The translations under genes and the position numbers were made by a program. The notes beneath the pieces were generated by a model. That model did no database searches and was not told where the DNA came from. It saw only the letters and a program-made list of their open reading frames with translations. This document shows, in pieces, positions 1 through 64,000 of a stretch of 64,000 nucleotides of DNA. How positions within the stretch are numbered: position 1 is the stretch's first letter; each line of letters begins with the position of its first letter. Location of the stretch: the NCBI GenBank assembly GCA_035301805.1, contig DATGTQ010000079.1, positions 3,672 through 67,671 on the forward strand, given 5' to 3'. Source of the stretch: Tissierellales bacterium. GTDB taxonomy: Bacteria; Bacillota; Clostridia; Tissierellales; DATGTQ01.

Positions 1-221
1 TTGAAAACTATATAAAGGGATGGCGTTTACATCGTTTAGCTAAAATAGATTTAGCAATTTTAAGAATTTCAATTTATGAATTACTATATAGAAAAGATAT
101 TCCTGTAGAGGTTTCTATAAACGAAGCAATTGAAATTGCTAAAAAATTTAGCACGGATGAGTCCTCTAAATTCATTAATGGTATCTTAGGGAGCTTTGTG
201 CGTAAGGATATGAAGAAATGA
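1..221 (+). CDS. nusB: Transcription antitermination factor NusB, C-terminal part (5' end outside window)
   Basis: Frame 3 is open from the window edge and reads [65 protein letters not shown], a typical NusB C-terminus. Stop TGA 219-221 overlaps the next ATG. Confidence 0.8.
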
Positions 222-1171
222 AAAAATATTATTTGGGAATAGATACAAGTGCATATACAACTTCTATAGCCGTTGTAGATAAGGATAGAAATATTATTTT
301 TGATAATAGAAAAGTATTAAAAGTTGAATCAAGAAAAAAAGGTTTAAGACAGCAGGATGCAGTTTTTCAACATTTGAATAATATACCTGATATAATAGGT
401 GATTTAACAGAAAATATAGATGTTGAAAAATTAGATACTGTCTCTGTCAGTGCAAAACCTAGAAATGCGAAGAACTCATATATGCCTGTTTTTGTCGTGG
501 GAAAAGGACAGGCATATATTATTGCTAAAATGTTAAACTTACATTATAAAGAGTTTAGCCATCAAGAAGGACATATTGGAGCTGCAATGATGAGTAATGA
601 TTTAATATATAAAGACAAATTTTTAGCTTTCCATCTTTCTGGTGGTACTACGGAAGTTTTATTAGTTAATAATAAAGAAAAAAATTTTAAAATTGACATT
701 ATTGGTGGTTCTTTAGATATAAGTGTTGGACAATTAATAGATAGAATAGGGGTACAATTAGGATATAGGTTTCCTTGTGGGAAAAAGCTAGATGAAATTT
801 CTAAGAATAGCTCTATTATCCCTTTAAAATATCCAATTAAGACTAAAGGTACTTGGGCTAATTTTTCAGGTATGGAAAACTTTTTTATTAATTTAATACA
901 ACATGAGAAATATGGTGAGGAACAAATTATAAAAACCATGTTCTACACTATTGGTTTAATGCTGGAAAAGCTTATATTAGGAACATGCAAGAAAACTAAT
1001 ATTAATACTATTGTTCTTATAGGTGGTGTAGCATCTAATTCTATTATAAAGGAATATCTTTTGGGTAATTTAAGAAAAAAAGGTATTAATGTATTTTTAA
1101 CTAATAATAAATTATGTACTGATAACGGGGTCGGGGTAGCTTACTTAGGTACAATCAAGGATGGACACTAA
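218..1171 (+). CDS. Kae1/TsaD-like ASKHA-fold protein (glycoprotease / M22 family)
   Basis: 317-aa ORF with N-terminal [15 protein letters not shown] and an HQEGH metal-binding-type motif, as in the TsaD/Kae1 family. ATGA overlap with nusB. Confidence 0.6.
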
Positions 1172-1185
1172 TAGGAGGTGAAAAA

Positions 1186-2403
1186 ATGAAGGAAAAACCT
1201 TTAAAAGTTAGTGAACTAAATCAATATATTAAAAGAGTATTTGCTAGTGATTTTATTTTATCTAATGTTAGTGTAGAAGGAGAGATTTCTAATTATAACC
1301 ACCATTATAGCGGACATAGGTATTTTTCTCTAAAAGATGAAAAGGGAAGACTAAAATGTGTACTATTTAAAAACAATAGTAAATGTTTAGATTTAGATCT
1401 AAAAGATGGCATGAAGGTTATAGTATCAGGGTATGTCTCTATTTATGAGAGAAATGGTAACTATCAATTATATGTGAAAAGCATCAAAAAAAGTGGATTA
1501 GGGGATCTATATATAGCATATGAAAAATTAAAGAAAAAACTTAATAACGAAGGTATGTTCAATGATGATGAAAAAAAGGAAATCCCTTTTTATCCAAAAA
1601 CTATAGGAGTAGTAACATCTTTAACTGGAGCGGCTATAAAAGATATTATAACTGTACTTAGAAGAAGAAACCCAGGAATAAATATAATTATATATCCTTC
1701 ATTAGTTCAAGGTAAAGAAGCACCAAAATCTATTTGTGAAGGGTTAAAATATTTAGATAATAGAGAGGATATAGATCTTATTATTACTGGCCGAGGTGGT
1801 GGTTCAATAGAAGAGCTTTTTGCATTTAATGATGAAGAAGTGGCAAGAACTATATTTAACATGAAAACTCCTGTTATATCGGCTGTGGGACATGAGACTG
1901 ATTTCACAATTGCAGACTTTGTTAGTGATTTAAGGGCTCCTACGCCATCGGCAGCTGCAGAACTAGCAGTCCCTAAGGTGGAGAATTTAAAGGAGAACGT
2001 AGATAATATATATGATAAATTATTACACGAGTTTCTAAACATAAAAGATTTTAAACAAAATTACTTAACTATCTTAAAAAAGGACTTAGAACATAATAAT
2101 CCAATGTCTAAATTAAATGAAAGCAGACAAGCCCTAGACTATTTATTCAAAGAACTTAATTATAATATGAATATACAAATTGAAACTCATAAGAACAATT
2201 TAAAGCAGATAGGTAATAAACTTAATTTATTAAGTCCTTTATCGTCCTTAGAAAGAGGGTACAGTATAGGAACAAATAATAAAGATAAGGTAATAAAGTC
2301 TATTTATGATATAAAAACTGGCGATTTTGTTAATATTATTTTAAAAGATGGTATTATAAGTGCAAAAGTGGAAAATATTAAGGAAGGAGAGTTTATAAAG
2401 TGA
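1186..2403 (+). CDS. xseA: Exodeoxyribonuclease VII large subunit
   Basis: 405 aa. N-terminal OB-fold region (LKVSELNQYIK...VEGEISN) and catalytic-core motif TGRGGGSIEELFAFNDE. SD GGAGGTG upstream. Confidence 0.9.
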   Translation: MKEKPLKVSELNQYIKRVFASDFILSNVSVEGEISNYNHHYSGHRYFSLKDEKGRLKCVLFKNNSKCLDLDLKDGMKVIVSGYVSIYERNGNYQLYVKSIKKSGLGDLYIAYEKLKKKLNNEGMFNDDEKKEIPFYPKTIGVVTSLTGAAIKDIITVLRRRNPGINIIIYPSLVQGKEAPKSICEGLKYLDNREDIDLIITGRGGGSIEELFAFNDEEVARTIFNMKTPVISAVGHETDFTIADFVSDLRAPTPSAAAELAVPKVENLKENVDNIYDKLLHEFLNIKDFKQNYLTILKKDLEHNNPMSKLNESRQALDYLFKELNYNMNIQIETHKNNLKQIGNKLNLLSPLSSLERGYSIGTNNKDKVIKSIYDIKTGDFVNIILKDGIISAKVENIKEGEFIK

Positions 2404-2633
2404 GTTTAGAAAATATGTCCTATGAAGAGGCAACTAAGAAGATGGAAAAGATAGTTAGCAAGTTGGAAGGTGGAGAACTTACTTTAGACGAAGCCTTAGA
2501 TAACTTTAAAGAAGGCATAGAATTATATAAATATTGTAATAGTATTTTAGACAAAGTTGATGATAAAATAAAGGTATTGGTAAAAGATGATGAAAATAAT
2601 ATATTAGAAGAGGATTTTTCAACTGGAGGCTAA
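2400..2633 (+). CDS. xseB: Exodeoxyribonuclease VII small subunit
   Basis: 77 aa. YEEATKKMEKIVSKLEGGELTLDEAL matches the XseB helical hairpin. 4-nt overlap with xseA. Confidence 0.9.
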   Translation: MSLENMSYEEATKKMEKIVSKLEGGELTLDEALDNFKEGIELYKYCNSILDKVDDKIKVLVKDDENNILEEDFSTGG

Positions 2634-2637
2634 AGTT

Positions 2638-3507
2638 ATGGATTTAAAACAAGAATTAGAGGCCTATGGAAATATAGTAGATGAAGAATTGAATAAATTA
2701 TTTATTAACAAGAATGGTTACCAAAAAACAGTAATTGAATCTATGGAGTATAGTTTATTTACTGGAGGCAAAAGATTACGTCCCGTACTTTTATTAAAAA
2801 GTTGTGAAGCTTTAACAGGGGATTATAAAGATGCAATTCCTTTTGCTTTAGCAATGGAGATGATACATACTTATTCACTTGTACATGATGATTTGCCTCC
2901 AATGGATAATGATGATTATAGACGAGGAAAGAAGACAAATCATAGAGTATATGGCGAAGGAATGGCTATTTTAGCTGGTGATGGATTGTTAAATTTAGCA
3001 TATGAATCAACAATAAATTATATAATAAAAAATTCTAATTCTAAAGAAGATTTTGAAAGATATATATATGCCCTTGATGTAATAGCAAAATCTGCTGGTA
3101 TAAATGGAATGATAGGAGGACAAGTAATAGATATAGAGTCAGAAAATGAAAATATTAATATAGATACTTTGCATTGTATGTATGAAAATAAAACGGCGGC
3201 ATTAATAAAGGCATCTGCTATTGCTGGGGGGATAATAGGTAAAGGTAATGAAAAGGAAATAAAAAGCTTAGGGGAATTTGGTTTGGCTATTGGTCTAGGT
3301 TACCAAATAAGAGATGATATATTAGATTTAGAAGAGGATAAAATAGCTAATAAAACAACTTATATATCCTTTTATAAAAAAAATGAAGCAGAAAAAAAGG
3401 TAAGAGAATTAAGTCTAAAGGCTATAAAGATACTGGAAGATTTAAAAGGCCATGATACAAGGTTTTTAGAAAGCTTTGCAAGGTATTTAATTAATCGAGA
3501 ATATTAG
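2638..3507 (+). CDS. ispA: Farnesyl/geranyl diphosphate synthase (polyprenyl synthetase)
   Basis: 289 aa. First Asp-rich motif LVHDDLPPMDNDDYRRG and second motif YQIRDDILD. Confidence 0.9.
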   Translation: MDLKQELEAYGNIVDEELNKLFINKNGYQKTVIESMEYSLFTGGKRLRPVLLLKSCEALTGDYKDAIPFALAMEMIHTYSLVHDDLPPMDNDDYRRGKKTNHRVYGEGMAILAGDGLLNLAYESTINYIIKNSNSKEDFERYIYALDVIAKSAGINGMIGGQVIDIESENENINIDTLHCMYENKTAALIKASAIAGGIIGKGNEKEIKSLGEFGLAIGLGYQIRDDILDLEEDKIANKTTYISFYKKNEAEKKVRELSLKAIKILEDLKGHDTRFLESFARYLINREY

Positions 3508-3522
3508 CAGTTTTTCTTCATA

Positions 3523-3551
3523 TTGAAATCATAGAATTATTATGTTATAAT
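3523..3551 (+). promoter_or_regulatory. Sigma-A type promoter for the ORF-free RNA unit
   Basis: TTGAAA (3523-3528), exact 17-nt spacer, TATAAT (3546-3551), directly after the ispA stop. Confidence 0.6.
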
Positions 3552-3557
3552 ATTGTT

Positions 3558-4126
3558 GAGTCTGAGTGGTACAGTATTCTAGTCAGCACAGCTATTCTTG
3601 AAGGCGGGGCTAAAAATCCGTCAAAGGGCACATCGATGAAGTTTCTTGTTATAGCTTGCGACGCCCAGTTGGGGGCTATAACAGGGAGTAAGAAGGATGG
3701 GGCGATCCACAATGGCATGTGGGCGTTGACCCTACCTTCGTGGAGACTTATTATAAATTTTATAATAAGATAAACCTGAAAAGCAATAAAACATGCTTTC
3801 AGTGTAGCCTGCCTTGAGTGAAATAGGCAGATGATAATAATTGTCGAAACCTATTTTGCAAAAGAGGCTAGGGAATAAACTGGCTGTAGAGGAAAACTCC
3901 TAGACTGTTCTAAATATGGAGGTATATTAGGGATTACAGTGCGGACTAAGTGGTAATCTAGTTCTATTTATGGCGACATAATAGGGATAAGATTAAAGGG
4001 AAACCGCTGTAATGGCGACATACAGTTCTTATTTGGGAAATCCTGCTAGACCTTAAGCCGTAAGATTTACCTAACATACCACCACTCATTAGGCTGATAG
4101 CATAATAATAAGGCTATCAGCTTTTT
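3558..4126 (+). ncRNA. ole: Large structured noncoding RNA, probable OLE (ornate, large, extremophilic) RNA
   Basis: About 570 nt with stops in all frames and visibly higher G+C than the flanks. Bounded by a promoter (3523-3551) and an intrinsic terminator (4091-4126). Long-range 8-bp closing helix 3563-3570/4081-4088, plus local helices 3645-3655/3675-3685, 3707-3711/3718-3722 and 3809-3814/3825-3830. The ispA-RNA-oapA-tlyA-argR-recN synteny is as published for OLE. Confidence 0.7.
4091..4126 (+). terminator. Intrinsic terminator at the 3' end of the RNA unit
   Basis: Perfect 9-bp stem GCTGATAGC (4093-4101) / GCTATCAGC (4113-4121), 11-nt loop, then TTTTT (4122-4126). Confidence 0.75.
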
Positions 4127-4156
4127 ATATTAATTTTTTTGGAGGTTATATATTAA

Positions 4157-4741
4157 ATGGCAAGGAAAGAAAAGGTCTCATATAACATCAAATGGATATT
4201 ATCAATTTCATTTTGGACTTTTTTAATGGCAATTTTATTTAGCTTTATTACTGAAAAATTGTTGATTAATTTAGATATATTATTTGGATTTTTAATACTT
4301 ATAATTATAGTTTTTATTGGAATATTTTTTGATATAATAGGAATAGCAGTTACGGTTTCTAGTGAAAAACCTTTTCATTCAATGGCTGCTAATGGAGTCG
4401 ATGGAGCTAAACAGGCTATAAAATTAATTAGAAACGCTGGACAAGTTTCAAATTTTTGTAATGATGTAATTGGAGATATAAGTGGTATTATTAGTGGTGG
4501 TGTAGGGGCAAACATTATATATAAATTAATAAATATATATAGTATAAAAGATGGCACATTGTTAAGTATTATTATTACAGCATTAGTTGCATCTTTAACA
4601 GTTGGTGGAAAGGCTTTGGGAAAAGAAATTGCTATTTTTTATTCTGAAAAAATAATTTTTAGAGTGGCAAAATTTTTTGAAACCTTAGAAACAAAGTTTA
4701 ATATAAATATACTACCAGATATCAAAAAAAAGAATGATTAA
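4157..4741 (+). CDS. oapA: Small polytopic membrane protein, probable OLE-associated protein A
   Basis: 194 aa with about 4 hydrophobic spans. It lies immediately downstream of the structured RNA, the defining position of OapA. SD GGAGG sits 9 nt upstream of the ATG. Confidence 0.65.
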   Translation: MARKEKVSYNIKWILSISFWTFLMAILFSFITEKLLINLDILFGFLILIIIVFIGIFFDIIGIAVTVSSEKPFHSMAANGVDGAKQAIKLIRNAGQVSNFCNDVIGDISGIISGGVGANIIYKLINIYSIKDGTLLSIIITALVASLTVGGKALGKEIAIFYSEKIIFRVAKFFETLETKFNINILPDIKKKND

Positions 4742-4768
4742 AACGATTATGTTTTCAGGAGAGATATT

Positions 4769-5575
4769 ATGGACAAGAAAAAAAGAATAGATGTACTATT
4801 AGTTGAAAAAGGCTTTTATAGTACTAGAGAAAAGGCTAAACGAGTTATAATGGAAGGAGTAGTTTTTGTTGGGGAAAATAGAATAGATAAGCCTGGTGAA
4901 AAAATAGATATAGATAGTAAAATAATTGTAAAAAAGGACCCAATTCCTTACGTTGGTCGGGGAGGATTAAAACTAGAAAAGGCTATAAATAGTTTTAATA
5001 TAGAACTTAGGGGGAAAACGGCTATAGATATTGGGGCATCAACTGGTGGGTTTACTGATTGTATGTTAAAAGAAGGAATAAAAAAAGTTTATGCAATAGA
5101 TGTAGGATATGGACAGCTAGATTGGAAATTACGTAATGATAATAGGGTAGTTGTCAAAGAACGGACTAATATTAGATATGTAAAAGAAGATGATATAGGA
5201 GAGAGAGTTGATTTTATCTCTATTGATGTTTCTTTTATATCCTTAAAGTTAGTATTGCCAGTAGCTGAAAGTTTGTTAAAAAAAGAAGGGGAAATAGTAG
5301 CTTTAATTAAGCCACAATTTGAAGCTGGTAGGGAAAAGGTAGGTAAAAAAGGTTTAGTTAAAGACAAAGGAGTCCATTTTGAAGTAATAAAAAAAATATT
5401 GAATGTTTGTAGTAAGAATAATTTACAATTAGATAACCTTACTTATTCTCCAATTACTGGTGCTACAGGTAATATAGAATTTTTAGCTCATTTAGTAAAA
5501 GAGACTAATCTAGATGTAACTTTAAGTGAGCTTCAAATAAAAGAAATAATTGAAAATGCTCATAAAAGATTATAA
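4769..5575 (+). CDS. tlyA: TlyA-family rRNA 2'-O-methyltransferase (hemolysin A-like)
   Basis: 268 aa. N-terminal S4 domain (RIDVLLVEKGFYSTREKAKRVIMEG) followed by an FtsJ-like SAM fold (AIDIGASTGGFTDC). Confidence 0.85.
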   Translation: MDKKKRIDVLLVEKGFYSTREKAKRVIMEGVVFVGENRIDKPGEKIDIDSKIIVKKDPIPYVGRGGLKLEKAINSFNIELRGKTAIDIGASTGGFTDCMLKEGIKKVYAIDVGYGQLDWKLRNDNRVVVKERTNIRYVKEDDIGERVDFISIDVSFISLKLVLPVAESLLKKEGEIVALIKPQFEAGREKVGKKGLVKDKGVHFEVIKKILNVCSKNNLQLDNLTYSPITGATGNIEFLAHLVKETNLDVTLSELQIKEIIENAHKRL

Positions 5576-5608
5576 TTTTTTGTTATTTCTTTTATTAAGG
5601 AGGAAAAA

Positions 5609-6061
5609 ATGAGAAAATATACGAGACAAAGAAAGATATTAGAATTAATAGATAATAAAGAAATAGAAACTCAAGAAGAATTATCTGAGAATCTGGAGGA
5701 AATAGGTATATCTATAACTCAGGCTACTATATCAAGGGATATCAAGGAACTTGGTTTAGTAAAAGTTATTACCAATAATGGACGTTATAAATATTCAGCT
5801 ATTGAGGACAATAGGGAAAGTAGTAAAGAAAGATTGATGAAAGTCCTTAAAAGTTCTATAATTAATTTTGAGGTAGCTGGACATATTATAGTTATTAGTA
5901 CTTTACCTGGTGCAGCACAGATTTGTGGATTAGCCATAGATAGTTTTGAGCTAAAAGGTATAGTTGGAACTATTGCTGGCCATGATACATTATTTGTTGC
6001 TGTAGATGATATCAATAATGTGGACAAGGTTATTGAAAAGTTAAAAACTTTACTCAATTAG
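5609..6061 (+). CDS. argR: Arginine repressor
   Basis: 150 aa. Winged-helix N-terminus (RQRKILELI...QATISRDIKELGLVK) and C-terminal oligomerisation motif GTIAGHDTLFV. Confidence 0.85.
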   Translation: MRKYTRQRKILELIDNKEIETQEELSENLEEIGISITQATISRDIKELGLVKVITNNGRYKYSAIEDNRESSKERLMKVLKSSIINFEVAGHIIVISTLPGAAQICGLAIDSFELKGIVGTIAGHDTLFVAVDDINNVDKVIEKLKTLLN

Positions 6062-6076
6062 CCAAGGAGGTATCAT

Positions 6077-7774
6077 ATGCTTGTTGAGTTGAATATTAAA
6101 GATTTTGCAATATTAGAAAATTTAAATATTAATTTTACTAAAGGTTTCAATATTTTGACTGGTGAAACTGGTGCTGGTAAATCTATTATTGTTGAGGCCA
6201 TAAGCCTAATTTTAGGGGAAAGAGCTAGTAAGGATTTAATTAGAACGGGTAGTCATAAAGCAGTTATTGAAGGTGTTTTTTATTTGGAAAAACCAATGGA
6301 AATTAGGCAAGGATTAATTGAATATGGTATAGACCTAGGGGAAGATAATTATTTAATTTTATCTAGGGAAATTTTTTCTACGGGAAGAAGTGTTTCAAGG
6401 GTAAATGGTAGGACTGTTACTTTATCTATGCTTAATAAAATTACGGAAAATCTAATAGACATTCATGGACAACACCAACACCAATCATTATTGAATATTG
6501 AAAATCATATAAAAATAGTGGATACTTTTGGTGATGCTAATTTTAACAAAATAAAAGAAAATATATCAAAAAAATACATAAAATTAATGGAGTTAAAAAA
6601 GAAAGTAAATAATTTATCTATGGATACTATAGAAAGAGATAGAGAAATTGATTTACTTAAATACCAGCTAGAGGAAATAAATAGTGCTAATTTATCTATT
6701 GAAGAGGAAAAAGAAGTAGAAAATGAATTTAAAAAAATGTCTAATACAAAGGAAATTACTTCTACAGCTGGAGAAGTAATAGATATTCTAAATTCAAATG
6801 ACTATAATCGTTCTTCAGTTTTAGATGAATTAAACAATAGTATCACCTTAATGAATAATATAGAAACATATGATAAAAAGCTAAAAGAAATTAGTGATTC
6901 ATTGGAAAATTTCAGCTATGAATTACAAGAGGTATCTATTACCTTAATGCAATATATAGAAAGCATTAACTTTGATGAAGAGAAAATGATTTATTTAGAG
7001 GATAGAATGGATATTATCAATACATTGAAGAAAAAGTATGGAAATACTATAGAGGATATTTTTAAATATGAAAATAAAATAAGGGAAAGGTTAAATTTAT
7101 TAATAGATAATGATAATGAAATACAAGAACTTAAAATTCAAATAGCTGAGTTAGAAAAAGAATTAAATGATAGTTGCAAAATTTTATCAAGAGAGAGAAA
7201 AATAATTAGTCAAAAATTAGAAGAAGCTATTTCAAAAGAATTAGGTCAATTAAATATGCAAAAAGTAGTTTTAAAGGTTAATTTTGAAAAAAAAGATTAT
7301 TTTACAAAAGAAGGTTATGATAAAATTGAGTTTTTAATTTCTACTAACTTAGGTGAAGAATTAAAACCTTTATCTAGAATTGTTTCTGGGGGAGAAATTT
7401 CTAGGATAATGCTCGCTTTCAAGACTATCTTAGCTGATTATGATAATGTTCCCTGTCTAATATTCGATGAAATAGATACAGGAATAAGTGGCAGAACTGC
7501 ACAGATAGTTGGTGAAAAGATAAACAAAATTTCAAAAAAACGTCAAATTATTTGTATTTCTCATTTGCCACAAATTGCTGCTTTGGCAGATACACATTTT
7601 TCTATTAATAAAACTATTAAAGAAGGTAAAACTATAACAAATGTAAATAAATTAAGTTATGAAGAAAGAATTAATGAAATGTCTAGATTATTAGGTGGTG
7701 TAGATTTAACTAATACTACTAAGCTTCATGCAGAGGAAATGCTAAAAATGTCAAAAAAATTTAAAAATAAATAA
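6077..7774 (+). CDS. recN: DNA repair protein RecN
   Basis: 565 aa. Walker A GETGAGKS, long coiled coil, signature SGGEISRIMLA and Walker B LIFDEIDTG. Confidence 0.93.
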   Translation: MLVELNIKDFAILENLNINFTKGFNILTGETGAGKSIIVEAISLILGERASKDLIRTGSHKAVIEGVFYLEKPMEIRQGLIEYGIDLGEDNYLILSREIFSTGRSVSRVNGRTVTLSMLNKITENLIDIHGQHQHQSLLNIENHIKIVDTFGDANFNKIKENISKKYIKLMELKKKVNNLSMDTIERDREIDLLKYQLEEINSANLSIEEEKEVENEFKKMSNTKEITSTAGEVIDILNSNDYNRSSVLDELNNSITLMNNIETYDKKLKEISDSLENFSYELQEVSITLMQYIESINFDEEKMIYLEDRMDIINTLKKKYGNTIEDIFKYENKIRERLNLLIDNDNEIQELKIQIAELEKELNDSCKILSRERKIISQKLEEAISKELGQLNMQKVVLKVNFEKKDYFTKEGYDKIEFLISTNLGEELKPLSRIVSGGEISRIMLAFKTILADYDNVPCLIFDEIDTGISGRTAQIVGEKINKISKKRQIICISHLPQIAALADTHFSINKTIKEGKTITNVNKLSYEERINEMSRLLGGVDLTNTTKLHAEEMLKMSKKFKNK

Positions 7775-7806
7775 AAGCATCCTAAAAAAGGATGCTTTTA
7801 TTTATT
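7773..7806 (+). terminator. Intrinsic terminator after recN
   Basis: AAAAGCATCC (7773-7782) / GGATGCTTTT (7790-7799) stem followed by a T-rich tail. Confidence 0.75.
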
Positions 7807-7944
7807 TGGAAAAAAACATTATACTTAGTAAATTGATAAATATTTTTAGAGAATAAATAATATAAAATAAGGCCAAATTATATGTGCAACAATATTTTAG
7901 GGAGGTGAATATTTCATAAGGGACAATTGGGAGTGTGATTATTA

Positions 7945-9258
7945 TTGAGGAAATTTAAAAATAGAAAAATATTTTCTATATTTTTTTTGATTATAGCTTT
8001 TTTTTATATGATACAAATTGCTAGCATTTTTTATTGTCCTAAAGAAATTAGAATAGTTAAAGGGGAAGATAAAGAGTTAGAATTATTATTTCCTTTTAGA
8101 TTAAAAAATCGGGGTAAAGAAAATAAAATTTTAGAAACAACCTTTAACTTAAATAATAGGTCTAAACTAAAAAGGTCTTACAATATTGTGGCTAATCAAG
8201 AAGGAAATGCAAAATTTAATTTAAATATACTAGGTTTTATTCCAGTTAAAAATGTAGATGTTAATGTAGTAGATAGACAGGAACTGATTCTTGGAGGTAA
8301 TTCTATTGGTGTAAGCCTTAATACAAAAGGTGTATTGGTAGTTGCTGTTACTGATATAATAGGTATAGATGGAAAGAACTATAATCCAGCAAGAACTGCA
8401 GGAATTAAAGCAGGAGATAGTATTATAGATATTAATGGTGAGAAAGTAAAAAATGCGGAACATGTAGTTCAATTATTAAATGATTTAAAAGATAGTAGTA
8501 TAAAAATAACTATTGAAAGAAATGGAGCTAATTTTGTAACTAGTGTGACGCCAGTACAAAGCCTTCAAGATAACTGCTATAGACTAGGAATTTGGGTTAG
8601 AGATAAAACTGCAGGTATTGGTACCTTAACTTTTTATGATGAAAAAAGCAAAAACTTTGGAGCTTTAGGCCATGGTATTACAGATATTGATACTGGAAAA
8701 TTATTAAATGTTAGAAATGGTAAAATAATGGATGCTAAAATTGCAAATATTGAACAGGGAAAAAAAGGGGAACCTGGCGAAATAAAAGGAATCTTTTATG
8801 AGACGGAAAATACAGTAGGAGATATAAAAGAGAATACTAATTTTGGTATTTACGGAAAATTAAATGATGAATTTATAAAAAATAATAGAGCAGAAGCCTT
8901 ACCAATAGGATTTAGAGATGAAGTAAAGGAAGGTAAGGCTTATATATTAACTACAATAAATGATAACAAAATTCAAAAATATGAAATAGAAATTTTAAAA
9001 AAGCAGCAGCAATTTTCACCTGAATCTAAAAGTATGGTGATTAAGATAACAGATGAAAAACTTTTAAATAAAACCGGTGGCATAGTACAGGGAATGAGTG
9101 GTAGTCCTATTATTCAAGATGATAAAATAATTGGAGCCGTAACCCATGTCTTTGTAAATGATCCTACAAAAGGTTATGGTCTTTATATAGAGTGGATGTT
9201 GGAACAGTTAAGTATGGGGAAGGGTGAAAAAATTGGTAATGTAGAAGAAGATAGGTAG
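7945..9258 (+). CDS. spoIVB: SpoIVB signalling serine peptidase (S55)
   Basis: 437 aa. N-terminal signal anchor, PDZ-like region (GIKAGDSIIDINGEKV) and catalytic-region GMSGSPII. TTG start. Confidence 0.85.
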   Translation: MRKFKNRKIFSIFFLIIAFFYMIQIASIFYCPKEIRIVKGEDKELELLFPFRLKNRGKENKILETTFNLNNRSKLKRSYNIVANQEGNAKFNLNILGFIPVKNVDVNVVDRQELILGGNSIGVSLNTKGVLVVAVTDIIGIDGKNYNPARTAGIKAGDSIIDINGEKVKNAEHVVQLLNDLKDSSIKITIERNGANFVTSVTPVQSLQDNCYRLGIWVRDKTAGIGTLTFYDEKSKNFGALGHGITDIDTGKLLNVRNGKIMDAKIANIEQGKKGEPGEIKGIFYETENTVGDIKENTNFGIYGKLNDEFIKNNRAEALPIGFRDEVKEGKAYILTTINDNKIQKYEIEILKKQQQFSPESKSMVIKITDEKLLNKTGGIVQGMSGSPIIQDDKIIGAVTHVFVNDPTKGYGLYIEWMLEQLSMGKGEKIGNVEEDR

Positions 9259-9275
9259 ATTTACCTATCTTTTTC
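9250..9275 (+). terminator. Intrinsic terminator after spoIVB
   Basis: GATAGGTA (9250-9257) / TACCTATC (9262-9269) stem that includes the stop codon, followed by TTTTT. Confidence 0.6.
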
Positions 9276-9338
9276 TATTAAATTAAAAAATAGAAAAAAG
9301 GAACTATTATGGTAGAATTAAAGGAAATAAGGTTTCGT

Positions 9339-9345
9339 TGTCGAA
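9339..9345 (+). promoter_or_regulatory. Spo0A-box-like element upstream of spo0A
   Basis: TGTCGAA matches the 0A-box consensus TGNCGAA and sits about 50 nt upstream of the spo0A start. It is embedded in the near-palindrome TTTCGTTGTCGAAA. Confidence 0.35.
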
Positions 9346-9393
9346 AGGAATAAATGAGAGTAATTATTAAATATTAAACAGGGGGTAATTTTT

Positions 9394-10200
9394 TTGGAAA
9401 AAACAACAGTATTGATTGCGGATGACAACAAAGATTTTACCGATATTTTATGCGAATACTTATCCATGCATGAAGATTTTAAAGTAATCGGGGTAGTAAA
9501 AGATGGGCTGGAAGCATTAGAAGAAATGCCTAAGGCGGAACCGGACGTTTTAATATTAGATATTATAATGCCTCATTTAGATGGTTTAGAAGTATTAGAA
9601 AGGCTAAATAGCATGGTGATTAAAAAATATCCTAAAGTAATTGTATTGTCTGCAGTAGGACAAGATAAAATAACTCAAAAAGCTATTAAATTGGGAGCAG
9701 ATTACTATGTAGTTAAACCATTTGATTTTGATATTTTTATAAAAAGGCTAAGGGAAATAGCAGGTAATGCCAAAGAAGAACCAATAAAACGAAATTATAT
9801 TAATATTCCTAAAAAATCCATAAATAATGGTGAAAATCAAGTAAGTGTTGAGGCAAAAATAACTAATATTATACATGAAATAGGAGTTCCTGCCCATATT
9901 AAAGGATATCAGTATTTAAGAGAAGCAATATCTCTGGTTATAGACGATGTTGAACTATTAGGAGCTGTTACTAAAGAACTATATCCAAATATTGCAAAGA
10001 AATATGGTACTACTCCAAGTAGGGTTGAAAGAGCTATAAGACATGCAATAGAAGTTGCTTGGAGCAGAGGTAAAATAGATACTATAAATAATATCTTTGG
10101 ATATACTGTTCATACAGATAAAGGTAAGCCTACTAATAGCGAGTTTATAGCCATGGTGGCAGACAAACTCAGATTAGAACAGGAAATATTACAGTACTGA
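9394..10200 (+). CDS. spo0A: Sporulation master response regulator Spo0A
   Basis: 268 aa. Receiver domain (VLIADDN...[14 protein letters not shown]) and the Spo0A-specific C-terminal DNA-binding domain ([35 protein letters not shown]). TTG start with SD AGGGGGT. Confidence 0.94.
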
Positions 10201-10215
10201 TTTAGTAGCATCAGG

Positions 10216-10249
10216 ACCTCGTAAGTAGTTCTTACTTATGAGGTTTTCT
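10216..10249 (+). terminator. Intrinsic terminator after spo0A
   Basis: 12-bp stem 10216-10227 / 10233-10244 with one G-U pair, followed by TTT. Confidence 0.7.
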
Positions 10250-10375
10250 ATATTTAATTCCTAATCTTTAATTTAACATGAACAAATATTATGCTATAAT
10301 AAACTAGGGAGATTATAATAATTATTTAATGCTATAAAAGATGAATTGTATAACTAGAAAAATCGGAGGAATATT

Positions 10376-11497
10376 ATGTTCATTAAAGGTGTTGTAAAAA
10401 AAGATAAGGTAACTAAAAATTTAACAAAGCGATTGAAACTTGGTGATATTGCATTAATAGCCCATAAGGATTTAGACGAAATTGCAGCCACCTCCCTTGT
10501 AGAAAAAAAAGTAAAGGCAATAATTAATACTGAGCCAACTATTAGTGGAAAATACCCAAATCAAGGACCTATAATCCTTTTAGAATCAGGTATTCCTATT
10601 TATGAAGTATCTGATAGTGAGATTTTTCACCATATAGAAGAAGGGGAAGTAATAGAAATTGAAAATGGGAAAATGTTTTGTGGTGACGAAGTATTAGGAA
10701 GTTGTCAACTATTAGATAAAGAAAAAATTGAAAACTTACTTAATAAGGGCTACGAAAACTTAGAAAGAGAATTAGATAAATTTATAGAAAATACCCTTGA
10801 ATATGCAAAAAAGGAGAAAGGTCTTGTTACAGGAAAGGTTGATGTGCCAAATATAAAGACTAAAATAAAAGGTAAACATGTTTTAGTCGTTGTAAGAGGG
10901 AAGGGATTCAAGAGAGATTTAGCTGCAATTCAATCTTATATAAGCGAAGTTGATCCTATAATGATAGGGGTAGATGGTGGAGGGGATGCCTTATTGGAAA
11001 TTGGATATACTCCTGATATAGTTATTGGTGATATGGATAGTGTTAGTGATAAGTGTTTAAAAGCTACAAAGGAAATAGTTGTCCACGCTTATCCAAATGG
11101 GGAAGCTCCCGGTCTTGATAGGGTGAAAAGCCTAGGAATTGAACCAGTAGTATTTCCAGCACCAGGAACTAGTGAAGATATTGCATTACTTCTTGCCTTT
11201 TCTAATAATGCAGATTTAATTGTTGCTGTAGGTACTCATAGTAATATGATTGATTTTCTAGAAAAAGGCAGAAAAGGAATGGCAAGCACATTTTTGGTTA
11301 GATTGAAAGTAGGCTCTAAATTAATTGATGCAAAAGGTGTAAATCAACTTTATAAAGCACATTTTAAATTAAAATATGTATTAGGATTATGTTTAGCGGC
11401 TTTAATTCCTATTTTGGTTATAACTTTAATGTATCCACCTATGCAGGAGTTTTTGAAGTTAATAAAAATTAGATTAAGAATAATGTTTGGGTTATAA
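10376..11497 (+). CDS. steA: Putative cytokinetic ring protein SteA (thiamine-pyrophosphokinase-like domain)
   Basis: 373 aa. N-terminus MFIKGVVKKDKVTKNLTKRLKLGDIALIAHKDLD, central GVDGGGDALLE...VIGDMDSV motif and a C-terminal TM helix, the architecture of the SteA family. Confidence 0.7.
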   Translation: MFIKGVVKKDKVTKNLTKRLKLGDIALIAHKDLDEIAATSLVEKKVKAIINTEPTISGKYPNQGPIILLESGIPIYEVSDSEIFHHIEEGEVIEIENGKMFCGDEVLGSCQLLDKEKIENLLNKGYENLERELDKFIENTLEYAKKEKGLVTGKVDVPNIKTKIKGKHVLVVVRGKGFKRDLAAIQSYISEVDPIMIGVDGGGDALLEIGYTPDIVIGDMDSVSDKCLKATKEIVVHAYPNGEAPGLDRVKSLGIEPVVFPAPGTSEDIALLLAFSNNADLIVAVGTHSNMIDFLEKGRKGMASTFLVRLKVGSKLIDAKGVNQLYKAHFKLKYVLGLCLAALIPILVITLMYPPMQEFLKLIKIRLRIMFGL

Positions 11498-11508
11498 GGA
11501 GTGATATT

Positions 11509-12393
11509 TTGAGTCCGAATATAAAATATTATGTAGTTACTATTGCAGCAATTTTTTTAGCTCTAGGAATAGGTATATATATAGGTTTTACTTTAGATGC
11601 TCATAATTTATTAATTGAGCAAAAAGATGATATTGTTACAAAAATAGAAGAAAAGTTCGATTATTTAAACGATGAAAATAAAGATTTAAAAGAAGAAGTT
11701 AGTGAGTTAGAAAAGGAGAACAACAAATATAATGATTATATAGAGACTATTTATTCATCTGTAATTAAAGATAGGTTAAAGAATATTAATGTAGCCATTG
11801 TAGAAACAAATGATGATTATGTATACTCTGGTATAGGTAAAACTTTAGAATTAGCTGGAGCAAATGTAGCTAGTATAACCACAATTAAAGATAGGTATTT
11901 AAGCGAGGAACTATTAGAAAAGATTAACAATTCTTTACCAGAGAGTGAAAGTATTAAAGATAATTTAATTGAAGGTGGAGTAATTAATTTAACAGAAGGA
12001 ATTATTAAAGGGGAAAAGAATGAATTGATGCAAAAGCTTAGAGAAAATGATGCTGTAAATTTTGTTGGAAATTATGATATACCTATAGATTTTGTAATTA
12101 TTGCTGGTGGAACGGAAAGTAAGGAGTCAAACAATATCTCCCAGATTGATAAAAATATTATAGAAGTAGCAAAAGGACTAGAGGTTCCTATTATTGGAAT
12201 AGAAAAGGAAAAGGTAAATTATTCTTATACTGAAGGATACAAAGATTACCGTATATCTACAGTTGATAATGTAGATAGCACAATTGGTAAGACTGCATTA
12301 ATATTATCTATGGAAGGCAGACCTGGAAATTATGGAGTAAAGCCTGGTGCTGAAGAATTATTACCTAATTTAGACAGTAATATTTCAGAATAG
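11509..12393 (+). CDS. MctB-like 'copper transporter' family membrane-anchored protein (DUF3186)
   Basis: 294 aa. N-terminal TM helix, a coiled-coil segment, then a globular domain. It is the conserved neighbour of steA. TTG start. Confidence 0.55.
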   Translation: MSPNIKYYVVTIAAIFLALGIGIYIGFTLDAHNLLIEQKDDIVTKIEEKFDYLNDENKDLKEEVSELEKENNKYNDYIETIYSSVIKDRLKNINVAIVETNDDYVYSGIGKTLELAGANVASITTIKDRYLSEELLEKINNSLPESESIKDNLIEGGVINLTEGIIKGEKNELMQKLRENDAVNFVGNYDIPIDFVIIAGGTESKESNNISQIDKNIIEVAKGLEVPIIGIEKEKVNYSYTEGYKDYRISTVDNVDSTIGKTALILSMEGRPGNYGVKPGAEELLPNLDSNISE

Positions 12394-12410
12394 GACAAGG
12401 AGAGAAAGTT

Positions 12411-13091
12411 ATGGAAAGAAAAGATAAAATTGTTGCGGTAGTACCGGTTTATAATGAAGAAAATAAAATTAGTGATACAATTGAAGGGCTAAAGTTAATA
12501 AATGCCATTGATAATATTATTGTAGTAGATGATGGATCTACAGACAAGACTTATAATATTATTAAACAATTAGGGGTAAACATTATAAAATTAGAGAAAA
12601 ACTCAGGTAAAGGTTATGCTATAAAATCAGCTATTAAAAATCTAGAATATGAATATTTAGCCTTAGTTGATGGAGATTTGGGGAAAAGCAGTTATGAAAT
12701 AGAAAAACTTATTGATCCAGTTGTTAATGGTGAAGTTGATGTAACTATTGCAAAGTTCCCACCTGCTAAAAAGAAAGGGGGATTTGGTTTTGTAAAAAAA
12801 CTTGCAAAAAATGGTATTAAATATTATACTGGAACTGAGATCAATTCAGGTTTATCTGGGCAGAGAGTTTATAAAAGAGAGGTAATAGAGGATATAAACA
12901 ATATACCTGATACTTTTGGTATAGAAGTAGCTATGACAGTAGAAACATTGAGAAAAGGGTATAGTATTAAAGAGGTAGATGTAAATATGACCCATGATGA
13001 AACTGAAAGAGATATTAAAGGATTTTATCATAGAGGCAAGCAATTTTTAAACATACTTTGGACTTTAATAAAGTTAGGGATTAGAAGGTGA
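12411..13091 (+). CDS. Glycosyltransferase family 2
   Basis: 226 aa. VAVVPVYNEE...VVDDGSTDKT and the DGD motif (LVDGDL) of GT-A fold GT2 enzymes. Confidence 0.75.
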   Translation: MERKDKIVAVVPVYNEENKISDTIEGLKLINAIDNIIVVDDGSTDKTYNIIKQLGVNIIKLEKNSGKGYAIKSAIKNLEYEYLALVDGDLGKSSYEIEKLIDPVVNGEVDVTIAKFPPAKKKGGFGFVKKLAKNGIKYYTGTEINSGLSGQRVYKREVIEDINNIPDTFGIEVAMTVETLRKGYSIKEVDVNMTHDETERDIKGFYHRGKQFLNILWTLIKLGIRR

Positions 13092-13095
13092 ATAT

Positions 13096-13920
13096 ATGGA
13101 ACTATTAAAAATAAATATAGGAAGTTATTTAATAAGTCTTATATTATCTACTATAGCTATGCCTTTTTTCTTAAATATGCTTATAGATAGTAATTGTGCT
13201 GCTTTAAATTATAAAAAGGAAGAGATACCTATAAGTTTAGGTATACTATTTATTATTGTTCAAACTATGACCGTGAGTCTTTTTTCTATAATTAAGGAAC
13301 ATCATGTAAGCGTTATTATGGCCTATTTAGTTGGGTTTATATTGATAGGTTTTGTTGGAATATTTGATGATATAGTTGGAGATACAACGATTAAAGGATT
13401 TAAAGGACATATTTCTGCCTTTTTTAAAGGGAGACTTACTACGGGAGGACTTAAGGCTGGAGTAGGCTTTTTAGCTGCATTAATATTTTCTGCCCTAGTC
13501 TCTCATAATGTTCTAGATTTATTAGTAAATATATTATTAATAGCATTATTTATAAACTTTATTAATCTCTTTGATTTAAGACCTGGAAGAGCTTCAAAAG
13601 TTTTTATACTTCTATCTATTATTTTATTTGGGACTAATGATAAAACACATTATTTTGATTTTATTATTTTTTCTTTTTATGGTATTTTAACGAGATACTT
13701 ACCTGTAGATATAAAAGCTAAAGCTATGATGGGCGATGTAGGTTCTAATAGTTTAGGTTTGACTTTAGGCATATATTGTGTCCTAAGCCATGGTTTAAAG
13801 ATAAAAATTATATATTTAATTGTTTTAATAATGCTGCAAATTCTTGCTGAAAAAATATCCTTTTCTGAAGTAATAGAAAATAATAAGATACTAAAATATA
13901 TTGATAATATTGGTAGATAG
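13096..13920 (+). CDS. MraY/WecA-like polyprenyl-phosphate sugar-phosphate transferase (GT4 family), short form
   Basis: 274 aa and highly hydrophobic. Contains the motifs FDDIVGD and NLFDLRPGRA typical of the family. Confidence 0.55.
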   Translation: MELLKINIGSYLISLILSTIAMPFFLNMLIDSNCAALNYKKEEIPISLGILFIIVQTMTVSLFSIIKEHHVSVIMAYLVGFILIGFVGIFDDIVGDTTIKGFKGHISAFFKGRLTTGGLKAGVGFLAALIFSALVSHNVLDLLVNILLIALFINFINLFDLRPGRASKVFILLSIILFGTNDKTHYFDFIIFSFYGILTRYLPVDIKAKAMMGDVGSNSLGLTLGIYCVLSHGLKIKIIYLIVLIMLQILAEKISFSEVIENNKILKYIDNIGR

Positions 13921-13932
13921 GAGGTAATTTCA

Positions 13933-15018
13933 CTGATAAGTTATAAGAAAGGAATTGTAATTGAAGTTATAGAAAAAAATGATGTAGATTGGATAAAATT
14001 AGAGATTGATGATAATATAGAAAAAGCTGTTAATTATAGAAAGTTGACAGGAAAAATAAAAGTTGGTGATATAGTTATAGTAAATACAACTGCTGTAGAG
14101 CTTTCCTTAGGTACTGGCGGATATCATTATGTTATTTATAATTATTGTAATGAGAGCAAGAAAGCAGAGGGTAAAGGTCATATTATGAAATTAAGATATA
14201 CGCCATTACAAATTAAATGTTTAACATCCGAAGAAGAAGATAGTCCTTATCATGAAGAATTTTTAAACTTTAAAAATTTAGAAGGCTCAATATTTATAGT
14301 AGGTACCTTACATAGTATGCTTGCACCTATTGCTTGTATGATTAAGTGGCTGGATCCAACAATTAATCTAAATTATATTATGACCGATGCAGGAGCATTA
14401 CCAATAAGTTTTAGTCGTACAGTGGAAGAATTAAAGGAAAAAAGAATAATTAATAAAACTATAACTATTGGTCATGCTTTTGGTGGTGATCTAGAGTGTA
14501 CAAATATTTACAATGGATTAATTGCAGCAAAAGAAATTTTAAATAGTGATGTAACCATTATTACTATGGGGCCAGGAATAGTAGGTACAGGTACAAAGTA
14601 TGGATTTAGTGGAATAGAACAAGGTTCTATAATTGACAGTATTAATACATTGGGAGGTTTACCAATGGCTGTACCTAGAATAAGTTTTGGTGATAAAAGA
14701 AAGAGACATAGGGGTATTAGTCACCATACCATTACAGTATTAAGTGAGGTTTGTAAAACATCAGCTAATGTTATTTTCCCAATTATTGAAGAGGATAAAT
14801 TAAATATATTAAAAAGACAAATTACTGAAAATAATATTAATAAGAAACATAATTTAACCTATGAAAAAGGTGAAAATATTGAAAAGGCTTTAAAAACCTA
14901 TAATATGAAAGTAACAACTATGGGTAGAGGCTTCCATGATGACAAGGAATATTTTTTAACTTTAGGTGCTGTTGGTCAAAAAGCAGTTCAAATTTTAAAT
15001 GAAGGGAATGAACGTTGA
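13933..15018 (+). CDS. DUF3866 family protein, likely non-canonical CTG start
   Basis: The ORF-track start is TTG 14044, but the frame is open from 13921 and encodes a domain-like N-terminus (ISYKKGIVIEVIEKNDVDWIKLEIDDNIEKAVNYRKL). SD AGGAGGT (13919-13925) lies 7 nt before CTG 13933. No in-frame ATG/GTG/TTG occurs before 14044. Confidence 0.55.
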   Translation: MISYKKGIVIEVIEKNDVDWIKLEIDDNIEKAVNYRKLTGKIKVGDIVIVNTTAVELSLGTGGYHYVIYNYCNESKKAEGKGHIMKLRYTPLQIKCLTSEEEDSPYHEEFLNFKNLEGSIFIVGTLHSMLAPIACMIKWLDPTINLNYIMTDAGALPISFSRTVEELKEKRIINKTITIGHAFGGDLECTNIYNGLIAAKEILNSDVTIITMGPGIVGTGTKYGFSGIEQGSIIDSINTLGGLPMAVPRISFGDKRKRHRGISHHTITVLSEVCKTSANVIFPIIEEDKLNILKRQITENNINKKHNLTYEKGENIEKALKTYNMKVTTMGRGFHDDKEYFLTLGAVGQKAVQILNEGNER

Positions 15019-15559
15019 GATGGATTTTGAAGAAAAAACTATGAAGACAGAAAATGTATATAAGGGTAAAATGTTAAACTTAAGAATAGATACTGTAGAA
15101 CTACCAGATAAAAAATATTCTAAAAGAGAAATAGTGGAGCACCCTGGTTCAGTAGCTATAGTTCCTATAACAGAAGACAATGAAATTATTTTAGTAAGAC
15201 AATATAGGAAAGCAGTAGAAAGCAACTTATTGGAGATTCCAGCTGGAAAGTTAGAAGTTAATGAAGAACCAAAAGAGACAGCTATAAGGGAGTTAAAAGA
15301 GGAAACAGGAATTAAAGCTAAAAAATTAGAATATATAACTGAGTTTTATACATCACCTGGCTTTTCTAATGAGAAAATGTATTTGTTTTTAGCTATGGAT
15401 TTATCTATGGATGTATTAGAACCTGCTGATGATGAGTATATAGAAATAACTAAAGTAAAAATAGATAAGTTAGCCAATATGATTAAAAAAGGAGAAATCT
15501 TAGACAGTAAAACAATGATAGGTATATATATGGCTATGGAGCATCTTGAAAGTAAATAA
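14999..15559 (+). CDS. nudF: ADP-ribose pyrophosphatase (NUDIX hydrolase)
   Basis: Nudix box GKLEVNEEPKETAIRELKEETG. Alternative start ATG 15020, just after the upstream stop at 15016-15018. Confidence 0.8.
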   Translation: MKGMNVEMDFEEKTMKTENVYKGKMLNLRIDTVELPDKKYSKREIVEHPGSVAIVPITEDNEIILVRQYRKAVESNLLEIPAGKLEVNEEPKETAIRELKEETGIKAKKLEYITEFYTSPGFSNEKMYLFLAMDLSMDVLEPADDEYIEITKVKIDKLANMIKKGEILDSKTMIGIYMAMEHLESK

Positions 15560-15641
15560 AATTACTTAGTGATATTATTCTCTTTTCAAGCATAAGATTT
15601 TCATATAGAGCTTGTATATTATGTGAAGGGAGGATAAATTT

Positions 15642-16277
15642 TTGCAATACAAAATTAAAAATTTATTTCGAAGGAACTTTCAAGATAATTTTATAATTTA
15701 TTTTACTATAATAGTATTTCTGATTGCAGGAATAGTAATTGGTTCAATAACTATTAAAGTGTTAAATGCAGAACAAAAAAGTGAAATATTAAACTTTTTT
15801 AATTCTTTTTTTAAGAGTTTAGATAATAAAGATTATAATAATTTGCAAATTCTAAAACAATCAGTTTTAGATAATTTTAAAACCATTTTTGTAATATGGA
15901 TAACTGGAATCCTTATCATAGGTATACCTATTATACCTATGATAGTATTGTTAAGAGGGTTTGCTTTGGGTTTTACAGTTGGTTTTTTAGTAAATGAATT
16001 TGGGATAAAGGGTTTTCTTTTCTCCTTACTTGCAATATTACCACAAAATATATTCATAATACCTGGTATTATATTTGTTTCATCTACAGGCTTAATACTT
16101 TCTTTAAAACAAATAAGAGGTGGTAAAACTAGAAGGAATAAAGAAAATACTTTTCAAGACATTATAAATTATTCAATTACAATTTTAACTTTTTCTATTG
16201 TAGTATTTTTAGGTAGTTTAGTTGAGGCTTATATTACACCTATATTTATAAAATTACTTACTGATTATTTTTCCTAA
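15642..16277 (+). CDS. spoIIM: Stage II sporulation protein M
   Basis: 211 aa with 5-6 TM segments in the SpoIIM-type layout. TTG start with SD GGGAGG. Confidence 0.75.
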   Translation: MQYKIKNLFRRNFQDNFIIYFTIIVFLIAGIVIGSITIKVLNAEQKSEILNFFNSFFKSLDNKDYNNLQILKQSVLDNFKTIFVIWITGILIIGIPIIPMIVLLRGFALGFTVGFLVNEFGIKGFLFSLLAILPQNIFIIPGIIFVSSTGLILSLKQIRGGKTRRNKENTFQDIINYSITILTFSIVVFLGSLVEAYITPIFIKLLTDYFS

Positions 16278-16365
16278 AATCAGATTTGTTTAAAAGTTTT
16301 TTAAAAAGTATATCAAAGTATATTAATATATAAAAGTAGTAGAAAGTTATAAAGGGGCCGTTTGT

Positions 16366-17232
16366 ATGGAAGAATTAATAGAAGCTTATATTTTATATCT
16401 TAAGGAAACTAAGGGATTAGCAGATAATACTTTAGAGGCCTATAAAAGGGATATATTTCAATTTAAAGAATACTTAGATAGTAATCATTCAGTTAAATTA
16501 ATAGAAGTGAATAAAACTCAAATTATAACATACTTAATGTTTTTACAAAAAGAAAATAAAGCTATTTCTACAGTTAGTCGAATTATATCATCTTTAAGAT
16601 GTTTTTACCAGTATCTATTATATAAAAAAATTATTAAAGAGGACCCAACTTTTAATTTACAAGCACCTCAACAGGAGAAGAAACATCCTGATATTTTAAC
16701 TACCGAGGAAGTTGAACTATTTTTATCAATGCCAAAGGGAGAGGATTTTAAAAGTATAAGGGACAAGGCTATGTTAGAATTATTATATGGAACAGGGGTA
16801 AGAGTATCTGAACTTATTTCACTGGATGCAGATGATGTGAACTTAGATATAGGTTACATAGTTATTAGAGAATCTGAACTTAAAGAAAGGGCAGTTCCAA
16901 TAGGGAAAGCTTCTCTTAGTTCTTTAAAACCATATATAAATAATTATAGAGAAAAGGTTTTAAAAAATGAAAATGAAAATGCTTTATTTTTAAATTATCG
17001 GGGCAAAAGGTTAACAAGACAAGGTTTTTGGAAAATTGTAAAGTTTTATACCAAAAAGTCTAATATTAATAAAAACATAACTCCCCAAAAATTGAGGCAT
17101 TCCTTTGCTGTCCATTTATTACAAAATGGAGCAAATGTAAAAGCTGTTCAGGAAATATTGGGACATTCAAATGTTTCAACAACTAATTATTATTTCACTA
17201 CGGTGGATAATATAAATTTAAAGGATACTTAG
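16366..17232 (+). CDS. xerD: Site-specific tyrosine recombinase XerD
   Basis: 288 aa. N-terminal SAM-like core-binding domain, catalytic residues in GVRVSEL, LRHSFAVHLLQNGANVKAVQEILGHSNVSTTNYY. Confidence 0.85.
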   Translation: MEELIEAYILYLKETKGLADNTLEAYKRDIFQFKEYLDSNHSVKLIEVNKTQIITYLMFLQKENKAISTVSRIISSLRCFYQYLLYKKIIKEDPTFNLQAPQQEKKHPDILTTEEVELFLSMPKGEDFKSIRDKAMLELLYGTGVRVSELISLDADDVNLDIGYIVIRESELKERAVPIGKASLSSLKPYINNYREKVLKNENENALFLNYRGKRLTRQGFWKIVKFYTKKSNINKNITPQKLRHSFAVHLLQNGANVKAVQEILGHSNVSTTNYYFTTVDNINLKDT

Positions 17233-17269
17233 AATAAAACTCATCCAAGAACATAGGAGGTATAAAAAT

Positions 17270-18088
17270 ATGACTTTTTTAAAAAAAATCGAAGAAAGCG
17301 CAAAATATATATTAAATAAAAGTGAAGTAAAACCAAGTATAGGTATAGTTTTAGGTTCTGGCTTAGGAACTTTAGCAGATGATATAATAAATCCAGTCAT
17401 TATTGATTATAATGAGATACCTAACTTTCCTGTTTCAACTGTTGAAGGTCATAAGGGACGACTTGTTATTGGAGAACTAAGTGGAAAAAATGTTCTAGCT
17501 ATGCAAGGCAGATTTCATTATTATGAAGGCTATTCAATAGAAGATGTTACTTTCCCTATTAGAGTTATGAAAGGGATAGGGATAGAAAAATTAATAGTTA
17601 CTAATGCAGCTGGAGGTTCTAATAAAAATTTTGAATCTGGCGATTTAATGATAATAAGGGATCATATTAATTTTTCAGGAATCAATCCTTTAATGGGAAA
17701 AAATTATGATGAATTAGGACCACGTTTTTTAGATATGAGTATGGCCTATGATAAAGAGTTAATAGATATAGCTAAAGAAGTTGGTAATAATATAAATTTA
17801 GATTTAAAAGAAGGTGTATATATGTGGTTTTCAGGGCCAACTTATGAGACACCTGCTGAAATAAAAATGGCTACAGTATTAGGGGCTGATGCTGTAGGTA
17901 TGTCTACAGTACCAGAGGTAATAGTGGCAAATCATGGTAGCATGAAAGTTCTAGGTATTTCATGTATAACTAATATGGCTGCAGGTATATTAGATAAAAG
18001 CTTAGATCATAATGAGGTTATAGAAACTTCTAAAAAAGTCAAAGATAAATTTGAACTATTAGTAAAAGAAATTATTAAAAGAATATAA
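17270..18088 (+). CDS. punA: Purine nucleoside phosphorylase (PNP family, PunA type)
   Basis: 272 aa. GSGLG, VEGHKGRLVIGELSGK, QGRFHYYEG and MSTVPEV motifs. Confidence 0.88.
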   Translation: MTFLKKIEESAKYILNKSEVKPSIGIVLGSGLGTLADDIINPVIIDYNEIPNFPVSTVEGHKGRLVIGELSGKNVLAMQGRFHYYEGYSIEDVTFPIRVMKGIGIEKLIVTNAAGGSNKNFESGDLMIIRDHINFSGINPLMGKNYDELGPRFLDMSMAYDKELIDIAKEVGNNINLDLKEGVYMWFSGPTYETPAEIKMATVLGADAVGMSTVPEVIVANHGSMKVLGISCITNMAAGILDKSLDHNEVIETSKKVKDKFELLVKEIIKRI

Positions 18089-18104
18089 TTGAGGTGTTGT
18101 AGCT

Positions 18105-19430
18105 ATGAATATGTACGACATTATTAAGAAAAAAAGGGATGGATTAGAATTAAATGAGGAAGAGATAAAATATTTTGTTGAAGGATATACCCATAATAAA
18201 ATACCTGATTATCAGGTATCAGCCCTGTTAATGGCAATTTATTTTAATAAAATGAATGAAAAAGAAACCTTAGATTTAACTAAGGCCATGATTGATTCAG
18301 GGGATACAGTAGATTTGTCTATGATTGATGGCATAAAGGTTGACAAGCATAGTACAGGTGGTGTAGGTGATAAAACTACTATAGCATTGGCACCGATGGT
18401 TGCTGCTTGTGATGTACCTTTTGTAAAAATGTCTGGTAGGGGTCTTGGTCATACCGGCGGAACTCTAGATAAATTAGAATCTATAAAGAATTTCAAAGTA
18501 GAATTGGCTGAAGAAGAGTTTAGAACAATAGCAAAAGAAAATGGTTTAGCTATCTGTAGTCAAAGTGGAAATATTACGCCAGCAGATAAGAAATTATATG
18601 CTCTTAGGGATGTAACAGCTACAGTGGAAAACATTTCTCTTATTGCAAGTAGTATTATGAGTAAAAAGTTAGCAATTTCACCAGATGCCATTTTATTAGA
18701 TGTGAAAGTTGGTAAAGGTGCTTTTATGAAAGATATAGAAAGTGCTTTATTATTAGCGGAAGAAATGGTCAGTATAGGAGATGGTTTTGGAAAAGAAACT
18801 ATTGCTGTACTTACTAATATGGATGAACCTATAGGTTTTGCTGTAGGTAATGCACTAGAGGTTAAGGAAGCTGTTAATACCTTAAAAGGAAAAGGGCCTT
18901 CAGATTTTCATAAATTATGTATCGAACTTGGAGCTCGATTATTAATACTAGCCCAAAAAACTTCTACTTTAGATGAAGGAAAAAAGATGTTAGAAGAAGT
19001 AATTAGTAATGGTAAGGCCTATGAGAAATTTTTAGAAATGGTTAAGATACAACAAGGAGATATTAGATCTATAGAAAATATGGATTTACTTCCAGAGGCT
19101 CAACATATTATTGAGGTTAAAAGTTCAAAGGATGGTTTTGTAAAATCAATAGATGCGGAAAAGATAGGGCAATTAGCTTTACTATTAGGTGCTGGAAGAG
19201 AAGTTAAGGATAGTGATATTGATCTAGCAGTAGGTATTGAATTGAAGAAAAGAGTAGATGATAAAGTACGTAAAGGAGACGTATTGGCAATTGTCCATAG
19301 TAATAATATGGATAAGGCAAAAGCCGTTGAAAAAGAATTAAAAAAGATAATAGAGATAGGCGAAAAAAATAAAATTGCTAAAAAATTAATATATGGAGAA
19401 GTAACAAGGAAGGGAAAAAGGCTTTATTAA
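18105..19430 (+). CDS. pdp: Pyrimidine-nucleoside (thymidine) phosphorylase
   Basis: 441 aa. IIKKKRDG...EEI N-terminus, DKHSTGGVGDKT and SGRGLGHTGGTLDKLE motifs. Confidence 0.9.
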   Translation: MNMYDIIKKKRDGLELNEEEIKYFVEGYTHNKIPDYQVSALLMAIYFNKMNEKETLDLTKAMIDSGDTVDLSMIDGIKVDKHSTGGVGDKTTIALAPMVAACDVPFVKMSGRGLGHTGGTLDKLESIKNFKVELAEEEFRTIAKENGLAICSQSGNITPADKKLYALRDVTATVENISLIASSIMSKKLAISPDAILLDVKVGKGAFMKDIESALLLAEEMVSIGDGFGKETIAVLTNMDEPIGFAVGNALEVKEAVNTLKGKGPSDFHKLCIELGARLLILAQKTSTLDEGKKMLEEVISNGKAYEKFLEMVKIQQGDIRSIENMDLLPEAQHIIEVKSSKDGFVKSIDAEKIGQLALLLGAGREVKDSDIDLAVGIELKKRVDDKVRKGDVLAIVHSNNMDKAKAVEKELKKIIEIGEKNKIAKKLIYGEVTRKGKRLY

Positions 19431-19442
19431 TAAAGCCTTTTT
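19416..19442 (+). terminator. Intrinsic terminator after pdp
   Basis: AAAAGGCTTTA / TAAAGCCTTTT stem spanning the stop codon, followed by T residues. Confidence 0.75.
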
Positions 19443-19537
19443 AATCTTAATAAAATAACACTTCTATCCTGTTGTTGAATAACTACAATATTTAATGGTT
19501 ATTCTAAATGTAAATAAAAAAGATAGGAGGTTATGTA

Positions 19538-20698
19538 TTGAGTAGAAAAATATTAAGATTTATTTCAATATATTTAACAATAATCCTAATTTTATTAAGT
19601 CCAAATATAAGTTCTGCAGAATCTGAAGAGGTTTTTGATATTGATGCAAAATCAGCTTTATTAATGGATTTTAATACAGGAGAAATAATATATGAGAAGA
19701 ATCCTCATGAAAGATTAGCACCAGCGAGTATTAGTAAAATAATGGTTTTATTAATTGCAATGGAAAGTATAGAAGATGGAAAAATAAGCTTAGATGATGA
19801 GGTAATAATAAGTGGTAATGCTGAAAGTATGGGAGGAAGCCAAGTATTTTTGGAGGAGGGGGAAGTACAAAAAGTAGATGATTTAATAAAGGCTATTAGC
19901 CTTAGATCGGCTAATGATGCTAGTGTAGCACTGGGAGAACATATTTCTAAAAGTGAATCAGCCTTTTTAAAGTTAATGAATAAAAGAGCAAAAGAGTTAG
20001 GAATGGAAAATACTAATTTTGCTAATGCTACAGGCCTACCAAATGATAACCATTATACTACGGCTTATGATATAGCTATAATGTCAAGGGAATTAATGAA
20101 ATACCCTAAAATACAAGATTGGCTAACGCTATGGATGGCTGAAATGAAAGTTTCTAGGGATAAGGATATAGTTCAAGGCTTAGTAAATACTAATAGATTA
20201 ATAAAAGATTATGATGGAGCAAATGGAATTAAGACAGGTTCAACTCAAGAGGCAGGATTTTGTCTTTCTGGTTCAGCAAAAAGGGGTAATTTACAGTTAA
20301 TATCAGTGGTCTTGGGTTGTGAAAATTCAAAGATTAGATTTGAAGAAAGTAAAAGACTTCTAGATTATGGTTTTGACAATTATAACTCTGTTACTATAGG
20401 CAAAAAAGGTGATATAGTTGCTCAAACAAAGGTAAATAAAGGAAGTGAAGAGTTTACTAATATTGTCTTGGGAAGAGACAGTTTTATACTTGTACCTGAA
20501 GGTTCCTCATCAAATGTAGAAAAAGAAATTAACATACCAGAGACAATTGATGCACCTATAGAAATAGATAGGGTTATTGGAGAATTAATTTTGCAAATAG
20601 ATGGAAAGACAATTGATAAGGTAGATTTAGTATGTGAAAAAAAGATTGAAAAGGCTAATGTCTTAGATATGATAAAGAAGATAATTAATATGTATTAA
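19538..20698 (+). CDS. D-alanyl-D-alanine carboxypeptidase (S11 low-MW PBP)
   Basis: 386 aa. Signal peptide plus the SxxK (ASISK), SxN (SAN) and KTG (IKTGST) motifs. Confidence 0.87.
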   Translation: MSRKILRFISIYLTIILILLSPNISSAESEEVFDIDAKSALLMDFNTGEIIYEKNPHERLAPASISKIMVLLIAMESIEDGKISLDDEVIISGNAESMGGSQVFLEEGEVQKVDDLIKAISLRSANDASVALGEHISKSESAFLKLMNKRAKELGMENTNFANATGLPNDNHYTTAYDIAIMSRELMKYPKIQDWLTLWMAEMKVSRDKDIVQGLVNTNRLIKDYDGANGIKTGSTQEAGFCLSGSAKRGNLQLISVVLGCENSKIRFEESKRLLDYGFDNYNSVTIGKKGDIVAQTKVNKGSEEFTNIVLGRDSFILVPEGSSSNVEKEINIPETIDAPIEIDRVIGELILQIDGKTIDKVDLVCEKKIEKANVLDMIKKIINMY

Positions 20699-20716
20699 TA
20701 GAAATATATAAATAAT

Positions 20717-20785
20717 AAGCTAGATATAATTGTTTTTTATTCTATTTAGTTATACAATATATCTAGCTTTGTTATTTATATTTTA
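20717..20785 (+). terminator. Long imperfect hairpin / terminator after the dac gene
   Basis: Arms 20717-20733 and 20754-20769 (AAGCTAGATATAATTGT / ACAATATATCTAGCTT, one bulge), followed by a T-rich tail. Confidence 0.5.
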
Positions 20786-20854
20786 AAGTATTATATAAGG
20801 GAATTGTCAATTAAAAATATAGAATTAATTTATTATTTTGAAAGAGGGTTTGAT

Positions 20855-21448
20855 ATGGTTTTAAATAAAATTATTGCTTTACCAGGTTTATTTATGGCTA
20901 TTATCTTTCATGAAGTGGCCCATGGATATACAGCCTATAAATTAGGGGATCCTACTGCTAAAAACGCAGGACGTTTAACTTTAAATCCAATTAAACATAT
21001 CGATTTAACAGGATTTTTATTTTTATTGATTTTTAAATTTGGATGGGCCAAGCCTGTTCCTGTTAATTCTATGTATTTTAAACATAGGAAAAGAGATATG
21101 ATACTAGTATCTTTAGCTGGCCCTTTAACTAATTTCCTTTTAGCATTGGTACTTGGAGGGATCCTTTCTATAGGTTTTATTACAAATGAAATAGTGGCTC
21201 AGATTTTAATTATTGGTATTTGGTATAATATAATGTTGGGAATATTTAACTTACTGCCATTTCCTCCTTTGGACGGTTCTAAGGTAGTTGCTAGCTTGTT
21301 GCCTACTAAATATGAATACTTTTTTTATGAAAACCAACGCTACTTAAGTTTAATACTAATTATTTTAATATTAACTAATTCAGTTGATAAAATACTAAGT
21401 CCTTTAATTGACTTTACTTTAAATATAATGATGAAAATATTTGCTTAA
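20855..21448 (+). CDS. Site-2 protease family (M50) membrane metalloprotease
   Basis: HEVAHG zinc motif in TM1 and a polytopic layout. I prefer ATG 20855 (SD GAAAGAGGG upstream) over the track's TTG 20804. Confidence 0.7.
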   Translation: MVLNKIIALPGLFMAIIFHEVAHGYTAYKLGDPTAKNAGRLTLNPIKHIDLTGFLFLLIFKFGWAKPVPVNSMYFKHRKRDMILVSLAGPLTNFLLALVLGGILSIGFITNEIVAQILIIGIWYNIMLGIFNLLPFPPLDGSKVVASLLPTKYEYFFYENQRYLSLILIILILTNSVDKILSPLIDFTLNIMMKIFA

Positions 21449-21462
21449 CTAGGGGTAATAAT

Positions 21463-22206
21463 ATGGAGTATAAAGTAGTATTAGAAACATTTGAAGGTCC
21501 TTTAGATTTACTATTGCATTTAATAGAAAAAGCAGAAGTAGATATTTATGACATCCCTATAAGTAAAATTACTGACCAATATATAAAATATTTAAAGAAT
21601 ATGCAAAAATTAGATTTAGAAGTTACTAGTGAGTTTTTAGTTATGGCATCAACATTATTAGAAATAAAATCGAAAATGCTTTTACCTAAAATTAAAAGTG
21701 AAGATAGGAATAATAGCGATAAAGAAGAAGCCCAAGAGGATCCTAGATATGATTTAGTGAAAAGATTATTAGAATATAAAAGATATAAGGTTGTTTCCCA
21801 AAAGTTGAGACAACGGGAAAAAAAACAAAATAAAATATTTTATAAACCTCAGGAAGATTTAAGTCATATTGAACCTGAGGAAGAGGACATATTAGAAGAT
21901 TTGGAATTGGAGCAATTAGTTATAACTTTAAATAAAATATTAAAGGATAAAAATAAGAATTATGAACCAATAAATTTTGATGAAATACATAGGGATGAAA
22001 TTACATTAGATGAATGTATAAAAGAGGTTAAAGATGTACTAAGAAGAAAGGGTAGTATTAAGTTTACTCAGTTATTCCATGATAATGTTACTAGGACGGA
22101 AATAGTAGTAAATTTTTTATCAATTTTAGAACTTGTCCGATTAAAGGATGTAACTATTATACAAGAAGAAGACTTTTCAGATATACTAATTATAAAGACT
22201 GAATAA
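21463..22206 (+). CDS. scpA: Segregation and condensation protein A
   Basis: 247 aa. LETFEGPLDLLLHLIEKAEVDIYDIPISKITDQY is the canonical ScpA N-terminus. Confidence 0.9.
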   Translation: MEYKVVLETFEGPLDLLLHLIEKAEVDIYDIPISKITDQYIKYLKNMQKLDLEVTSEFLVMASTLLEIKSKMLLPKIKSEDRNNSDKEEAQEDPRYDLVKRLLEYKRYKVVSQKLRQREKKQNKIFYKPQEDLSHIEPEEEDILEDLELEQLVITLNKILKDKNKNYEPINFDEIHRDEITLDECIKEVKDVLRRKGSIKFTQLFHDNVTRTEIVVNFLSILELVRLKDVTIIQEEDFSDILIIKTE

Positions 22207-22221
22207 AGAGGTGCCTATAAA

Positions 22222-22758
22222 GTGGATAAGAGAGAAATAAAATCAATAATTGAATCTTTGTTATTTGTTTGGGGGGATCCTCTTTCTTTAAAAGATATAG
22301 CTAATGTATTAAATATAGAGGAGAAAGAGTTAAAGACAATAATTAATGAAATGATAGATGAATTTGATTATGAACGTAGAGGTGTAAAAATAAGCAAAAT
22401 AGACAATGGGTATCAGTTAGGAACGCGAAATGAACATTTTAAATGGATAAAAAAGCTTTGTGTTCCAAAGGAAAATAAAAGCCTTTCTAATGCTGCTATT
22501 GAAACCTTATCTATAATAGCCTATAGTCAGCCAATAACAAAGACTGAAATTGAATCTATAAGAGGTGTTAGATGTGATAAGGCAGTAGAAACTCTTGTTA
22601 ATAAAAAACTTATTGAAGAGAGAGGTAGGTTAGATAGAACTGGAAGACCTATTATATATGGAACTACAAGTAGGTTTTTACAGTATTTTGGTTTAAAAGA
22701 TTTAAAGGAATTGCCACCTCTTAATAATATAGAAGAAGATATTATTGGAGAAAAATAA
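22222..22758 (+). CDS. scpB: Segregation and condensation protein B
   Basis: 178 aa. IIESLLFVWGDPLSLKDIA and SQPITKTEIESIRGV winged-helix repeats. GTG start with SD AAAGAGGTG. Confidence 0.9.
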   Translation: MDKREIKSIIESLLFVWGDPLSLKDIANVLNIEEKELKTIINEMIDEFDYERRGVKISKIDNGYQLGTRNEHFKWIKKLCVPKENKSLSNAAIETLSIIAYSQPITKTEIESIRGVRCDKAVETLVNKKLIEERGRLDRTGRPIIYGTTSRFLQYFGLKDLKELPPLNNIEEDIIGEK

Positions 22759-22827
22759 TACATATATGTATTATTTTTCTTTTTTTATGGCATCATAACT
22801 AATAGCAATATTAAAAGAGGTGAGAAA

Positions 22828-23394
22828 ATGCTATGGATAATATTGATTGCCATTTTATTAATCATATTATTTTTACCAATTAATATAAAAATAAAATTTA
22901 ATAATGAAAATAGGAGCAAATTAGTTGTAAAAATTACACTACTAAAAGATTTAATTAACCTACCTGTAAGTTTTAAGAATAAGGATAAAAATAGTAGTAA
23001 AAATAAAGAGAAAAATAACTATTTAGATAATATCTTTCTAAATAAAAAATATATTATATATTTTTTAAAAAAATCAAAAGTTTTGCAATTTAAATGGACT
23101 ACTATTGTAGGATTTAATAATGCAGCAACAACTGCTATTAGCACAGGAACCTTATGGTCTATAAAGTATAATGTTGTAGCTTTCTTCTTTAGGGATAAAC
23201 CTATTGAAGATTTTTTTATTAATGTGGTGCCAGAATTTAATAAAAATAAATTTAATACGGAAGTTATTTGCATAATTAAAACTAAAGTTGTTCATATTAT
23301 TATTATAGGTCTATGGATTTTAATACGAAATAAAGGTGGTGAAAGAGTTGTCGGAACACCCAATAGAAGGTTTAATGAAAACAACTATGGATAA
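22828..23394 (+). CDS. ytfI: DUF2953 (YtfI-like) sporulation membrane protein
   Basis: 188 aa with an N-terminal TM helix. It is paired upstream of a GerW/YtfJ gene, as in the ytfIJ operon. Confidence 0.55.
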   Translation: MLWIILIAILLIILFLPINIKIKFNNENRSKLVVKITLLKDLINLPVSFKNKDKNSSKNKEKNNYLDNIFLNKKYIIYFLKKSKVLQFKWTTIVGFNNAATTAISTGTLWSIKYNVVAFFFRDKPIEDFFINVVPEFNKNKFNTEVICIIKTKVVHIIIIGLWILIRNKGGERVVGTPNRRFNENNYG

Positions 23395-23800
23395 TTTAAA
23401 GGAAATGATTGATGTAAATACTATAGTAGGAGACCCTGTTCAATCTCCTGATGGTTTAGTAATTATACCAGTTTCAAAAGTATCTTTTGGTTTTGCATCT
23501 GGAGGTAGTGAATTTAATTTCGCGCCTTTTAATAAAAATATAAGTGAAATAGAGGCAGATAAGCATCCATTTGGAGGAGGTAGTGGAGCCGGAGTATCAC
23601 TGCAACCAGTTGGTTTTATAGTAGTTGGCAATGAACAAATTAAGCTAATGCCTGTAGATGAAGGAAATAATGCTTTAAGTAGTTTCTTCGATTTTATGAA
23701 TTCTATGTCAAATAATGTACAAAATATGATAAATAATAAGAAAGATAATGAAACTACAATAAAGGTAAAAAATAATTCATATGATGATGAAAATGAATAA
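23348..23800 (+). CDS. ytfJ: GerW/YtfJ family sporulation protein
   Basis: IEGLMKTTMDNLKEMIDVNTIVGDPV...VIIPVSKVSFGFASGGSEF and PFGGGSGAGVSLQPVGFIVV are family hallmarks. I prefer TTG 23348 (SD AAAGGTGG 8 nt upstream) over the track's GTG 23336. Confidence 0.8.
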   Translation: MSEHPIEGLMKTTMDNLKEMIDVNTIVGDPVQSPDGLVIIPVSKVSFGFASGGSEFNFAPFNKNISEIEADKHPFGGGSGAGVSLQPVGFIVVGNEQIKLMPVDEGNNALSSFFDFMNSMSNNVQNMINNKKDNETTIKVKNNSYDDENE

Positions 23801-24890
23801 GAAATATATAATATTATCTATAGGAGTTTGCTTACTACTATTTAGCGGTACGATAGGTTATGCTGATGGTGTAAAAGTACATGGTGAAGGGGTTATATTA
23901 ATGGATACTGATTCTGGAAGAGTATTATATGAATATAATCCCTATTCAGAATTATCTATGGCTAGCACCACCAAAATTATGACTGCTTTGGTTGCTCTTG
24001 AAAATGGAAATTTAGACGATATAGTAACTATTAAAAAAAGCAGTGTTGGAATAGAAGGGTCAAGTATATATCTATATGAGGAAGAGGAAATTTCTTTAGA
24101 AGATTTATTATATGGATTAATGCTTAGATCAGGTAATGATGCGGCAATAGCTATTGCTGAGTTTATAGGAGGTTCTGTTGATGGATTTGTTGAATTGATG
24201 AATAAGAAGGCAAAGGAAATCGGTGCAAGAAATACAAACTTTACTAATCCCCATGGCCTTAGTGATGAAAATCATTACACTACTTCCTATGATCTAACCA
24301 TTATTACAAGAGCAGCCTTAAAAAATGAGAATTTCAATAAAATTGTTAAAACTCAAAAATGGGTTGCAAATAGGGAAAAAAATCAATATTTTTATAATAA
24401 AAATAAAACCCTATGGCAATATGAAGGGGGAGATGGGGTAAAGACTGGTTATACAAAAAAAGCTGGTAGATGCTTAGTTGCTAGTGCAACTAGGAATGAT
24501 TTACAATTAATATCTACAGTATTAAATGATGGGAACTGGTTTAATGATTGCTATGAACTTTTAGATTATGGATTCCAAAATTTTTCTCAGGTAATTATAT
24601 ATGATGCAGGTCAGTATGTTGAAAATGTAGAAGTTATTAACGGAAATAAAGATAAGGTACCGATAGTTACTAAAAATAGTTTCACTTATCCTTTAAGAAA
24701 AGAAGAGATAGACAAAATAACGGTTTTCTATAAATTGCCACCAGGAATAGAGGCTCCCATTAAAAAAGGAGAAGAAATAGGAGAAATATCTGTGTACTTA
24801 GATGGAAAACTAATTCATACTGAAAAGATGATAACTAAAGAAAACATAAATAAATTGAATATTTTAGAAAAGATGCTTAAGAACCTATAA
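23781..24890 (+). CDS. D-alanyl-D-alanine carboxypeptidase (S11), second paralog
   Basis: 369 aa. Signal peptide plus SxxK (ASTTK), SGN and KTG (VKTGYT). The start is ambiguous among ATGs at 23781-23793. Confidence 0.87.
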   Translation: MMMKMNKKYIILSIGVCLLLFSGTIGYADGVKVHGEGVILMDTDSGRVLYEYNPYSELSMASTTKIMTALVALENGNLDDIVTIKKSSVGIEGSSIYLYEEEEISLEDLLYGLMLRSGNDAAIAIAEFIGGSVDGFVELMNKKAKEIGARNTNFTNPHGLSDENHYTTSYDLTIITRAALKNENFNKIVKTQKWVANREKNQYFYNKNKTLWQYEGGDGVKTGYTKKAGRCLVASATRNDLQLISTVLNDGNWFNDCYELLDYGFQNFSQVIIYDAGQYVENVEVINGNKDKVPIVTKNSFTYPLRKEEIDKITVFYKLPPGIEAPIKKGEEIGEISVYLDGKLIHTEKMITKENINKLNILEKMLKNL

Positions 24891-24909
24891 GATTAGGTTC
24901 TTATTTTTG
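24878..24909 (+). terminator. Intrinsic terminator
   Basis: TAAGAACCTA (24878-24887) / TAGGTTCTTA (24894-24903) stem, then TTTTT. Confidence 0.8.
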
Positions 24910-24969
24910 TAACATAAATAATTAATATTAATAATCTAGTAGAAAGAGCAATAAAGGGGGCAAAAAAAG

Positions 24970-25914
24970 ATGGTTAAATATTGGAAATGTGTAGATGCTG
25001 GCAGTGAATATTGTCCTTGCTATTTAGCTGAAACTAAAAATTGTATTTCATGTTCTCAATTAAGGGGGGAAGAATTTTGTGATTGTCAATGGAATGGTGT
25101 TTGTATTTTAAATGAATATATAAATAATCTAGAAAAAGTTTCTCTTAGTAGGAAAAATTATAAAGGAAAGATAATTGATAAAAAGATACTAGAGAATGGT
25201 GTAGTTATTATTAAAATAAAGACGGAAAAAGATTTAGTTAAGAATTTAATGGAACCGGGATCTTATGTTTTTATTAAAGGAATTAAAGATGAAGATTATT
25301 TTAAAACTCCTATGTCTATTTTTAAAATAGACTCAGAAGCAAATATTTATATAGTATATCAGGAACTTGGATGTAAAACTAAAAGCTTAAGGGATAAATA
25401 TGAAATTAATATAAGAGGGCCTTATTGGCATGGAATCCTAGGAAGTAGGAATTTAAAAAATATTACTAATTCAAAATCTTTAGTTATAGCAAGAGGTATT
25501 GGACAATCTTCGATTTTATTAGCAACTGAAAAATTAATATCTAATAATAATAAGGTATATATTATATTAGATAAAGGAAAGCTAAATAGTTTATATTTTT
25601 ATGATTTTTTTGATGATATGGATAAAGTAATTATAAAAGAGCTGGATTTATTTACAAAGGAAGGAAGTACCTTCTTGGAAAGTATACTAAAAAAAGAAAA
25701 ATTTAGCCTTGTGCTAAGTGGAGGTTCCAATATGTTACACAGGAGGATAAGTAGTAAGATAAGTCTTTTAGACGAGAAACCATATTTCTTAACTTCAAAT
25801 AATGGTATCCTTTGTTGCGGTGAGGGAGTATGTGGGTCATGTATGGTGAAAACCATAGATGGAACAAAGACAAAATTGTGTAAATCTCTTGTAGCTCCAA
25901 ATAAATTGTATTAA
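24970..25914 (+). CDS. PyrK-like FAD/NAD(P)-binding electron-transfer subunit with N-terminal Cys-rich extension
   Basis: 314 aa. 8 Cys in the first 45 aa (CVDAGSEYCPCYLAETKNCISCSQLRGEEFCDCQWNGVC). Ferredoxin-reductase-like middle region. C-terminal CCGEGVCGSCMV...LC, a PyrK-type [2Fe-2S] motif. Confidence 0.55.
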   Translation: MVKYWKCVDAGSEYCPCYLAETKNCISCSQLRGEEFCDCQWNGVCILNEYINNLEKVSLSRKNYKGKIIDKKILENGVVIIKIKTEKDLVKNLMEPGSYVFIKGIKDEDYFKTPMSIFKIDSEANIYIVYQELGCKTKSLRDKYEINIRGPYWHGILGSRNLKNITNSKSLVIARGIGQSSILLATEKLISNNNKVYIILDKGKLNSLYFYDFFDDMDKVIIKELDLFTKEGSTFLESILKKEKFSLVLSGGSNMLHRRISSKISLLDEKPYFLTSNNGILCCGEGVCGSCMVKTIDGTKTKLCKSLVAPNKLY

Positions 25915-25930
25915 GAGGGGGTATTTGTAT

Positions 25931-27208
25931 ATGTCTAAGGTTGTAATTATAGGTGGTGGTTGGTCCGGTTGTGCGGCAAGTATTACTGCTAAAAAGGCTG
26001 GGGCTGAAGTAATACTTATTGAAAGAACAGATATGCTGCTAGGTTTAGGTAATGTTGGTGGTATAATGAGAAATAATGGTAGGTTTACAGCTACAGAAGA
26101 AAATATATTATTAGGTGCAAAAGAACTTTTTGAAATAACTGATAAATTTTCAAGGCATAAAAATATAGATTTTCCAGGTCATAGCCATGCTAGTTTATAT
26201 GATGTGAATGAAATTGAACCAGAAGTGCGAAGACTGCTTATAGATATGAATATAGAACTAATATTTAAAAAAAGGGCTACAGATGTTATAATGAAGGATA
26301 ATGAAATTACAGGAATAGTATTAAGTGATGAAAGCACTGTATATGGAGATGTGTTTATTGAAACTACAGGAAGTACAGGACCTATGGGTAATTGTCTTAA
26401 ATATGGTAACGGATGCTCTATGTGTATTTTAAGATGTCCAACCTTTGGTCCAAGAATAAGTATTAATAATAAAGCTGGTATTGATGATATAGTTGGATTA
26501 AAAAAAGATGGAACTGTAGGGGCCTTTAGTGGTTCTTGCAAATTAAATAAGGATTCTCTTAGTAAAGAAATAAGGGAAAAACTAAATAGTACTGGTGTTG
26601 CTATACTACCTGTTCCTTCAGAAGATATAAATTTTGATAAATTAGATAAAAAAGTATGTCAACAATATGCCTTAAAGGAATATGCTGAAAATATTATACT
26701 TTTAGATACTGGTCAAGCAAAAATAATGACTTCGTTTTATCCATTAGAAGAACTAAGGAAGATAAAAGGCTTGGAAAAAGCTAAATATGAGGATCCTTAT
26801 TCTGGTGGCATAGGAAACTCTATAAGGTATATTTCAATGGCACCTAGGGATAATAAAATGAAAGTTAAGGGCATAAAGAACTTATTTTGTGGAGGGGAAA
26901 AGGCAGGTTTATTTGTGGGCCATACAGAAGCTATATCTACAGGAAGCTTAGCCGGTCACAATAGTGTACGGTTTATAAAAAATGAACCCTTAGTTGAAAT
27001 ACCAATAGATTTGGCCATAGGGGATATAATTAGTTATACTAACAAAGTTATGGGTACTGAGGAAGGCTTAAAAGATAGATATACTTTTGCCGGTGGAAGT
27101 TATTTTGAAAGAATGAAAAAACAAAATTTATATACTATGAATATAGAGGATATAAGTAAACGGGTTAAAGGCACCGGATTATTAAATCTGTATAACTCGC
27201 AAATTTAA
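25931..27208 (+). CDS. FAD-dependent oxidoreductase with internal Cys cluster (function unknown)
   Basis: VVIIGGGWSGCAAS dinucleotide-binding motif and the Cys cluster GNCLKYGNGCSMCILRCP. ATG 25931 has better SD spacing (GAGGGGG +9 nt) than the track's TTG 25925. Confidence 0.6.
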   Translation: MSKVVIIGGGWSGCAASITAKKAGAEVILIERTDMLLGLGNVGGIMRNNGRFTATEENILLGAKELFEITDKFSRHKNIDFPGHSHASLYDVNEIEPEVRRLLIDMNIELIFKKRATDVIMKDNEITGIVLSDESTVYGDVFIETTGSTGPMGNCLKYGNGCSMCILRCPTFGPRISINNKAGIDDIVGLKKDGTVGAFSGSCKLNKDSLSKEIREKLNSTGVAILPVPSEDINFDKLDKKVCQQYALKEYAENIILLDTGQAKIMTSFYPLEELRKIKGLEKAKYEDPYSGGIGNSIRYISMAPRDNKMKVKGIKNLFCGGEKAGLFVGHTEAISTGSLAGHNSVRFIKNEPLVEIPIDLAIGDIISYTNKVMGTEEGLKDRYTFAGGSYFERMKKQNLYTMNIEDISKRVKGTGLLNLYNSQI

Positions 27209-27245
27209 TAAAATAACTACTAAAGAAAAATGAAAGGGGAAAATT

Positions 27246-27953
27246 ATGAGATTACAAAAATACATGGCACAGGCAGGTGTTGCTTCTAGAAGAAAATCGG
27301 AAAAAGTAATCCTAGATGGAAGGGTTAAGGTCAATGGAAAGAAGGTTACAAAATTAGGCACTAAAATAAATCCTAAGGAAGATATTATTCAAGTTGACAA
27401 TAAAAGAATTAATATGGAAAATACTATGATTTATATTGTGTTAAATAAACCTATTGATTATGTTACTACAGTAAAGGATGAATTTAATAGAAAAACAGTC
27501 CTAGATTTAGTTAAAGGAGTGGAGGAAAGAATATACCCAGTAGGTAGACTGGATTATGACACTTCAGGACTTCTTTTATTAACTAATGATGGTGATGTAA
27601 CTTATAAAATGACTCATCCTAGTTTTGAAGTTGATAAAACATATATTGGAGAAGTTAAGGGAATACCGACAGAAGATGAAATTAAAAGGTTTGGAGAAGG
27701 TTTAATAATTGATGGGTATAAAACTTGGCCAGCTAAAGTCAAAATTTTAAAAGAAAATGTGGAAAGTTCAATTCTTAAAATTACAATACATGAAGGAAGA
27801 AATAGACAGGTAAGAAAAATGTGTGAAGCAATAAATCATCCAATAATTAATTTAAAAAGAGTTAGTATAGGAGAAATAAATTTAGAATCTTTAAATATAG
27901 GAGAATGGAGATTTTTAAGGGAAGGAGAAATTGAATATATTAAAAGCTTTTAG
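27246..27953 (+). CDS. rluB: 23S rRNA pseudouridine synthase RluB
   Basis: 235 aa. S4 domain (MRLQKYMAQAGVASRRKSEKVI) and catalytic GRLDYDTSGLLLLTNDG. Confidence 0.88.
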   Translation: MRLQKYMAQAGVASRRKSEKVILDGRVKVNGKKVTKLGTKINPKEDIIQVDNKRINMENTMIYIVLNKPIDYVTTVKDEFNRKTVLDLVKGVEERIYPVGRLDYDTSGLLLLTNDGDVTYKMTHPSFEVDKTYIGEVKGIPTEDEIKRFGEGLIIDGYKTWPAKVKILKENVESSILKITIHEGRNRQVRKMCEAINHPIINLKRVSIGEINLESLNIGEWRFLREGEIEYIKSF

Positions 27954-27990
27954 CATTAGAACAATAAATTTGCTCTAATGCTATCTTTTT
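27951..27990 (+). terminator. Intrinsic terminator after rluB
   Basis: TAGCATTAGA (27951-27960) / TCTAATGCTA (27974-27983) stem, then TCTTTTT. Confidence 0.7.
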
Positions 27991-28133
27991 GCCTTTTAAA
28001 TTACCGACTATATTGTTATAATGTTCTTGGACTTCTAAAAAATTATATATAGTTGTCTTAAAATATAATTATGGTATATTAAACATGTAGCATAAAAGAA
28101 GAGACTTTTATTATTGTTGTAGGAGCGATAGAA

Positions 28134-28718
28134 GTGAAATATAAATATATGAATAACGTTCTTAATATATCAAAGGCTTTAATGGATTTAGCAATTTATA
28201 ATGGGGATACAGTAATAGATGCAACTGTTGGAAATGGAAATGACACTTTATACATGGCTAACTTAATAGGAGATGAAGGAAAAGTTTATGGTTTTGATAT
28301 ACAAAAAACGGCTATAAATAGAACAAAGCAGGCATTAGAAAAGGCAGGCTTTAACAATAGGGTTACGCTTATAAATTCTGGCCATGAGACTATGGATGAG
28401 TATGTGAAGGAAAAGGTAAAACTTGTTGTTTTTAATTTAGGTTTTTTACCTAAAGGAGATAAAAAAATAACTACTTTGCCAGGCACTACTATAATGGCCA
28501 TGGAGAAATCTTTGAAACTTTTAGTAGATAATGGTTTATTATTGATTATTTCTTATATAGGCCATAGTGGTGGTTTAGAGGAAAAAGAAGCTGTAGAAAA
28601 TTACCTTAAGGAACTGAATCAAAAAGAATATAATGTTTTAAAATATAAGTTTATAAATCAAATAAATAATCCGCCTATATTATATGGCGTAGAAAAACGA
28701 TCTTTTAAGGAGGGCTAA
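28134..28718 (+). CDS. mnmM: Class I SAM-dependent methyltransferase, YtqB/MnmM-like
   Basis: 194 aa. VIDATVGNGNDTLYMA SAM-binding motif, with size and layout as in the YtqB (MnmM) family. GTG start. Confidence 0.55.
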   Translation: MKYKYMNNVLNISKALMDLAIYNGDTVIDATVGNGNDTLYMANLIGDEGKVYGFDIQKTAINRTKQALEKAGFNNRVTLINSGHETMDEYVKEKVKLVVFNLGFLPKGDKKITTLPGTTIMAMEKSLKLLVDNGLLLIISYIGHSGGLEEKEAVENYLKELNQKEYNVLKYKFINQINNPPILYGVEKRSFKEG

Positions 28719-28719
28719 A

Positions 28720-30117
28720 ATGTCTGGAGTAAAGATAACAGAAACAATTTTAAGAGATGCGCACCAATCACTAATTGCAACTAGGATGAAAACTGATGAA
28801 ATGTTACCTATAGCTGAGAAATTAGATAAGGTAGGTTTTCATTCTTTAGAGGTATGGGGAGGGGCAACTTTTGATTCTTGTTTACGTTTTTTAAATGAGG
28901 ATCCATGGGAAAGATTGAGAACGCTGAGGAAGGCGTTTGAGAACACAAAATTTCAAATGTTATTAAGGGGACAAAACTTATTAGGCTACAGACATTATTC
29001 AGATGATGTTGTTGAAGAATTCGTTAAAAAGTCTATTGAAAATGGTATAGACATAATGAGAATTTTCGATGCATTAAATGATCCAAGAAATTTAAAAACT
29101 TCTATTAAAGCAACAAATAAATATGGTGGACATGCGCAAGCAGCTATTTCTTACACTGTAAGTCCGGTTCATAATATTGATTATTATGTGGATTTGGCAA
29201 AAGAATTTGAAGGTATGGGAGCAGACTCTATATGTATTAAGGATATGTCAGGTATATTACTTCCTTATGTTGCTGAAGAATTGATAACTAAAATGAAAAA
29301 AGAAATTTCTATACCAATTCAAATACATTCCCATTTTACAAGCGGAATAGCTAATCAAACCTATATGAAGGCTATAGAAGCAGGGGCGGATATTATAGAT
29401 ACAGCCTTTTCACCTTTTGGTATGGGAACAAGTCAACCAGCTACAGAGTCCATGGTTGCATCTTTAAGAAATTCACCCTATGATTCTGGTCTTGATATGG
29501 ATTTATTACTAGAGATTTCCGATTATTTTAATGGTATAAAGGAAAAATATAAAAGGGACGGTTTATTAAGTGAGAAAGTATTAATGGTAAATGCAAAAAC
29601 ATTGAAATATCAAGTGCCTGGTGGAATGATATCTAATTTAGTATCTCAATTAGATGGACAAGGAGCTTTAGACAAGTTTGAAGAAGTACTGGAAGAGGTG
29701 CCTAAAGTAAGAGAAGATTTAGGATATCCACCATTAGTAACTCCTATGAGCCAAATAGTAGGTACACAATCGGTTTTTAATGTAGTATTAGGTGAAAGAT
29801 ATAAAGTAGTACCAAAAGAGGCTAAAAACTATGTTAAAGGCTTATATGGGAAACCAACAGTTCCTATTAAAAAAGAAGTAGAAGAAAAAATAATAGGAAA
29901 TGAATATGTCTACACCGGTAGACCTGCAGACTTATTAAAACCGGAATTAGATACACTTAGAGACGATATTAAAGAATATATTGAACAAGATGAAGATGTT
30001 TTAAGTTATGCTTTATTTCCATCAGTTGCTATTGACTATTTTAAATATAGACAAGCAGAGAAATATAAAATAGATAGCAATTTAGTGGATAACGAACTTA
30101 AAACTTATCCAGTATAA
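28720..30117 (+). CDS. Oxaloacetate decarboxylase alpha / pyruvate carboxylase subunit B-type carboxyltransferase, without biotinyl domain
   Basis: 465 aa. ITETILRDAHQSLIATRM TIM-barrel carboxyltransferase signature. No C-terminal AMKM biotin-attachment motif is present. Confidence 0.85.
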   Translation: MSGVKITETILRDAHQSLIATRMKTDEMLPIAEKLDKVGFHSLEVWGGATFDSCLRFLNEDPWERLRTLRKAFENTKFQMLLRGQNLLGYRHYSDDVVEEFVKKSIENGIDIMRIFDALNDPRNLKTSIKATNKYGGHAQAAISYTVSPVHNIDYYVDLAKEFEGMGADSICIKDMSGILLPYVAEELITKMKKEISIPIQIHSHFTSGIANQTYMKAIEAGADIIDTAFSPFGMGTSQPATESMVASLRNSPYDSGLDMDLLLEISDYFNGIKEKYKRDGLLSEKVLMVNAKTLKYQVPGGMISNLVSQLDGQGALDKFEEVLEEVPKVREDLGYPPLVTPMSQIVGTQSVFNVVLGERYKVVPKEAKNYVKGLYGKPTVPIKKEVEEKIIGNEYVYTGRPADLLKPELDTLRDDIKEYIEQDEDVLSYALFPSVAIDYFKYRQAEKYKIDSNLVDNELKTYPV

Positions 30118-30260
30118 AAAATATTAATTAAATACAGTACAAACACGAGAAGAACCCATATACCTAAATAGCAATGATTTTATTATACGCAAAAGTAATA
30201 AATATTGACTAACAGCAATAAAGTATATTGTTAAAAGTATAAGATAGTTAAAATATAATA

Positions 30261-30309
30261 AATAGCGAATGGATAGTATGTCAACTGTCTATTCGCTATT
30301 TTGCATTTT
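30261..30309 (+). terminator. Probable terminator after the carboxyltransferase gene
   Basis: AATAGCGAAT (30261-30270) / ATTCGCTATT (30291-30300) stem, then TTGCATTTT. Confidence 0.55.
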
Positions 30310-30394
30310 ATATATATTTTTTCATATATTTTAGATAGATATCTTATATGTATTTCTTTAGAATTATTAAAAAGTATTGATAAATTAGGAATGG

Positions 30395-30454
30395 ATGAAA
30401 TAAATCTTGCATATTTTACTTAAATGAATAAAAAATGAAATAAATCTTGCATAT
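30395..30454 (+). repeat. Two perfect 20-bp direct repeats (ATGAAATAAATCTTGCATAT), 40 bp start to start
   Basis: Copies at 30395-30414 and 30435-30454. The second copy contains the -35 hexamer of the kor operon promoter. Confidence 0.85.
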
Positions 30455-30475
30455 AATATATATCTTTGGTATTAT
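30447..30475 (+). promoter_or_regulatory. Promoter of the 2-oxoacid:ferredoxin oxidoreductase operon
   Basis: TTGCAT (30447-30452), 17-nt spacer, extended -10 TGgTATTAT (30467-30475). SD AAGGAGG lies before ATG 30525. Confidence 0.5.
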
Positions 30476-30524
30476 CTAATTAAAGGTAGTTCTTTACTAA
30501 ATACATTAATAAGGAGGAAAATTA

Positions 30525-30725
30525 ATGGCTACAAAAGCTATGAAAACGCTTTACATAGACAAAAATTGGTGTAAAGGGTGTAGAATATGTGTAGCATTTT
30601 GTCCTAAAGATGTACTTGAAATAAAAGATGGTAAAGTAAATATTAAAAATGGTGATGATTGTATTAGATGTGGGCAATGTGAATTAAGATGTCCTGATTA
30701 TGCAATTTATTTAAGGGGGGAATAG
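30525..30725 (+). CDS. korD: 2-oxoacid:ferredoxin oxidoreductase delta subunit (2x[4Fe-4S] ferredoxin)
   Basis: 66 aa with CKGCRICVAFCP and CIRCGQCELRCP motifs. Confidence 0.8.
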   Translation: MATKAMKTLYIDKNWCKGCRICVAFCPKDVLEIKDGKVNIKNGDDCIRCGQCELRCPDYAIYLRGE

Positions 30726-30726
30726 C

Positions 30727-31863
30727 ATGTCTAATAATAGCGTAAGACTTATGCAAGGCAATGAGGCTTGTGTAGAAGGTGCAATAGCTGCTGGAATGAG
30801 ATTTTATGCCGGCTATCCAATAACTCCTTCTACAGAAATTGCTGAAATTTCTGCTGCTAAATTACCTGCAATAAAAGGTAAGTTTATTCAAATGGAAGAT
30901 GAAATAGCGAGTATGGGGGCGATTATTGGTGCTTCTTTAGCAGGGTATAAGTCCATGACAGCAACTAGTGGACCAGGCTTTTCATTAAAACAAGAAAACT
31001 TAGGCTATGCCGCAATGGCAGAAGTACCCTGTGTAATCGTTAATGTTCAAAGAGGTGGTCCGAGTACAGGATTGCCGACAGCTCCTGCACAAGGGGATAT
31101 GATGCAAGCTAGATGGGGTACTCACGGTGATCATCCAGTTATTGCTTTATATCCATCTACAGTTAGAGAAATTTATGATATTACAATACGTGCTTTTAAT
31201 TTAGCTGAAAAATACAGAACACCAGTAATGCTCTTAATGGATGAAGTAATTGGGCATATGAGAGAAAAAATTGAAATTCCAAAAGAGGATACTATAGAAA
31301 TTATAAATAGAAAAAAACCTGAAGAGAATTTAGGTGAATATAATCCTTATGAAGTTAAAGAAGGAGATTTAGTTCCACCTATGGCAGCCTATGGTGAAGG
31401 ATATAGATTTCATGTTACAGGACTTGTACATGACAAGACAGGATTTCCAACTAATGATAAACAGGTTGCTGAAATGTCTATTAAGAGACTTGTAAATAAA
31501 ATTGAAGATAATGCAGATGACATTGTTGAATATGAGGAGTACAAACTTAGGGATGCTGACATAGCAATAGTTGCCTATGGCTCTACTTCTAGATCTGCAA
31601 AATCCGCTATAGATATGGGAAGAGAATCTGGTTTAAAAGTAGGGTTATTTAGACCTATAACTATTTGGCCTTCTCCAGAGAAGAAACTTAAAGAATTGTC
31701 AAAGAAAGTTAAGAAAATAGTTGTTATAGAAATGAACTTAGGTCAGTACTTTTTAGAAGTTGATAGGGTTGCAGGTAAGAATACAGAAGTTCATAAATAT
31801 GGTCGTGTTGATGGAGAGTTAATAACTCCAGAAGAGATATTATCAGTTATTAAGGAGGTATAA
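30727..31863 (+). CDS. korA: 2-oxoacid (2-oxoglutarate-type):ferredoxin oxidoreductase alpha subunit
   Basis: 378 aa. MQGNEACVEGAIAAGMRFYAGYPITPSTEI and GPGFSLKQE motifs. Confidence 0.88.
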   Translation: MSNNSVRLMQGNEACVEGAIAAGMRFYAGYPITPSTEIAEISAAKLPAIKGKFIQMEDEIASMGAIIGASLAGYKSMTATSGPGFSLKQENLGYAAMAEVPCVIVNVQRGGPSTGLPTAPAQGDMMQARWGTHGDHPVIALYPSTVREIYDITIRAFNLAEKYRTPVMLLMDEVIGHMREKIEIPKEDTIEIINRKKPEENLGEYNPYEVKEGDLVPPMAAYGEGYRFHVTGLVHDKTGFPTNDKQVAEMSIKRLVNKIEDNADDIVEYEEYKLRDADIAIVAYGSTSRSAKSAIDMGRESGLKVGLFRPITIWPSPEKKLKELSKKVKKIVVIEMNLGQYFLEVDRVAGKNTEVHKYGRVDGELITPEEILSVIKEV

Positions 31864-31866
31864 AAG

Positions 31867-32676
31867 ATGCCAAGTGAATTAGTAGAAAAGTATTATAGAG
31901 CAAATAAATTACCTCATATTTGGTGTCCCGGTTGTGGAAATGGAATAGTTACAAGAAGTATTGTAAAAGCTATTGATAATCTTGGGCTAGAAAAAGATAA
32001 AGTATGTATAGTTTCTGGTATTGGTTGTTCTTCAAGGGCTTCTGGTTATTTAGATTTTAATACCATACATACAACTCATGGTAGAGCTCTTGCATTTGCT
32101 ACAGGTATAAAATTTGCCAATCCAGAATTAACAGTTATAGTAATAACTGGAGATGGAGATAGTGCTGCCATAGGCGGAAACCATTTAATCCATGCGGCAA
32201 GAAGGAATATTGATATTACTACTATTGTATATAATAATAATATTTATGGTATGACGGGAGGCCAATATTCACCTACAACTCCTACAGGAGACAAAGGTAC
32301 TACTGCACCTTATGGAAATATTGATAGTAATTTCGACCTTTGTAAGCTTTCCGAAGCTGCTGGGGCAACTTATGTAGGAAGAGCTACAGTATATAATGCA
32401 AATATGATAACTAAGCTAGCTGAAGGTGGTATAAAGAATAAAGGATTCTCTTTCATTGAAACATTGACTACCTGTCCTACTTACTATGGACGTAGAAATA
32501 AAAAAGGCGATCCAGTGGATATGATGGAATTTATAAAAAATTGTTCTATAAATATTAAGGCCTACGAAAAATTACCAACAGAAAAAAAGGATGGTAAAAT
32601 AGTTGTTGGAGAATTATTTAAAACTAGTCGACCAGAATATACTGAGAAATATAAAAAATTAATAGAATCCTTTTAA
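31867..32676 (+). CDS. korB: 2-oxoacid:ferredoxin oxidoreductase beta subunit (TPP-binding)
   Basis: 269 aa. WCPGCGNG, GIGCSSR and TGDGDSAAIGGNH motifs. Confidence 0.88.
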   Translation: MPSELVEKYYRANKLPHIWCPGCGNGIVTRSIVKAIDNLGLEKDKVCIVSGIGCSSRASGYLDFNTIHTTHGRALAFATGIKFANPELTVIVITGDGDSAAIGGNHLIHAARRNIDITTIVYNNNIYGMTGGQYSPTTPTGDKGTTAPYGNIDSNFDLCKLSEAAGATYVGRATVYNANMITKLAEGGIKNKGFSFIETLTTCPTYYGRRNKKGDPVDMMEFIKNCSINIKAYEKLPTEKKDGKIVVGELFKTSRPEYTEKYKKLIESF

Positions 32677-32689
32677 GGGGGGATATGTA

Positions 32690-33229
32690 ATGCATAAAGA
32701 ATTAAGACTAAGTGGTTCTGGGGGACAAGGGCTAATTTTAGCAGGAATCATACTTGCGGAAGCAGCTTTAGATGATGGAAAAAATGTTGTTCAATCTCAA
32801 TCCTATGGGCCAGAGGCCAGAGGTGGTGCAAGTAAATCGGAGGTTATAATAAGTGAGGATGAAATAAATTATCCAAAGATTGGCGATAGTGATATTCTAT
32901 TATGCCTAACTGAAGTGGCTTATGATAAATATATAGGTAGTTTAAAAGAAAATGGTGTACTTATACTTGATAATAATATAACTAAAAAAGTTGACAAAGA
33001 TAAATGTAAAGTGTATAAAGTTCCTATACTAGATATTGCAGAGAATAAATTAAAAAAACCTATGGTTGCAAATATTGTGGCTCTAGGCACTATATATGAA
33101 TTAACTAATGTTGTTAGTAAAGATTCCCTAGAAAAAGCTGTATTAAATAGAGTTCCTAAGGGAACGGAAGAGCTTAATAAAAAGGCTCTTGAATATGGAT
33201 TTAACTTAATATTAGATATAAAAGATTAA
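32690..33229 (+). CDS. korC: 2-oxoacid:ferredoxin oxidoreductase gamma subunit
   Basis: 179 aa. LSGSGGQGLILAG...SYGPEARGGAS motif. Confidence 0.85.
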   Translation: MHKELRLSGSGGQGLILAGIILAEAALDDGKNVVQSQSYGPEARGGASKSEVIISEDEINYPKIGDSDILLCLTEVAYDKYIGSLKENGVLILDNNITKKVDKDKCKVYKVPILDIAENKLKKPMVANIVALGTIYELTNVVSKDSLEKAVLNRVPKGTEELNKKALEYGFNLILDIKD

Positions 33230-33247
33230 AGATTAAGGAAGATTAAT

Positions 33248-34135
33248 ATGGAAAATTACGTTAACTTAATAAAGCTCCTACAAACAAATTTCAATAAACT
33301 AAGCAAAGGCCAAAAACTTATTGCTGAATATATCATAGAAAATTACGACAAAGCTGCTTTTATGACAGCATCAAAATTAGGTGAAACTGTTGGTGTTAGT
33401 GAATCTACAGTAGTTAGATTTGCCAATACTTTAGGTTATAAAGGTTATAGAGAATTACAAAATGAATTACAAGAATTAGTTAAAAATAAATTAACTACTG
33501 TACAAAGAATAAGTTTAACAGATAGTTATTTAGATACAAAAGATAATTCAATGAAAAAAGTATTAAAAAAGGATATGGATAATATTAGAAGTACCATTGA
33601 TGAATTAGATTATGAAAACTTTGACATAGCTATTGAAAATATTTTAAAAGCTAAAACAGTTTATGTATTAGGCCTTAGAAGTTCTGCTTTTCTAGCAGGC
33701 TATTTAGGATTTTATTTTAATTTTATAGTTGATAATGTGAAAGTTGTAACATCTGCACCAAGTGATGTTTTTGAACAATTATTAAAAGCTACAGAAAATG
33801 ATGTAGTTATTGGAATAAGTTATCCACGGTATTCTAAAAGAACATTAGAGGCTCTAGATTATGCTAAGGAAAAAGGCTGTAAAATAATTGGCATAACTGA
33901 TAGTTTAGTTTCACCAGCTGCACAAATAGCAGATATAACTCTTATAGCTGGAAGTAATATGGTATCCTTTGTAGACTCCTTAGTGGCTCCTATGAGTTTA
34001 ATTAATGCACTTATAGTTGGAGTTGCTATGGAAAAAGAGGAAGGCATTACAAAATATTTTGAGGATCTAGAAGCAATATGGGAAAAACATAATGTTTATG
34101 GAATTAGTAATAGAAATAATAATCTAAATAAATAA
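33248..34135 (+). CDS. MurR/RpiR family transcriptional regulator (HTH + SIS domain)
   Basis: 295 aa. N-terminal HTH_6 (LSKGQKLIAEYIIENYDKAAFMTASKLGETVGVSESTVVRFA) and a C-terminal SIS fold. Confidence 0.85.
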   Translation: MENYVNLIKLLQTNFNKLSKGQKLIAEYIIENYDKAAFMTASKLGETVGVSESTVVRFANTLGYKGYRELQNELQELVKNKLTTVQRISLTDSYLDTKDNSMKKVLKKDMDNIRSTIDELDYENFDIAIENILKAKTVYVLGLRSSAFLAGYLGFYFNFIVDNVKVVTSAPSDVFEQLLKATENDVVIGISYPRYSKRTLEALDYAKEKGCKIIGITDSLVSPAAQIADITLIAGSNMVSFVDSLVAPMSLINALIVGVAMEKEEGITKYFEDLEAIWEKHNVYGISNRNNNLNK

Positions 34136-34170
34136 AAGGGTCTATGTATGACCCTTTTATTTATTTTTTC
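34134..34170 (+). terminator. Intrinsic terminator
   Basis: AAAAGGGTC (34134-34142) / GACCCTTTT (34150-34158) stem, then a T-rich tail. Confidence 0.8.
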
Positions 34171-34409
34171 AATTAATTGTTGTTTTAATAGGGAATTTTG
34201 TAGGCAAAACCTATGATATCATATCAAATGTTATCATAAATGATACATACTATATTATTATTTAATCTATTTTTTAAACTATTTTTTAACTAAATCAGTT
34301 ATCTCATATTTAAAATAAGAAAAAAATATAAAAATCTGGTATAATAAATTTTAGTAAATTAATGAAAATAAAATAATAAAAACAATTAATAATATAAAAG
34401 GTGATTAAA

Positions 34410-35036
34410 ATGAAAAAAATTTATTTAACAAGACATGGTGAATCAAAATGGAATGTATTAAAAAAGGTACAAGGGCAACAAAATATTGATTTAACACAGA
34501 AAGGCATTAAGCAGGCAGAAAAATTAGCTAAAAGACTAAATAACCAAGAAATTGATGCTATATATAGTAGTGATTTATCAAGGGCATATGAGACAGCTAA
34601 AATAGTAGGAGCTGAAAATAAAATTAATATTGTAAAATTGAAGGAATTACGAGAAATTAAATTTGGACCTTGGGAGGGTTTAGATATAGAAGAAATAATA
34701 AATAATTATGGTGAAGAATATAAATTATGGTTAAAGACCCCCCATAAGCTTAAACTAGAGAAAGTAGAAACAGTAGAAGAACTAAAGGAACGGGCTAAAA
34801 AAGCTTTAGATATTATTTTAAGCAATAAAGAACTGGAGAATGTGCTTATTGTAAGTCATGGAGCATTTTTAAAAGCGATATTATTAGTTCTTTTAGATTT
34901 AGATATTTCTAGTTTTAGCAGGTTTTCACTAAATAATGTTAGTTTAAGTATTGTTGAATTTAGACAATACAATAATATTTTAAAATTATTCAATGATATT
35001 AATCACCTACGAGAGGATAATGTTTATAATGACTGA
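34410..35036 (+). CDS. Histidine phosphatase family protein (phosphoglycerate-mutase-like)
   Basis: LTRHGESKWN catalytic RHG motif and a later SHG. I prefer ATG 34410 (SD AAAGGTGA) over the track's GTG 34401. Confidence 0.8.
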   Translation: MKKIYLTRHGESKWNVLKKVQGQQNIDLTQKGIKQAEKLAKRLNNQEIDAIYSSDLSRAYETAKIVGAENKINIVKLKELREIKFGPWEGLDIEEIINNYGEEYKLWLKTPHKLKLEKVETVEELKERAKKALDIILSNKELENVLIVSHGAFLKAILLVLLDLDISSFSRFSLNNVSLSIVEFRQYNNILKLFNDINHLREDNVYND

Positions 35037-36252
35037 TAAAGTTGCTATTATTGGCGGTGGACCAGCTGGAATGATCTCTGCTGGATATGCTGCAGCTAGA
35101 AATAAAGATGTCACTCTATTTGAAAAGAATGAAAAGCTAGGAAAAAAACTATATATAACAGGTAAAGGTAGATGTAATATAACGAATAATTCTCCCATAG
35201 AAGATTTTTTCGATAACGTAGTAACTAATAGGGAGTTTTTATATAGTGCATTTTATAGCTTTTCTAATTATAATATTATAGAATTATTAGAAGAATATGG
35301 GTTACAGAGTAAGGTAGAAAGAGGAAACAGAGTTTTTCCATCTACAGATAAATCAAGTGATGTAATTAATACACTGAAACTTTTTCTAAAAGATAAAAAA
35401 GCAAATATAGTTTTAAATAGTAATGTAGTTTCTGTCAATTCAAAAGGTAATGGTTTTATAGTTACACTGGATAGTGAAGACGAATATTATTTTAATAAAA
35501 TTATATTAGCTACTGGTGGACAATCTTATCCTTTTACTGGTTCAACAGGAGACGGCTATAAATTCGCTAAAAATTTTGGTCATACAATTGAAAGCATAAG
35601 ACCTGGTCTAATTCCTATTGAATTAAAAGATAAGTGGTTATCCTCACTACAAGGATTAACATTAAAAAATGTTACCTTGTCTGCTAAGAAAGATAATAAA
35701 GTTATTTATGATGAATTTGGTGAAATGATATTTACCCATTTTGGTATATCTGGGCCTATAGTTCTATCTCTAAGTAGTTATTTAAACAAATATTCTTTAA
35801 GAGAAATAAGTTTATATTTAGATTTAAAACCAGCTCTTACAAATGAAAAATTAGAAAAGAGAATATTAAGAGATTTTGATATATACAAGAACAAATATAT
35901 AGAAAATGGTCTAGTTGATTTATTACCTAAAAAGATGATTCCTATTATATTAAATAATGCAGGTATAGATGGAAATAAATTTATTCATCAAGTTACAAAA
36001 AAAGAAAGATATGAATTAGTTAAAACTATTAAAAATTTTCCACTAAATACTTTAGGCTTTAGACCAATTAAGGAGGCTATAGTTACTTCTGGTGGTGTCT
36101 CAACATTGGAGATTAATTCTTCTACTATGGAATCTAAATTAAAAAAGGGTTTGTTTTTTTCTGGTGAAATTATTGATGTAGATGCATTAACGGGAGGATA
36201 TAATTTACAAATTGCATATTCTACTGGCTATTTAGCAGGGAATAATGTGTAG
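35029..36252 (+). CDS. HI0933/YhiN-family NAD(P)/FAD-dependent oxidoreductase
   Basis: VAIIGGGPAGMISA, GKGRCNITN and a C-terminal GEIIDVDALTGGYNLQ motif. I prefer ATG 35029, which overlaps the upstream stop by 8 nt (ATGACTGA). Confidence 0.8.
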   Translation: MTDKVAIIGGGPAGMISAGYAAARNKDVTLFEKNEKLGKKLYITGKGRCNITNNSPIEDFFDNVVTNREFLYSAFYSFSNYNIIELLEEYGLQSKVERGNRVFPSTDKSSDVINTLKLFLKDKKANIVLNSNVVSVNSKGNGFIVTLDSEDEYYFNKIILATGGQSYPFTGSTGDGYKFAKNFGHTIESIRPGLIPIELKDKWLSSLQGLTLKNVTLSAKKDNKVIYDEFGEMIFTHFGISGPIVLSLSSYLNKYSLREISLYLDLKPALTNEKLEKRILRDFDIYKNKYIENGLVDLLPKKMIPIILNNAGIDGNKFIHQVTKKERYELVKTIKNFPLNTLGFRPIKEAIVTSGGVSTLEINSSTMESKLKKGLFFSGEIIDVDALTGGYNLQIAYSTGYLAGNNV

Positions 36253-36322
36253 TTAGATACATTATTTCTTTTAATATTGCATATTATATTTATAGAATAT
36301 GTAATATTTAGGAGGAGTTTTT

Positions 36323-36772
36323 GTGCGTAAATTATTTCATGGATTAGAAATAGTAATATTAATTTTAACAGTTATAAGTATGCTATTTTTAGTCTTTATT
36401 CAAATTATTTCACCTAGTGATATGGATATAGTAGCAGTAATTGGTAAACATAATAATGGTAATGAATTTACTCCTATGAATAAGTTAAATATAAATGAAA
36501 AAGGCATTGTTATTTTAAAGTTATTAAATAATAATTTAGAAGATATTAAAATACTTGTAAATGGGGATGAAGTTGATAATTTTCAAGGTAATGATGAAGT
36601 AAGCATCCAAGTATATAATAATGATTTAATTGAAATAGATGGTACTAAATATTTAGAAAGGGTAAAAGTTCAAATAATAGGTATTAGCGAAAATTTAAAG
36701 CTACCTGAATTAGATACTACTATTGAAACTTCTCAAAGCATTGAAATGTTAGGAAGAGTTAAGTTAAAATAG
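36323..36772 (+). CDS. Hypothetical membrane-anchored protein
   Basis: 149 aa with a single N-terminal TM helix and no motif I recognise. GTG start with SD AGGAGG. Confidence 0.4.
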   Translation: MRKLFHGLEIVILILTVISMLFLVFIQIISPSDMDIVAVIGKHNNGNEFTPMNKLNINEKGIVILKLLNNNLEDIKILVNGDEVDNFQGNDEVSIQVYNNDLIEIDGTKYLERVKVQIIGISENLKLPELDTTIETSQSIEMLGRVKLK

Positions 36773-36823
36773 CTTGAGTCTAATGCCTTTTTAATATATA
36801 ATTATAAAAGAAAGTGGTGTTTT

Positions 36824-37183
36824 ATGAGTATTATTGCTATTAGAGGAGCAATTACGGTAGAACAAAATAATAAAGCTGACATTGCTAAAAACACAAAGGA
36901 ACTTATTCAAAAAATAGAAAAGGAAAATAATATAGAAAAGGATAAGGTAATAAGTATTATATTCTCTGTAACTAAAGATTTAAATGCGGATTATCCAGCA
37001 AAAACTGCAAGGGAGCTAGGCTATATTCATAGTGGTTTAATGTGTTTTAATGAAATGGAAGTTTCAAATAGTTTAAGAAAATGTATAAGAGTAATGATAT
37101 TATATAATGAGGAAACTTCCCAAAGTAATGTAAAACACGTTTATTTGAAAGAAGCTAAGGTATTACGTCCAGATTTATCTTGA
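36824..37183 (+). CDS. aroH: Chorismate mutase, AroH class
   Basis: 119 aa. MSIIAIRGAITVEQN is the AroH-type N-terminus. Confidence 0.8.
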   Translation: MSIIAIRGAITVEQNNKADIAKNTKELIQKIEKENNIEKDKVISIIFSVTKDLNADYPAKTARELGYIHSGLMCFNEMEVSNSLRKCIRVMILYNEETSQSNVKHVYLKEAKVLRPDLS

Positions 37184-37243
37184 TGAAAATTATGCAACAA
37201 CCACCACAAGGTGGTTATAATTTTATATAGGAGGAAATACAGC

Positions 37244-37906
37244 ATGAAAAATAAATTTTCTATTGCAATAGATGGTCCTGCTGCTTCTGGCAAAAGCACT
37301 ATGGCTAAAATTATTAGTAAAAAATTAGGACTAGAATATATTGATACAGGAGCTATGTATAGGGCATTAACATTAAAAGTTATAAGTGAAAATATTGATT
37401 TTTCAAATATACCTTCTATTGTTAGCCTATTAGAAAATACTAAAATTGATTTCTCTAACAATCATATTTATTTGGATAATGAAAAAGTAGACAAGCAGAT
37501 ACGAAAAAATATTATTAATCAAAATGTTTCAAATATATCAAAGATTAAACAAGTAAGAAGTATAATGGTTAAAAAGCAACAGGACATTGCTAAAGAGAAA
37601 AATGTAATTATGGATGGCCGTGACATTGGAACAATAGTATTACCTAATGCTGAGTATAAATTCTTTGTATTAGCCTCTATTGAAGAAAGAGCTAAAAGGA
37701 GACACTTAGAGCTAATAAAGAAGGGTGAAAAGAGTGTAAGCTTTGAACAAGTAAAAGAAGAAATAGCTATAAGAGATAAAATTGATAGTAATAGAGAAGT
37801 TGGGCCTTTATTAAAAAGTCCAGATGCTTATGAAATTGATACAACTAACAAAACTATTGATGAATCTGTAAAAAAAATACTTAATATTATTGAGGGGGAT
37901 AATTAA
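37244..37906 (+). CDS. cmk: Cytidylate kinase
   Basis: IAIDGPAASGKST P-loop and DTGAMYRA. I prefer ATG 37244 (SD AGGAGG) over the track start at 37211. Confidence 0.9.
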   Translation: MKNKFSIAIDGPAASGKSTMAKIISKKLGLEYIDTGAMYRALTLKVISENIDFSNIPSIVSLLENTKIDFSNNHIYLDNEKVDKQIRKNIINQNVSNISKIKQVRSIMVKKQQDIAKEKNVIMDGRDIGTIVLPNAEYKFFVLASIEERAKRRHLELIKKGEKSVSFEQVKEEIAIRDKIDSNREVGPLLKSPDAYEIDTTNKTIDESVKKILNIIEGDN

Positions 37907-38485
37907 TTGACATTTTATAAAGTTTGTAGGGGAATTTGCAATGTTTTATTTAGAATCTTTTTCAGATTTAAGGTAATCGGGAAGGAAAAAATACCAAAGG
38001 ATGGCAAGGTTATAGTCTGTGCTAACCATATAAGTCTTTTAGACCCAATTGCATTGGCTATATCAATTCCAAGGCCTATAAACTTTATGGCAAAAAAAGA
38101 ACTTTTTGAAAATAAATTTTCTAAATGGTTAATAGGAAATTTAGGGGCCTTCCCCGTAGATAGGGAAGGTTCAGATTTATCGGCAATTAGAAATTCTATG
38201 AAAGTATTAAAAAATAATGGCATATTAGGCATTTTTCCAGAGGGTAAAAGAGTTTATGAACCTGATATTAAAAATGCAAAACCAGGCATAGGTATAATTG
38301 CTGTAAAGGCACAGGCACCAGTAATACCTATTTATATAGATTCTAAATATAGGATTTTTGGTAAAGTATTGATTAAAGTTGGAGATCCAATAAAAGTTGA
38401 TAAATATCATAAACAAAAAACTACAGGTGAAGATTATAAAAAACTAAGTGAAGAGATAATGTACTCAATTTATTCACTTAAGTAG
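37907..38485 (+). CDS. plsC: 1-acyl-sn-glycerol-3-phosphate acyltransferase
   Basis: 192 aa. NHISLLDP (HX4D) and FPEGKR motifs. TTG start abutting the cmk stop. Confidence 0.85.
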   Translation: MTFYKVCRGICNVLFRIFFRFKVIGKEKIPKDGKVIVCANHISLLDPIALAISIPRPINFMAKKELFENKFSKWLIGNLGAFPVDREGSDLSAIRNSMKVLKNNGILGIFPEGKRVYEPDIKNAKPGIGIIAVKAQAPVIPIYIDSKYRIFGKVLIKVGDPIKVDKYHKQKTTGEDYKKLSEEIMYSIYSLK

Positions 38486-38501
38486 AATAGGGGGAAATGT
38501 T

Positions 38502-40487
38502 TTGCAAATTATTTTAGCAGACCATGCAGGCTATTGTTTTGGTGTAGATAGGGCTATAAATTTAGCCCTGGAAACAATAAATAATTTTAGTGAAGATACA
38601 AATATTTATTCATTAGGTCCATTGATACACAATAAACAAGTGGTAGCTCACCTAAAGAATTTAGGTTTAGAAGTTATAGAAGAAATTTCTAATGAAGGTA
38701 AAGGTAAAATAATTATTAGAGCTCATGGCGTTCCATATGAAATTCAGCAAAATGCCGAAAAAAAAGGCTTTGAGGTTGTTGATACAACTTGCCCTTACGT
38801 AAAAAGTGTCCATAATAGAGTGAAGAATTATCAGGAAAAAGGGTATAAAATAGTTATTATTGGTGATTCTAATCATCCGGAAGTGATAGGAATCAATGGA
38901 TGGTGTAACAATGAAGCTGAAATTATCAATAATATTGAATATGCTAATAGTCTAGATGAATATGAGAAAATATGCGTTGTTTCACAAACTACTAATACTA
39001 AAGAAAAATTTGAAACCCTCTCTGAAATAATTAAGGACAAAGGTAAAGAGGTCAAAATTTTTAACACTATATGTAATGCTACAAAACTTCGCCAAGATGC
39101 TTGTAAAGATGTAGCTCAAAAAGTAGATGCTATGGTTGTAATAGGTGGATTTCATAGTTCTAATACTAATAAATTAGCAGAGGTAGCAAGAAATTATTGT
39201 CCTAGTGTATACCATATTGAAACAATAGAAGATTTACCTTTGCAAGAGGTACTAAAATTTAATACAATAGGAGTAACTGCAGGTGCCTCTACACCTGATG
39301 TCATAATTAAGGAGGTTATAGATACAATGAAGAATTCAAATAATAATATTGATGATCAAGAAATGTTGGAAGCAATAGAAAATTCTTTTGTTAGTATTCA
39401 TCGCGGAGATGTAGTTAAGGGAGAAGTTATAACAGTAACTAATAATGAAGTTATGGTAAATATTAACTATAAATCAGATGGTATAGTTTCTAAAGGAGAG
39501 CTTTCAAATGACCAAGATATAAATCCTAAAAGTCTATATAAAGAGGGAGATACTGTTGAGGTCTATGTAATAAATTTGGATGATGGCGAAGGTAACGTTC
39601 TACTCTCAATTAAGAAAGTTGATAATATTAAAAATTGGGAGAAATTAGAGGAAATATACGAAAATAACGGGGTAATAGAGTGCAAAGTAACTGATATAGT
39701 AAAGGGTGGAGTTATCGGATTAGTTAATGAAATAAATGGATTTATACCTGCTTCTCATTTATCGACTAATTATGTTAAAGATTTGAGCAACTATAATGGT
39801 AAAGTATTTAATGTAAAGATAATTGATTTTGATAAAGAAAAAAATAGAATTATATTATCGAGAAAAAATGTAGAACTAGAAGAATTAGAGAAAAAAAGAG
39901 AAGGTCTATGGGAATCTTTAGAAATTAATAAGACTATTAGTGGAGAAGTAAAAAGATTGACAAACTTTGGTGCTTTTGTTGATTTAGGTGGTGTAGATGG
40001 ATTAATTCACATATCGGATCTATCTTGGTCAAGGATTAATCATCCTTCAGATATTTTAAAAGAAGGTGAAGAAGTTAAAGTAATTGTACAAGATTTTAAT
40101 AAAGAAAAGAATAGAATCTCATTAGGCTATAAGCAAAAGTATCCAAAACCATGGGATGTATTTATTGAAAACAACAAAGTAGGAGATATTGTTGAAGGAA
40201 TAGTAGTTAATCTATTAGATTTTGGAGCATTTGTACAATTAAAAGAAGGAGTAGATGGATTAGTTCACGTTTCTCAAATATCAAATGAGCATGTCCATAA
40301 GCCAAAGGATGTTTTAAGTAAAGGTGATAAAGTAAAAGTAAAAATAATTGATATAGGAGAAGAAGAAAGAATAAGTTTAAGTATAAAAGAGGCTATCCAA
40401 AAAGATATAGAAGATAAAGGTAAATATAATGATGAAAATGAAGAGCCAGAAGTTACTATTGGTGATATGATAAAGGATAAAGAATAA
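38502..40487 (+). CDS. ispH: Bifunctional 4-hydroxy-3-methylbut-2-enyl diphosphate reductase / ribosomal protein S1-like fusion
   Basis: 661 aa. The N-terminal ~280 aa are IspH/LytB (AGYCFGVDRA, TTCPYV, ICNAT Cys ligands). The C-terminal part has four S1 repeats (e.g. GEVKRLTNFGAFVDLGGVDGLIHISD). Confidence 0.88.
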   Translation: MQIILADHAGYCFGVDRAINLALETINNFSEDTNIYSLGPLIHNKQVVAHLKNLGLEVIEEISNEGKGKIIIRAHGVPYEIQQNAEKKGFEVVDTTCPYVKSVHNRVKNYQEKGYKIVIIGDSNHPEVIGINGWCNNEAEIINNIEYANSLDEYEKICVVSQTTNTKEKFETLSEIIKDKGKEVKIFNTICNATKLRQDACKDVAQKVDAMVVIGGFHSSNTNKLAEVARNYCPSVYHIETIEDLPLQEVLKFNTIGVTAGASTPDVIIKEVIDTMKNSNNNIDDQEMLEAIENSFVSIHRGDVVKGEVITVTNNEVMVNINYKSDGIVSKGELSNDQDINPKSLYKEGDTVEVYVINLDDGEGNVLLSIKKVDNIKNWEKLEEIYENNGVIECKVTDIVKGGVIGLVNEINGFIPASHLSTNYVKDLSNYNGKVFNVKIIDFDKEKNRIILSRKNVELEELEKKREGLWESLEINKTISGEVKRLTNFGAFVDLGGVDGLIHISDLSWSRINHPSDILKEGEEVKVIVQDFNKEKNRISLGYKQKYPKPWDVFIENNKVGDIVEGIVVNLLDFGAFVQLKEGVDGLVHVSQISNEHVHKPKDVLSKGDKVKVKIIDIGEEERISLSIKEAIQKDIEDKGKYNDENEEPEVTIGDMIKDKE

Positions 40488-40574
40488 TTAATTGGGGTTT
40501 GATGTATAAAATATTTAGTTATGGTAATAATATTATTGACCTCACAAACTACATCAAGACCCCCTTTATAATGA

Positions 40575-40607
40575 TTCTGTGGTATTCTTACCACAGAACT
40601 TTTTTTA
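40575..40607 (+). terminator. Intrinsic terminator after ispH-S1
   Basis: TTCTGTGGTA (40575-40584) / TACCACAGAA (40589-40598) stem, then C + T7. Confidence 0.85.
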
Positions 40608-40627
40608 TGCTAAAATATAATTTTTTT

Positions 40628-40666
40628 ACAATAAGATTGTTTAGTTTCTCTAAACAATCTTATTGT
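40628..40666. repeat. Perfect 17-bp inverted repeat (ACAATAAGATTGTTTAG / CTAAACAATCTTATTGT), 5-nt spacer
   Basis: Arms 40628-40644 and 40650-40666. No downstream T-tract. It lies between the terminator and the M42 peptidase operon. Confidence 0.8.
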
Positions 40667-40709
40667 ATGTTATACTTATAGTATCTTAATTAACAAAGGG
40701 GGGGTTATA

Positions 40710-41765
40710 TTGGATACAAAAAAGTTTTTGCAGAAATTAAGTAATGCTTATGGTATTTCTGGTTTTGAAAGTGGTTTAAATGATATTGTTATATCGGCAA
40801 TGAAAAACTATACTGATGATATTCATGTTGATAATTTAGGTAATATTTTAGCAGTAAAAAAAGGTACAAATAATAAAGAAAATTTAAAAGTCATGTTGGC
40901 CGCTCATCTTGACGAAATAGGCTTAATTGTAACTTATATTGAAGAGAATGGATTTATTAGATTTTCTAATATAGGTGGAATTGATCCAAGAACATTATTA
41001 AGTCAAGAAGTAGTAGTACATGGAAAAGAAGATATTATTGGAATAATAGGAGCTAGGCCACCCCATTTTCAATCTTCTGATAGGGCTAATAAAACAATAA
41101 AAATGGAGGATATGACTATTGATTTAGGTCTATCAAAAGAGGAAGTAAAAAGAGTAGTAAAAATTGGAGATCCAATTACAATAAGGCGAAATTTTGCAAG
41201 TTTACAAGGTGAAAGGGTTACAGGCAAAGCATTAGATGATAGAGCTGGTGTAGTGACTTTATTAGAATGTGCTAAAGAATTAGAAAAGATAGTTCATGAA
41301 GTAGATGTATATTTTGTTTCCACTGTGCAAGAAGAGGTAGGAGTTAGGGGAGCTTTTACCAGTACTTATAGTATAAATCCTGACATAGGTATAGCCATCG
41401 ATGTAGGCTTTGGAGCCACTCCTGAATTGCCAAAAAAAGATACCTTAGAAATGGGCAAGGGGCCAGGAATTACTTTAGGTGGAAATATACATCCAGGACT
41501 AAGAAAGCATATAGTTAAGTTAGCTGATGAATATAATATTCCCTATCAAATGGAAATCGCTCCTGGAGCTACAGGTACAGATGGATATGCCATACAGATA
41601 ACAAAGGCTGGCATACCTACATTATGTATATCAATACCATTAAGGTATATGCATACTTCAGTTGAAATTATAGATATGGTAGATATAAGAAATACCGCTA
41701 AATTATTATCACTATTTATAAGTTCTATAACTAGTGATAACTTGGAGGGATTCCTATGTTATTAA
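40710..41765 (+). CDS. M42 family metallo-aminopeptidase (TET/FrvX-like), paralog 1
   Basis: 351 aa. AHLDEIGL, ALDDRAG and QEEVGVRGA motifs. TTG start with SD AGGGGGG. Confidence 0.85.
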   Translation: MDTKKFLQKLSNAYGISGFESGLNDIVISAMKNYTDDIHVDNLGNILAVKKGTNNKENLKVMLAAHLDEIGLIVTYIEENGFIRFSNIGGIDPRTLLSQEVVVHGKEDIIGIIGARPPHFQSSDRANKTIKMEDMTIDLGLSKEEVKRVVKIGDPITIRRNFASLQGERVTGKALDDRAGVVTLLECAKELEKIVHEVDVYFVSTVQEEVGVRGAFTSTYSINPDIGIAIDVGFGATPELPKKDTLEMGKGPGITLGGNIHPGLRKHIVKLADEYNIPYQMEIAPGATGTDGYAIQITKAGIPTLCISIPLRYMHTSVEIIDMVDIRNTAKLLSLFISSITSDNLEGFLCY

Positions 41766-42775
41766 AAAAATTAACAGAAGCTTCTGGCGTATCTGGAAAT
41801 GAAAGTGAAGTTAGAAATATTATTATAGATGAAATAAAGGATTATGTAGATGATATAAAGATAGATAATATTGGGAATGTTATTGTTTACAAAAAGGGAA
41901 AAGTTAATGCCCCTAAATTAATGGTTACAGCTCATTTAGATGAAGTTGGACTTATGGTAGTTAATATAGATGATTCTGGCCTTCTAAAGTTTGTGCCTGT
42001 GGGAGGTATAGATAAAAGAGTATTAGTTTCAAAACCAGTGAAAGTTGGAAAAGATAAAATACAAGGTGTTATAGGTGCAAAGCCTATACATTTACAAAAA
42101 CGTACTGAATGGGAAAATGCTTTAGATATTGAGGATTTATATATTGATATAGGTGTTAATAATAAAGAGGAAGCAGAAAAATTAGTTTCTATAGGAGATT
42201 ATGTAACATTTGATACTGAATCCTTAGAATTTGGCAATAATTTAATTAAAGCTAAAGCATTAGATAATAGGGTAGGTTGTAGTTTACTTATAGATTTGCT
42301 AAAAGAAGAGTCAAGTTTCAGTTATTATGGGGTATTTACGGTTATGGAAGAAGTAGGTCTTAGGGGAGCTGGTCCTGCTGCCTTTAGTGTAGAGCCAGAT
42401 GTAAGCATTATATTGGAAGGTACTTTGTGTTCTGATATGCCAAAAGCTGAAGTTTATGAAATTTCAACTGTTTTAGGAGATGGGCCTGCTATTTCATTAA
42501 TGGATAGAACTACAGTTTATAATATTAAACTAAGAGAAAGAATTGTATCTATAGCTAAGAAAAATAATATACCTTATCAATATAGAAAAACTACTTTTGG
42601 TGGAAATGATTCTGGGAAAATTCATTTAGCTAAAGAGGGCTCTATAACTACAACAATTTCTGTACCTTGTAGATATATACATTCACCTGTTTCTGTTATG
42701 TCAAAGGATGATTATGAAAATACTTTTAAACTTTTAAAGGCAGTTTTGAAAGATATAGAAGGGGAGGGTTTATAA
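41756..42775 (+). CDS. M42 family metallo-aminopeptidase, paralog 2
   Basis: 339 aa. AHLDEVGL, ALDNRVG and MEEVGLRGA motifs. Overlaps paralog 1 by 10 nt. Confidence 0.85.
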   Translation: MLLKKLTEASGVSGNESEVRNIIIDEIKDYVDDIKIDNIGNVIVYKKGKVNAPKLMVTAHLDEVGLMVVNIDDSGLLKFVPVGGIDKRVLVSKPVKVGKDKIQGVIGAKPIHLQKRTEWENALDIEDLYIDIGVNNKEEAEKLVSIGDYVTFDTESLEFGNNLIKAKALDNRVGCSLLIDLLKEESSFSYYGVFTVMEEVGLRGAGPAAFSVEPDVSIILEGTLCSDMPKAEVYEISTVLGDGPAISLMDRTTVYNIKLRERIVSIAKKNNIPYQYRKTTFGGNDSGKIHLAKEGSITTTISVPCRYIHSPVSVMSKDDYENTFKLLKAVLKDIEGEGL

Positions 42776-43768
42776 ATGAATTTTAACGGTCAGCTACTTA
42801 ATGATTTAACAAATGTTTATTCACCATCTAGTAATGAAGATAGAATAAGAGAATTTATTGAAAATGAAATAAAAGACTATGTAGATGAGGTTGAAGTAGA
42901 CGCTTTAGGAAACTTAATTGCAAGAAAAAAAGGTAATGGTAAAAAAATAATGTTAGCTGCTCATATGGATCAAATTGGACTTATGATAACTGCTATTGAT
43001 AAAAAAGGGTTTTTACGATTTACAAATGTAGGTGGCATATCGCCAGATATTTCATTGAGTCAAAAAGTCGTTTTTGAAAATGGTACTGTTGGAGTTATAT
43101 ATACAGAGCCTATGGAGGATTCATCAAGGATAGAACTTGATAAAATGTATATAGATATTGGAGCTTTTAGTAAGGAAGAAGCAGAGCAAAAGGTGAAAAT
43201 AGGAGATATTTGTGTTTATAAATCTGGTTATGAGGAAAATGAAAATGTTGTTTTTTCACAATGTTTAGATGATAGGGTAGGATGTTATGTATTAATAGAT
43301 ACTATTAAAAATGTTAAAAAGACTAATAATGATTTATACTTTGTTTTTTCAGTTCAAGAAGAAGTAGGACTTAGGGGTGCTAAAACTTCCGCATATAGAA
43401 TTAATCCAGACATGGGAATTGCTATTGATGTTACAGGTAGTGGAGATACACCAAAGGCTAAGAAATTTGCTATAAGTTTAGATAAAGGTACAGCAATTAA
43501 AGTAAAGGATAATTCCATACTTGCTCACCCTAAGGTTAGAGAATTAATGGTAGAAGTAGCCGGGGAAAAAGATATTCCATATCAAATGGAAGTGTTAGAA
43601 TTTGGGGGTACAGATTCAGGTGCCATCCATCTTACAAGAGAAGGAATACCTTCAGGGGTAATTTCTATTCCTACTAGGTATGTACATTCTACTATAGAGA
43701 TGGCCTCCAAAAATGACATAGTAAATTCAATTAGGCTTTTGACAAATCTTCTTGAAAAAGAAATATAA
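42776..43768 (+). CDS. M42 family metallo-aminopeptidase, paralog 3
   Basis: 330 aa. AHMDQIGL, CLDDRVG and QEEVGLRGA motifs. The ATG directly abuts the paralog 2 stop. Confidence 0.85.
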   Translation: MNFNGQLLNDLTNVYSPSSNEDRIREFIENEIKDYVDEVEVDALGNLIARKKGNGKKIMLAAHMDQIGLMITAIDKKGFLRFTNVGGISPDISLSQKVVFENGTVGVIYTEPMEDSSRIELDKMYIDIGAFSKEEAEQKVKIGDICVYKSGYEENENVVFSQCLDDRVGCYVLIDTIKNVKKTNNDLYFVFSVQEEVGLRGAKTSAYRINPDMGIAIDVTGSGDTPKAKKFAISLDKGTAIKVKDNSILAHPKVRELMVEVAGEKDIPYQMEVLEFGGTDSGAIHLTREGIPSGVISIPTRYVHSTIEMASKNDIVNSIRLLTNLLEKEI

Positions 43769-43779
43769 ATTAAAAACTT

Positions 43780-43809
43780 AAGGGACTGAGACTTTCAGTC
43801 CTTTTTTTA
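43780..43809 (+). terminator. Intrinsic terminator after the M42 operon
   Basis: GGACTGA / TCAGTCC stem followed by T7. Confidence 0.8.
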
Positions 43810-43994
43810 TAAAAATTAGAATTTAAAGCCTATAAAATTCGATAAATTGACAAAATATCTACTTATACGATTTTGTTTAGAATAATTTGTAATATTATAT
43901 TGAAATTTAGAATAAAAAACTTAAATAGGATATAAAGGAATTTCAAGTTTTTTGACGAACTTATAATTAACAGGGATTTAAAGGGGGAAGAAAA

Positions 43995-44588
43995 ATGTTG
44001 GATACACAAAAACATTATACTATTTCTGAAGCTGCAGAAGTTACTGAATACCCTCCACATGTTCTAAGGTATTATGAAAAAGAATTTGAGCTAGATATTC
44101 CTAGAAATGAAGCCAATCATAGATATTATACCTTTCAGGAAATTGAAATATTTCAGTATATAAAGGTTCTACAAGAAAAGGGTTTCAGTAACAAACAAAT
44201 TAAATTAATAATTGAATCGCCGCAATTAGCCTTAAATGAGGAGGAAAGTGCAGCTTTAACAAATATAATGCCTAGGGACAAAATAGAACCGGCGAAATTA
44301 TCGAAGGAAATAAGTGGATATCTTCAAGAAGAGTTTTTTAATGAACTGGAAGCTGCTTTAGATAAAAATGCTGAAGGAAGTGATAAGCTTCTTGAGGAAT
44401 TGAGGGATGAGATAACTAAATTAAGAAATGAATTGAATAATAGTGAAAGGGATGTACTGATTTGTGAAAATGCTAAACTTAAAATGAAGGTTAAGCAAAA
44501 AACCTATGAAAATTTAGAACTTAAAGAAGAAATTAATAAATCTAAAAATAAACAGAACCCTTTAAAACGTTTGTTTAAAAAACCATAA
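43995..44588 (+). CDS. MerR family transcriptional regulator with C-terminal coiled coil
   Basis: 197 aa. YTISEAAEVTEYPPHVLRYYEKEFEL...HRYYTFQEIEIFQYIKVLQEKGFS is the MerR HTH plus wing. Confidence 0.8.
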   Translation: MLDTQKHYTISEAAEVTEYPPHVLRYYEKEFELDIPRNEANHRYYTFQEIEIFQYIKVLQEKGFSNKQIKLIIESPQLALNEEESAALTNIMPRDKIEPAKLSKEISGYLQEEFFNELEAALDKNAEGSDKLLEELRDEITKLRNELNNSERDVLICENAKLKMKVKQKTYENLELKEEINKSKNKQNPLKRLFKKP

Positions 44589-44760
44589 AAAATTTTGCAA
44601 GACATGAATTTTAACTTGCATAGCAACCTTTTATATATAAAAAAAGAATGAAATATTGCAATAAAATTATAACTAGTATTCAATTATCAGAAAATACTGT
44701 TGATTTTATTTGTTGAGCATGGTATAATTTAGATAACTAATATATAAGGGGTTGACTGTT

Positions 44761-44916
44761 ATGGATTCAAAAAGTATAAATAGTAAGAATATTTCTCCTA
44801 CATATAATCATAACCATAAAAAATGTGGTGCTGTAACTTGTATAAATAATGTTCAAGGAACTTGTAGTTTTAAAAAATGTGATTTATATGAAAACGTACT
44901 GATACAGGAGGATTAA
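44761..44916 (+). CDS. Small Cys-rich protein, DUF1540-like (51 aa; below the ORF-track cutoff)
   Basis: My own translation is MDSKSINSKNISPTYNHNHKKCGAVTCINNVQGTCSFKKCDLYENVLIQED. The C-x4-C-x7-C-x4-C spacing resembles DUF1540. Extended -10 TGgTATAAT at 44719-44727 and a G-rich SD (AAGGGG) upstream. Confidence 0.5.
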   Translation: MDSKSINSKNISPTYNHNHKKCGAVTCINNVQGTCSFKKCDLYENVLIQED

Positions 44917-44940
44917 CTACTTAAAAAATAAATATTATAT

Positions 44941-44995
44941 AATTAAATTGAGTAGGTGGTAAAAATATAGAGTTTACTACCTACTCAATTTAATT
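44941..44995 (+). terminator. 21-bp stem hairpin after the small ORF (terminator-like, weak U-tract)
   Basis: Arms 44941-44961 / 44975-44995 (AATTAAATTGAGTAGGTGGTA / TACTACCTACTCAATTTAATT, one G-U pair), 13-nt loop. Confidence 0.5.
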
Positions 44996-45095
44996 ATTGT
45001 ATAAAAACTAACTATGATATAAAAGCTTATAAAAACTAATGATTGTGATATAATGGTATAGAAATAGTTGAAAGTAAGAAACAGGAGGTACAGTA

Positions 45096-46436
45096 ATGAA
45101 TTTAGATAATATAAAAAACGATAAAAAATATACGATTTTAACTTTTGGTTGTCAAATGAATGAACATGATTCTGAAAAAATCTCTTGGATTTTAGAACAA
45201 ATGGGTTATAGATTTACAAATGAAATAAAAGATAGCGATATTATTATATATAATACTTGTTTAGTAAGAGAAAATGCAGAGCTAAAGGTTTATGGCCAAT
45301 TAGGAGCATTGAAGCATTTAAAAAACCAAAAGCCTGATATGATACTAGCAGTATGTGGTTGTATGATGCAACGTAAAGAAATTAGAGAAGTTATAGTGGA
45401 AAAGTATAGCCATGTTGATATAATATTTGGAACTAATAATATTCAAAAATTGCCTCAATTAATAAACAGGCATTTACAAACAAAAGAAACTATAGTTGAT
45501 ATTGTTGAGGATACTAGGGAGATAGTAGAGGATATTGATGCAAATAGAAAATACGATTTTAAAGCCTTTACTAATATAACATATGGATGTAACAACTTTT
45601 GCTCCTATTGTATAGTACCTTATACTAGAGGTAGGGAAAAGAGTAGAGAACCCGAGGCCATAATAAAAGAAATAAGCAATTTAGCCAAAAAAGGTTATAA
45701 GGAAATTACTTTATTAGGACAAAACGTTAATTCCTATGGTAAAACATTAAATAAAGACTATAGATTTCCACAGCTTTTAAGAGATGTAAATAAAATTGAT
45801 GGTATTGAAAGAATTAGATTTATGACATCTCATCCTAAGGATTTATCCGATGATTTAATATATGCAATGGCTGAATGTGAAAAAGTTTGTGAGCATTTAC
45901 ACTTACCGGTTCAATCAGGGAGCAATAGAATTCTAAAACTGATGAATAGAAAGTATACAAAAGAAGACTATTTAGCTAAAATAGAGAAAGTAAAAAGTAT
46001 AATTCCTAATATTTCTATAACTACTGATATAATTGTAGGATTTCCTAGTGAAACAGAAGAGGATTTTAATGAAACCTTAGATTTAGTTGAAAAAGTAAAA
46101 TATGATTCAGCTTTTACTTTCTTATATTCAATTAGAGAGGGAACTCAAGCAGCAAAAATGGAAGAACAAATTCCCTATGAAGTTAAGCATCAAAGATTCC
46201 AAAGATTATTAGATAAACTATATGTTGTTATGTATGATAATAATTTAAAATATAAAGATAAGGTAGTTGAGGTTTTAGTAGAAGGTACTAGTAAAAATGA
46301 TGATACTGTATTGAGTGGAAGAACTAGAAGTGAAAAATTGATACATTTTAGTGGTGACAAAGATTTAATAGGCAAATTAGTTAAAGTAAAAGTTACTGAA
46401 GTTAAAACTTTTACTTTAGAAGGTATATTAGTTTAG
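45096..46436 (+). CDS. miaB: tRNA-i6A37 methylthiotransferase MiaB
   Basis: 446 aa. UPF0004 N-domain (TFGCQMNEHDSE), radical-SAM CNNFCSYC and a C-terminal TRAM domain. Confidence 0.92.
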   Translation: MNLDNIKNDKKYTILTFGCQMNEHDSEKISWILEQMGYRFTNEIKDSDIIIYNTCLVRENAELKVYGQLGALKHLKNQKPDMILAVCGCMMQRKEIREVIVEKYSHVDIIFGTNNIQKLPQLINRHLQTKETIVDIVEDTREIVEDIDANRKYDFKAFTNITYGCNNFCSYCIVPYTRGREKSREPEAIIKEISNLAKKGYKEITLLGQNVNSYGKTLNKDYRFPQLLRDVNKIDGIERIRFMTSHPKDLSDDLIYAMAECEKVCEHLHLPVQSGSNRILKLMNRKYTKEDYLAKIEKVKSIIPNISITTDIIVGFPSETEEDFNETLDLVEKVKYDSAFTFLYSIREGTQAAKMEEQIPYEVKHQRFQRLLDKLYVVMYDNNLKYKDKVVEVLVEGTSKNDDTVLSGRTRSEKLIHFSGDKDLIGKLVKVKVTEVKTFTLEGILV

Positions 46437-46476
46437 AAGGTAATTAGTATAGTAATAAACAGCTGGAGGGATTTAG

Positions 46477-49089
46477 TTGAAAGAAATGACACCTATGATG
46501 AAACAATATATGGAGATTAAATCTAATTATAAAGATAGCATACTTTTTTTTAGGTTAGGTGACTTTTATGAAATGTTTTTTGATGATGCATTAATCGCTT
46601 CTAGGGAATTAGAAATTACTTTGACACAAAGGGGAATAGGCCAGGATAAGAAGGCACCTATGTGTGGTGTGCCTTATCATGCAGTGGAACCTTATATTGC
46701 AAAATTAATTGATAAAGGTTATAAGGTTGCAATATGTGAACAACTTGAATCCCCATCAGAAGCTAAAGGTATTGTTAAAAGGGATGTAATTCAAGTTGTA
46801 ACTCCTGGTACTATAACGGATATGAATGCTCTAGATGAAAAATCAAATAATTTTTTAGCCTGCATATATCATGATGAATATGGTGCAGGTATATCATATG
46901 TTGATAATTCTACGGGAGAATTATATACTACTGAACTTTTAGGAAATGGACAATCTACATTAAATTTTGTTCTAGACGAAATAGGAAAAATACAACCTTC
47001 GGAGATTATTTTAAATAATAAGCTGAGAAGAAAAAATAAAATAATTAAAATAATACAAAATAACATTAATTCCTATATAAATGAATATGATAATCAGTTA
47101 ATAAATATAAAGTTTTGCAAAGATATTATTGAAAATAATTTTGATGATAATGTATTTGAAAAGTCAGGTATAAATAGAAAAAAGTACAGTGTTTTAGCTA
47201 CTGGAATTCTTTTAAACTATTTAAAAGAAACTCAAAAAATTGCCCTTACTCATATTAATGAAGTTATATACTATAATTTGGATAATTATATGGAACTAGA
47301 TATAAATACTAGAATAAATCTTGAAATTAATGAAACTATTATGGGAAAAGGTAAGAAGGGTAGTTTAATATGGCTACTAGATAAAACATCTACTGCCATG
47401 GGAGGTAGATTGCTAAAAAATTGGCTGGAGCAGCCATTAATTGAAAAAGAACTTATAGAGGAAAGACTTGATATTGTAGAAATCTTTTCTAAAGATGTTA
47501 TTTTAACAAGTGAAATTAAAGAATATTTAAAGAATATTTATGATTTGGAAAGATTGATGGGGAAAATTACTTATGGTAATTGTAATGCAAGAGATTTAAT
47601 TTCTTTAAAAAGTTCATTGGAAGAATTACCTAAGATAAAGAAGCTTATTATTGATTCAGGATATGCCCCATTAAATAAATTAGCAGATAAAATTGATACC
47701 CTAGATGATGTATTTAATTTGATTGATAATTCTATAGTAGACGAACCACCTATATCTATAAAAGAAGGCGGAATAATTAAAGGTGACTTTAATGAAGAAC
47801 TAAGATCACTAAAATCCATTTCGAAGAATGGTAAGGAATGGTTAAGTAATTTAGAACAAGAAGAAAAAAAGAAAACAGGGATTAAATCATTAAAAATTGG
47901 ATATAACAAACTTTTCGGTTACTTTATAGAGGTAACTAAATCTAATTTAGAATTGGTGCCTGATGAATATATTAGAAAGCAAACATTAGTTAATTCTGAA
48001 AGATATATAACTCCTAAGTTAAAAGATATGGAATCAACAATTTTAGGTTCTGAAGAAAAAATGATTGATTTAGAATATAAAATTTTTGTAAATATTAGGG
48101 ATAGAATAAAGAAGGAAACGGCAAGAATACAAAAAGTAAGTAAAATAATATCTAAAATTGATGCTTTAAATTCTTTAGGATATGTGGCATATACGAATAA
48201 TTATGTTAGACCTAGTTTAAACAACGATGGCTTTATAGATATAAAAGAAGGTAGACATCCAGTAGTTGAGAAAACTTTAGAGGAAGAATTATTTGTTCCT
48301 AATGATACAGTGTTAGATAATAAAGATAGTAGATGTTTAATAATTACTGGTCCTAATATGGCTGGTAAATCAACGTATATGCGACAGGTAGCACTTATAA
48401 CACTAATGGCTCAGGTAGGTAGCTTTGTTCCTGCTAAAGAAGCTTCTGTAGGGCTAGTAGATAGAATATTTACTAGGATAGGTGCATCTGATAACTTATC
48501 ACAAGGTGAAAGTACTTTCATGGTTGAGATGAATGAAGTATCTAATATAATTAGCAATGCTACTAAAGATAGTTTAATAATATTAGATGAAGTAGGTAGG
48601 GGAACTAGTACCTATGATGGACTAAGTATTGCTTGGGCAGTTGTGGAATATATAGCTGAAAATATAAAAGCTAGGACTTTATTTGCTACACATTATCATG
48701 AGCTAACTGAACTTGAAAATAGACTTCCAGGAATTAAAAATTATAATATTCTTATAGAAGAACAAGGTGATGAAATTATATTCTTAAGAAAAATAGTAGA
48801 AGGAAGTACTAATAAAAGTTATGGTGTTGAAGTAGCAAAACTTGCTGGTATAAATCAAAGTATTATTATGAGGGCCAATGAGATATTAAAGAGTATTGAA
48901 TTTAGTCATAAGGAAAATCAAAACATAGAAATAAAAGATAGTAGTAACGAAAACACTCAATTAAACCTTACAGATTATAAAAAGGATAATTTAATAGAGA
49001 AGATTAAATATATAGATACAGTAAAAATGACTCCAATAGAGGCCTTAAATATTCTTCATAAATTAGTAGAGGAAGCAAAGGAACTTTAG
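46477..49089 (+). CDS. mutS: DNA mismatch repair protein MutS
   Basis: 870 aa. TPMMKQYMEIK...FFRLGDFYEMF mismatch-binding N-terminus, Walker A GPNMAGKST, DEVGRGTSTYDG. TTG start with SD GGAGGG. Confidence 0.94.
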   Translation: MKEMTPMMKQYMEIKSNYKDSILFFRLGDFYEMFFDDALIASRELEITLTQRGIGQDKKAPMCGVPYHAVEPYIAKLIDKGYKVAICEQLESPSEAKGIVKRDVIQVVTPGTITDMNALDEKSNNFLACIYHDEYGAGISYVDNSTGELYTTELLGNGQSTLNFVLDEIGKIQPSEIILNNKLRRKNKIIKIIQNNINSYINEYDNQLINIKFCKDIIENNFDDNVFEKSGINRKKYSVLATGILLNYLKETQKIALTHINEVIYYNLDNYMELDINTRINLEINETIMGKGKKGSLIWLLDKTSTAMGGRLLKNWLEQPLIEKELIEERLDIVEIFSKDVILTSEIKEYLKNIYDLERLMGKITYGNCNARDLISLKSSLEELPKIKKLIIDSGYAPLNKLADKIDTLDDVFNLIDNSIVDEPPISIKEGGIIKGDFNEELRSLKSISKNGKEWLSNLEQEEKKKTGIKSLKIGYNKLFGYFIEVTKSNLELVPDEYIRKQTLVNSERYITPKLKDMESTILGSEEKMIDLEYKIFVNIRDRIKKETARIQKVSKIISKIDALNSLGYVAYTNNYVRPSLNNDGFIDIKEGRHPVVEKTLEEELFVPNDTVLDNKDSRCLIITGPNMAGKSTYMRQVALITLMAQVGSFVPAKEASVGLVDRIFTRIGASDNLSQGESTFMVEMNEVSNIISNATKDSLIILDEVGRGTSTYDGLSIAWAVVEYIAENIKARTLFATHYHELTELENRLPGIKNYNILIEEQGDEIIFLRKIVEGSTNKSYGVEVAKLAGINQSIIMRANEILKSIEFSHKENQNIEIKDSSNENTQLNLTDYKKDNLIEKIKYIDTVKMTPIEALNILHKLVEEAKEL

Positions 49090-49101
49090 GAGATGATAAA
49101 G

Positions 49102-51087
49102 ATGAATAGGATAAAAATACTTGATGAAGTTACTGTTAATAAAATTGCAGCAGGTGAAATTATAGAAAGACCTGCCTCTATAGTAAAAGAGTTAGTTGAA
49201 AACTCAATTGATGCAGGGGCAAAAAACATTGTAGTAGAAATTAAGGATGCTGGTAAAAGTTATATAAGAGTAACAGATGATGGAAAGGGCATTCCTAATG
49301 ATGAGGTAGATTTAGCTTTTAAAAGACATTCTACAAGTAAAATAGAATTTATAGAAGATCTTAGTGAAACTATATCTTTAGGTTTTCGTGGAGAAGCCTT
49401 AGCTAGTATATCTACAGTAAGTAAGATGGAAACTTTAACAAAAACGAAGGATAGTTTAAAGGGTAGCCAATTATATATAGAAAATGGCAAAGTTATAGAA
49501 AAAAATATAGTTGGATGTCCCATAGGTACCACAATGATCGTTAAAGACCTATTTTATAATATACCTGTTAGAAAAAAATTTTTAAAGAGTAATATTACTG
49601 AATCTAAACATATAAGTGATTTAATATATAAATTGGCCCTTGGTAACTCAAATATATCATTTAAATATATTAAAGATGATAGGGTTGTAATAAATACACC
49701 TGGGAATAATGATTTATCTTCAAATATTTATTTATTACTTGGCAAAGAATTTGTTGAGAATTTAAAGGAAGTTTATTATGAAGATGATGTTTCGAAAATT
49801 TATGGGTATATTTCAAATAATATTTTTTATAGAGGGAGTAGGGCTCACCAATATGTTTATATTAACAATAGATATATAAAAAGCCATCATATATCAAAAA
49901 TTGTAGAAGAGAAGTATAAAACATTAATACCTATTAATAAATTTCCAGTGTTTATATTATTTATAGAAATTGATCCTATGTTAATAGATGTAAATATTCA
50001 TCCAACCAAACAAGAGGTAAAAATTGAACAACAATATATGTTAGATGTAGCAATAAATAAATGTATAAATTCTGCTATTCATAGTTTATACAGTGTACCA
50101 AAAGTTGAATTATCTAAAAAGAAAAAAAAGAAGACAGAATATGAAGATATTACATTTTTAGATATACCAAAAGAAAATATGAATAGTAGTCAAAAGGATG
50201 AAAAAAAGCCAGTAGATGAAATTAGAGATTCTGATGAAGATTACAATGATTATAATAATAGGTATGAGAATATAAATTATAAAAATATAGATAATAATAG
50301 CAATAGCTATAATCATGCAGATTATGAGGATGTAGACTATAATAATATAAATTATGAAGATGTAGATGATAACAATCTATATAGTCAAAATAAAGCTGAA
50401 GATAGTGTTGAGAAAAAGAGTATAAGTAGGGAATGTAAAAGGGATAAAAATTCAATAGATAATCATGATTTAAAAACTAAATCCAAGGGAGATAAATTTC
50501 CGTTATTAACAGATTTAAAAATAATTGGCATTGCGTTTAAAACCTATATAATTACTCAAGATAATACTAATGATAGTTTGTATATTATAGACCAACATGC
50601 TAGCCACGAAAGAATATTATATGAAAAGTATAAAAAGGAATATAAAAATGAAAAGGTTATAATTCAAAAAATGTTAGCTCCTGAGATAATAGATTTAACT
50701 GATCAAGAATTAAGTGTTTTTAAGGAGAACATAGATTTGTTTCGTAAATTAGGTTTTGAAATAGATGAATTTGGTATGAATAGCATAGCTTTAAGGGGAG
50801 TGCCTGTATTGTTTGGTAAACCTAATTATAAAGAATTATTTTTTGATATATTAGATAATTTTAATGAAGATATAGAGAGTAATTATGAAATGAGATTAGA
50901 GAAGATAATGAAAATTGCTTGTTCTAACGCTGTGAAGGCCGGGGATGAAATCACGGAAATAGAAGTATATAACTTATTTAAACAACTAGAGGAAATAGAA
51001 AATCCATATACATGTCCTCATGGCAGACCAACTATTATAAAAATGACTAAGCAAGAGTTAGAGAAGCAATTTAAAAGGATTATGTAA
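49102..51087 (+). CDS. mutL: DNA mismatch repair protein MutL
   Basis: GHKL ATPase N-terminus (IAAGEIIERPASIVKELVENSIDAG), C-terminal endonuclease-type motifs (DQHASHERILYE, CPHGRP). I prefer ATG 49102 on SD spacing over the track's 49093. Confidence 0.92.
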   Translation: MNRIKILDEVTVNKIAAGEIIERPASIVKELVENSIDAGAKNIVVEIKDAGKSYIRVTDDGKGIPNDEVDLAFKRHSTSKIEFIEDLSETISLGFRGEALASISTVSKMETLTKTKDSLKGSQLYIENGKVIEKNIVGCPIGTTMIVKDLFYNIPVRKKFLKSNITESKHISDLIYKLALGNSNISFKYIKDDRVVINTPGNNDLSSNIYLLLGKEFVENLKEVYYEDDVSKIYGYISNNIFYRGSRAHQYVYINNRYIKSHHISKIVEEKYKTLIPINKFPVFILFIEIDPMLIDVNIHPTKQEVKIEQQYMLDVAINKCINSAIHSLYSVPKVELSKKKKKKTEYEDITFLDIPKENMNSSQKDEKKPVDEIRDSDEDYNDYNNRYENINYKNIDNNSNSYNHADYEDVDYNNINYEDVDDNNLYSQNKAEDSVEKKSISRECKRDKNSIDNHDLKTKSKGDKFPLLTDLKIIGIAFKTYIITQDNTNDSLYIIDQHASHERILYEKYKKEYKNEKVIIQKMLAPEIIDLTDQELSVFKENIDLFRKLGFEIDEFGMNSIALRGVPVLFGKPNYKELFFDILDNFNEDIESNYEMRLEKIMKIACSNAVKAGDEITEIEVYNLFKQLEEIENPYTCPHGRPTIIKMTKQELEKQFKRIM

Positions 51088-51112
51088 AAGGATTATGTAA
51101 AAGGTTTATGTA
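51074..51112 (+). repeat. Tandem 13-bp repeat AAAGGATTATGTA x3 across the mutL stop
   Basis: Units at 51074-51086, 51087-51099 and 51100-51112 (third unit has 1 mismatch), followed by a partial unit. The first unit encodes the last mutL codons (RIM) and the first two bases of the stop. Confidence 0.85.
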
Positions 51113-51132
51113 TTTATGTAAAGGATGATTAA

Positions 51133-52074
51133 ATGACAGTTGAAAAAATACCTTTATTTATTCTTTTAGGGCCAACTGCGGTAGGAAAAACAGGTGTTTC
51201 AGTTAAGATTGCTGAAAAGTTAGAGGGAGAAATTATTTCGGCTGATTCTATGCAGATATATAAATATATGGATATTGGAACGGCAAAGATTAAAGAGGAA
51301 GAAATGAAGGATATTCCACATTATATGATAGACATTGTTTATCCAGATGAAGAGTTTACTGTAGCAGATTATAAAGAAGCTGCTACAGAACATATAGAGG
51401 ACATATATAATAGAGGAAAGTTACCGATGATAGTAGGAGGTACAGGGTTTTATATTAATTCACTAGTATATCAATTAAGTTTTACTCAAGTATCTCCAAA
51501 TTATATATTGAGAGATAAATATTTATCATTGGCTGATAAGTATGGGAATGACTATATTTACAATCAGCTAAAGGAAGTAGATCCTAAGTCGGCTAAAAGA
51601 ATCCATAAAAACGATAGAAAAAGAGTTATAAGAGCCTTAGAGATATATAATGAAACTGGTAAACCTATGTCAGATTATTATAAAGATCTCCGAAGGCCAA
51701 ATAATAAATATGATTTAACTTTAGTTGGACTAAGCATGGAAAGGGCAAGATTATATTCAAGGATAAATAAAAGAGTAGAATTAATGATAAAAGAAGGACT
51801 TTTAGGAGAAGTAGAGAATCTATTAAAAATGGGATATGATAAAAGTTTAACTTCTATGAAGGGAATTGGTTATGAAGAAGTTATTAAATATTTTGAAGGA
51901 GAGATTAGTTTAGAAGAAGCAATTAACTTAATAAAACAAAACTCAAGAAGACTTGCAAAAAGACAGTTAACTTGGTTTAGAAGGAATAAAGATATAAAGT
52001 GGATAGATATTGACAAATTTACTGGTTCATATAATATAGAAAATGATATTATAAATTATGTAAAGAAAAAGTAA
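51133..52074 (+). CDS. miaA: tRNA dimethylallyltransferase MiaA
   Basis: 313 aa. P-loop GPTAVGKT, DSMQIYKYMDIGTAK. Confidence 0.92.
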   Translation: MTVEKIPLFILLGPTAVGKTGVSVKIAEKLEGEIISADSMQIYKYMDIGTAKIKEEEMKDIPHYMIDIVYPDEEFTVADYKEAATEHIEDIYNRGKLPMIVGGTGFYINSLVYQLSFTQVSPNYILRDKYLSLADKYGNDYIYNQLKEVDPKSAKRIHKNDRKRVIRALEIYNETGKPMSDYYKDLRRPNNKYDLTLVGLSMERARLYSRINKRVELMIKEGLLGEVENLLKMGYDKSLTSMKGIGYEEVIKYFEGEISLEEAINLIKQNSRRLAKRQLTWFRRNKDIKWIDIDKFTGSYNIENDIINYVKKK

Positions 52075-52119
52075 ATAATTAAATAAAAGAATTAAATAAT
52101 AATAAGGGAGGTTGTCAAT

Positions 52120-52353
52120 TTGAAAGGCCCAATGAATCTTCAAGATGTTTTTTTGAATAGAGCTAGAAAAGAGAGAGTAGGTATTACGGTTTTTTTAGTA
52201 AATGGATATCAGCTAAAAGGTATTGTTAAAGGTTTTGATAATTATACATTAATTCTTGATAGTGAAGGAAAACAACAATTAATTTATAAACATGCAATAT
52301 CAACAATAGTACCAAGTACAATTATAGATTTAGCTAATAAAGATACATTATAG
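52120..52353 (+). CDS. hfq: RNA chaperone Hfq
   Basis: 77 aa. [41 protein letters not shown]...[10 protein letters not shown] covers the Sm1/Sm2 motifs. TTG start with SD GGGAGG +7 nt. Confidence 0.9.
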
Positions 52354-52373
52354 AATGGAAATAATATAATCAT

Positions 52374-52403
52374 AAAAGACCTGGGATTAATTCCAGGTCT
52401 TTT
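52374..52403. terminator. Bidirectional intrinsic terminator between convergent hfq and lexA
   Basis: AAAAGACCTGG...CCAGGTCTTTT. The stem is flanked by an A-run and a T-run, so it reads as a terminator on both strands. Confidence 0.8.
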
Positions 52404-52449
52404 ATGATTAAACTAATAATATTTTACAATATAATTTCTATGTAAACCT

Positions 52450-53061
52450 TTAAAATTGTCTATATAGTCCTATAACTAAACCTAATATTAGTACGTTATC
52501 AGTATATATTGGCCCCATAGAAGAATTTTCTGGTTGTAATCTTATATAATTTTCTTCTTTAAAAAATCTTTTAACTGTTGCTTCTTCATCAATTAAAGCA
52601 ACGACAATATCACCATTATTCGCATAATTTTGTTGTTTCACTAGAATATAATCGCCACTATATATACCAGCATCAATCATACTATCCCCTTGAACTTTAA
52701 GCATGAAAATGTCTGCATCTTGAGTAAATTCTTTGGATATAGGGAAAGTGCTTTCTATATTTTCTACAGCCAAAATAGGTTTTCCAGCAGTAACACAGCC
52801 AACAACTGGTACAGAAACAATATCTTGTTTTGAATTTAGATAGTTTTTATCAGTTATTTCAATAGCTCTTGGTTTAGTTGGATCTTTTCTTATATATCCT
52901 CTTTCTTCAAGGGCTTCTAAATGCCCGTGAACAGTCGAAGTAGATTTAAGGTTTACTCCTTTACATATTTCTCTTACAGAAGGAGGATAACCTTTAATTT
53001 CAACTTGTGACTTAATAAAATTAAGTATCTGAAGTTGTCTATCACTTAAGTCTTTATACAC
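52450..53061 (-). CDS. lexA: LexA repressor
   Basis: N-terminal wHTH ([13 protein letters not shown]...GYPPSVREI), cleavage-site region VGCVTAGKP, and Ser/Lys dyad region QGDSM...VKRF. I prefer GTG 53061 (SD AAGGGGTGA +4 nt; aligns with M-x-K-LSxRQ of LexA) over the track's GTG 53070. Confidence 0.9.
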
Positions 53062-53095
53062 GTATATCACCCCTTATATTTACTTTATTTATATG

Positions 53096-53135
53096 ATTAT
53101 ACCATATTAATATTTAAACATCAAACATTAGTTCT
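53096..53135 (-). promoter_or_regulatory. lexA promoter with SOS (LexA) box
   Basis: On the minus strand: AGAACTAATGTTTG (plus coordinates 53122-53135) fits the Firmicute GAAC-N4-GTT(C/T) box and overlaps -35 TTGATG (53119-53124). A 17-nt spacer precedes the extended -10 TGgTATAAT (53096-53104). Confidence 0.6.
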
Positions 53136-54102
53136 AATTTGAATTATTATGGTCAGCAAGTGGATTGCTCTTTACAGCAGTTCTAAGACGTTGGTCATCA
53201 ATGTGAGTATATATTTGGGTTGTAGAAACATTTTCATGTCCTAAAATTTCTTGCAACGCTCTAATATCTACATTACCATATTGATACATTAAAGTTGCCG
53301 CTGTATGTCTTAGCTTATGGGCGGAATAGACAGTAGGATCTAACCCTGCTATCTTTAAATATTTATCTATTGCATGCTGAACAGCTCTAGTACTTATTCT
53401 GTTTTTTCTTTTACTTAAAAATAATGCTTTTTTATCATTATTTTCTTCAGGTCTAACCTTTAAATAGTCATCAATAGCAGAAATACAAGAGTCATTTAAG
53501 TATATAGTCCTTTCTTTATCTCCTTTTCCTACAACGGCTAAAGTGTCACCTTTTATCTTATCAATATCAATACTAACAAGCTCTGACAATCTTAAGCCAC
53601 AGTTTAAGAAGAGGGTGAGGATAGCATAATCTCTTTTTCTATAGTACTCATTTTTATTAGTGTTAACGGCATCTAGAAGTTTTGTCGCTTCTTCTAAAGT
53701 GAGGAAGACAGGTTGTCGATTTTTAGTTTTAGGGAACTCTAAGAAATCTGCTGGATTTTTATCTATAACATTTACAATGCCATAAAGATAAGAATAAAAT
53801 GATTTAATACTAGCAACTTTTCGAGATTTAGTATAATTACCATTATTCATATTTTTATCTACATAACCAATATAGGCATGAAGGTCCTGTAAGTTAATTC
53901 TTTTGATGAAATCAACATCAATATCAGTGATGTCAATATCCTCAAAAGGAATAGAGTCATCAACTAATCGATATCTAAGTTTAAGGTATTTGAAGAAAGT
54001 TCTTAAGTCATAATAATATTCTTTAACAGTATTTGAGGAAGCACCTTTAATAGTCTCCATATAATTCAAAAAATCCTCTGCAATAATAGGTAAATCTCTC
54101 AT
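53134..54102 (-). CDS. Tyrosine recombinase, Xer/integrase family
   Basis: Core-binding N-domain, catalytic GLRLSEL, HKLRHTAATLMY and LGHENVSTTQIYTH. I prefer ATG 54102 (SD AAAGGA +8 nt) over the track's 54111. Confidence 0.85.
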   Translation of the reverse strand: MRDLPIIAEDFLNYMETIKGASSNTVKEYYYDLRTFFKYLKLRYRLVDDSIPFEDIDITDIDVDFIKRINLQDLHAYIGYVDKNMNNGNYTKSRKVASIKSFYSYLYGIVNVIDKNPADFLEFPKTKNRQPVFLTLEEATKLLDAVNTNKNEYYRKRDYAILTLFLNCGLRLSELVSIDIDKIKGDTLAVVGKGDKERTIYLNDSCISAIDDYLKVRPEENNDKKALFLSKRKNRISTRAVQHAIDKYLKIAGLDPTVYSAHKLRHTAATLMYQYGNVDIRALQEILGHENVSTTQIYTHIDDQRLRTAVKSNPLADHNNSN

Positions 54103-54155
54103 GAAAATCATCCTTTCTATAATTTTTAGTACTTTTACTATAATTATATCATATG

Positions 54156-54185
54156 TTAGTCACAAAATACATATTTTGTGACTAA
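54156..54185. promoter_or_regulatory. 30-bp perfect palindrome upstream of the recombinase gene (operator-like)
   Basis: TTAGTCACAAAATA-CA-TATTTTGTGACTAA has 14-bp arms and a 2-nt centre. It lies about 55-85 nt upstream of the recombinase start, next to a minus-strand TATAAT. Confidence 0.6.
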
Positions 54186-54296
54186 TGATAAATAGATAAA
54201 AAAATAAACGGTAAATAGACCGTATTAAATAATTATAGTAATCATTTAAATATCTTAACTATTTAAAAAGTAATAAATATTGCTTTATATTAAAAT

Positions 54297-54457
54297 CTAA
54301 TTAATTTTTATATCATCTTCAATCTTAGCTTTCGCTTTAAAATTTAATTCTAATTTATTCTTTATTGCATATTACTTTGTTTTTTAACAATTGCTACTAT
54401 ACTTGAGATAGCTATTATAGTTATACAAGTTATCATAGCTATTAAAATTTTATTCAT
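54297..54457 (-). pseudogene. Frame-disrupted paralog of the small membrane protein gene
   Basis: SD GAGGTGAGG + ATG 54457 gives MNKILIAMITCITIIAISSIVAIVKKQSNMQ* (stop at 54362-54364). Another frame continues YAIKNKLELNFKAKAKIEDDIKIN*, which matches ...IYNKDKLELEFKTKTEVKDN of the intact copy. Confidence 0.45.
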
Positions 54458-54471
54458 TTCCTCACCTCATG

Positions 54472-54500
54472 TTGTTATTTTTTTAAATATAGGATATAAT
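54472..54500 (+). promoter_or_regulatory. Plus-strand sigma-A-like promoter facing the 3' end of the small ORF
   Basis: TTGTTA (54472-54477), exact 17-nt spacer, TATAAT (54495-54500). Confidence 0.45.
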
Positions 54501-54506
54501 AAAAAT

Positions 54507-54584
54507 AGAAGAGATTGCAGGATAAAATTAGTTGAACTATCTTTTAAATAGGCTGCGTGCTGTGAACACGAAGTCTATTTTTTT
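54507..54584 (+). ncRNA. Candidate ~78-nt convergent antisense RNA (type I antitoxin-like)
   Basis: Defined only by the promoter at 54472-54500, a hairpin at 54553-54573 (CTGCGTG/CACGAAG, 1 mismatch) and a T7 run at 54578-54584. It overlaps the stop and last codons of the minus-strand ORF and would be complementary to that ORF's 3' UTR. Confidence 0.3.
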
Positions 54585-54807
54585 GTATCTTTTTCTCCTT
54601 GCTTCATATTAAAGTCTATTTCATTTTTGGCATTATCTTTTACTTCAGTTTTTGTTTTAAATTCTAACTCCAGTTTGTCCTTATTGTATATTGTAATAGA
54701 AGCTATACCTACTAGCGCTACTATTGTCATACAAAATATACCCCACAGCATAACTGTTTCTCTTTCCATATCACCACTCTCCTCTTTTGCGCTCCTGCAA
54801 TCTCTTC
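54508..54807. repeat. Perfect 15-bp inverted repeat pair flanking the small ORF
   Basis: GAAGAGATTGCAGGA (54508-54522) and its exact reverse complement TCCTGCAATCTCTTC (54793-54807) enclose 270 bp containing the ORF and its SD. Confidence 0.85.
54575..54769 (-). CDS. Small hydrophobic membrane protein (64 aa), type I toxin-like architecture
   Basis: MERETVMLWGIFCMTIVALVGIASITIYNKDK... has one TM helix followed by a K/E/D-rich tail. SD GAGGAGAG lies 7 nt before the ATG. About 95-nt leader from an extended -10 promoter. Confidence 0.55.
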   Translation of the reverse strand: MERETVMLWGIFCMTIVALVGIASITIYNKDKLELEFKTKTEVKDNAKNEIDFNMKQGEKDTKK

Positions 54808-54863
54808 ATATTAGATAAAATAGGAAGAAAGAGTGGTTTTTTGGCCTAATTCAACTAATCCCT

Positions 54864-54879
54864 TATGTTTATTATACCA
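54864..54879 (-). promoter_or_regulatory. Extended -10 promoter for the small membrane protein mRNA
   Basis: The minus strand reads TGgTATAAT (plus coordinates 54871-54879) followed by AAACATA. This mirrors TATAATAAAAATA of the plus-strand promoter at 54495-54507. Confidence 0.45.
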
Positions 54880-55377
54880 TATTTTAGACAAAAATTAGTT
54901 GATTATTTATCATTGTTAGATTATTTTTATACCTCAAGCTTAGGTTATTTTGATTCATCATTTATTTTATCTTTGAAATTAATTATTAAACATTTCCATT
55001 AAACATATAACAAATATTATTTATATATAACTATATAGTATTTAAATAGCTTCCTAAGTAATGTATCCGCTGTTAATTTCCTATAAAATCCAGGGCGAAA
55101 TATTATAAAAGCAAATTATAAAAAAGCGGTCTTTAAAAGGTGGCAATTTTGGACTTAAATACATTTTGAATACAATAACATTCTTAACAATATAAAGGCT
55201 CCTAAATCGTATGTTTAAAGCATTAAACCACAAACTGGAATCTTATAACTTTATAAAGTTCAATAAAATGCGATTTATATTGTTATTATTATAAATGTTC
55301 CATTTTACACCAAATTTATGTTGGAAACTATAAAGTTTTTATAAATAAATTATTTTTCAGATAACTTTATTAATTGA

Positions 55378-55421
55378 ATTAAAATCTTATTATCTAATAC
55401 TTTATATAATAAGATTTTAAT
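55378..55421. repeat. 16-bp perfect inverted repeat in the ORF-free region
   Basis: ATTAAAATCTTATTAT (55378-55393) / ATAATAAGATTTTAAT (55406-55421), 12-nt loop. Confidence 0.8.
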
Positions 55422-55511
55422 TTTAGTATAATTTTAATATCTTAAAACTAATGTTCTAAATTATAGCTTAACTATTAGGATGAAAAATGTATTATCATGA
55501 GTAAATATATT

Positions 55512-55597
55512 TTAGTTAACATAATTTTATTATGTTAACTAATTCAATAATTCAAACATAGGTTTACATAATAAAGTTATGTTAACCTATGTTTGAA
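55512..55597 (-). terminator. Two tandem long hairpins downstream of the ThiF-like gene
   Basis: Hairpin A has arms 55551-55571 / 55577-55597 (21 positions, 1 mismatch). Hairpin B has arms 55512-55524 / 55530-55542 (13 bp). Both share a TTATGTTAAC core, and neither has a strong U-tract. Confidence 0.45.
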
Positions 55598-55627
55598 TTG
55601 CTTATAGCCAACAATATCCATTGTTAA

Positions 55628-56329
55628 TTAATCAAACTCAATTAAATCATAATTATTTTCTAAGCTATCAATGAATAAAACTTTTTTATTTAGCAAATCT
55701 CCTTGTTTTATTAGCAGTTTTATTACTTCTGAAACTTCCATTGATGCAATTAATGGAACTATAAAAGAAAGGTTTCCCAGACTCCCTTCTATCCCTTTCT
55801 TTTCTATAGTATCTTCTGGATATAATTTATTTAGTATATCATCTCCAGGCAAGATAGTAGTAACCTGACCATAAAATCCAGCTATAGCTCCATGTATCAT
55901 TGGTATATCTAATTGTTTAGCTTTTTCTTGTAATAATAATCTTACTTTAATATTATCAAGAGCATCTACTATAACATCATGCCCCTTTAAAATAGTAGAT
56001 GCATTTTTTGCAGTTAGCATTTTATCTATTGCCGTTACCTTAATTAATGGATTTACTAGCTCCATCCTTTTTTTTGCTTCAATAGCTTTATTTTGACCTA
56101 TATTTTTAGTATGACATAAAACTTGTCTATTTAAATTTGTTTCATCAAAAACATCTCCATCTATAACAGTAAGGTTTCCCACTCCAATTCTCCCAAGTAA
56201 TTCAATAATATATCCACCTAATCCTCCACAGCCAACAATACAAACTTTACTTTCATTTAAAATTTTATTTTCCCCTATAGACAAAGCATTCATATTCTTA
56301 ACATATCTTTTGTCAATATGCTTTTTCAT
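55628..56329 (-). CDS. ThiF/MoeB/HesA family E1-like adenylyltransferase
   Basis: 233 aa. VCIVGCGGLGGYIIELLGRIGVGNLTVIDGDVFDETNLNRQ nucleotide-binding motif. No C-terminal Cys-rich or rhodanese domain. Confidence 0.8.
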   Translation of the reverse strand: MKKHIDKRYVKNMNALSIGENKILNESKVCIVGCGGLGGYIIELLGRIGVGNLTVIDGDVFDETNLNRQVLCHTKNIGQNKAIEAKKRMELVNPLIKVTAIDKMLTAKNASTILKGHDVIVDALDNIKVRLLLQEKAKQLDIPMIHGAIAGFYGQVTTILPGDDILNKLYPEDTIEKKGIEGSLGNLSFIVPLIASMEVSEVIKLLIKQGDLLNKKVLFIDSLENNYDLIEFD

Positions 56330-56375
56330 AATATCACCTAATTATCCTTATTATAATAACCTTATTTTATATCTA

Positions 56376-56424
56376 AATAAAAAAGAACCCCTTTATATTT
56401 GTAGCATATATAGCGGTTCTTTTT
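56376..56424 (-). terminator. Terminator after the aminotransferase gene
   Basis: The minus strand reads AAAAAGAACCGC...GGGGTTCTTTTTT, a stem with an internal AT-rich sub-helix followed by a T-run. Confidence 0.5.
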
Positions 56425-56556
56425 CCTTTAAAAGTATCCTTAGATAAACGTATTTACCTTGTAAAACTTTATTATCTTTTATTATAATATTATATATTTT
56501 TTTATTATACTATTATTACCAATTCTATTTTAATTCTCTTTAAACTTAAATCTCTA

Positions 56557-57747
56557 TTAATTTTCCTCTACTATATCCTTTATTCTCTTTAATCCTTCTT
56601 TAATATTTTCCATAGATGTTGCATATGAAAGTCTTATATAGTCGTCATCACCAAAACCCATTCCTGGAACAACTGCTACATTACCTTTATCTAATAATAA
56701 GTTTGCTAAGTCTAAGGAACTATTTATTGTTTGTCCATTAATAACTTTTCCTTTTAACTCTTTAAAATTAATCATAATATAGAAAGCACCTTCAGGTTTT
56801 TTGCAGCTTAATCCTTTAATAGAATTAACAGCTTTATTCATATAATTTCTTCTTTCTTCAAAATGTTTTTTCATTTCTAAAACGTTTTCTTGTTCTCCTG
56901 TTAATCCTTCAATACTTGCATATTGAGATATTGAGCATGGGTTAGAAGTAGTATGACTTTGAATATTACTCATAATTTTTGCTATATCTCTATGTGCAGC
57001 AGCATATCCAATTCTCCAGCCAGTCATAGCATATGCTTTAGACATCCCATTTATAACAATAGTTAAATCCTTTATTTCATCACCAAGATTAGCTATACTT
57101 ACATGTTTTAGATCATCATATATTAATTTTTCATAAATTTCATCAGAAATTACAAATACATTATTTTCAACAGCCCAATTAGCAATTACACCTAATTCAT
57201 CTTTTGTATAAATTGCACCTGTTGGATTACTTGGACTGTTTAAAATTATTGCTTTAGTTTTATCTGTCAATACATTATTTAAATCATCAACATTAAATTT
57301 AAAACCATTTTCTTCTTTAGTTTGAATAAAGACAGGTTTTCCCCCTGCAATTTTAACCATTTCAGGATAGCTAACCCAATATGGTATAGAAATTATCACT
57401 TCATCTTCTGGGTTTAGTATTGCCATTAATGCATTATAAATTGAATGTTTTGCACCACTTGAAATAATAATATTTTCAGGTTCATAAGTTAAATTATTAT
57501 CCTTTTCTAGCTTTTCACAGACCGCTTTTTTAAGTTCTGTAATTCCAGAAGCAGCTGTATACTTGGTTAAGCCTTTCTTAATCGCTCTTATTCCTTCTTT
57601 TTGAATAGATTCAGGAGTGTTAAAATCTGGTTCACCTGCGCCAAAGCTTATAACGTCAATTCCTTCTGCTTTCATAGCCTTAGCTTTAGCAGTAATTTCT
57701 AATGTTACAGATGGTGATATTTCTAAACCCTTTTTAGATAAATTCAT
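56557..57747 (-). CDS. aspC: Aspartate aminotransferase (class I PLP-dependent)
   Basis: SNPTGA, the PLP-lysine motif NGMSKAYAMTGWRIGY and C-terminal IRLSYATS. I prefer ATG 57747 (SD GGAGGT +7 nt) over the track's 57753. Confidence 0.88.
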   Translation of the reverse strand: MNLSKKGLEISPSVTLEITAKAKAMKAEGIDVISFGAGEPDFNTPESIQKEGIRAIKKGLTKYTAASGITELKKAVCEKLEKDNNLTYEPENIIISSGAKHSIYNALMAILNPEDEVIISIPYWVSYPEMVKIAGGKPVFIQTKEENGFKFNVDDLNNVLTDKTKAIILNSPSNPTGAIYTKDELGVIANWAVENNVFVISDEIYEKLIYDDLKHVSIANLGDEIKDLTIVINGMSKAYAMTGWRIGYAAAHRDIAKIMSNIQSHTTSNPCSISQYASIEGLTGEQENVLEMKKHFEERRNYMNKAVNSIKGLSCKKPEGAFYIMINFKELKGKVINGQTINSSLDLANLLLDKGNVAVVPGMGFGDDDYIRLSYATSMENIKEGLKRIKDIVEEN

Positions 57748-57793
57748 ATGCATACCTCCATTTTTATCATTTTAATTTATGTTAAATATTTAT

Positions 57794-58177
57794 TTATCTA
57801 TCTATCCCATATATATCCATTAGAACATTATTAATAATGTGTAAGGAATCCTCAAAAATTGGTTTATACATTAATAGTATTACTTTATAATGCTCATACC
57901 CTTTATCAGTAATTTTATATCTTCTTATAGATCTTTTATCAGGTTCATCCCACCAACCTGTTACATAACCCTTTTCCTCTAAATCTCTAAGTAAAGGATA
58001 AACCATTCCTGGACTTGGTTCCCACTTACCATCAAGTCTAGTTTTTATCTCATCTATAATTTCATTTCCATAATAGCTTCTTTCTTTAAGAAAGTGTAAG
58101 ATATAGAGTTTTACAAAAGAGGTTGTACTAATTTTAGCAGGAAACTGCCTATTTCGTTCCCCTTTATATGTTGACAT
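57794..58177 (-). CDS. PadR family transcriptional regulator
   Basis: 127 aa. ILHFLKERSYYGNEIIDEI...PSPGMVYPLLRDLEEKGYV winged HTH. Confidence 0.85.
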   Translation of the reverse strand: MSTYKGERNRQFPAKISTTSFVKLYILHFLKERSYYGNEIIDEIKTRLDGKWEPSPGMVYPLLRDLEEKGYVTGWWDEPDKRSIRRYKITDKGYEHYKVILLMYKPIFEDSLHIINNVLMDIYGIDR

Positions 58178-58994
58178 TTTGTATCCTCCTTTTCATTTCA
58201 GGAATATTATTTAAGTTTACATAATACTTTCCTAGTAAACAGTCTCCATCTTTAAAATTACCATGCCAATCTGAACCGCCAGTAGCTATCAAATTAAATC
58301 TTTCTGCTACTTTAATAAAATCTAGTACATTTTTATTAGAATGTTTAGGATGTATAACCTCTATACCATCAATTCCAGACTTAATACAGTGATTTATTAT
58401 TTCTTTCTGATCCAATAAACCAGGATGAGCAAGACTTACAAGACCATTTTCACTATGAATAAGTTCTACAACTTCCTCAATTCTTAGTTTATAGCGTTCA
58501 ACATAAGCTGGTTTTCCTCTATTTAAATATTTTCCAAAGGCTTCATCCATTGAATTTACATATCCTTTATCTATTAATGCCCTTCCTATATGAGGCCTTC
58601 CAATATAATCTTTTCTAGCATGTTTTATTACATCATCAATAGTAATTTTAATTCCTAGATTATTTAATTTTTTAATTATTTTTTCTCCTCTTGTTACTCT
58701 TGCATCTTTCAACCCCTTAGTTAAGGATAACATATTTTCTGAGTAATAATCAAAAAAATATCCTAATAAGTGGACTTCTTCATCTAAATAGACACAACCA
58801 AATTCAATTCCTGGGATAATATAAAAATCATTGTATAATTTTCCCCTCTTTACAGCAGCTTCAATTCCTTCTAGTGAATCATGATCAGTAATAGCAATAC
58901 CATCAAGACCAGATTCAACTGCCATATCTACAGCTTGGGAGGGGGTATATGAACCATCAGAAAAAGTAGTATGTAAATGCAAATCTGTTATCAT
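58164..58994 (-). CDS. PHP domain metal-dependent phosphoesterase (TrpH/YciV-like)
   Basis: 276 aa. DLHLHTTFSDGS, ITDHDS and GGSDWHG motifs. 14-nt overlap with padR. Confidence 0.82.
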   Translation of the reverse strand: MITDLHLHTTFSDGSYTPSQAVDMAVESGLDGIAITDHDSLEGIEAAVKRGKLYNDFYIIPGIEFGCVYLDEEVHLLGYFFDYYSENMLSLTKGLKDARVTRGEKIIKKLNNLGIKITIDDVIKHARKDYIGRPHIGRALIDKGYVNSMDEAFGKYLNRGKPAYVERYKLRIEEVVELIHSENGLVSLAHPGLLDQKEIINHCIKSGIDGIEVIHPKHSNKNVLDFIKVAERFNLIATGGSDWHGNFKDGDCLLGKYYVNLNNIPEMKRRIQNVNI

Positions 58995-59035
58995 TAGAAT
59001 TCACTCCCTATTCATAGGATTATAATATACATAGA

Positions 59036-59067
59036 AAAAAACCTGCCAAAATTCAGCAGGTTTTTTT
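59036..59067 (-). terminator. Intrinsic terminator after spoVS
   Basis: ACCTGC (59041-59046) / GCAGGT (59056-59061) stem flanked by an A-run and a T7-run, so terminator-capable on both strands. Confidence 0.8.
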
Positions 59068-59075
59068 AGTTTTTA

Positions 59076-59336
59076 CTATCTTGGTTCAACAAGGAACTTT
59101 ATTGCTGTCCTTTCTTCTCCTTCAATTTCAATGTCAGTAAAAGCTGGTATACAAATTAAATCCATACCACTTGGTGCTACAAAACCTCTAGAAATAGCAA
59201 TAGCTTTAACAGCCTGATTAATTGCACCTGCACCGATTGCCTGAATCTCCGCATTCCCTTTTTCTCTTAAGACTCCAGCTAATGCTCCTGCAACAGAATT
59301 TGGACTTGATTTTGCTGATACTTTTAATACATCCAT
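59076..59336 (-). CDS. spoVS: Stage V sporulation protein S
   Basis: 86 aa. MDVLKVSAKSSPNSVAGALAGVLREKGNAEIQAIGAGAINQAVKAIAI is nearly invariant SpoVS sequence. Confidence 0.93.
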   Translation of the reverse strand: MDVLKVSAKSSPNSVAGALAGVLREKGNAEIQAIGAGAINQAVKAIAISRGFVAPSGMDLICIPAFTDIEIEGEERTAIKFLVEPR

Positions 59337-59444
59337 TAAAATAGCCCCCTCTAACTATATTTTTTATTATATTTAGTGCTTATATCTCTATTCTACAAAT
59401 AACAAAAGAATCCTCTTTTTTTTAATAATTTTTTAACTTAAAGC

Positions 59445-60977
59445 CTATTTTGCATATTCTATTGCTCTTGTTTCTCTTATAACATTAATCTTAATTTGTC
59501 CAGGGTAATCTAGCTCCTGCTCAATTTTTTTTACGACTTCTCTTGCAATATGAGTAATGTAATCATCACTTATTTCATCAGGTTTTACCATTATTCTTAA
59601 TTCACGACCAGCTTGTATAGCATAAGATTTTTCTATTCCCTCAAAGGAACTGGCTATATCCTCAAGCTTTTCAAGCCTCTTTATATATGTTTCTAAGGTT
59701 TCCCTTCTTGCACCAGGTCTTGCAGCTGATATAGCATCTGCTGCTTGTACTAATACAGCCTCTACTGTTTGAGGCTCAACATCTCCATGATGAGCTGCTA
59801 TTGCATGAAGGACTTCTTTAGACTCTTTATACCTTTTTGCAAAATCTACACCAATAGTAACATGAGGACCTTCAATTTCGTGATCCACAGCCTTACCTAT
59901 ATCATGTAATAATCCCGCTCTCTTTGCAACCTTAATATCCACACCTAACTCTGCAGCCATAGTTCCTGCAAGATGGGCTACCTCTATGGAATGCCTTAAT
60001 ACATTTTGGCCGTAACTACTTCTGTACTTTAATCTTCCTAATAATTTCATTAGTTCAGGATGAAGATTGTGTACTCCCACATCAAAGGCAGCTTGTTCGC
60101 CTTCTTCTTTTATAATAACATCTACTTCTTTCTTGGCCTTTTCAACCATTTCTTCAATTCTAGCTGGATGGATTCTTCCATCTGCTATTAGTTTTTCCAA
60201 TGCAATTCTAGCAACTTCTCTTCTAATTGGATCAAAACCTGATAATACTACAGCTTCTGGAGTATCATCGATTATTAAATCTATTCCTGTTAATGTCTCT
60301 AATGTTCTAATATTCCTACCTTCTCTACCTATTATACGCCCTTTCATTTCATCATTAGGTAAAGGTACCACTGTTACCGTAGTATCAGCTACGTGATCAG
60401 CAGCACATTTTTGAATTGCACAAGAAATAATTTTCCTTGCCCGCTTTTCAGCTTCTTCTTTAGCCTTACTTTCATGTTCTTTTATCATAATGGCAGATTC
60501 ATGAACTATTTCTTTCTTAACATCATTTAATAGTGTTTCTTTTGCTTCATCAGTAGTGAGTCCTGACAACCTTTCTAACTCATCTACTTGTTTTTCATAA
60601 AGCTTACCAATTTCATGTTCCTTTTCTTCTAAACGCTTTGTTCTTTTAGTTAGAAGTTCTTCTTTTCTATCAAAGTTTTCACTTTTTCTATCAATAACTT
60701 CTTCCTTATTAACAAGCCGACGCTCTAATCTTTGAAGTTCAGTTCTTCTTTCTCTATTTTCTTTCTCTATTTCAGTTCTCATTTTATGAACTTCCTCCTT
60801 GGCTTCAAGGAGTAGTTCCTTCTTATGAGATTCACCATCCCTCTTAGCATCGTCAAGAATCTTTTCAGCTAATAATTCAGCATTACCAATTTTTCCTTCA
60901 CCAATGGTTTTCCTTATATAATATCCAATGACAATTCCTATTATAACACTTATAATAACAGCTATTAAAAGTTCAAT
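59445..60977 (-). CDS. rny: Ribonuclease Y, with N-terminal membrane anchor requiring a non-canonical start
   Basis: KH domain ([15 protein letters not shown]) and HD domain (LLHDIGKA). The track starts at ATG 60782, but the frame is open to 60995 and encodes [47 protein letters not shown], the conserved Rny TM and coiled coil. SD GGGAGG lies 9 nt before ATT 60977. Confidence 0.85.
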
Positions 60978-61056
60978 AACAAAGCACCTCCCTTTCTATT
61001 TAATTTTCAAGTTCCATTACACATTTTCAAATATAATTCAATCCAATAAAAATATA

Positions 61057-61075
61057 AACCGAGGTATCTCGGCCT
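61057..61075 (-). promoter_or_regulatory. Terminator-like hairpin in the rny leader
   Basis: The minus strand reads GGCCGAG-ATAC-CTCGGTT followed by TATATTTTTA. It lies between the promoter (61121-61149) and the rny SD. Confidence 0.4.
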
Positions 61076-61120
61076 ATAGTGATTTAACTATCTTGATTTG
61101 AACAGCCAGCATACGCTTTA

Positions 61121-61149
61121 ATTTTATTACTTTTAGTCAATTCTGTCAA
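61121..61149 (-). promoter_or_regulatory. rny promoter
   Basis: On the minus strand: TTGACA (61149-61144), 17-nt spacer, TAAAAT (61126-61121). Confidence 0.5.
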
Positions 61150-61156
61150 GTTTTTT

Positions 61157-61825
61157 TCACAAGTTAAAAGTCAACTTTTCTACAATACTCTCTGTTCCTT
61201 TTAACTCTACCTTATATGCATTTGTACCAATGGCTGATAGGTGATTATTGTGTGTTACCATAATAATTTGCCTATTAAACATTTCTGAAGTTTTCTTTAA
61301 AAAATTAGCAACATTAAAAATATATTCTTCACTTACATGTTTTGCTGGCTCATCTAATATTAAAGGACCTTCAATAAAAGGTCTATGAATTTGGAGAAAT
61401 GATATTCTTAAAGCTAAGGATACAATATCAACAACTCCCCCACCCCTAGACTCAGTAGGTTTAGTTTTAATTTCTTCTCCGTCAACATTGGTTATTACAT
61501 AGAATTCAGCGTTTTGTTTTTTATAAGCTTCGTTTATTTCGATTTTAAACTGAGTATTATTTTCAAAAATATACTCTAAACAATTAGTAACAAGATTTTC
61601 TACCTGAACTTTCGCTTGTTCACGAGCAAATTGGGAAGTTTTTTGTAGTAAAATATTAACCTGTTCTAGTAGTTCCTGTTGCTTTTCAATTGAAGCTATT
61701 TTTTCATTGTTTTCCTTAAGCTGTTCAATAATTTTTTCCCTTTTACCACTTTCTTTTGCATAATACTGTTTTAATAAATCTAAGTAACTTTTTAACTCAT
61801 CATATTCGGTCATGACATTTATCAC
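61157..61825 (-). CDS. Rad50/SbcC-like ATPase, C-terminal head fragment
   Basis: 222 aa. About 75 aa of coiled coil, then signature-like SRGGGVVDIVSLALRISF, Walker B/D-loop PLILDEPAKHV and H-loop MVTHN. The GTG start overlaps the upstream stop (GTGA). Confidence 0.7.
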   Translation of the reverse strand: MINVMTEYDELKSYLDLLKQYYAKESGKREKIIEQLKENNEKIASIEKQQELLEQVNILLQKTSQFAREQAKVQVENLVTNCLEYIFENNTQFKIEINEAYKKQNAEFYVITNVDGEEIKTKPTESRGGGVVDIVSLALRISFLQIHRPFIEGPLILDEPAKHVSEEYIFNVANFLKKTSEMFNRQIIMVTHNNHLSAIGTNAYKVELKGTESIVEKLTFNL

Positions 61826-62073
61826 ATCTTTTCTAATATATCTCTTGGTAATAATTCATTTGCATCTTTAAATAAATTATTAATTTCATTTTCCAATTTT
61901 TCTATTTCCATATCTAAATCTTCGGGATTTACCCCTAATTCTTTTAATTCCTTAATTATTTTTTCCTTTTCTTGAGTAAGTTGTTCGAGTCGCACTTCAG
62001 CTTTATATTTTAATGTCTTAGCCCTTTCTAAATTTTGCTTTAAATTATTAAGTTCCTTTTCATAATCTGCCAA
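61822..62073 (-). CDS. 83-aa coiled-coil protein (descending-arm fragment of the split Rad50-like ATPase)
   Basis: Heptad-rich throughout (LNNLKQNLERAKTLKYKAEVRLEQLTQEKEKIIKELKEL...). TTG start 7 nt after a perfect AAGGAGG that contains the upstream TAA. Confidence 0.55.
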   Translation of the reverse strand: MADYEKELNNLKQNLERAKTLKYKAEVRLEQLTQEKEKIIKELKELGVNPEDLDMEIEKLENEINNLFKDANELLPRDILEKM

Positions 62074-62085
62074 TTTGAAACCTCC

Positions 62086-63528
62086 TTACCTATAATTATC
62101 AATAATATTATTAATAGTGCTGCTGTGTATTTTACTAAAACATAATGGACAAACTTCCAGTTCTAATAATAGTTTTTTATACTCCTCCAACAGCTTTTGA
62201 GTTTGTAACTCTTCTTTTTTAATTTTATTTTTAGATATATTTATTTCTTTAATATTTTCATCATATTTCTCCTTAATTGAAATTAGTTTATGTTTCTTAA
62301 CTATCAAGTCATTAATTTCATTAGTAAACTTCTCAGCAGTATTTACATTAGATAATTTTTCTAAATAAAAATTACCAAAAACTATTCTCTTATTAGAATC
62401 TCCTAAAGAAGTATTTAATTTAATTAATTTATTTAACTTATTATTAAATTTTTCTAAATTCTTAATGTTTTCATCTATTTTATCAGTATGCGTTAATTTT
62501 TTTATTATATTTAAGTTTTTATCATAGTAGCTATTTACTTTTTTATAGTCTTTATTAATATCTAATAGGTTAGTAAATATTTCCTTTTTCTGTTCCAATA
62601 GTTTATAAACAGCTTGAGTTTCCTCTAGATTTGTTAATTTATTTATGATGTGAGAATTGTATTTAATATTTTTATCTAAATCCTTTAATATATTATAGTT
62701 ATTGACTATTAAAGTATAGGATTTAATTCTATATTCTAGGTTTTCTTTATATATTTCTATCTTGTTAATATTATCTAATTTAGAAATTACTTTATTTATC
62801 TTATAGAATTCTTCCATTGTAACTTTTAACTCTGTATTTAATTTTTTTAACTTCTCTATCTTTTCCTTTTTTTCCTTCACTTCTAATAAAAGCTTATCTA
62901 TTTCATTAATATCTTTTTCAAGTCTATCTAAATAATCATATTTCTTTAAATCTTCATTTAAGCTTTCTTGAAAATTAATTAAATTTCTTCTAGAAGAATT
63001 TAAATTAATTATTTCTTTAACTGTATCCCTAATAGCATTATCTATTATATGGACACCCACTAAGCGGCCTATAGCATTGGCTCTTACAGCTTTACTCTCA
63101 GACAATAGAAAAGGGCCCTCTAATTGTTCACTAATATTTACAGAGTTAGTTTCCGAAGTATCAAGATGAATTTTTCTAATATTAATTTTCTCTTTTATTT
63201 CAAGAGGAACAGTATTTCCAAAACCTTGATATATAGTTTCATTTCCTTCAGAATCATAATATAGGTATAAATTTTTACTATTACTTCTATATCTCTTTAC
63301 TTTAGTATTGTCACTAAATATTATAGTAACACTACATTTATTTTCTCCTTCTCTAATGAAGAAATCTCCAGATGGCTCATTAAATAGAGCCCATTTTATT
63401 CCCCTGATAATGGCACTTTTCCCCTGATCAGATGGACCCACTATAACATTTAAATGTTCATCAAATTCTAATTCACTATATTTATGTGATTGAAAATTTT
63501 CTAAAACTACCTTCTCAATATATTTCAT
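62086..63528 (-). CDS. Rad50/SbcC-like ATPase, N-terminal head + ascending coiled coil + zinc hook
   Basis: 480 aa. LENFQSHKYSELEF...VIVGPSDQGKSAI (Walker A), about 300 aa of K/E/L/N-rich coil, then a CPLC hook motif 17 aa from the C-terminus. Confidence 0.75.
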   Translation of the reverse strand: MKYIEKVVLENFQSHKYSELEFDEHLNVIVGPSDQGKSAIIRGIKWALFNEPSGDFFIREGENKCSVTIIFSDNTKVKRYRSNSKNLYLYYDSEGNETIYQGFGNTVPLEIKEKINIRKIHLDTSETNSVNISEQLEGPFLLSESKAVRANAIGRLVGVHIIDNAIRDTVKEIINLNSSRRNLINFQESLNEDLKKYDYLDRLEKDINEIDKLLLEVKEKKEKIEKLKKLNTELKVTMEEFYKINKVISKLDNINKIEIYKENLEYRIKSYTLIVNNYNILKDLDKNIKYNSHIINKLTNLEETQAVYKLLEQKKEIFTNLLDINKDYKKVNSYYDKNLNIIKKLTHTDKIDENIKNLEKFNNKLNKLIKLNTSLGDSNKRIVFGNFYLEKLSNVNTAEKFTNEINDLIVKKHKLISIKEKYDENIKEINISKNKIKKEELQTQKLLEEYKKLLLELEVCPLCFSKIHSSTINNIIDNYR

Positions 63529-63529
63529 C

Positions 63530-63999
63530 TTAATTTTGCTCCCTTACTATTTTCATTTGTGATGATGCTATTCTATTTAAGGCTTCCTCTTTAACAGTAG
63601 GGCTAACTCCTTCACTATCAGAAATATCTAATAAAATTTGATTTATATCTAATTTTTCAAAATTTACAGCTGCATCTATTGATTGTTTAAACTCAAATAG
63701 TTTTTCATTTTTAAAGATAGTGCTTTCTATTTCTTTTCTGTCTAAAACTTTTTCTCCAGCTAAAGCCACTTTTAATGGTATTAACTCAATTTTTATTCCA
63801 TCCTTTATTTCTATTAAAACAGCCTTAGGAATTCGTTCAATTTCCTTTAAACTATTAGTAATTCGTACTAAACTACCTGGATTTATAAAAAACTTATTTT
63901 CCATTTCTAAAGCTCCAAAACCAGTATGGTAATGGCCAGCCAAGGTTATATCTGCATATGTGTCTTTTATATCATCAATTAATGTATAAGGAATACCTT
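63530..63999 (-). CDS. SbcD/Mre11-like metallophosphoesterase, C-terminal part (5' end outside window)
   Basis: The frame is open to the window edge (...GIPYTLIDDIKDTYADITLAGHYHTGFG). The GHYH motif is typical of calcineurin-like nuclease subunits. The stop lies 1 nt before the next ATG. Confidence 0.75.
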   Translation of the reverse strand, partial: GIPYTLIDDIKDTYADITLAGHYHTGFGALEMENKFFINPGSLVRITNSLKEIERIPKAVLIEIKDGIKIELIPLKVALAGEKVLDRKEIESTIFKNEKLFEFKQSIDAAVNFEKLDINQILLDISDSEGVSPTVKEEALNRIASSQMKIVREQN

Positions 64000-64000
64000 T

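Follow-up and report, generated by a model that had tools for sequence, protein, structure and literature searches.

Identification of the OLE RNA and its gene neighborhood

The intergenic gap that follows ispA and the gene after it almost certainly represent the OLE RNA and its membrane partner OapA, a known RNA-protein system, in a member of the Tissierellales. The ole-oapA locus belongs to a class of element described before, and its identification was uncontradicted. The window, the whole 64-kb stretch of DNA that was analysed, derives from an uncultured Tissierellales MAG. OLE identity, proposed in the initial annotation from the letters alone, was confirmed with the Rfam covariance model RF01071, which scored 498.4 bits (E 3.2e-143), roughly tenfold the gathering score of 50. 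This was the sole Rfam match within the 64 kb. Using nhmmer, OLE was found immediately upstream of oapA at all related loci whose sequence extended far enough upstream. The two elements of the locus are as follows.

3550..4101, + strand, OLE RNA, matched to RF01071 over model positions 1-616 of 616, untruncated
4157..4741, + strand, oapA, product a membrane protein of 194 aa, CNNM-like domain, DxxxD motif at D103-D107

On the + strand, the gap (3508-4156) had no ORF reaching 50 aa, and its G+C content was 0.41-0.43 compared to approximately 0.24-0.30 in the flanks, as had been described for it. An antisense ORF of 57 aa (3545-3718) was rejected as a gene. It sits within the most conserved RNA helices, has no support and is probably due to chance.

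The gene order was nusB (just outside the window), a TsaD-like gene, xseA, xseB, ispA, OLE, oapA, tlyA, argR, recN, spoIVB, and spo0A. The genes between 218 and 10200 share one strand with short gaps between them. Genes for dxs, nadK, OapB, OapC, and MpfA were searched for across the 64 kb and none were found. The absence of dxs and nadK had been pointed out before and stands, but it is not an oddity of this locus, being the norm for the clade among 76 related loci. In 51 of these oapA was directly followed by tlyA, while the other 25 had a dxs-sized insert of 1.9 kb, whose identity as dxs was checked and confirmed for one locus (L025). Among the 42 loci in which both tlyA and argR were found, a single one had nadK between them.

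Structure and conservation of the RNA

An alignment of 70 sequences was used for covariation analysis, comprising the window OLE and the OLEs located upstream of oapA in 69 relatives. RNAalifold predicted 156 pairs, with compensatory changes in 91. The resulting fold added P1, P2, P3, and P3.1, which are left out of the Rfam structure line. By model match and covariation, domain 1 of the OLE fold is composed of P3-P9 and domain 2 of P1, P2, and P10-P15. The helix names are our own mapping onto PMC12265935. The parts of the RNA, in order of their 5' ends, are listed below.

3563..3570, + strand, 5' strand of P1, pairing with 4081-4088, conserved core GUGGU at 3566-3570
3571..3598, + strand, 5' strands of P2 (3571-3574 and 3578-3582, including a CUAG palindrome), P3 (3584-3587) and P3.1 (3593-3598)
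3603..3622, + strand, P4 hairpin with A-rich loop CUAAAAAU at 3609-3616, invariant in 70 sequences
3631..3641, + strand, P4a and J4a-5, palindrome CAUCGAUG at 3631-3638 followed by GAAG, columns invariant or nearly so
3642..3688, + strand, P5/P5.1 hairpin with loop GCCCA at 3663-3667
3692..3739, + strand, P6/P6.1 hairpin with loop AUGGCA at 3712-3717
3747..3769, + strand, P7, a short all-A/U hairpin, span 25 nt compared to a clade median of 29
3776..3802, + strand, P8 hairpin, span 25 nt, equal to the clade median
3805..3870, + strand, truncated P9, stem base and middle retained, cap GAUGAU-AAUA-AUUGUC at 3830-3845
3872..3908, + strand, 3' strands of P3.1 (3872-3877), P3 (3883-3886) and P2 (3900-3908, with CUAG)
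3889-3899, + strand, P10 hairpin GAG-GAAAA-CUC, enclosed among the 3' strands of P3.1, P3 and P2 (Rfam match, RNAalifold)
3909..4080, + strand, domain 2 core with a small hairpin at 3909-3920, many double changes overall
3921-3931/4070-4080, 3940-3944/4058-4062 and 3957-3962/4045-4050, + strand, nested long-range helices of domain 2
3964-3984, + strand, P13 with GCGA loop at 3973-3976 and bulged U3969
3985-3992/4027-4034, + strand, P14 (Rfam match, RNAalifold)
4006-4026, + strand, P14.1 with GCGA loop at 4015-4018
4081..4088, + strand, 3' strand of P1, ACCACUCA (RNAalifold and covariation)

Taken as a set, the helices first drawn from the sequence were 90% paired in the alignment compared to 36-55% when slid, and none of 500 shuffles reached the observed values. 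Three of them were recovered in the Rfam structure: 3645-3655/3675-3685 is P5, with double changes in 8 of its 11 pairs; 3692-3696/3735-3739 is P6, with 97.1% of cells paired and double changes; and 3707-3711/3718-3722 is P6.1, 100% paired and also with double changes. A fourth, 3809-3814/3825-3830, was not upheld. Its strands are complementary and 93.6% of cells are paired, but it had zero double changes, and it was rejected as part of the accepted structure; it cannot form together with the consensus base of P9.

The pairing of the two ends (3563-3570 with 4081-4088) held for the inner 5 bp (3566-3570/4081-4085), while the outer 3 bp were kept only partly. The inner pairs (alignment columns 10-14/641-645) were paired in 97-100% of the 70 sequences, with 22 compensatory cells. 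P3 and P3.1 also covary, with 32 double changes at columns 39/422 and 21 at columns 41/420. The 11-nt direct repeat ATGGCGACATA at 3970-3980 and 4012-4022, which had been noticed as a repeat, makes up the tips of P13 and P14.1, two conserved hairpins with GNRA (GCGA) loops.

Putative counterparts of several protein and dimer contact sites described for OLE were located. The P4 loop is described as RNA dimer bridge B1 (PMC12265935, PMC12286853). In H. halodurans the P4a palindrome is a mapped OapA site, and GAAG contributes to the OapC k-turn (PMC12265935, PMC9723947). The nucleotides flanking P5, GAUGAAGU and AGUAAG (J4a/5 and J5/6), are the putative OapC k-turn strands and were invariant or nearly so in the 70 sequences. 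The OapB site is characterized by the P13 GNRA loop and a single-nucleotide bulge (PMC7936274), and both were present here at the sequence level. The P12.2-P13 segment (41 nt) and P14.1 (29 nt) had spans equal to their clade medians of 41 and 29.

Measured from P1 to P1, the core was 520 nt (3566-4085). The aligned stretch, with a few flanking bases, was 535 nt compared to 552-613 nt in the 69 relatives. Shorter natural variants count as OLE (PMC11332333). Substructures P1-P15 were all present save distal P9.

Probable loss of distal P9

The OLE homodimer is held by bridges at L4, L5/L6/L7, and L9.3. The sole real deviation of this OLE copy, missed in the initial annotation, concerned the last of these. 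Approximately 40 nt of distal P9 were absent, consisting of P9.3 with the GGGCCC kissing loop L9.3. Alignment columns 341-384 were a gap in the window OLE only. The inner span of P9 was 38 nt in the window and 73-84 nt in 134 of 141 loci, with a clade median of 78. The L9.3 GGGCCC loop is dimer bridge B3 (PMC12286853). The sequences of the dimer-contact loops of P4, P5.1, and P6.1 were intact. The RNA may well be a natural working OLE, canonical save for the clean loss of the P9.3 arm and of the kissing loop that makes bridge B3.

The 649-nt OLE gap was found base-for-base identical in three assemblies from different pipelines (ENA k141_353072, Logan SRR5699024_56935 and the NCBI TPA MAG). These may share one read set, and the protein record links to run SRR5699024. 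An assembly artefact, the real OLE having a normal P9.3 arm with its GGGCCC loop, would fit with the presence of the arm in 69 of 69 aligned relatives, including the closest (OapA 80% identical). The deleted segment is a hairpin, an inverted repeat of the sort that assemblers can mishandle, and the possibly shared read set of the three assemblies also speaks for it. This explanation is nevertheless improbable given the agreement between pipelines and the junction, which leaves a clean, capped stem that folds well (truncated P9, -20.9 kcal/mol, z -4.6). In addition, short P9 arms of 36-51 nt occurred independently in four other lineages, and shorter P9 stems have been described for OLE "variant 1" (PMC11332333).

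The loss of the bridge could also mean that the RNA was disabled and that the locus is a decaying, non-functional relic on its way to being lost, as the missing dimerization element is highly conserved elsewhere. Such decay is very improbable. All other segments were of clade-typical length, conserved nucleotides agreed with the Rfam model, and the promoter, terminator, and oapA frame were intact, with OapA retaining all residues invariant across 23 aligned homologs. The literature also presumes function for natural OLE variants that have no P7 and P8 or a short P9.

Regarding the age of the loss, contigs of the close OapA homologs P0007 (85%) and P0003 (81%) began just upstream of oapA, without OLE. 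The contig of P0001 (93% in OapA) began inside the 3' end of OLE, short of P9. A metagenome scan gave no closer relative with OLE attached.

To return to a working OLE that has lost P9.3, dimerization could, judging from the sequence, be altered or weaker than in the solved Clostridium structures. Should the loss be real, either the P9 "arch" is dispensable in a full-size OLE particle or the RNA is put together in another way in this lineage, for instance as a looser dimer or a different oligomer. A P9.3-less OLE would be a natural mutant, useful for testing the arch and the need for the dimer bridge.

Promoter, terminator, and transcription

The transcription and translation signals around OLE were as follows.

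3523..3551, + strand, sigma-70-type promoter, -35 TTGAAA at 3523-3528, 17-nt spacer, TG at 3543-3544, -10 TATAAT at 3546-3551
4091..4130, + strand, intrinsic terminator, 11-bp stem with core GCUGAUAGC at 4093-4101 pairing with GCUAUCAGC at 4113-4121, an 11-nt loop, then UUUUUAUAUU
4141..4145, + strand, oapA ribosome-binding site GGAGG, read off the sequence, 11 nt before the ATG

The promoter had been called near-consensus, which was borne out: 11 of 12 consensus positions matched, with an extended -10 TG in addition. In 65 of 69 relatives OLE was closely preceded by the pattern TTGAnn-17-(TG)nTATAAT. A second promoter-like site within OLE (3726-3754) was discounted, its -10 element falling within the variable P7. 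The description of the terminator as strong also agreed with the fold of 4086-4135, an 11-bp stem (4091-4123) with a U tract (-15.4 kcal/mol, z -4.9). An automated terminator scan with a loop limit of 8 nt overlooked it because of the 11-nt loop. A hairpin and U tract were found downstream of OLE in 67 of the 70 sequences, and exactly the same 9-bp terminator stem in 53. Conserved throughout the clade in sequence as well as in shape, this 3' hairpin after P1 may serve the RNA beyond termination.

We infer a transcript start at approximately 3558-3559. The OLE transcript is predicted to extend from about 3558 to about 4130, a length of roughly 570 nt. The terminator and the oapA ribosome-binding site are separated by only 30 nt, which hold no promoter, and the most likely source of OapA is therefore read-through transcription.

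That missing oapA promoter is also compatible with OLE being chiefly processed from a long nusB-xseAB-ispA-ole-oapA-tlyA operon transcript, the promoter and terminator being minor. The same-strand, closely spaced genes from 218 to 10200 agree with this, and a single polycistronic RNA covers the cluster in H. halodurans (PMC12265935). This route is possible but rather doubtful as the chief source. OLE is flanked directly by the extended -10 promoter on its 5' side and by the hairpin with U tract on its 3' side, and the conservation of these signals in the relatives would be hard to explain if they were unused. Operon processing and an own transcript are not mutually exclusive.

OapA

The 194-aa protein had been proposed to be OapA-like, and its sequence, its fold, and the OLE adjoining its gene in relatives all agreed. 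The only domain match was to PF01595, with 26.2 bits compared to a cut-off of 28.4. The DxxxD motif (D103-V-I-G-D107) had both Asp residues invariant in 23 homologs. DxxxD is distinctive of OapA, whose CNNM match is sub-threshold (PMC11332333). The protein is deposited as "hypothetical protein" HLR34358.1. A further trait of OapA is the lack of the proline conserved in CNNM domains; the only prolines of this protein are P72 and P187.

About four TM spans had been estimated, and an AlphaFold model (pLDDT 76.7) likewise predicted long helices at 11-38, 41-67, 94-127, and 130-161. By hydropathy there were three strongly hydrophobic segments and one amphipathic helix, which bears the DxxxD. The top five PDB matches with Foldseek were CorB/CorC structures (MtCorB 7M1T/7M1U and CorC 7CFF), with a probability of 0.91-1.00, a TM-score of 0.42-0.54 and an identity of 12-17%. 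A PDB sequence search with OapA at E up to 1 gave no match, and CorB was found by fold comparison only.

Proposed mechanism and significance

The conserved extended -10 promoter at 3523-3551 would give rise to an RNA of about 570 nt starting near 3558 and ending at the conserved hairpin terminator at 4091-4130. By analogy, OapA, a predicted four-helix relative of the CNNM/CorB Mg2+ transporters with DxxxD, would bind the palindromic sites near P2 and P4a and keep the OLE RNA at the membrane. Cooperative binding to OLE RNA is counted among the traits of OapA. OapB would bind P13 at its GNRA loop and bulged U, and OapC (YbxF) a k-turn built by the strands on either side of P5. Two OLE RNAs may dimerize, the P4, P5.1, and P6.1 loops being available for contacts and the third bridge, the P9 arm, being lost. 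The OLE particle would support the cell under Mg2+, cold, and alcohol stress and on poor carbon sources. These functional statements are drawn from PMC12265935, PMC9723947, and PMC12286853 by homology to H. halodurans and Clostridium. Membrane localization and the stress phenotypes (Mg2+, cold, alcohol) are known solely from experiments in H. halodurans (PMC12265935).

OLE is among the largest conserved bacterial RNAs still without a known reaction. Recent cryo-EM work reportedly points to a membrane-spanning dimer. Thousands of OLE representatives have already been catalogued, and this locus adds little that is new, as any Rfam scan detects OLE here. Its value is modest: it allows HLR34358.1 to be annotated as OapA and offers an otherwise canonical OLE with no P9.3.

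Comparison with known systems

The window RNA resembles full-length OLE (RF01071; H. halodurans, Clostridium acetobutylicum, and C. botulinum) in its helices P1-P15, distal P9 aside, and in matching the full model. The P4 loop CUAAAAAU, the P5.1 loop GCCCA, the P6.1 loop containing UGGC, the GNRA loops on P13 and P14.1, and the P13 bulge are common to both. So are the CUAG and AUCGAU palindromes and the place between ispA and oapA in a nusB...recN cluster. It differs in having lost approximately 40 nt of distal P9, including L9.3, and in its short all-A/U P7, which is clade-typical. The window OLE has its own conserved promoter and terminator, while for H. halodurans a polycistronic transcript is documented.

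OLE "variant 1" has shorter P7, P8, and P9, often has no P13 OapB site, and is commonest in the TANB77 clade (Fernando and Breaker 2024, PMC11332333). The window RNA shares with it a shortened P9 stem. It was not assigned to this variant, as only P9 is short, P7 and P8 being clade-typical and the P13 GNRA loop and bulge intact. The hosts also differ, the window coming from a Tissierellales bacterium with sporulation genes and "variant 1" from a reduced-genome gut symbiont.

The protein, compared by its described features, is like H. halodurans OapA in having about 200 aa, four predicted TM helices, DxxxD, a CNNM-like domain just below the Pfam cut-off, no CBS or CorC domains, and a gene immediately downstream of ole. 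With MpfA, CorB, and CorC it has the membrane-domain fold in common. Unlike these, OapA has no cytoplasmic CBS pair/CorC domain and has instead an extra transmembrane helix, the DxxxD motif, and an RNA partner.

Identity and conservation of the OLE RNA

The region between ispA and tlyA was initially annotated as an OLE locus, in which the large structured RNA OLE (Rfam RF01071) lies upstream of oapA, the gene for its membrane partner OapA. Every feature described there was found in place, and the interpretation was borne out by the Rfam match, the features of OapA and the OLE-oapA linkage. The RF01071 covariance model, the key check proposed with that annotation, scored 498.4 bits at 3550-4101 (+), where the gathering score is 50 (E 3.2e-143; model positions 1-616, untruncated). 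This was the sole Rfam match when the entire 64-kb window was scanned. The gap (3508-4156) contained no (+) strand ORF of at least 50 aa and had a G+C content of 0.41-0.43, compared to about 0.24-0.30 in the flanks. A 57-aa antisense ORF at 3545-3718, within the most conserved RNA helices, was taken as chance.

An OapA homolog alignment gave 80 related loci from species-representative genomes, and a single-protein query gave 80 more from metagenomes. An nhmmer search with the window OLE as query placed an OLE directly before oapA in all loci whose upstream sequence was long enough. In the three metagenome contigs with the closest OapA relatives (L083, L084, L085), no more than about 120 nt precede oapA. 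Assembly apparently tends to break off at the OLE gene or within it, perhaps due to the near-identity of this gene between co-occurring strains.

Promoter and 3' hairpin

The annotated promoter TTGAAA-17-TATAAT (3523-3551) scored 11/12 against consensus and has an extended -10 TG. The layout TTGAnn-17-(TG)nTATAAT was present immediately 5' of OLE in 65/69 relatives. A promoter-like TTGACC-17-TATTAT (10/12) at 3726-3754 inside OLE is probably chance: the -35 overlaps the conserved 3' strand of P6, and the -10 falls in the variable P7.

The terminator was also recovered, as an 11-bp stem (4091-4123) followed by a U tract (4086-4135 folded; -15.4 kcal/mol, z -4.9). The automated terminator scan missed it because of its 11-nt loop, compared to 3-7 nt in relatives. 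A hairpin and U tract were located 3' of P1 in 67/70 sequences. The stem GCUGAUAGC/GCUAUCAGC occupies the same place in the genome loci, where its sequence is kept and not its shape alone. It was exact in 53/70 sequences, and its CUGAUAG..CUAUCAG core was present in 66/79 genome loci and 22/60 metagenome loci. These relatives had OapA proteins only 48-80% identical, and the stem was better conserved than the OLE helices P7 and P8. The role of the hairpin may go beyond termination. The oapA ATG is separated from the terminator by only 30 nt, within which lies a GGAGG ribosome-binding site; the spacing suggests that OapA is most likely translated from read-through transcripts. Such expression would yield far more OLE RNA than oapA message.

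Gene neighbourhood

The gene order is nusB (just off the window), a TsaD-like paralog, xseA, xseB, ispA, OLE, oapA, tlyA, argR, recN, spoIVB and spo0A. The lack of dxs and a NAD kinase gene had been presented as a departure from the usual arrangement. Neither was found anywhere in the 64-kb window, so the absence stands; the peculiarity does not. tlyA was directly 3' of oapA in 51/76 related loci, and among the 42 loci in which both tlyA and argR were located, the gap between them was big enough for an extra gene in L071 only, where the ORF encodes NAD kinase. The absence is therefore the clade norm. The other 25/76 loci carried a 1.9-kb insert after oapA, which was dxs in L025, the one tested.

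The TsaD/Kae1-like paralog (218-1171) lies between nusB and xseA. Housekeeping TsaD was rejected as its identity (134 bits, far under the equivalog cut-off of 296). The same gene was upstream of xseA in about 45/80 related OLE loci. The window ORFs scanned included no MpfA-type CNNM-CBS transporter. Ordinary core Firmicutes genes elsewhere in the window were:

38502-40487, IspH(LytB)-S1 repeat fusion
52120-52353, hfq
59076-59336 (-), spoVS
59445-60782 (-), RNase Y

Helices

Window 3558-4092 was aligned with 69 full-length homologs (n = 70). RNAalifold predicted 156 pairs, 91 of them with compensatory changes. Helix names are our own mapping onto the updated OLE model (PMC12265935), with which the following four helices agree.

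Helices predicted by RNAalifold and unpaired in the Rfam structure line
3566-3570 with 4081-4085 (+), P1
3571-3574 and 3578-3582 with 3900-3908 (+), P2
3584-3587 with 3883-3886 (+), P3
3593-3598 with 3872-3877 (+), P3.1

Three helices of the initial annotation correspond to P5 (3645-3655/3675-3685), the P6 base (3692-3696/3735-3739) and P6.1 (3707-3711/3718-3722). The terminal helix of that annotation was supported: the inner 5 bp paired in 97-100% of the sequences, and 22 cells were compensatory. Its five helices together had 90% of cells paired, compared to 36-55% with the 3' partners slid, and 0/500 shuffles reached the observed values. The fifth, 3809-3814/3825-3830, had 93.6% of cells paired and 0 double changes; it cannot form together with the consensus P9 base and was therefore not accepted. 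The P9 base register is GCCUU/GAGGC in Rfam and UAGCCU/AGGCUA in RNAalifold, and covariation cannot choose between them as both are invariant in the alignment set.

The direct repeat ATGGCGACATA (3970-3980 and 4012-4022) forms the tips of two hairpins corresponding to P13 and P14.1. Both end in UG-GCGA-CA, a GNRA tetraloop. In H. halodurans P13 is the primary and P14.1 the secondary site for the OLE-binding protein OapB, and binding needs a single bulged U on P13 (PMC7936274). Judged from its sequence, the window P13 also has this bulge (U3969).

A short P9 arm

The aligned stretch of the window OLE was the shortest of the 70 (535 nt compared to 552-613). The difference is one alignment gap (columns 341-384): about 40 nt are absent from distal P9, among them the GGGCCC loop, which is otherwise nearly invariant. 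This loop is L9.3; in the cryo-EM structure its self-complementary core forms dimer bridge B3, and the core shows covariation between palindromes (PMC12286853). The remaining P9 has a clean fold with a short cap, and the other bridge loops, P4, P5.1 and P6.1, are intact. The inner P9 span was 73-84 nt in 134/141 OLE loci and 38 nt in the window and two near-identical contigs. An assembly artefact is improbable as the cause of the short arm, the OLE region being identical in contigs of two other assembly pipelines; those assemblies may derive from one read set, so a small probability is kept for it. Short P9 arms (36-51 nt) were also found in four distant lineages (L145, L131, L150, L151; OapA 41-51% identical), whose P7 regions are long (47-63 nt), unlike that of the window. 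Loss of the P9 arm therefore appears to have arisen several times independently.

The published variant 1 OLE also has shortened P7 and P8 and is often without the OapB site (PMC11332333). All other segments of the window OLE were of clade-typical length, so it is not variant 1.

OapA and comparison with known systems

The 194-aa product of 4157-4741 (+) has the features expected of OapA. The CNNM transmembrane domain scored 26.2 bits, below the Pfam cut-off of 28.4, and no NCBIfam model matched. This is the published behaviour of OapA, which clusters just under true CNNM/MpfA proteins (PMC11332333). The DxxxD motif is D103-VIG-D107, with both Asp invariant in 23 homologs. By hydropathy, three of the approximately four TM spans first proposed were strongly hydrophobic, and the remaining segment, which bears DxxxD, was amphipathic. 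The AlphaFold model has four long helices (pLDDT 76.7). Its five best PDB matches were to the archaeal CNNM MtCorB (7M1T, 7M1U) and bacterial CorC (7CFF), reproducing the published OapA-CorB similarity. The database entry HLR34358.1 has exactly this sequence and is labelled a "hypothetical protein" ("MAG TPA: Tissierellales bacterium", 68,696-bp contig). Only the loss of the P9.3 arm in one copy and this OapA annotation gap are new here; the RNA belongs to a long-known, well-catalogued family, and the standard model detects it with about ten times the threshold score.

Follow-up and report, generated by a model that had tools for sequence, protein, structure and literature searches.

A candidate type I toxin-antitoxin-like module of Clostridia with a predicted antisense RNA that duplicates two segments of the mRNA leader

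In the txpA/RatA and bsrG/SR4 systems of Bacillus subtilis, the antitoxin RNA brings about decay that depends on RNase III; SR4, in addition, tightens from a distance the structure around the Shine-Dalgarno (SD) sequence of bsrG. Type I systems of Gram-positive bacteria are characterized by a small transmembrane (TM) peptide with a charged C-terminus, an antisense RNA overlapping the 3' end, and location in prophages (PMC6563280, PMC8594479). Both B. subtilis systems follow this scheme, with a convergent antisense RNA over the 3' end of the toxin mRNA, a toxin of at most about 60 amino acids bearing an N-terminal TM helix and a charged C-terminus, and a prophage or mobile location (PMC6563280, PMC8594479). 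The par system (fst/RNAII) of the Enterococcus faecalis plasmid pAD1 is plasmid-stabilizing (PMC7472228). Its two transcripts converge on a common hairpin, the SD is masked by structure in the 5' part, and sequence blocks are repeated in both RNAs. Long-distance closure between the 5' and 3' regions, SD sequestration and several layers of control by RNA folding are found in hok/Sok of plasmid R1 and aapA1/IsoA1 of Helicobacter pylori (PMC6733600, PMC5416894, PMC9841398). Within the Clostridia, type I systems have been validated experimentally in Clostridioides difficile only (PMC6563280). The CD toxins of this species, paired with RCd RNAs, have an N-terminal TM helix and a lysine-rich tail, their genes overlap those of the antitoxins convergently, and they reside in prophages and on plasmids (PMC6563280, PMC5961336, PMC7699646). 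Such systems are difficult to detect, as peptides and RNAs alike lack conservation from one family to another.

Here we describe a locus whose predicted architecture resembles each of these systems in some traits. It lies in a 64,000-nucleotide stretch of DNA from a Tissierellales bacterium (the whole stretch is called the window below), and we consider it, with a probability of about 0.6, to represent a new, horizontally mobile type I toxin-antitoxin-like family in Clostridia. A first-pass annotation of the same DNA had cautiously proposed a module of this type. All features listed by it sit at the positions that it gave, and comparison with 13 other loci argues for the proposal; overlooked in it were the second small open reading frame (ORF31) and the pairing of the mRNA leader with the 3' region. 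The elements of the module are as follows.

54871-54879, minus strand: extended -10 promoter of the small-protein mRNA, TGGTATAAT, read as the reverse complement
54847-54862, minus strand: leader block B, GGGATTAGTTGAATTA, located right at the mRNA 5' end, pairing with B' (54524-54539)
54828-54837, minus strand: anti-SD segment of the leader, ACCACTCTTT, pairing with 54773-54782 in the minimum-energy fold of the leader
54793-54807, minus strand: leader block A, GAAGAGATTGCAGGA, between anti-SD and SD, pairing with A' (54508-54522)
54773-54782, minus strand: SD region of ORF64, GGAGAGTGGT, sequestered by the anti-SD in the minimum-energy fold
54575-54769, minus strand: ORF64, a 64-amino-acid protein and candidate toxin, an open reading frame read from the sequence
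54546-54584, plus strand: intrinsic terminator of the antisense RNA, a hairpin followed by seven T residues, from the RNA fold
54524-54539, minus strand: block B', partner of leader block B by complementarity, in the spacer or 3' region of the mRNA
54508-54522, minus strand: block A', partner of leader block A by complementarity, in the spacer or 3' region of the mRNA
54507-54584, plus strand: predicted antisense RNA of about 78 nt, candidate antitoxin, deduced from promoter and terminator
54472-54500, plus strand: promoter of the antisense RNA, TTGTTA-17-TATAAT, 10 of 12 matches
54460-54468, minus strand: SD of ORF31, GAGGTGAGG, read from the sequence
54362-54457, minus strand: ORF31, MNKILIAMITCITIIAISSIVAIVKKQSNMQ, an open reading frame for a TM-only truncated paralogue of ORF64
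54300-54361, minus strand: remnant, out of frame, of the stretch that encoded the tail in the duplicated gene, KNKLELNFKAKAKIEDDIKIN (direct repeat D2)
54198-54223, minus strand: terminator-like site of the ORF64-ORF31 transcript, ACGGTCTATTTACCGT followed by a T-run, from a terminator scan

Taken singly, the AT-rich sequence of the window does not rise above chance, since promoter-like sites occur in it at background frequency (17 found against 14.9 +/- 4.6 expected) and both folds are near chance level, that of the leader (z = -1.9) being equalled in stability by 11 of 200 shuffled sequences and that of the small RNA (z = -1.4) by 18 of 200. The support for the module is comparative, and is drawn from sequence: the comparison covered 14 independent loci of differing sequence, the window and 13 others, and each element of the first-pass annotation recurs at the same relative position in all 13.

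The small TM protein expected of a type I mRNA is represented by ORF64. As annotated earlier, it is a 64-amino-acid minus-strand frame encoding one TM helix and a charged tail; the helix is hydrophobic, N-terminal and single (about residues 7-28), the tail ends in KK, and the AlphaFold2 model (pLDDT 69) is one long helix with the tail at low confidence. The description of the module as unannotated has to be corrected, because ORF64 has an NCBI entry (hypothetical protein VK071_03660). Lack of conservation as a coding sequence in relatives had been named as an outcome that would speak against the proposal. The dN/dS ratio of ORF64 against locus L081 is 0.19 and, judged by this value, purifying selection acts on the peptide. 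When relatives of the peptide were looked for by a profile search, about 32 clusters were obtained, with proteins of 59-66 amino acids and one TM helix, in Tissierellales, Alkaliphilus, Thermoanaerobacter, Thermoanaerobacterium and Clostridium. An invariant Cys inside the TM helix and a patterned charged tail are found across these clusters. The pattern of the tail is alternating and conserved beyond what a simple charged tail requires, and it could reflect a specific, non-toxic function.

The earlier statement that the peptide does not resemble a recognizable named family agrees with our searches of Pfam, NCBIfam, PHROGs and PADLOC, in which it had no match and its family showed no significant similarity to known toxins. 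The NCBIfam model CD_typeI_toxin (NF047374) gave a best E value of 0.0071, with two of 23 members and far off its cut-off, and did not match the window protein. One UniRef entry, for the family member P0030, carries the label YtzI; this identity was rejected, as the NCBIfam model small_YtzI (NF033232) reached only E = 0.9 with one of 23 members. In a recombinase-based scan the peptide was absent from all 80 Xer-like recombinase loci of relatives. Searches with the pattern TTGCAGGAG-N3-16-GGAGGTG in viral and metagenome contigs, and with TCAAGRRRTTGCAGGAG in viral contigs, returned unrelated DNA, with no family member among the matches listed. The family was previously unnamed, and nothing was found in the literature on it or on the Thermoanaerobacter kivui gene TKV_c17700; a member may have been listed before from in-silico prediction, and the supplement of Fozo et al. 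2010 reportedly lists predicted C. kluyveri candidates.

Transcription of ORF64 is predicted to start at about 54864, and the leader of its mRNA would be about 95 nt long. The extended -10 element recognized in the first-pass annotation reads TGGTATAAT on the reverse complement and is identical in L081 and L082; a TGnTATAAT promoter is present in 12 of the 14 loci, the exceptions being L090 (TAGTATAAT) and L091 (TGGTATAGT). The pairing proposed for the leader, between CCACTCTTT (reverse complement of 54828-54836) and AGGAGAGTGG (reverse complement of 54774-54783), does consist of seven Watson-Crick and two G-U pairs, and folding with RNAfold, which had been suggested as a check, placed the anti-SD:SD helix in the minimum-energy structure. 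A helix of this kind, 9-14 bp long, occurs in the minimum-energy fold of all 14 leaders, with a calculated energy for opening the SD of 6-16 kcal/mol. In the alignment of the loci it is paired at 100% (helix 2), all nine of its pairs vary on both sides, and its flanks co-vary as well. According to these models, each of the 14 leaders would contain the translation-repressing structure that characterizes type I toxin mRNAs.

On the opposite strand, the promoter claimed for the antisense unit is present and is conserved at all 14 loci. Each of them has a perfect TATAAT on the antisense strand, with a GTTTA-like -35 sequence about 17 nt upstream, and at 13 of them this TATAAT precedes the complement of A' by 5-9 nt. 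The hairpin (54553-54573) and the run of seven T residues (54578-54584) assigned to the terminator were found too, the hairpin extending over about 54546-54580. Folding of the plus-strand RNA gave a terminator stem of 13 bp with U residues behind it, and the T-run is complementary to the codons for the last Lys residues of ORF64. In 11 of 12 loci the hairpin has its greater stability on the antisense strand, in 12 of 12 it is followed by a U-run on that strand only, and its stems co-vary among loci (helix 4). By these features, the hairpin behind the stop codon of ORF64 is a terminator on the opposite strand only. The RNA predicted between promoter and terminator has the order 5'-A-B-terminator. 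As the genes overlap, its complementarity to the hairpin and to B' and A' in the mRNA is complete; an antisense RNA gene able to base-pair with the toxin mRNA, as type I systems have, is thus present as a prediction. The overlap and complementarity claimed for this RNA of about 78 nt hold in its predicted form, but what had been called the 3' UTR of ORF64 is the spacer before ORF31. A search of Rfam gave no match in the window at E <= 1, nor at the gathering score in the 14 loci.

A further element of the module is the predicted pairing of the leader with the region behind ORF64. In the window, A and A' form a perfect 15-nt inverted repeat, and B:B' is a 16-bp helix that appears in the minimum-energy folds of the full mRNA from both the window and L081, with compensatory changes between them. 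A:A' comprises 11-19 bp at all 14 loci, with differing sequences, and B:B', also found in the other loci, 6-17 bp; both hold fixed relative positions, and their sequences are unrelated across lineages. In a structure-anchored alignment, B:B' (helix 1) is paired at 97% and A:A' (helix 3) at 99.5%, and 97.1% of all cells are paired, compared with 56.9 +/- 1.8 after shuffling (0 of 500 shuffles as high), a percentage that is partly built in since the alignment is anchored on the helices themselves. Among 5040 assignments of the leaders of seven lineages to their 3' regions, only the cognate one reached 257 (mean 153). The differences between the arms of helix A amount to 15 G-U pairs against a single non-pair and, being nearly all G-U on the mRNA strand, point to RNA pairing on that strand. 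On this comparative evidence, all four helices are conserved and co-varying among loci.

A fold-back of the hok type, in which an mRNA folds its 5' leader onto a segment of its own 3' region, is therefore predicted at 14 loci; since homology to the Hok protein is absent, the likeness is one of design and not of family membership. The leader would pair with precisely the 3' segment that is covered by the predicted antisense RNA, and as a consequence this RNA would be a copy of two leader blocks. We compared nested thermodynamic models of SD accessibility (leader alone, full mRNA, 3' region masked, A and B blocked), which gave no consistent direction for the effect of the long-range pairing; A:A' crosses the anti-SD:SD helix as a pseudoknot, so that nested models cannot decide this direction.

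ORF31, the second frame of the putative transcript, is matched in its TM region by ORF64-family proteins. It is kept in L081 as a 28-amino-acid frame (dN/dS 0.34), and the ratios for both frames suggest that ORF64 and ORF31 alike are under purifying selection. Short frames of 28-31 amino acids with a GAGGTG-type SD occur at seven of the 14 loci. The remnant next to ORF31 in the window, direct repeat D2, is 87% identical to 54599-54628, and in a tblastn search P0003 matched 54309-54362 with E = 0.003; tandem degenerate copies were seen in the window and in L340. The site ACGGTCTATTTACCGT was the sole terminator-like site found on the minus strand in this region.

The module is found on plasmids, in predicted prophages, in a conjugative element and on chromosomes of Clostridia. 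It adjoins recombinase genes on plasmids of Clostridium tyrobutyricum and C. kluyveri and on a 436-kb Alkaliphilus plasmid, stands at the end of a prophage lysis cassette in C. kluyveri, lies within a TraG/TrbL conjugative element in C. autoethanogenum, and is carried by five IMG/VR contigs. Its neighbourhood differs between loci. The syntenic aspAT-xer-lexA region of related genera lacks the module, and in the window genome it is, as far as synteny indicates, an insertion at that site. Several loci lie in ordinary chromosomal neighbourhoods, an observation that counts against a toxin-antitoxin function.

If the module is a type I system, its operation may be envisaged as follows. The TGnTATAAT promoter would drive an mRNA for the one-TM-helix protein of about 60 amino acids, which in half of the loci would also carry the TM-only paralogue of 28-31 amino acids. 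This mRNA would be translationally closed at birth, because the anti-SD of the leader pairs with the SD, and blocks B and A would pair with B' and A' just after ORF64, tying the 5' end to the 3' region in the manner of hok and aapA1 mRNAs. The convergent RNA of about 78 nt would start exactly at the complement of A' and end at the terminator whose U-tract is complementary to the Lys codons, and would therefore read 5'-A-B-hairpin, that is, a copy of two leader segments and at the same time a perfect complement of their docking site. As an antitoxin it might invade or pre-empt this site; the resulting long duplex would be cleaved and degraded, as for RatA-txpA and SR4-bsrG, and the 5' end of the mRNA would be stripped of its protective partner. 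We infer the toxicity of the peptide, both transcripts, the repression by the RNA and the direction of the long-range pairing from sequence comparison.

The small RNA would share A and B with the leader and thus compete with it for one docking site. Were the long-range pairing a lock, an RNA with the sequence of the leader blocks would release it, the reverse of what an antitoxin does. It is conceivable, and we advance this tentatively, that leader, small RNA and docking site B'-A' form a switch based on mimicry of the leader, with ORF31 as a co-toxin or a dominant-negative antidote. Occupancy of B'-A' would then decide whether the leader locked by the anti-SD is stabilized, opened or degraded, and ORF31 could mix into an oligomer of the full-length protein, adding a protein layer to the control by RNA.

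The type I reading has to be weighed against a less probable proposal, namely that ORF64, with or without ORF31, forms an operon for a non-toxic small membrane protein, for example one that modulates a membrane complex or acts in envelope stress, with its expression adjusted by a cis-antisense RNA and elaborate mRNA structure; the anatomy of the RNAs would be the same, with no addiction or killing. The retention of the tail pattern and the invariant Cys across distant genera suggests a specific interaction, some copies stand in ordinary chromosomal contexts (nikR-cbiM in L086, YetF/YceG in L089), and the family is without similarity to known toxins; many small TM proteins are not toxins (PMC10730256). 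A non-toxic function of this sort accounts poorly, however, for the recurrence of the module on plasmids beside resolvases, at a prophage end, in a conjugative element and on IMG/VR contigs, for neighbourhoods that are not conserved between loci, for its absence from the syntenic site in relatives and for the tandem decayed copies. Three layers of translational and RNA control are, moreover, typical of genes that are dangerous to express.

Two further proposals start from the surroundings of the module in the window. Its position 1.3 kb from lexA, on the same strand, could indicate an SOS-linked inhibitor of cell division like YneA or SosA, which would replace the lexA-adjacent yneA of the LysM type: relatives have a gene for a 109-amino-acid TM and LysM protein between xer and lexA, whereas this gene is lacking here and the gap is 63 bp. 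LexA-box-like sites are present at 53123-53134 and 55445-55456, yet such sites occur in the window at chance (nine found, 9.3 expected) and none covers the ORF64 promoter, the nearest being about 570 bp upstream. As none of the 13 other loci adjoins lexA, and ORF64 has neither a LysM domain nor similarity to YneA, we rejected assignment to the YneA/SosA type and regard an SOS function as improbable. Even less credible, and already largely refuted, is an invertible DNA switch, in which the 15-bp inverted repeats 54508-54522 and 54793-54807 would be recombined by the neighbouring Xer-like tyrosine recombinase, so that the ORF is inverted between two promoters. The perfect repeat does flank ORF64, promoter-like sequences point inwards from both sides, and the recombinase gene (53134-54111) lies about 250 bp downstream of the ORF31 stop codon. 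On the other hand, one orientation is seen in all 15 sequences (the 14 loci and L082), the blocks are interleaved (A, B ... A-rc, B-rc) and not nested as in a single inverted repeat, and the transitions that distinguish the arms leave G-U pairs on the mRNA strand without exception (15 against 0), a bias not expected from recombination of DNA. The recombinase is, besides, the conserved xer that stands beside lexA in relatives without the module, and most other loci have no recombinase nearby.

The preferred reading, a type I toxin-antitoxin-like module, does not place the locus in any of the described families. Membership in the TxpA/RatA or BsrG/SR4 families was rejected, as neither protein nor RNA similarity was detected with NCBIfam, Pfam or Rfam. 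In contrast to those systems, the overlap with the ORF is confined to the terminator U-tract (about three codons), the antisense RNA copies two leader blocks, and half of the loci possess a TM-only paralogue. The repeats of par are direct on DNA, and RNAII therefore complements the toxin mRNA in its 5' translation-initiation region; those of the module are inverted, which gives its predicted small RNA the sequence of the leader blocks and confines its complementarity to the 3' region. Assignment to Fst/RNAII was rejected on this ground, A and B of the small RNA being identical and not complementary to the leader blocks, and the module also lacks Fst homology and a match in Rfam. The hosts of hok/Sok and aapA1/IsoA1 are Gram-negative, and their antisense RNAs bind the 5' part of a 3'-processed mRNA, whereas that of the module would target the 3' partner of the long-distance interaction. 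The CD toxins of C. difficile, at 34-59 amino acids, differ from the 59-66 of the present family, and neither pairing between leader and 3' UTR nor a companion peptide is described for them in the papers cited here (PMC6563280, PMC5961336, PMC7699646).

The module would add a family spanning Tissierellales, Thermoanaerobacterales and Clostridium. Its members include copies in the industrial strains of C. tyrobutyricum, C. kluyveri, C. autoethanogenum and Thermoanaerobacter kivui; its presence in such strains and on their plasmids may bear on plasmid stability and strain engineering. The predicted RNA design, an antisense RNA that repeats two segments of the leader and is directed at the 3' partner in a 5'-3' interaction, is unusual, and would offer a case of competition between intramolecular and intermolecular pairing that can be tested by mutation. 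The repeated retention of the TM-only paralogue, in turn, raises the question of control of one peptide by another.

Judged from the AT-rich window alone, none of the first-pass features rises above chance level: promoter-like sites are at background (17 observed vs. 14.9 ± 4.6 expected), the leader and the small RNA fold with z-scores of −1.9 and −1.4, respectively, and searches of the window features against Rfam, Pfam and NCBIfam matched no family. The ORF, its promoter, the leader pairing and the convergent unit proposed in the first-pass annotation were all found in place, and RNAfold includes the anti-SD:SD helix in the minimum-energy structure of the leader. The description of the gene as unannotated had to be dropped, as its product is already recorded as a hypothetical protein (Tissierellales MAG).

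Features of the module in the window
54871-54879, minus strand: extended −10 of ORF64; the reverse complement reads TGGTATAAT
54828-54836 and 54774-54783, minus strand: anti-SD CCACTCTTT and SD region AGGAGAGTGG, joined by 7 Watson-Crick and 2 G-U pairs
54575-54769, minus strand: ORF64, the 64-aa candidate toxin gene
54472-54500, plus strand: TTGTTA-17-TATAAT promoter, followed by a predicted RNA from about 54507 that folds into a 13-bp hairpin and then U's
54508-54522 with 54793-54807: perfect 15-nt inverted repeat, joining the leader to the spacer behind ORF64
ATTAGTTGAA: second block linking the leader to that spacer
54362-54457, minus strand: ORF31, a second small, TM-only ORF, MNKILIAMITCITIIAISSIVAIVKKQSNMQ, preceded by a strong SD, GAGGTGAGG

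A word-indexed search returned three proteins only (the window's own, one 98% identical and one 67% identical), and an exhaustive HMMER search followed by a profile search gave about 32 clusters of proteins of 59-66 aa, from Alkaliphilus, Thermoanaerobacterium, Thermoanaerobacter kivui, Clostridium kluyveri, C. autoethanogenum and metagenomes. In these proteins a Cys in the TM helix is invariant, a Tyr at the end of the helix is nearly so, and the charged tail has an alternating pattern. Neither the ORF64 peptide, likened to no named family at the outset, nor the family as a whole matched Pfam, NCBIfam, PHROG or PADLOC; the label 'YtzI' of one UniRef entry was unsupported (E = 0.9). Conservation of ORF64 as coding sequence was borne out by comparison with the 67% relative, with dN/dS of 0.19 (dS about 1) for ORF64 and, over its first 26 codons, 0.34 for ORF31; both are therefore genuine coding genes. 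At the family locus L081 (779-1003, minus strand), the recorded gene call is of 74 aa and contains an in-frame TGA at codon 11 under table 11; the call may be an artefact, the stop may be recoded, or the gene may be a pseudogene.

The DNA flanking 13 more independent members was read, and the following organization is common to all 14 loci unless a count is given. The extended −10 is TGnTATAAT in 12 of them (TAGTATAAT in locus L090 and TGGTATAGT in locus L091), and the leader after it is 79-125 nt long, with an anti-SD that forms a helix of 9-14 bp with the SD and the bases flanking it; this helix is part of the minimum-energy fold in 14/14 leaders, and opening of the SD costs 6-16 kcal/mol. 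Block A of the leader ends 20-32 nt ahead of the start codon (12 loci tabulated). The 3' end of the ORF typically consists of lysine- and A-rich codons, a hairpin lies directly 3' of the stop codon, and then come B' and A', the complements of block B at the 5' end of the leader and of block A, with ATTATA, i.e. TATAAT on the opposite strand, past A'. The order of elements, B, anti-SD, A, SD, ORF, hairpin, B'-A', implies that the long-range helices are interleaved, and A:A' also crosses the anti-SD:SD helix.

Both A:A' and B:B' are constant in position and variable in sequence across the loci, as seen for block A.

Sequence of block A
Window: GAAGAGATTGCAGGA
Locus L089: ATGGGATACCACAG
Locus L090: GGGAGCTGTAAGG
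Locus L091: AGGGAAGCCGTTAATTGG
Clostridium: AAAGAGGTCATTGCGGTT, with single compensated changes among the close relatives L088, L094 and L095

When the best perfect helix was scored for each leader with each 3' region in seven lineages, the cognate assignment alone of the 5040 permutations attained a total of 257 (mean 153). In an alignment of four helices (B:B', anti-SD:SD, A:A' and the hairpin after the stop codon), 97.1% of cells are paired, a value partly built in by fixed windows picked by complementarity within each locus, compared with 56.9 ± 1.8% after shuffling of partners between loci (0/500 shuffles as high) and about 42% with partners slid; the pairing is thus locus-specific. Differences between the arms of helix A comprise 15 G-U pairs and a single non-pair (G-A, locus L087). 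Selection for DNA identity would produce A-C as often as G-U, and the excess of G-U therefore points to selection acting on RNA pairing in the mRNA strand. When the whole mRNA is folded, its extreme 5' end is paired with B' in the minimum-energy structure of the window and also in that of L081, through different sequences.

The antisense strand carries a perfect TATAAT in 14/14 loci, 5-9 nt ahead of the A' complement in 13 of them, with a GTTTA-like −35 about 17 nt upstream and often a TG extension. It is kept also in the seven loci devoid of a second ORF, so its conservation is not due to the ribosome-binding site of that ORF. The post-stop hairpin, whose stems are wholly different between lineages, is more stable in its antisense form in 11/12 loci, because its G-U pairs become A-C on the mRNA strand, and a U-run, the complement of the last lysine-rich codons, follows it on the antisense strand only (12/12 loci). 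From the conserved TATAAT and this strand-specific hairpin and U-run we predict an RNA of about 75-95 nt, composed of A, B and a terminator, which in the window would extend over about 54507-54584. Being transcribed off the other strand, it would have the order 5'-A-B: it would match both leader blocks exactly and be a perfect complement of the docking site B'-A'. The leader and the predicted antisense RNA would then have to compete for one element.

The complementarity of the small RNA to the region past ORF64, as originally proposed, holds; its reading as a 3' UTR does not, for ORF31, positioned just downstream of the putative antisense promoter region, follows, probably on the same transcript. 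On the minus strand no U-run follows the hairpin behind ORF64, and the sole terminator-like site of that strand (54223-54208) lies past ORF31; co-transcription of both ORFs is therefore probable. The TM segment of ORF31 is matched by family proteins, and an out-of-frame remnant of the tail-coding part lies 3' of it; ORF31 is therefore a truncated tandem paralogue of ORF64. A TM-only paralogue occurs in 7/14 loci; that its product hetero-oligomerises with the full-length protein is a guess. Similar tandem decay is seen in the IMG/VR contig L340, where a 5'-truncated second copy behind the module (781-980) has kept the tail-coding part, the hairpin and an A' block, and lacks the antisense TATAAT.

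Three C. tyrobutyricum plasmids, about 62.8 kb in size, carry members of the family; in pCTK01, a MOBQ plasmid, the gene has conjugal-transfer genes on one side and a resolvase on the other. Other members occur on a 58.6-kb C. kluyveri plasmid (adjoining a serine recombinase), on a 436-kb Alkaliphilus plasmid (near genes for a GmrSD_N-domain protein and a Cas3-like helicase), beside a prophage lysis cassette in C. kluyveri, inside a TraG/TrbL conjugative element of C. autoethanogenum and on five IMG/VR contigs. Relatives of the window have the order aspAT, xer, yneA-like, lexA and no module, while in the window an additional ThiF-like gene and the module lie between aspAT and xer. This makes the module an accessory and mobile unit, which is what an addiction or stress module would be expected to be. 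The ThiF/MoeB-family gene (55628-56329), flanked by aspAT and the module, is missing at the corresponding position in related genera (L001, L003, L007), so it probably belongs to the same variable insertion. Three near-perfect palindromes (arms of 21 nt at 95%, 25 nt at 92% and 23 nt at 96%) lie in non-coding DNA downstream of it, at 55377-55422 and 55515-55599. In T. kivui (L084), a fluoride riboswitch (5534-5593; Rfam RF01734, 40 bits) downstream of the module precedes a DUF6062 operon and is unrelated to the module.

Comparison of the loci supports a leader closed to translation, co-variation of the 5'-3' tie, conservation of the convergent small-RNA gene, selection on the coding sequence and mobility. 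In the reading we favour, ORF64 would encode a membrane toxin and the small RNA would be its antitoxin. That ORF64 specifies instead a non-toxic small membrane protein under antisense control is possible but less likely. An SOS division inhibitor is unlikely, as there is no operator at the ORF64 promoter and the lexA linkage is absent at the other loci. An invertible DNA switch was rejected, since the segment keeps one orientation throughout, its repeats interleave and the G-U asymmetry implicates RNA.

A separate matter is the LexA-box-like sites, whose count in the window is at chance. Two of them, read on the minus strand, are GAACTAATGTTT at 53123-53134, in the 63-bp gap ahead of lexA, and GAACATTAGTTT at 55445-55456, directly behind a TATAAT (55463-55468, minus strand) within extended non-coding DNA, some 570 bp upstream of the module; the latter may belong to an SOS-controlled small transcript, and no convincing ORF follows it. 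In relatives (L001, 4976-5305), a YneA-like gene of 109 aa (TM + LysM) lies between the xer-like recombinase and lexA; the window has no such gene, and the gap there (53071-53133) measures just 63 bp. In L082, the strain with 98% identity, some 150 bp immediately upstream of the module (about 54945-55090 of the window) are lacking, with a jump from about 55090 to about 54940 equivalents, and the stretch ahead of its −10 reads GAACTAATTTTT, one base off the lexA operator, where the window has CAACTAATTTTT.

In RatA/txpA and SR4/bsrG, binding of the antitoxin RNA leads to duplex cleavage and decay. The small RNA proposed here would likewise pair with the 3' region, leading to cleavage of the resulting duplex and its decay, and would also free the mRNA 5' end from its partner. 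Docking of the leader would either lock the mRNA, in the manner of tac-fbi in hok, or help to open it, and in the latter case the small RNA would repress by competition; nested models of the docking effect gave inconsistent answers, and the relevant structures are pseudoknotted. The arrangement is the reverse of that in par (fst/RNAII), whose antitoxin is complementary to the 5' initiation region by virtue of direct repeats.

The 3'-overlap layout is that of txpA/RatA and bsrG/SR4 (PMC6563280, PMC8594479). A review of clostridial type I systems gives only those of C. difficile as validated and mentions unexamined in-silico candidates in C. kluyveri and others (PMC6563280). Within the literature collection searched, nothing was found on this module family; one of those candidates could be a member of it. 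We rate the module as a new family, which would have, besides the Gram-positive 3'-overlap layout, an antisense RNA that mimics the leader and a companion peptide.

Follow-up and report, generated by a model that had tools for sequence, protein, structure and literature searches.

The gene for RNase Y (rny), the main enzyme that initiates mRNA decay in Gram-positive bacteria, lies on the minus strand of the window, a 64,000-nt stretch of DNA from a Tissierellales bacterium, and the question raised by this locus is where its translation begins. The reading frame is closed by a TAG at 60998-60996; from 60995 it runs on without interruption as far as the stop at 59445. According to the open-reading-frame listing, the first in-frame ATG, GTG or TTG is the ATG at 60782-60780, which opens a frame of 445 aa (59445..60782). 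Upstream of this ATG are 71 open codons, none of them ATG, GTG or TTG, just as the original prediction had claimed for a stretch of about 70 codons, and the encoded peptide is the one given there. The same prediction had pointed to an in-frame ATT (60975..60977, minus strand), which sits 9 nt past the last G of a GGAGG (60987) and is conserved at a spacing of 8-9 nt in relatives, as the initiation codon (AUU). Read from this ATT, the rny coding sequence (59445..60977, minus strand) comprises 510 aa plus the stop, as defined by translation and by matches to TIGR03319 and Pfam. Judging from the letters of this and related genomes, rny very probably starts at ATT 60977, behind a strong Shine-Dalgarno (SD) sequence.

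The SD ahead of the ATT reads GGGAGGTG and occupies 60992-60985 of the minus strand. The original prediction was right about the spacing of 9 nt to the ATT and one base off in its coordinates for the SD (60991-60986). This core is part of an extended SD, TAGAAAGGGAGGTG (60985..60998, minus strand), whose TAG is also the codon that closes the rny frame upstream. Because the assembly does not contain the 16S 3' end, the anti-SD was assumed; with a 16S 3' tail of the Bacillus type, TAGAAAGGGAGGTG could pair over 13 positions, with a predicted duplex energy of -17.5 kcal/mol.

Comparison with protein families shows how much of RNase Y depends on the choice of start. The 510-aa protein read from the ATT scores 792 bits against the TIGR03319 equivalog (cut-off 454), with residues 5-510 aligned to positions 2-514 of the 514 in the profile. 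In Pfam, residues 4-195 match positions 3-201 of RNase_Y_N (PF12072), followed by KH_1 at 204-261 and HD at 326-418, and the LLHDIGK motif with its His-Asp pair is present. Both alignments thus begin at residues 4-5 of the ATT-started protein, in keeping with the earlier identification of the upstream peptide as the N-terminal helix and coiled coil of RNase Y. Residues 3-21 (60915..60971, minus strand) form a putative transmembrane helix with a mean Kyte-Doolittle hydropathy of 2.83 over 19 residues, and no comparable hydrophobic segment is found on the same scale after residue 66 (maximum 1.05). The protein therefore has a single N-terminal helix and an RNase_Y_N coiled-coil region, provided that translation starts at the ATT. 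The 445-aa product, which begins at position 64 of the 514 in TIGR03319, would be missing the anchor and the initial third of the N-terminal domain, and it was correctly foreseen that use of ATG 60782 would cost the enzyme its membrane tether. That a non-canonical start is the only one from which the membrane anchor can be made is strongly supported by comparison, these alignments included.

The ATG at 60782 (60780..60782, minus strand) is nonetheless the start that standard gene callers choose, and their 445-aa product without the anchor (P0055) could be taken at face value: rny would then encode a soluble RNase Y, and the open frame upstream would be a relic. An SD-like AAGGAGG (60794..60800, minus strand; -11.4 kcal/mol) does lie 11 nt before this ATG. 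However, its letters fall within the conserved codons K-E-E of an LLEAKEE segment, so that it is most simply read as a by-product of coding, and the 65 codons upstream of the ATG do not look like a relic, since they encode a conserved protein sequence and have accumulated many synonymous changes. Over codons 19-70, 19 synonymous changes and 6 non-synonymous ones separate the window from its nearest relative; against more distant relatives there are 12-21 synonymous differences, roughly equal in number to the non-synonymous ones. Such coding-type differences between the helix and ATG 60782 indicate that the stretch is translated. The Met at 60782 is itself poorly kept, being present in 10 of the 33 loci with an ATT, ATC or ATA start in which the motif could be found and replaced elsewhere by L, I, S, N, T or A. 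Moreover, the product from this ATG falls short of 63 of the 514 profile positions, helix included, whereas in every relative the helix is in frame behind a strong SD. Initiation at ATG 60782 as the true start of rny is thus very unlikely, though the SD-like AAGGAGG 11 nt upstream makes it conceivable that a minor anchorless isoform may arise there.

The case for the ATT rests heavily on its conservation. The rny genes compared came from 28 genomes that span about 20 families within the same Tissierellales-like order and are identified as Tissierellia by protein matches to Anaerosalibacter, Sporanaerobacter and Tissierella, and from 80 named Bacillota genomes. Among the 28 relatives in the order, the start position holds ATT in 23, ATC in 2, TTG in 2 and GTG-ATT in 1, in all cases 8-9 nt past an SD of the AGGAGGTG type. 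The comparison of start codons in orthologs for which the original prediction had called thus comes out in its favor, with ATT in 23 of 28 and no conserved Met at 60782, and the choice of ATT 60977 is supported both by the fixed spacing of the conserved ATT and by the coding-type evolution upstream of ATG 60782. Across the full set of 109 loci, 16 are free of in-frame canonical codons all the way from the upstream stop to the helix; six of the 16 are from metagenome-assembled genomes (MAGs) outside the order (L035-L039 and L098). Many of the remaining loci offer no "canonical" codon except the GTG contained within GGAGGTG.

The letters around the ATT invite a further explanation. The ATT is overlapped by an out-of-frame TTG (as ATTG; 60974..60976, minus strand, spacing 10), which opens a frame of only three codons (MNF-stop). 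In the nearest relative of the window (L003, 87% identity) and in L033, a TTATTG hexamer lies in frame and its TTG is the sole candidate start, and from these alignments it seems that small indels switch lineages between ATT and TTG. The source genome is a draft of 282 contigs, and the nearest relative carries the same hexamer with TTA TTG in frame, so an indel introduced by sequencing or assembly might hide a canonical start such as TTG 60976. A hidden canonical start of this kind had been named from the outset as an observation that would overturn the ATT proposal. Yet the frame from TTG 60976 stops after three codons, and an identical error would be needed in more than 20 genomes. The window reads ATT GAA CTT TTA ATA GCT (I-E-L-L-I-A), and independent genomes, some of them single-contig, agree codon for codon with its ATT GAA CTT TTA reading; for example, L007 has ATT GAA CTT CTA and L009 has ATT GAA ATT TTA. 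A hidden canonical start is therefore scarcely credible. With ATT as the start of rny, the overlapping TTG may still matter as an intrinsically better start codon than ATT, and some initiation events at this site may be unproductive, given that the in-frame counterpart of this TTG is the start in L003 and L033. Frameshifting from the TTG decoy into the rny frame was considered as well and was rejected, since no conserved slippery site follows it and ATTG occurs at just 13 of 34 ATT sites.

Some existing annotations already embody the ATT start. The Tissierellia RNase Y proteins P0003, P0015, P0010/P0013 and P0037 at NCBI begin exactly at the homologous ATT, and the start of P0003 (MDPIIKL...) corresponds to ATT GAC CCT ATT ATT AAA TTA in L032. 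Elsewhere gene callers truncate RNase Y or start it inside the SD, and products of 445, 490 and 494 aa are found in the public protein collection. Veillonella RNase Y (L078, L079 and L081; P0146, P0154, P0159 and P0165) is annotated from the GTG of GGAGGTG (MNIILEY...), a choice that would leave the GTG without an SD; in these genomes the ATT that lies in frame 8 nt after the GGAGG is the more plausible start. A literature search returned no paper describing an ATT start for rny. All told, the ATT layout of rny is real and conserved and joins the known AUU-started genes, implicit in some RefSeq annotations and apparently undescribed in the literature.

The distribution of start codons was placed on a tree of 109 RNase Y proteins built with FastTree. 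The clade that includes the window (32 rows, support 96) holds 27 ATT, ATC or ATA starts and 5 canonical ones, and because the latter are nested in four separate places, a near-cognate start is the parsimonious ancestral state of the clade. The start position in these rows is occupied by ATT 25 times, by ATC twice and never by ATA, compared with 49% ATT, 42% ATA and 9% ATC among Ile codons elsewhere in the first 165 or so codons; the nominal p for this bias is 2e-6, with the rows being related rather than independent. Starts of the ATT, ATC or ATA type are also found in Veillonella and other Negativicutes, in Syntrophomonas, Peptococcaceae and Eubacteriaceae, and in MAGs labelled as Thermoanaerobacteraceae. 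Canonical rny starts were found in the sampled Bacilli, Paenibacillus, Clostridium sensu stricto and Lachnospiraceae. Among the 95 loci that could be classified, 47 have near-cognate and 48 canonical starts, and the tree implies at least 15 changes of start state, 10 of which are required by branches with good support. With such repeated flips between ATT, ATC or ATA and canonical codons, sometimes by way of small indels that shift an overlapping TTG into the reading frame, rny offers a good natural system for the study of start-codon turnover.

The SD varies little across this distribution. The spacing to the start is 8-9 nt in 44 of 46 loci with ATT, ATC or ATA. The idea that a stronger SD compensates for the weaker codon was rejected, as the mean SD length is 8.7 nt for these starts vs 8.3 nt for canonical ones (p 0.19). 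The equal length in both classes suggests instead that a strong SD is a trait of the rny family and not a specific compensation.

An independent view of the ATT comes from other genes of the same genome. Two copies of infC are present, both with an ATT start in the arrangement AGGAGGTG(C/T)-6 nt-ATT, that is, AGGAGGTG, a 7-nt spacer and ATT; they read AGGAGGTGC-TGG-ATT-ATT and AGGAGGTGT-CTT-AAT-ATT. Of 181 GGAGGTG sites genome-wide, rny and the two infC copies are the only ones with an ATT at 5-11 nt, a long open reading frame and no canonical alternative nearby, which argues that the layout at rny is more than chance. The infC copies lie on contigs of 4.4 kb (G000:C209:1960-2460) and 21.6 kb (G000:C29:19713-20213); they may be paralogues, or one of them may come from the estimated contamination of 4%. 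A relaxed scan of the genome for further ATT starts returned mostly non-coding frames and one possible glutamate-symporter gene. In this sodium/glutamate symporter gene (L114:301-1416; G000:C133:26987-28105), the Pfam alignment runs from residue 1 of the ATT-started frame, the ATT comes directly after an in-frame TAG behind a weak SD (GAGGT), and there is no canonical start for 25 codons, so it may be another non-canonical start. Another frame, L115:301-840 (G000:C188:76821-77363), covers no more of F420-0:gamma-glutamyl ligase than its C-terminal part (positions 95-218 of the 218 in the profile); a split or frameshifted gene seems likelier here than an ATT start.

How might such a start work? 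The extended SD, GGGAGGUG, which may pair with as many as 13 nt of the 16S tail, would hold the 30S subunit so that the AUU, 9 nt downstream of the SD, is placed in the P site and read by initiator tRNA, and the product would be the full 510-aa membrane-anchored RNase Y. By analogy with known AUU starts, the weak codon would keep RNase Y synthesis low and make it respond inversely to the initiation factor IF3. The original prediction had gone further and read initiation at ATT as usually a sign of IF3-dependent autoregulation, and here the comparison with infC is instructive. In both genes a near-cognate start is conserved behind a good SD, and in this genome the two layouts are the same. That said, the infC genes of E. 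coli, B. subtilis and S. aureus, with their AUU or AUA starts, encode IF3, which itself rejects AUU and so closes an autoregulatory loop. The logic requires that IF3 be the product, and RNase Y is not known to take part in start-codon choice; by this comparison, IF3 sensitivity could be expected of rny and autoregulation could not, so that its expression would at most be low and IF3-sensitive.

Other AUU-started genes bear a closer or more distant resemblance to rny. In E. coli, AUU starts are found in infC and in pcnB, which encodes poly(A) polymerase I, an RNA-decay enzyme whose level is kept low by the inefficient AUU. Like rny of the window, pcnB is thus an RNA-decay gene with an AUU start, but the protein is unrelated and the host Gram-negative, whereas the rny start is conserved across an order and recurs in several Bacillota lineages. 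Within the Bacillota, S. aureus cvfC1 (AUU) and ccpN (AUA) have extended SDs, and their reporters reach about 10% of AUG (bioRxiv 10.1101/2025.06.19.660503; PMC13009471). They share with rny of the window an extended SD at fixed spacing and a conserved near-cognate start; the genes are different, and rny is not mentioned in that study (0 occurrences; bioRxiv 10.1101/2025.06.19.660503; PMC13009471).

The best-studied counterpart is rny of B. subtilis, where the start is AUG and the SD, at -17.5 kcal/mol, is among the strongest in the genome (PMC10303841). An ATG start is also found in Paenibacillus and the other sampled Bacilli, so that the same gene differs from that of the window in its start codon. 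In B. subtilis, the initiating ribosome blocks RNase J1 at -15, which ties the stability of the mRNA to initiation, and autoregulation is achieved through cleavage by RNase Y together with RNase J1 and not through IF3 (PMC10303841). An RNase J is present in the genome studied here. By analogy with the B. subtilis model, the combination of a strong SD and a weak codon could mean that a bound, slowly initiating ribosome shields the rny mRNA from RNase J without high output. The dose of RNase Y matters, and B. subtilis autoregulates the enzyme; a weak start joined to a very strong ribosome-binding site suggests a translational limit on RNase Y that is tied to initiation-factor status.

The rny leader has features of its own. 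A promoter-like TTGACA-17-TAAAAT (61121..61149, minus strand; 11 of 12 matches) is the probable rny promoter, and its -10 region, AAAAGTAATAAAAT, is conserved in relatives upstream of a hairpin. (On the plus strand, the rny start region carries an antisense promoter-like ATGACA-17-TATAAT at 60928-60956, which likewise has 11 of 12 matches and may be due to chance in AT-rich DNA.) The hairpin, TATAGGCCGAG-ATAC-CTCGGTTTATA followed by a U-run (61043..61078, minus strand), is terminator-like, lies inside the rny leader, and is undescribed for rny of B. subtilis. Of 100 loci, 24 carry an exact CCGAG-N3-10-CTCGG in the 250 nt that precede the rny SD, with Peptococcaceae, Syntrophomonas and Lucifera among them. 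The letters of the stem do not vary, and the 2.6-Mb genome has this form only once. A search of 60700-61400 against Rfam gave no match at E up to 1, the whole leader folds no better than shuffled sequence (z -0.48), and RNAalifold on 14 leaders returned only the invariant hairpin, without compensatory changes. In raw counts, the start is ATT, ATC or ATA in 21 of the 24 loci with the hairpin vs 26 of the 71 without it, an association that found no support in phylogenetically independent pairs and was set aside.

Directly 5' of the SD is a conserved leader motif, GGAACTTGAAAATTAAATAG (60996..61015, minus strand), which almost every genome of the order carries and which recurs as ATGAAAACTAAATAAGGAGGTG in Lachnospiraceae and Peptoniphilus. 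It places stop codons in all three frames and in most genomes contains a mini-ORF, M-K-x-K-stop. In the window this mini-ORF reads TTG AAA ATT AAA TAG and ends 4 nt before the SD, so the rny start might be reached by termination and re-initiation, either from the mini-ORF or from the overlapping TTG decoy, which would ease the demand on the start codon. The pattern NTGAAAA...TAG/TAA is conserved; M-K-x-K-stop is kept in most Tissierellales; Lachnospiraceae and Peptoniphilus have it with ATG, and one of the changes, ACT to ACC, is synonymous. The mini-ORF nevertheless has no SD of its own and its frame runs through the rny SD in 6 of 29 genomes, the Lachnospiraceae with the conserved motif use ATG for rny, and the decoy lacks the conserved slippery site mentioned above. 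Re-initiation is thus improbable.

A broader and more speculative picture would join these elements. In it, rny and infC would form a small conserved set with AUU and an extended SD, IF3 activity and ribosome availability would tune the synthesis of RNase Y and hence the capacity to initiate mRNA decay, and the SD-parked 30S subunit would shield the mRNA from RNase J at a low protein output; with the hairpin and the A-rich motif, this would amount to a multi-layer control module that is peculiar to many anaerobic Bacillota and that none of the literature searched describes. We regard this picture as doubtful when taken as a whole. Leaders of another kind are found in Paenibacillus and Cohnella (L057, L058, L059, L061, L065 and L068), where rny has an ATG start and a different conserved hairpin, CCCAAGG-loop-CCTTGG, lies about 12 nt upstream of the SD.
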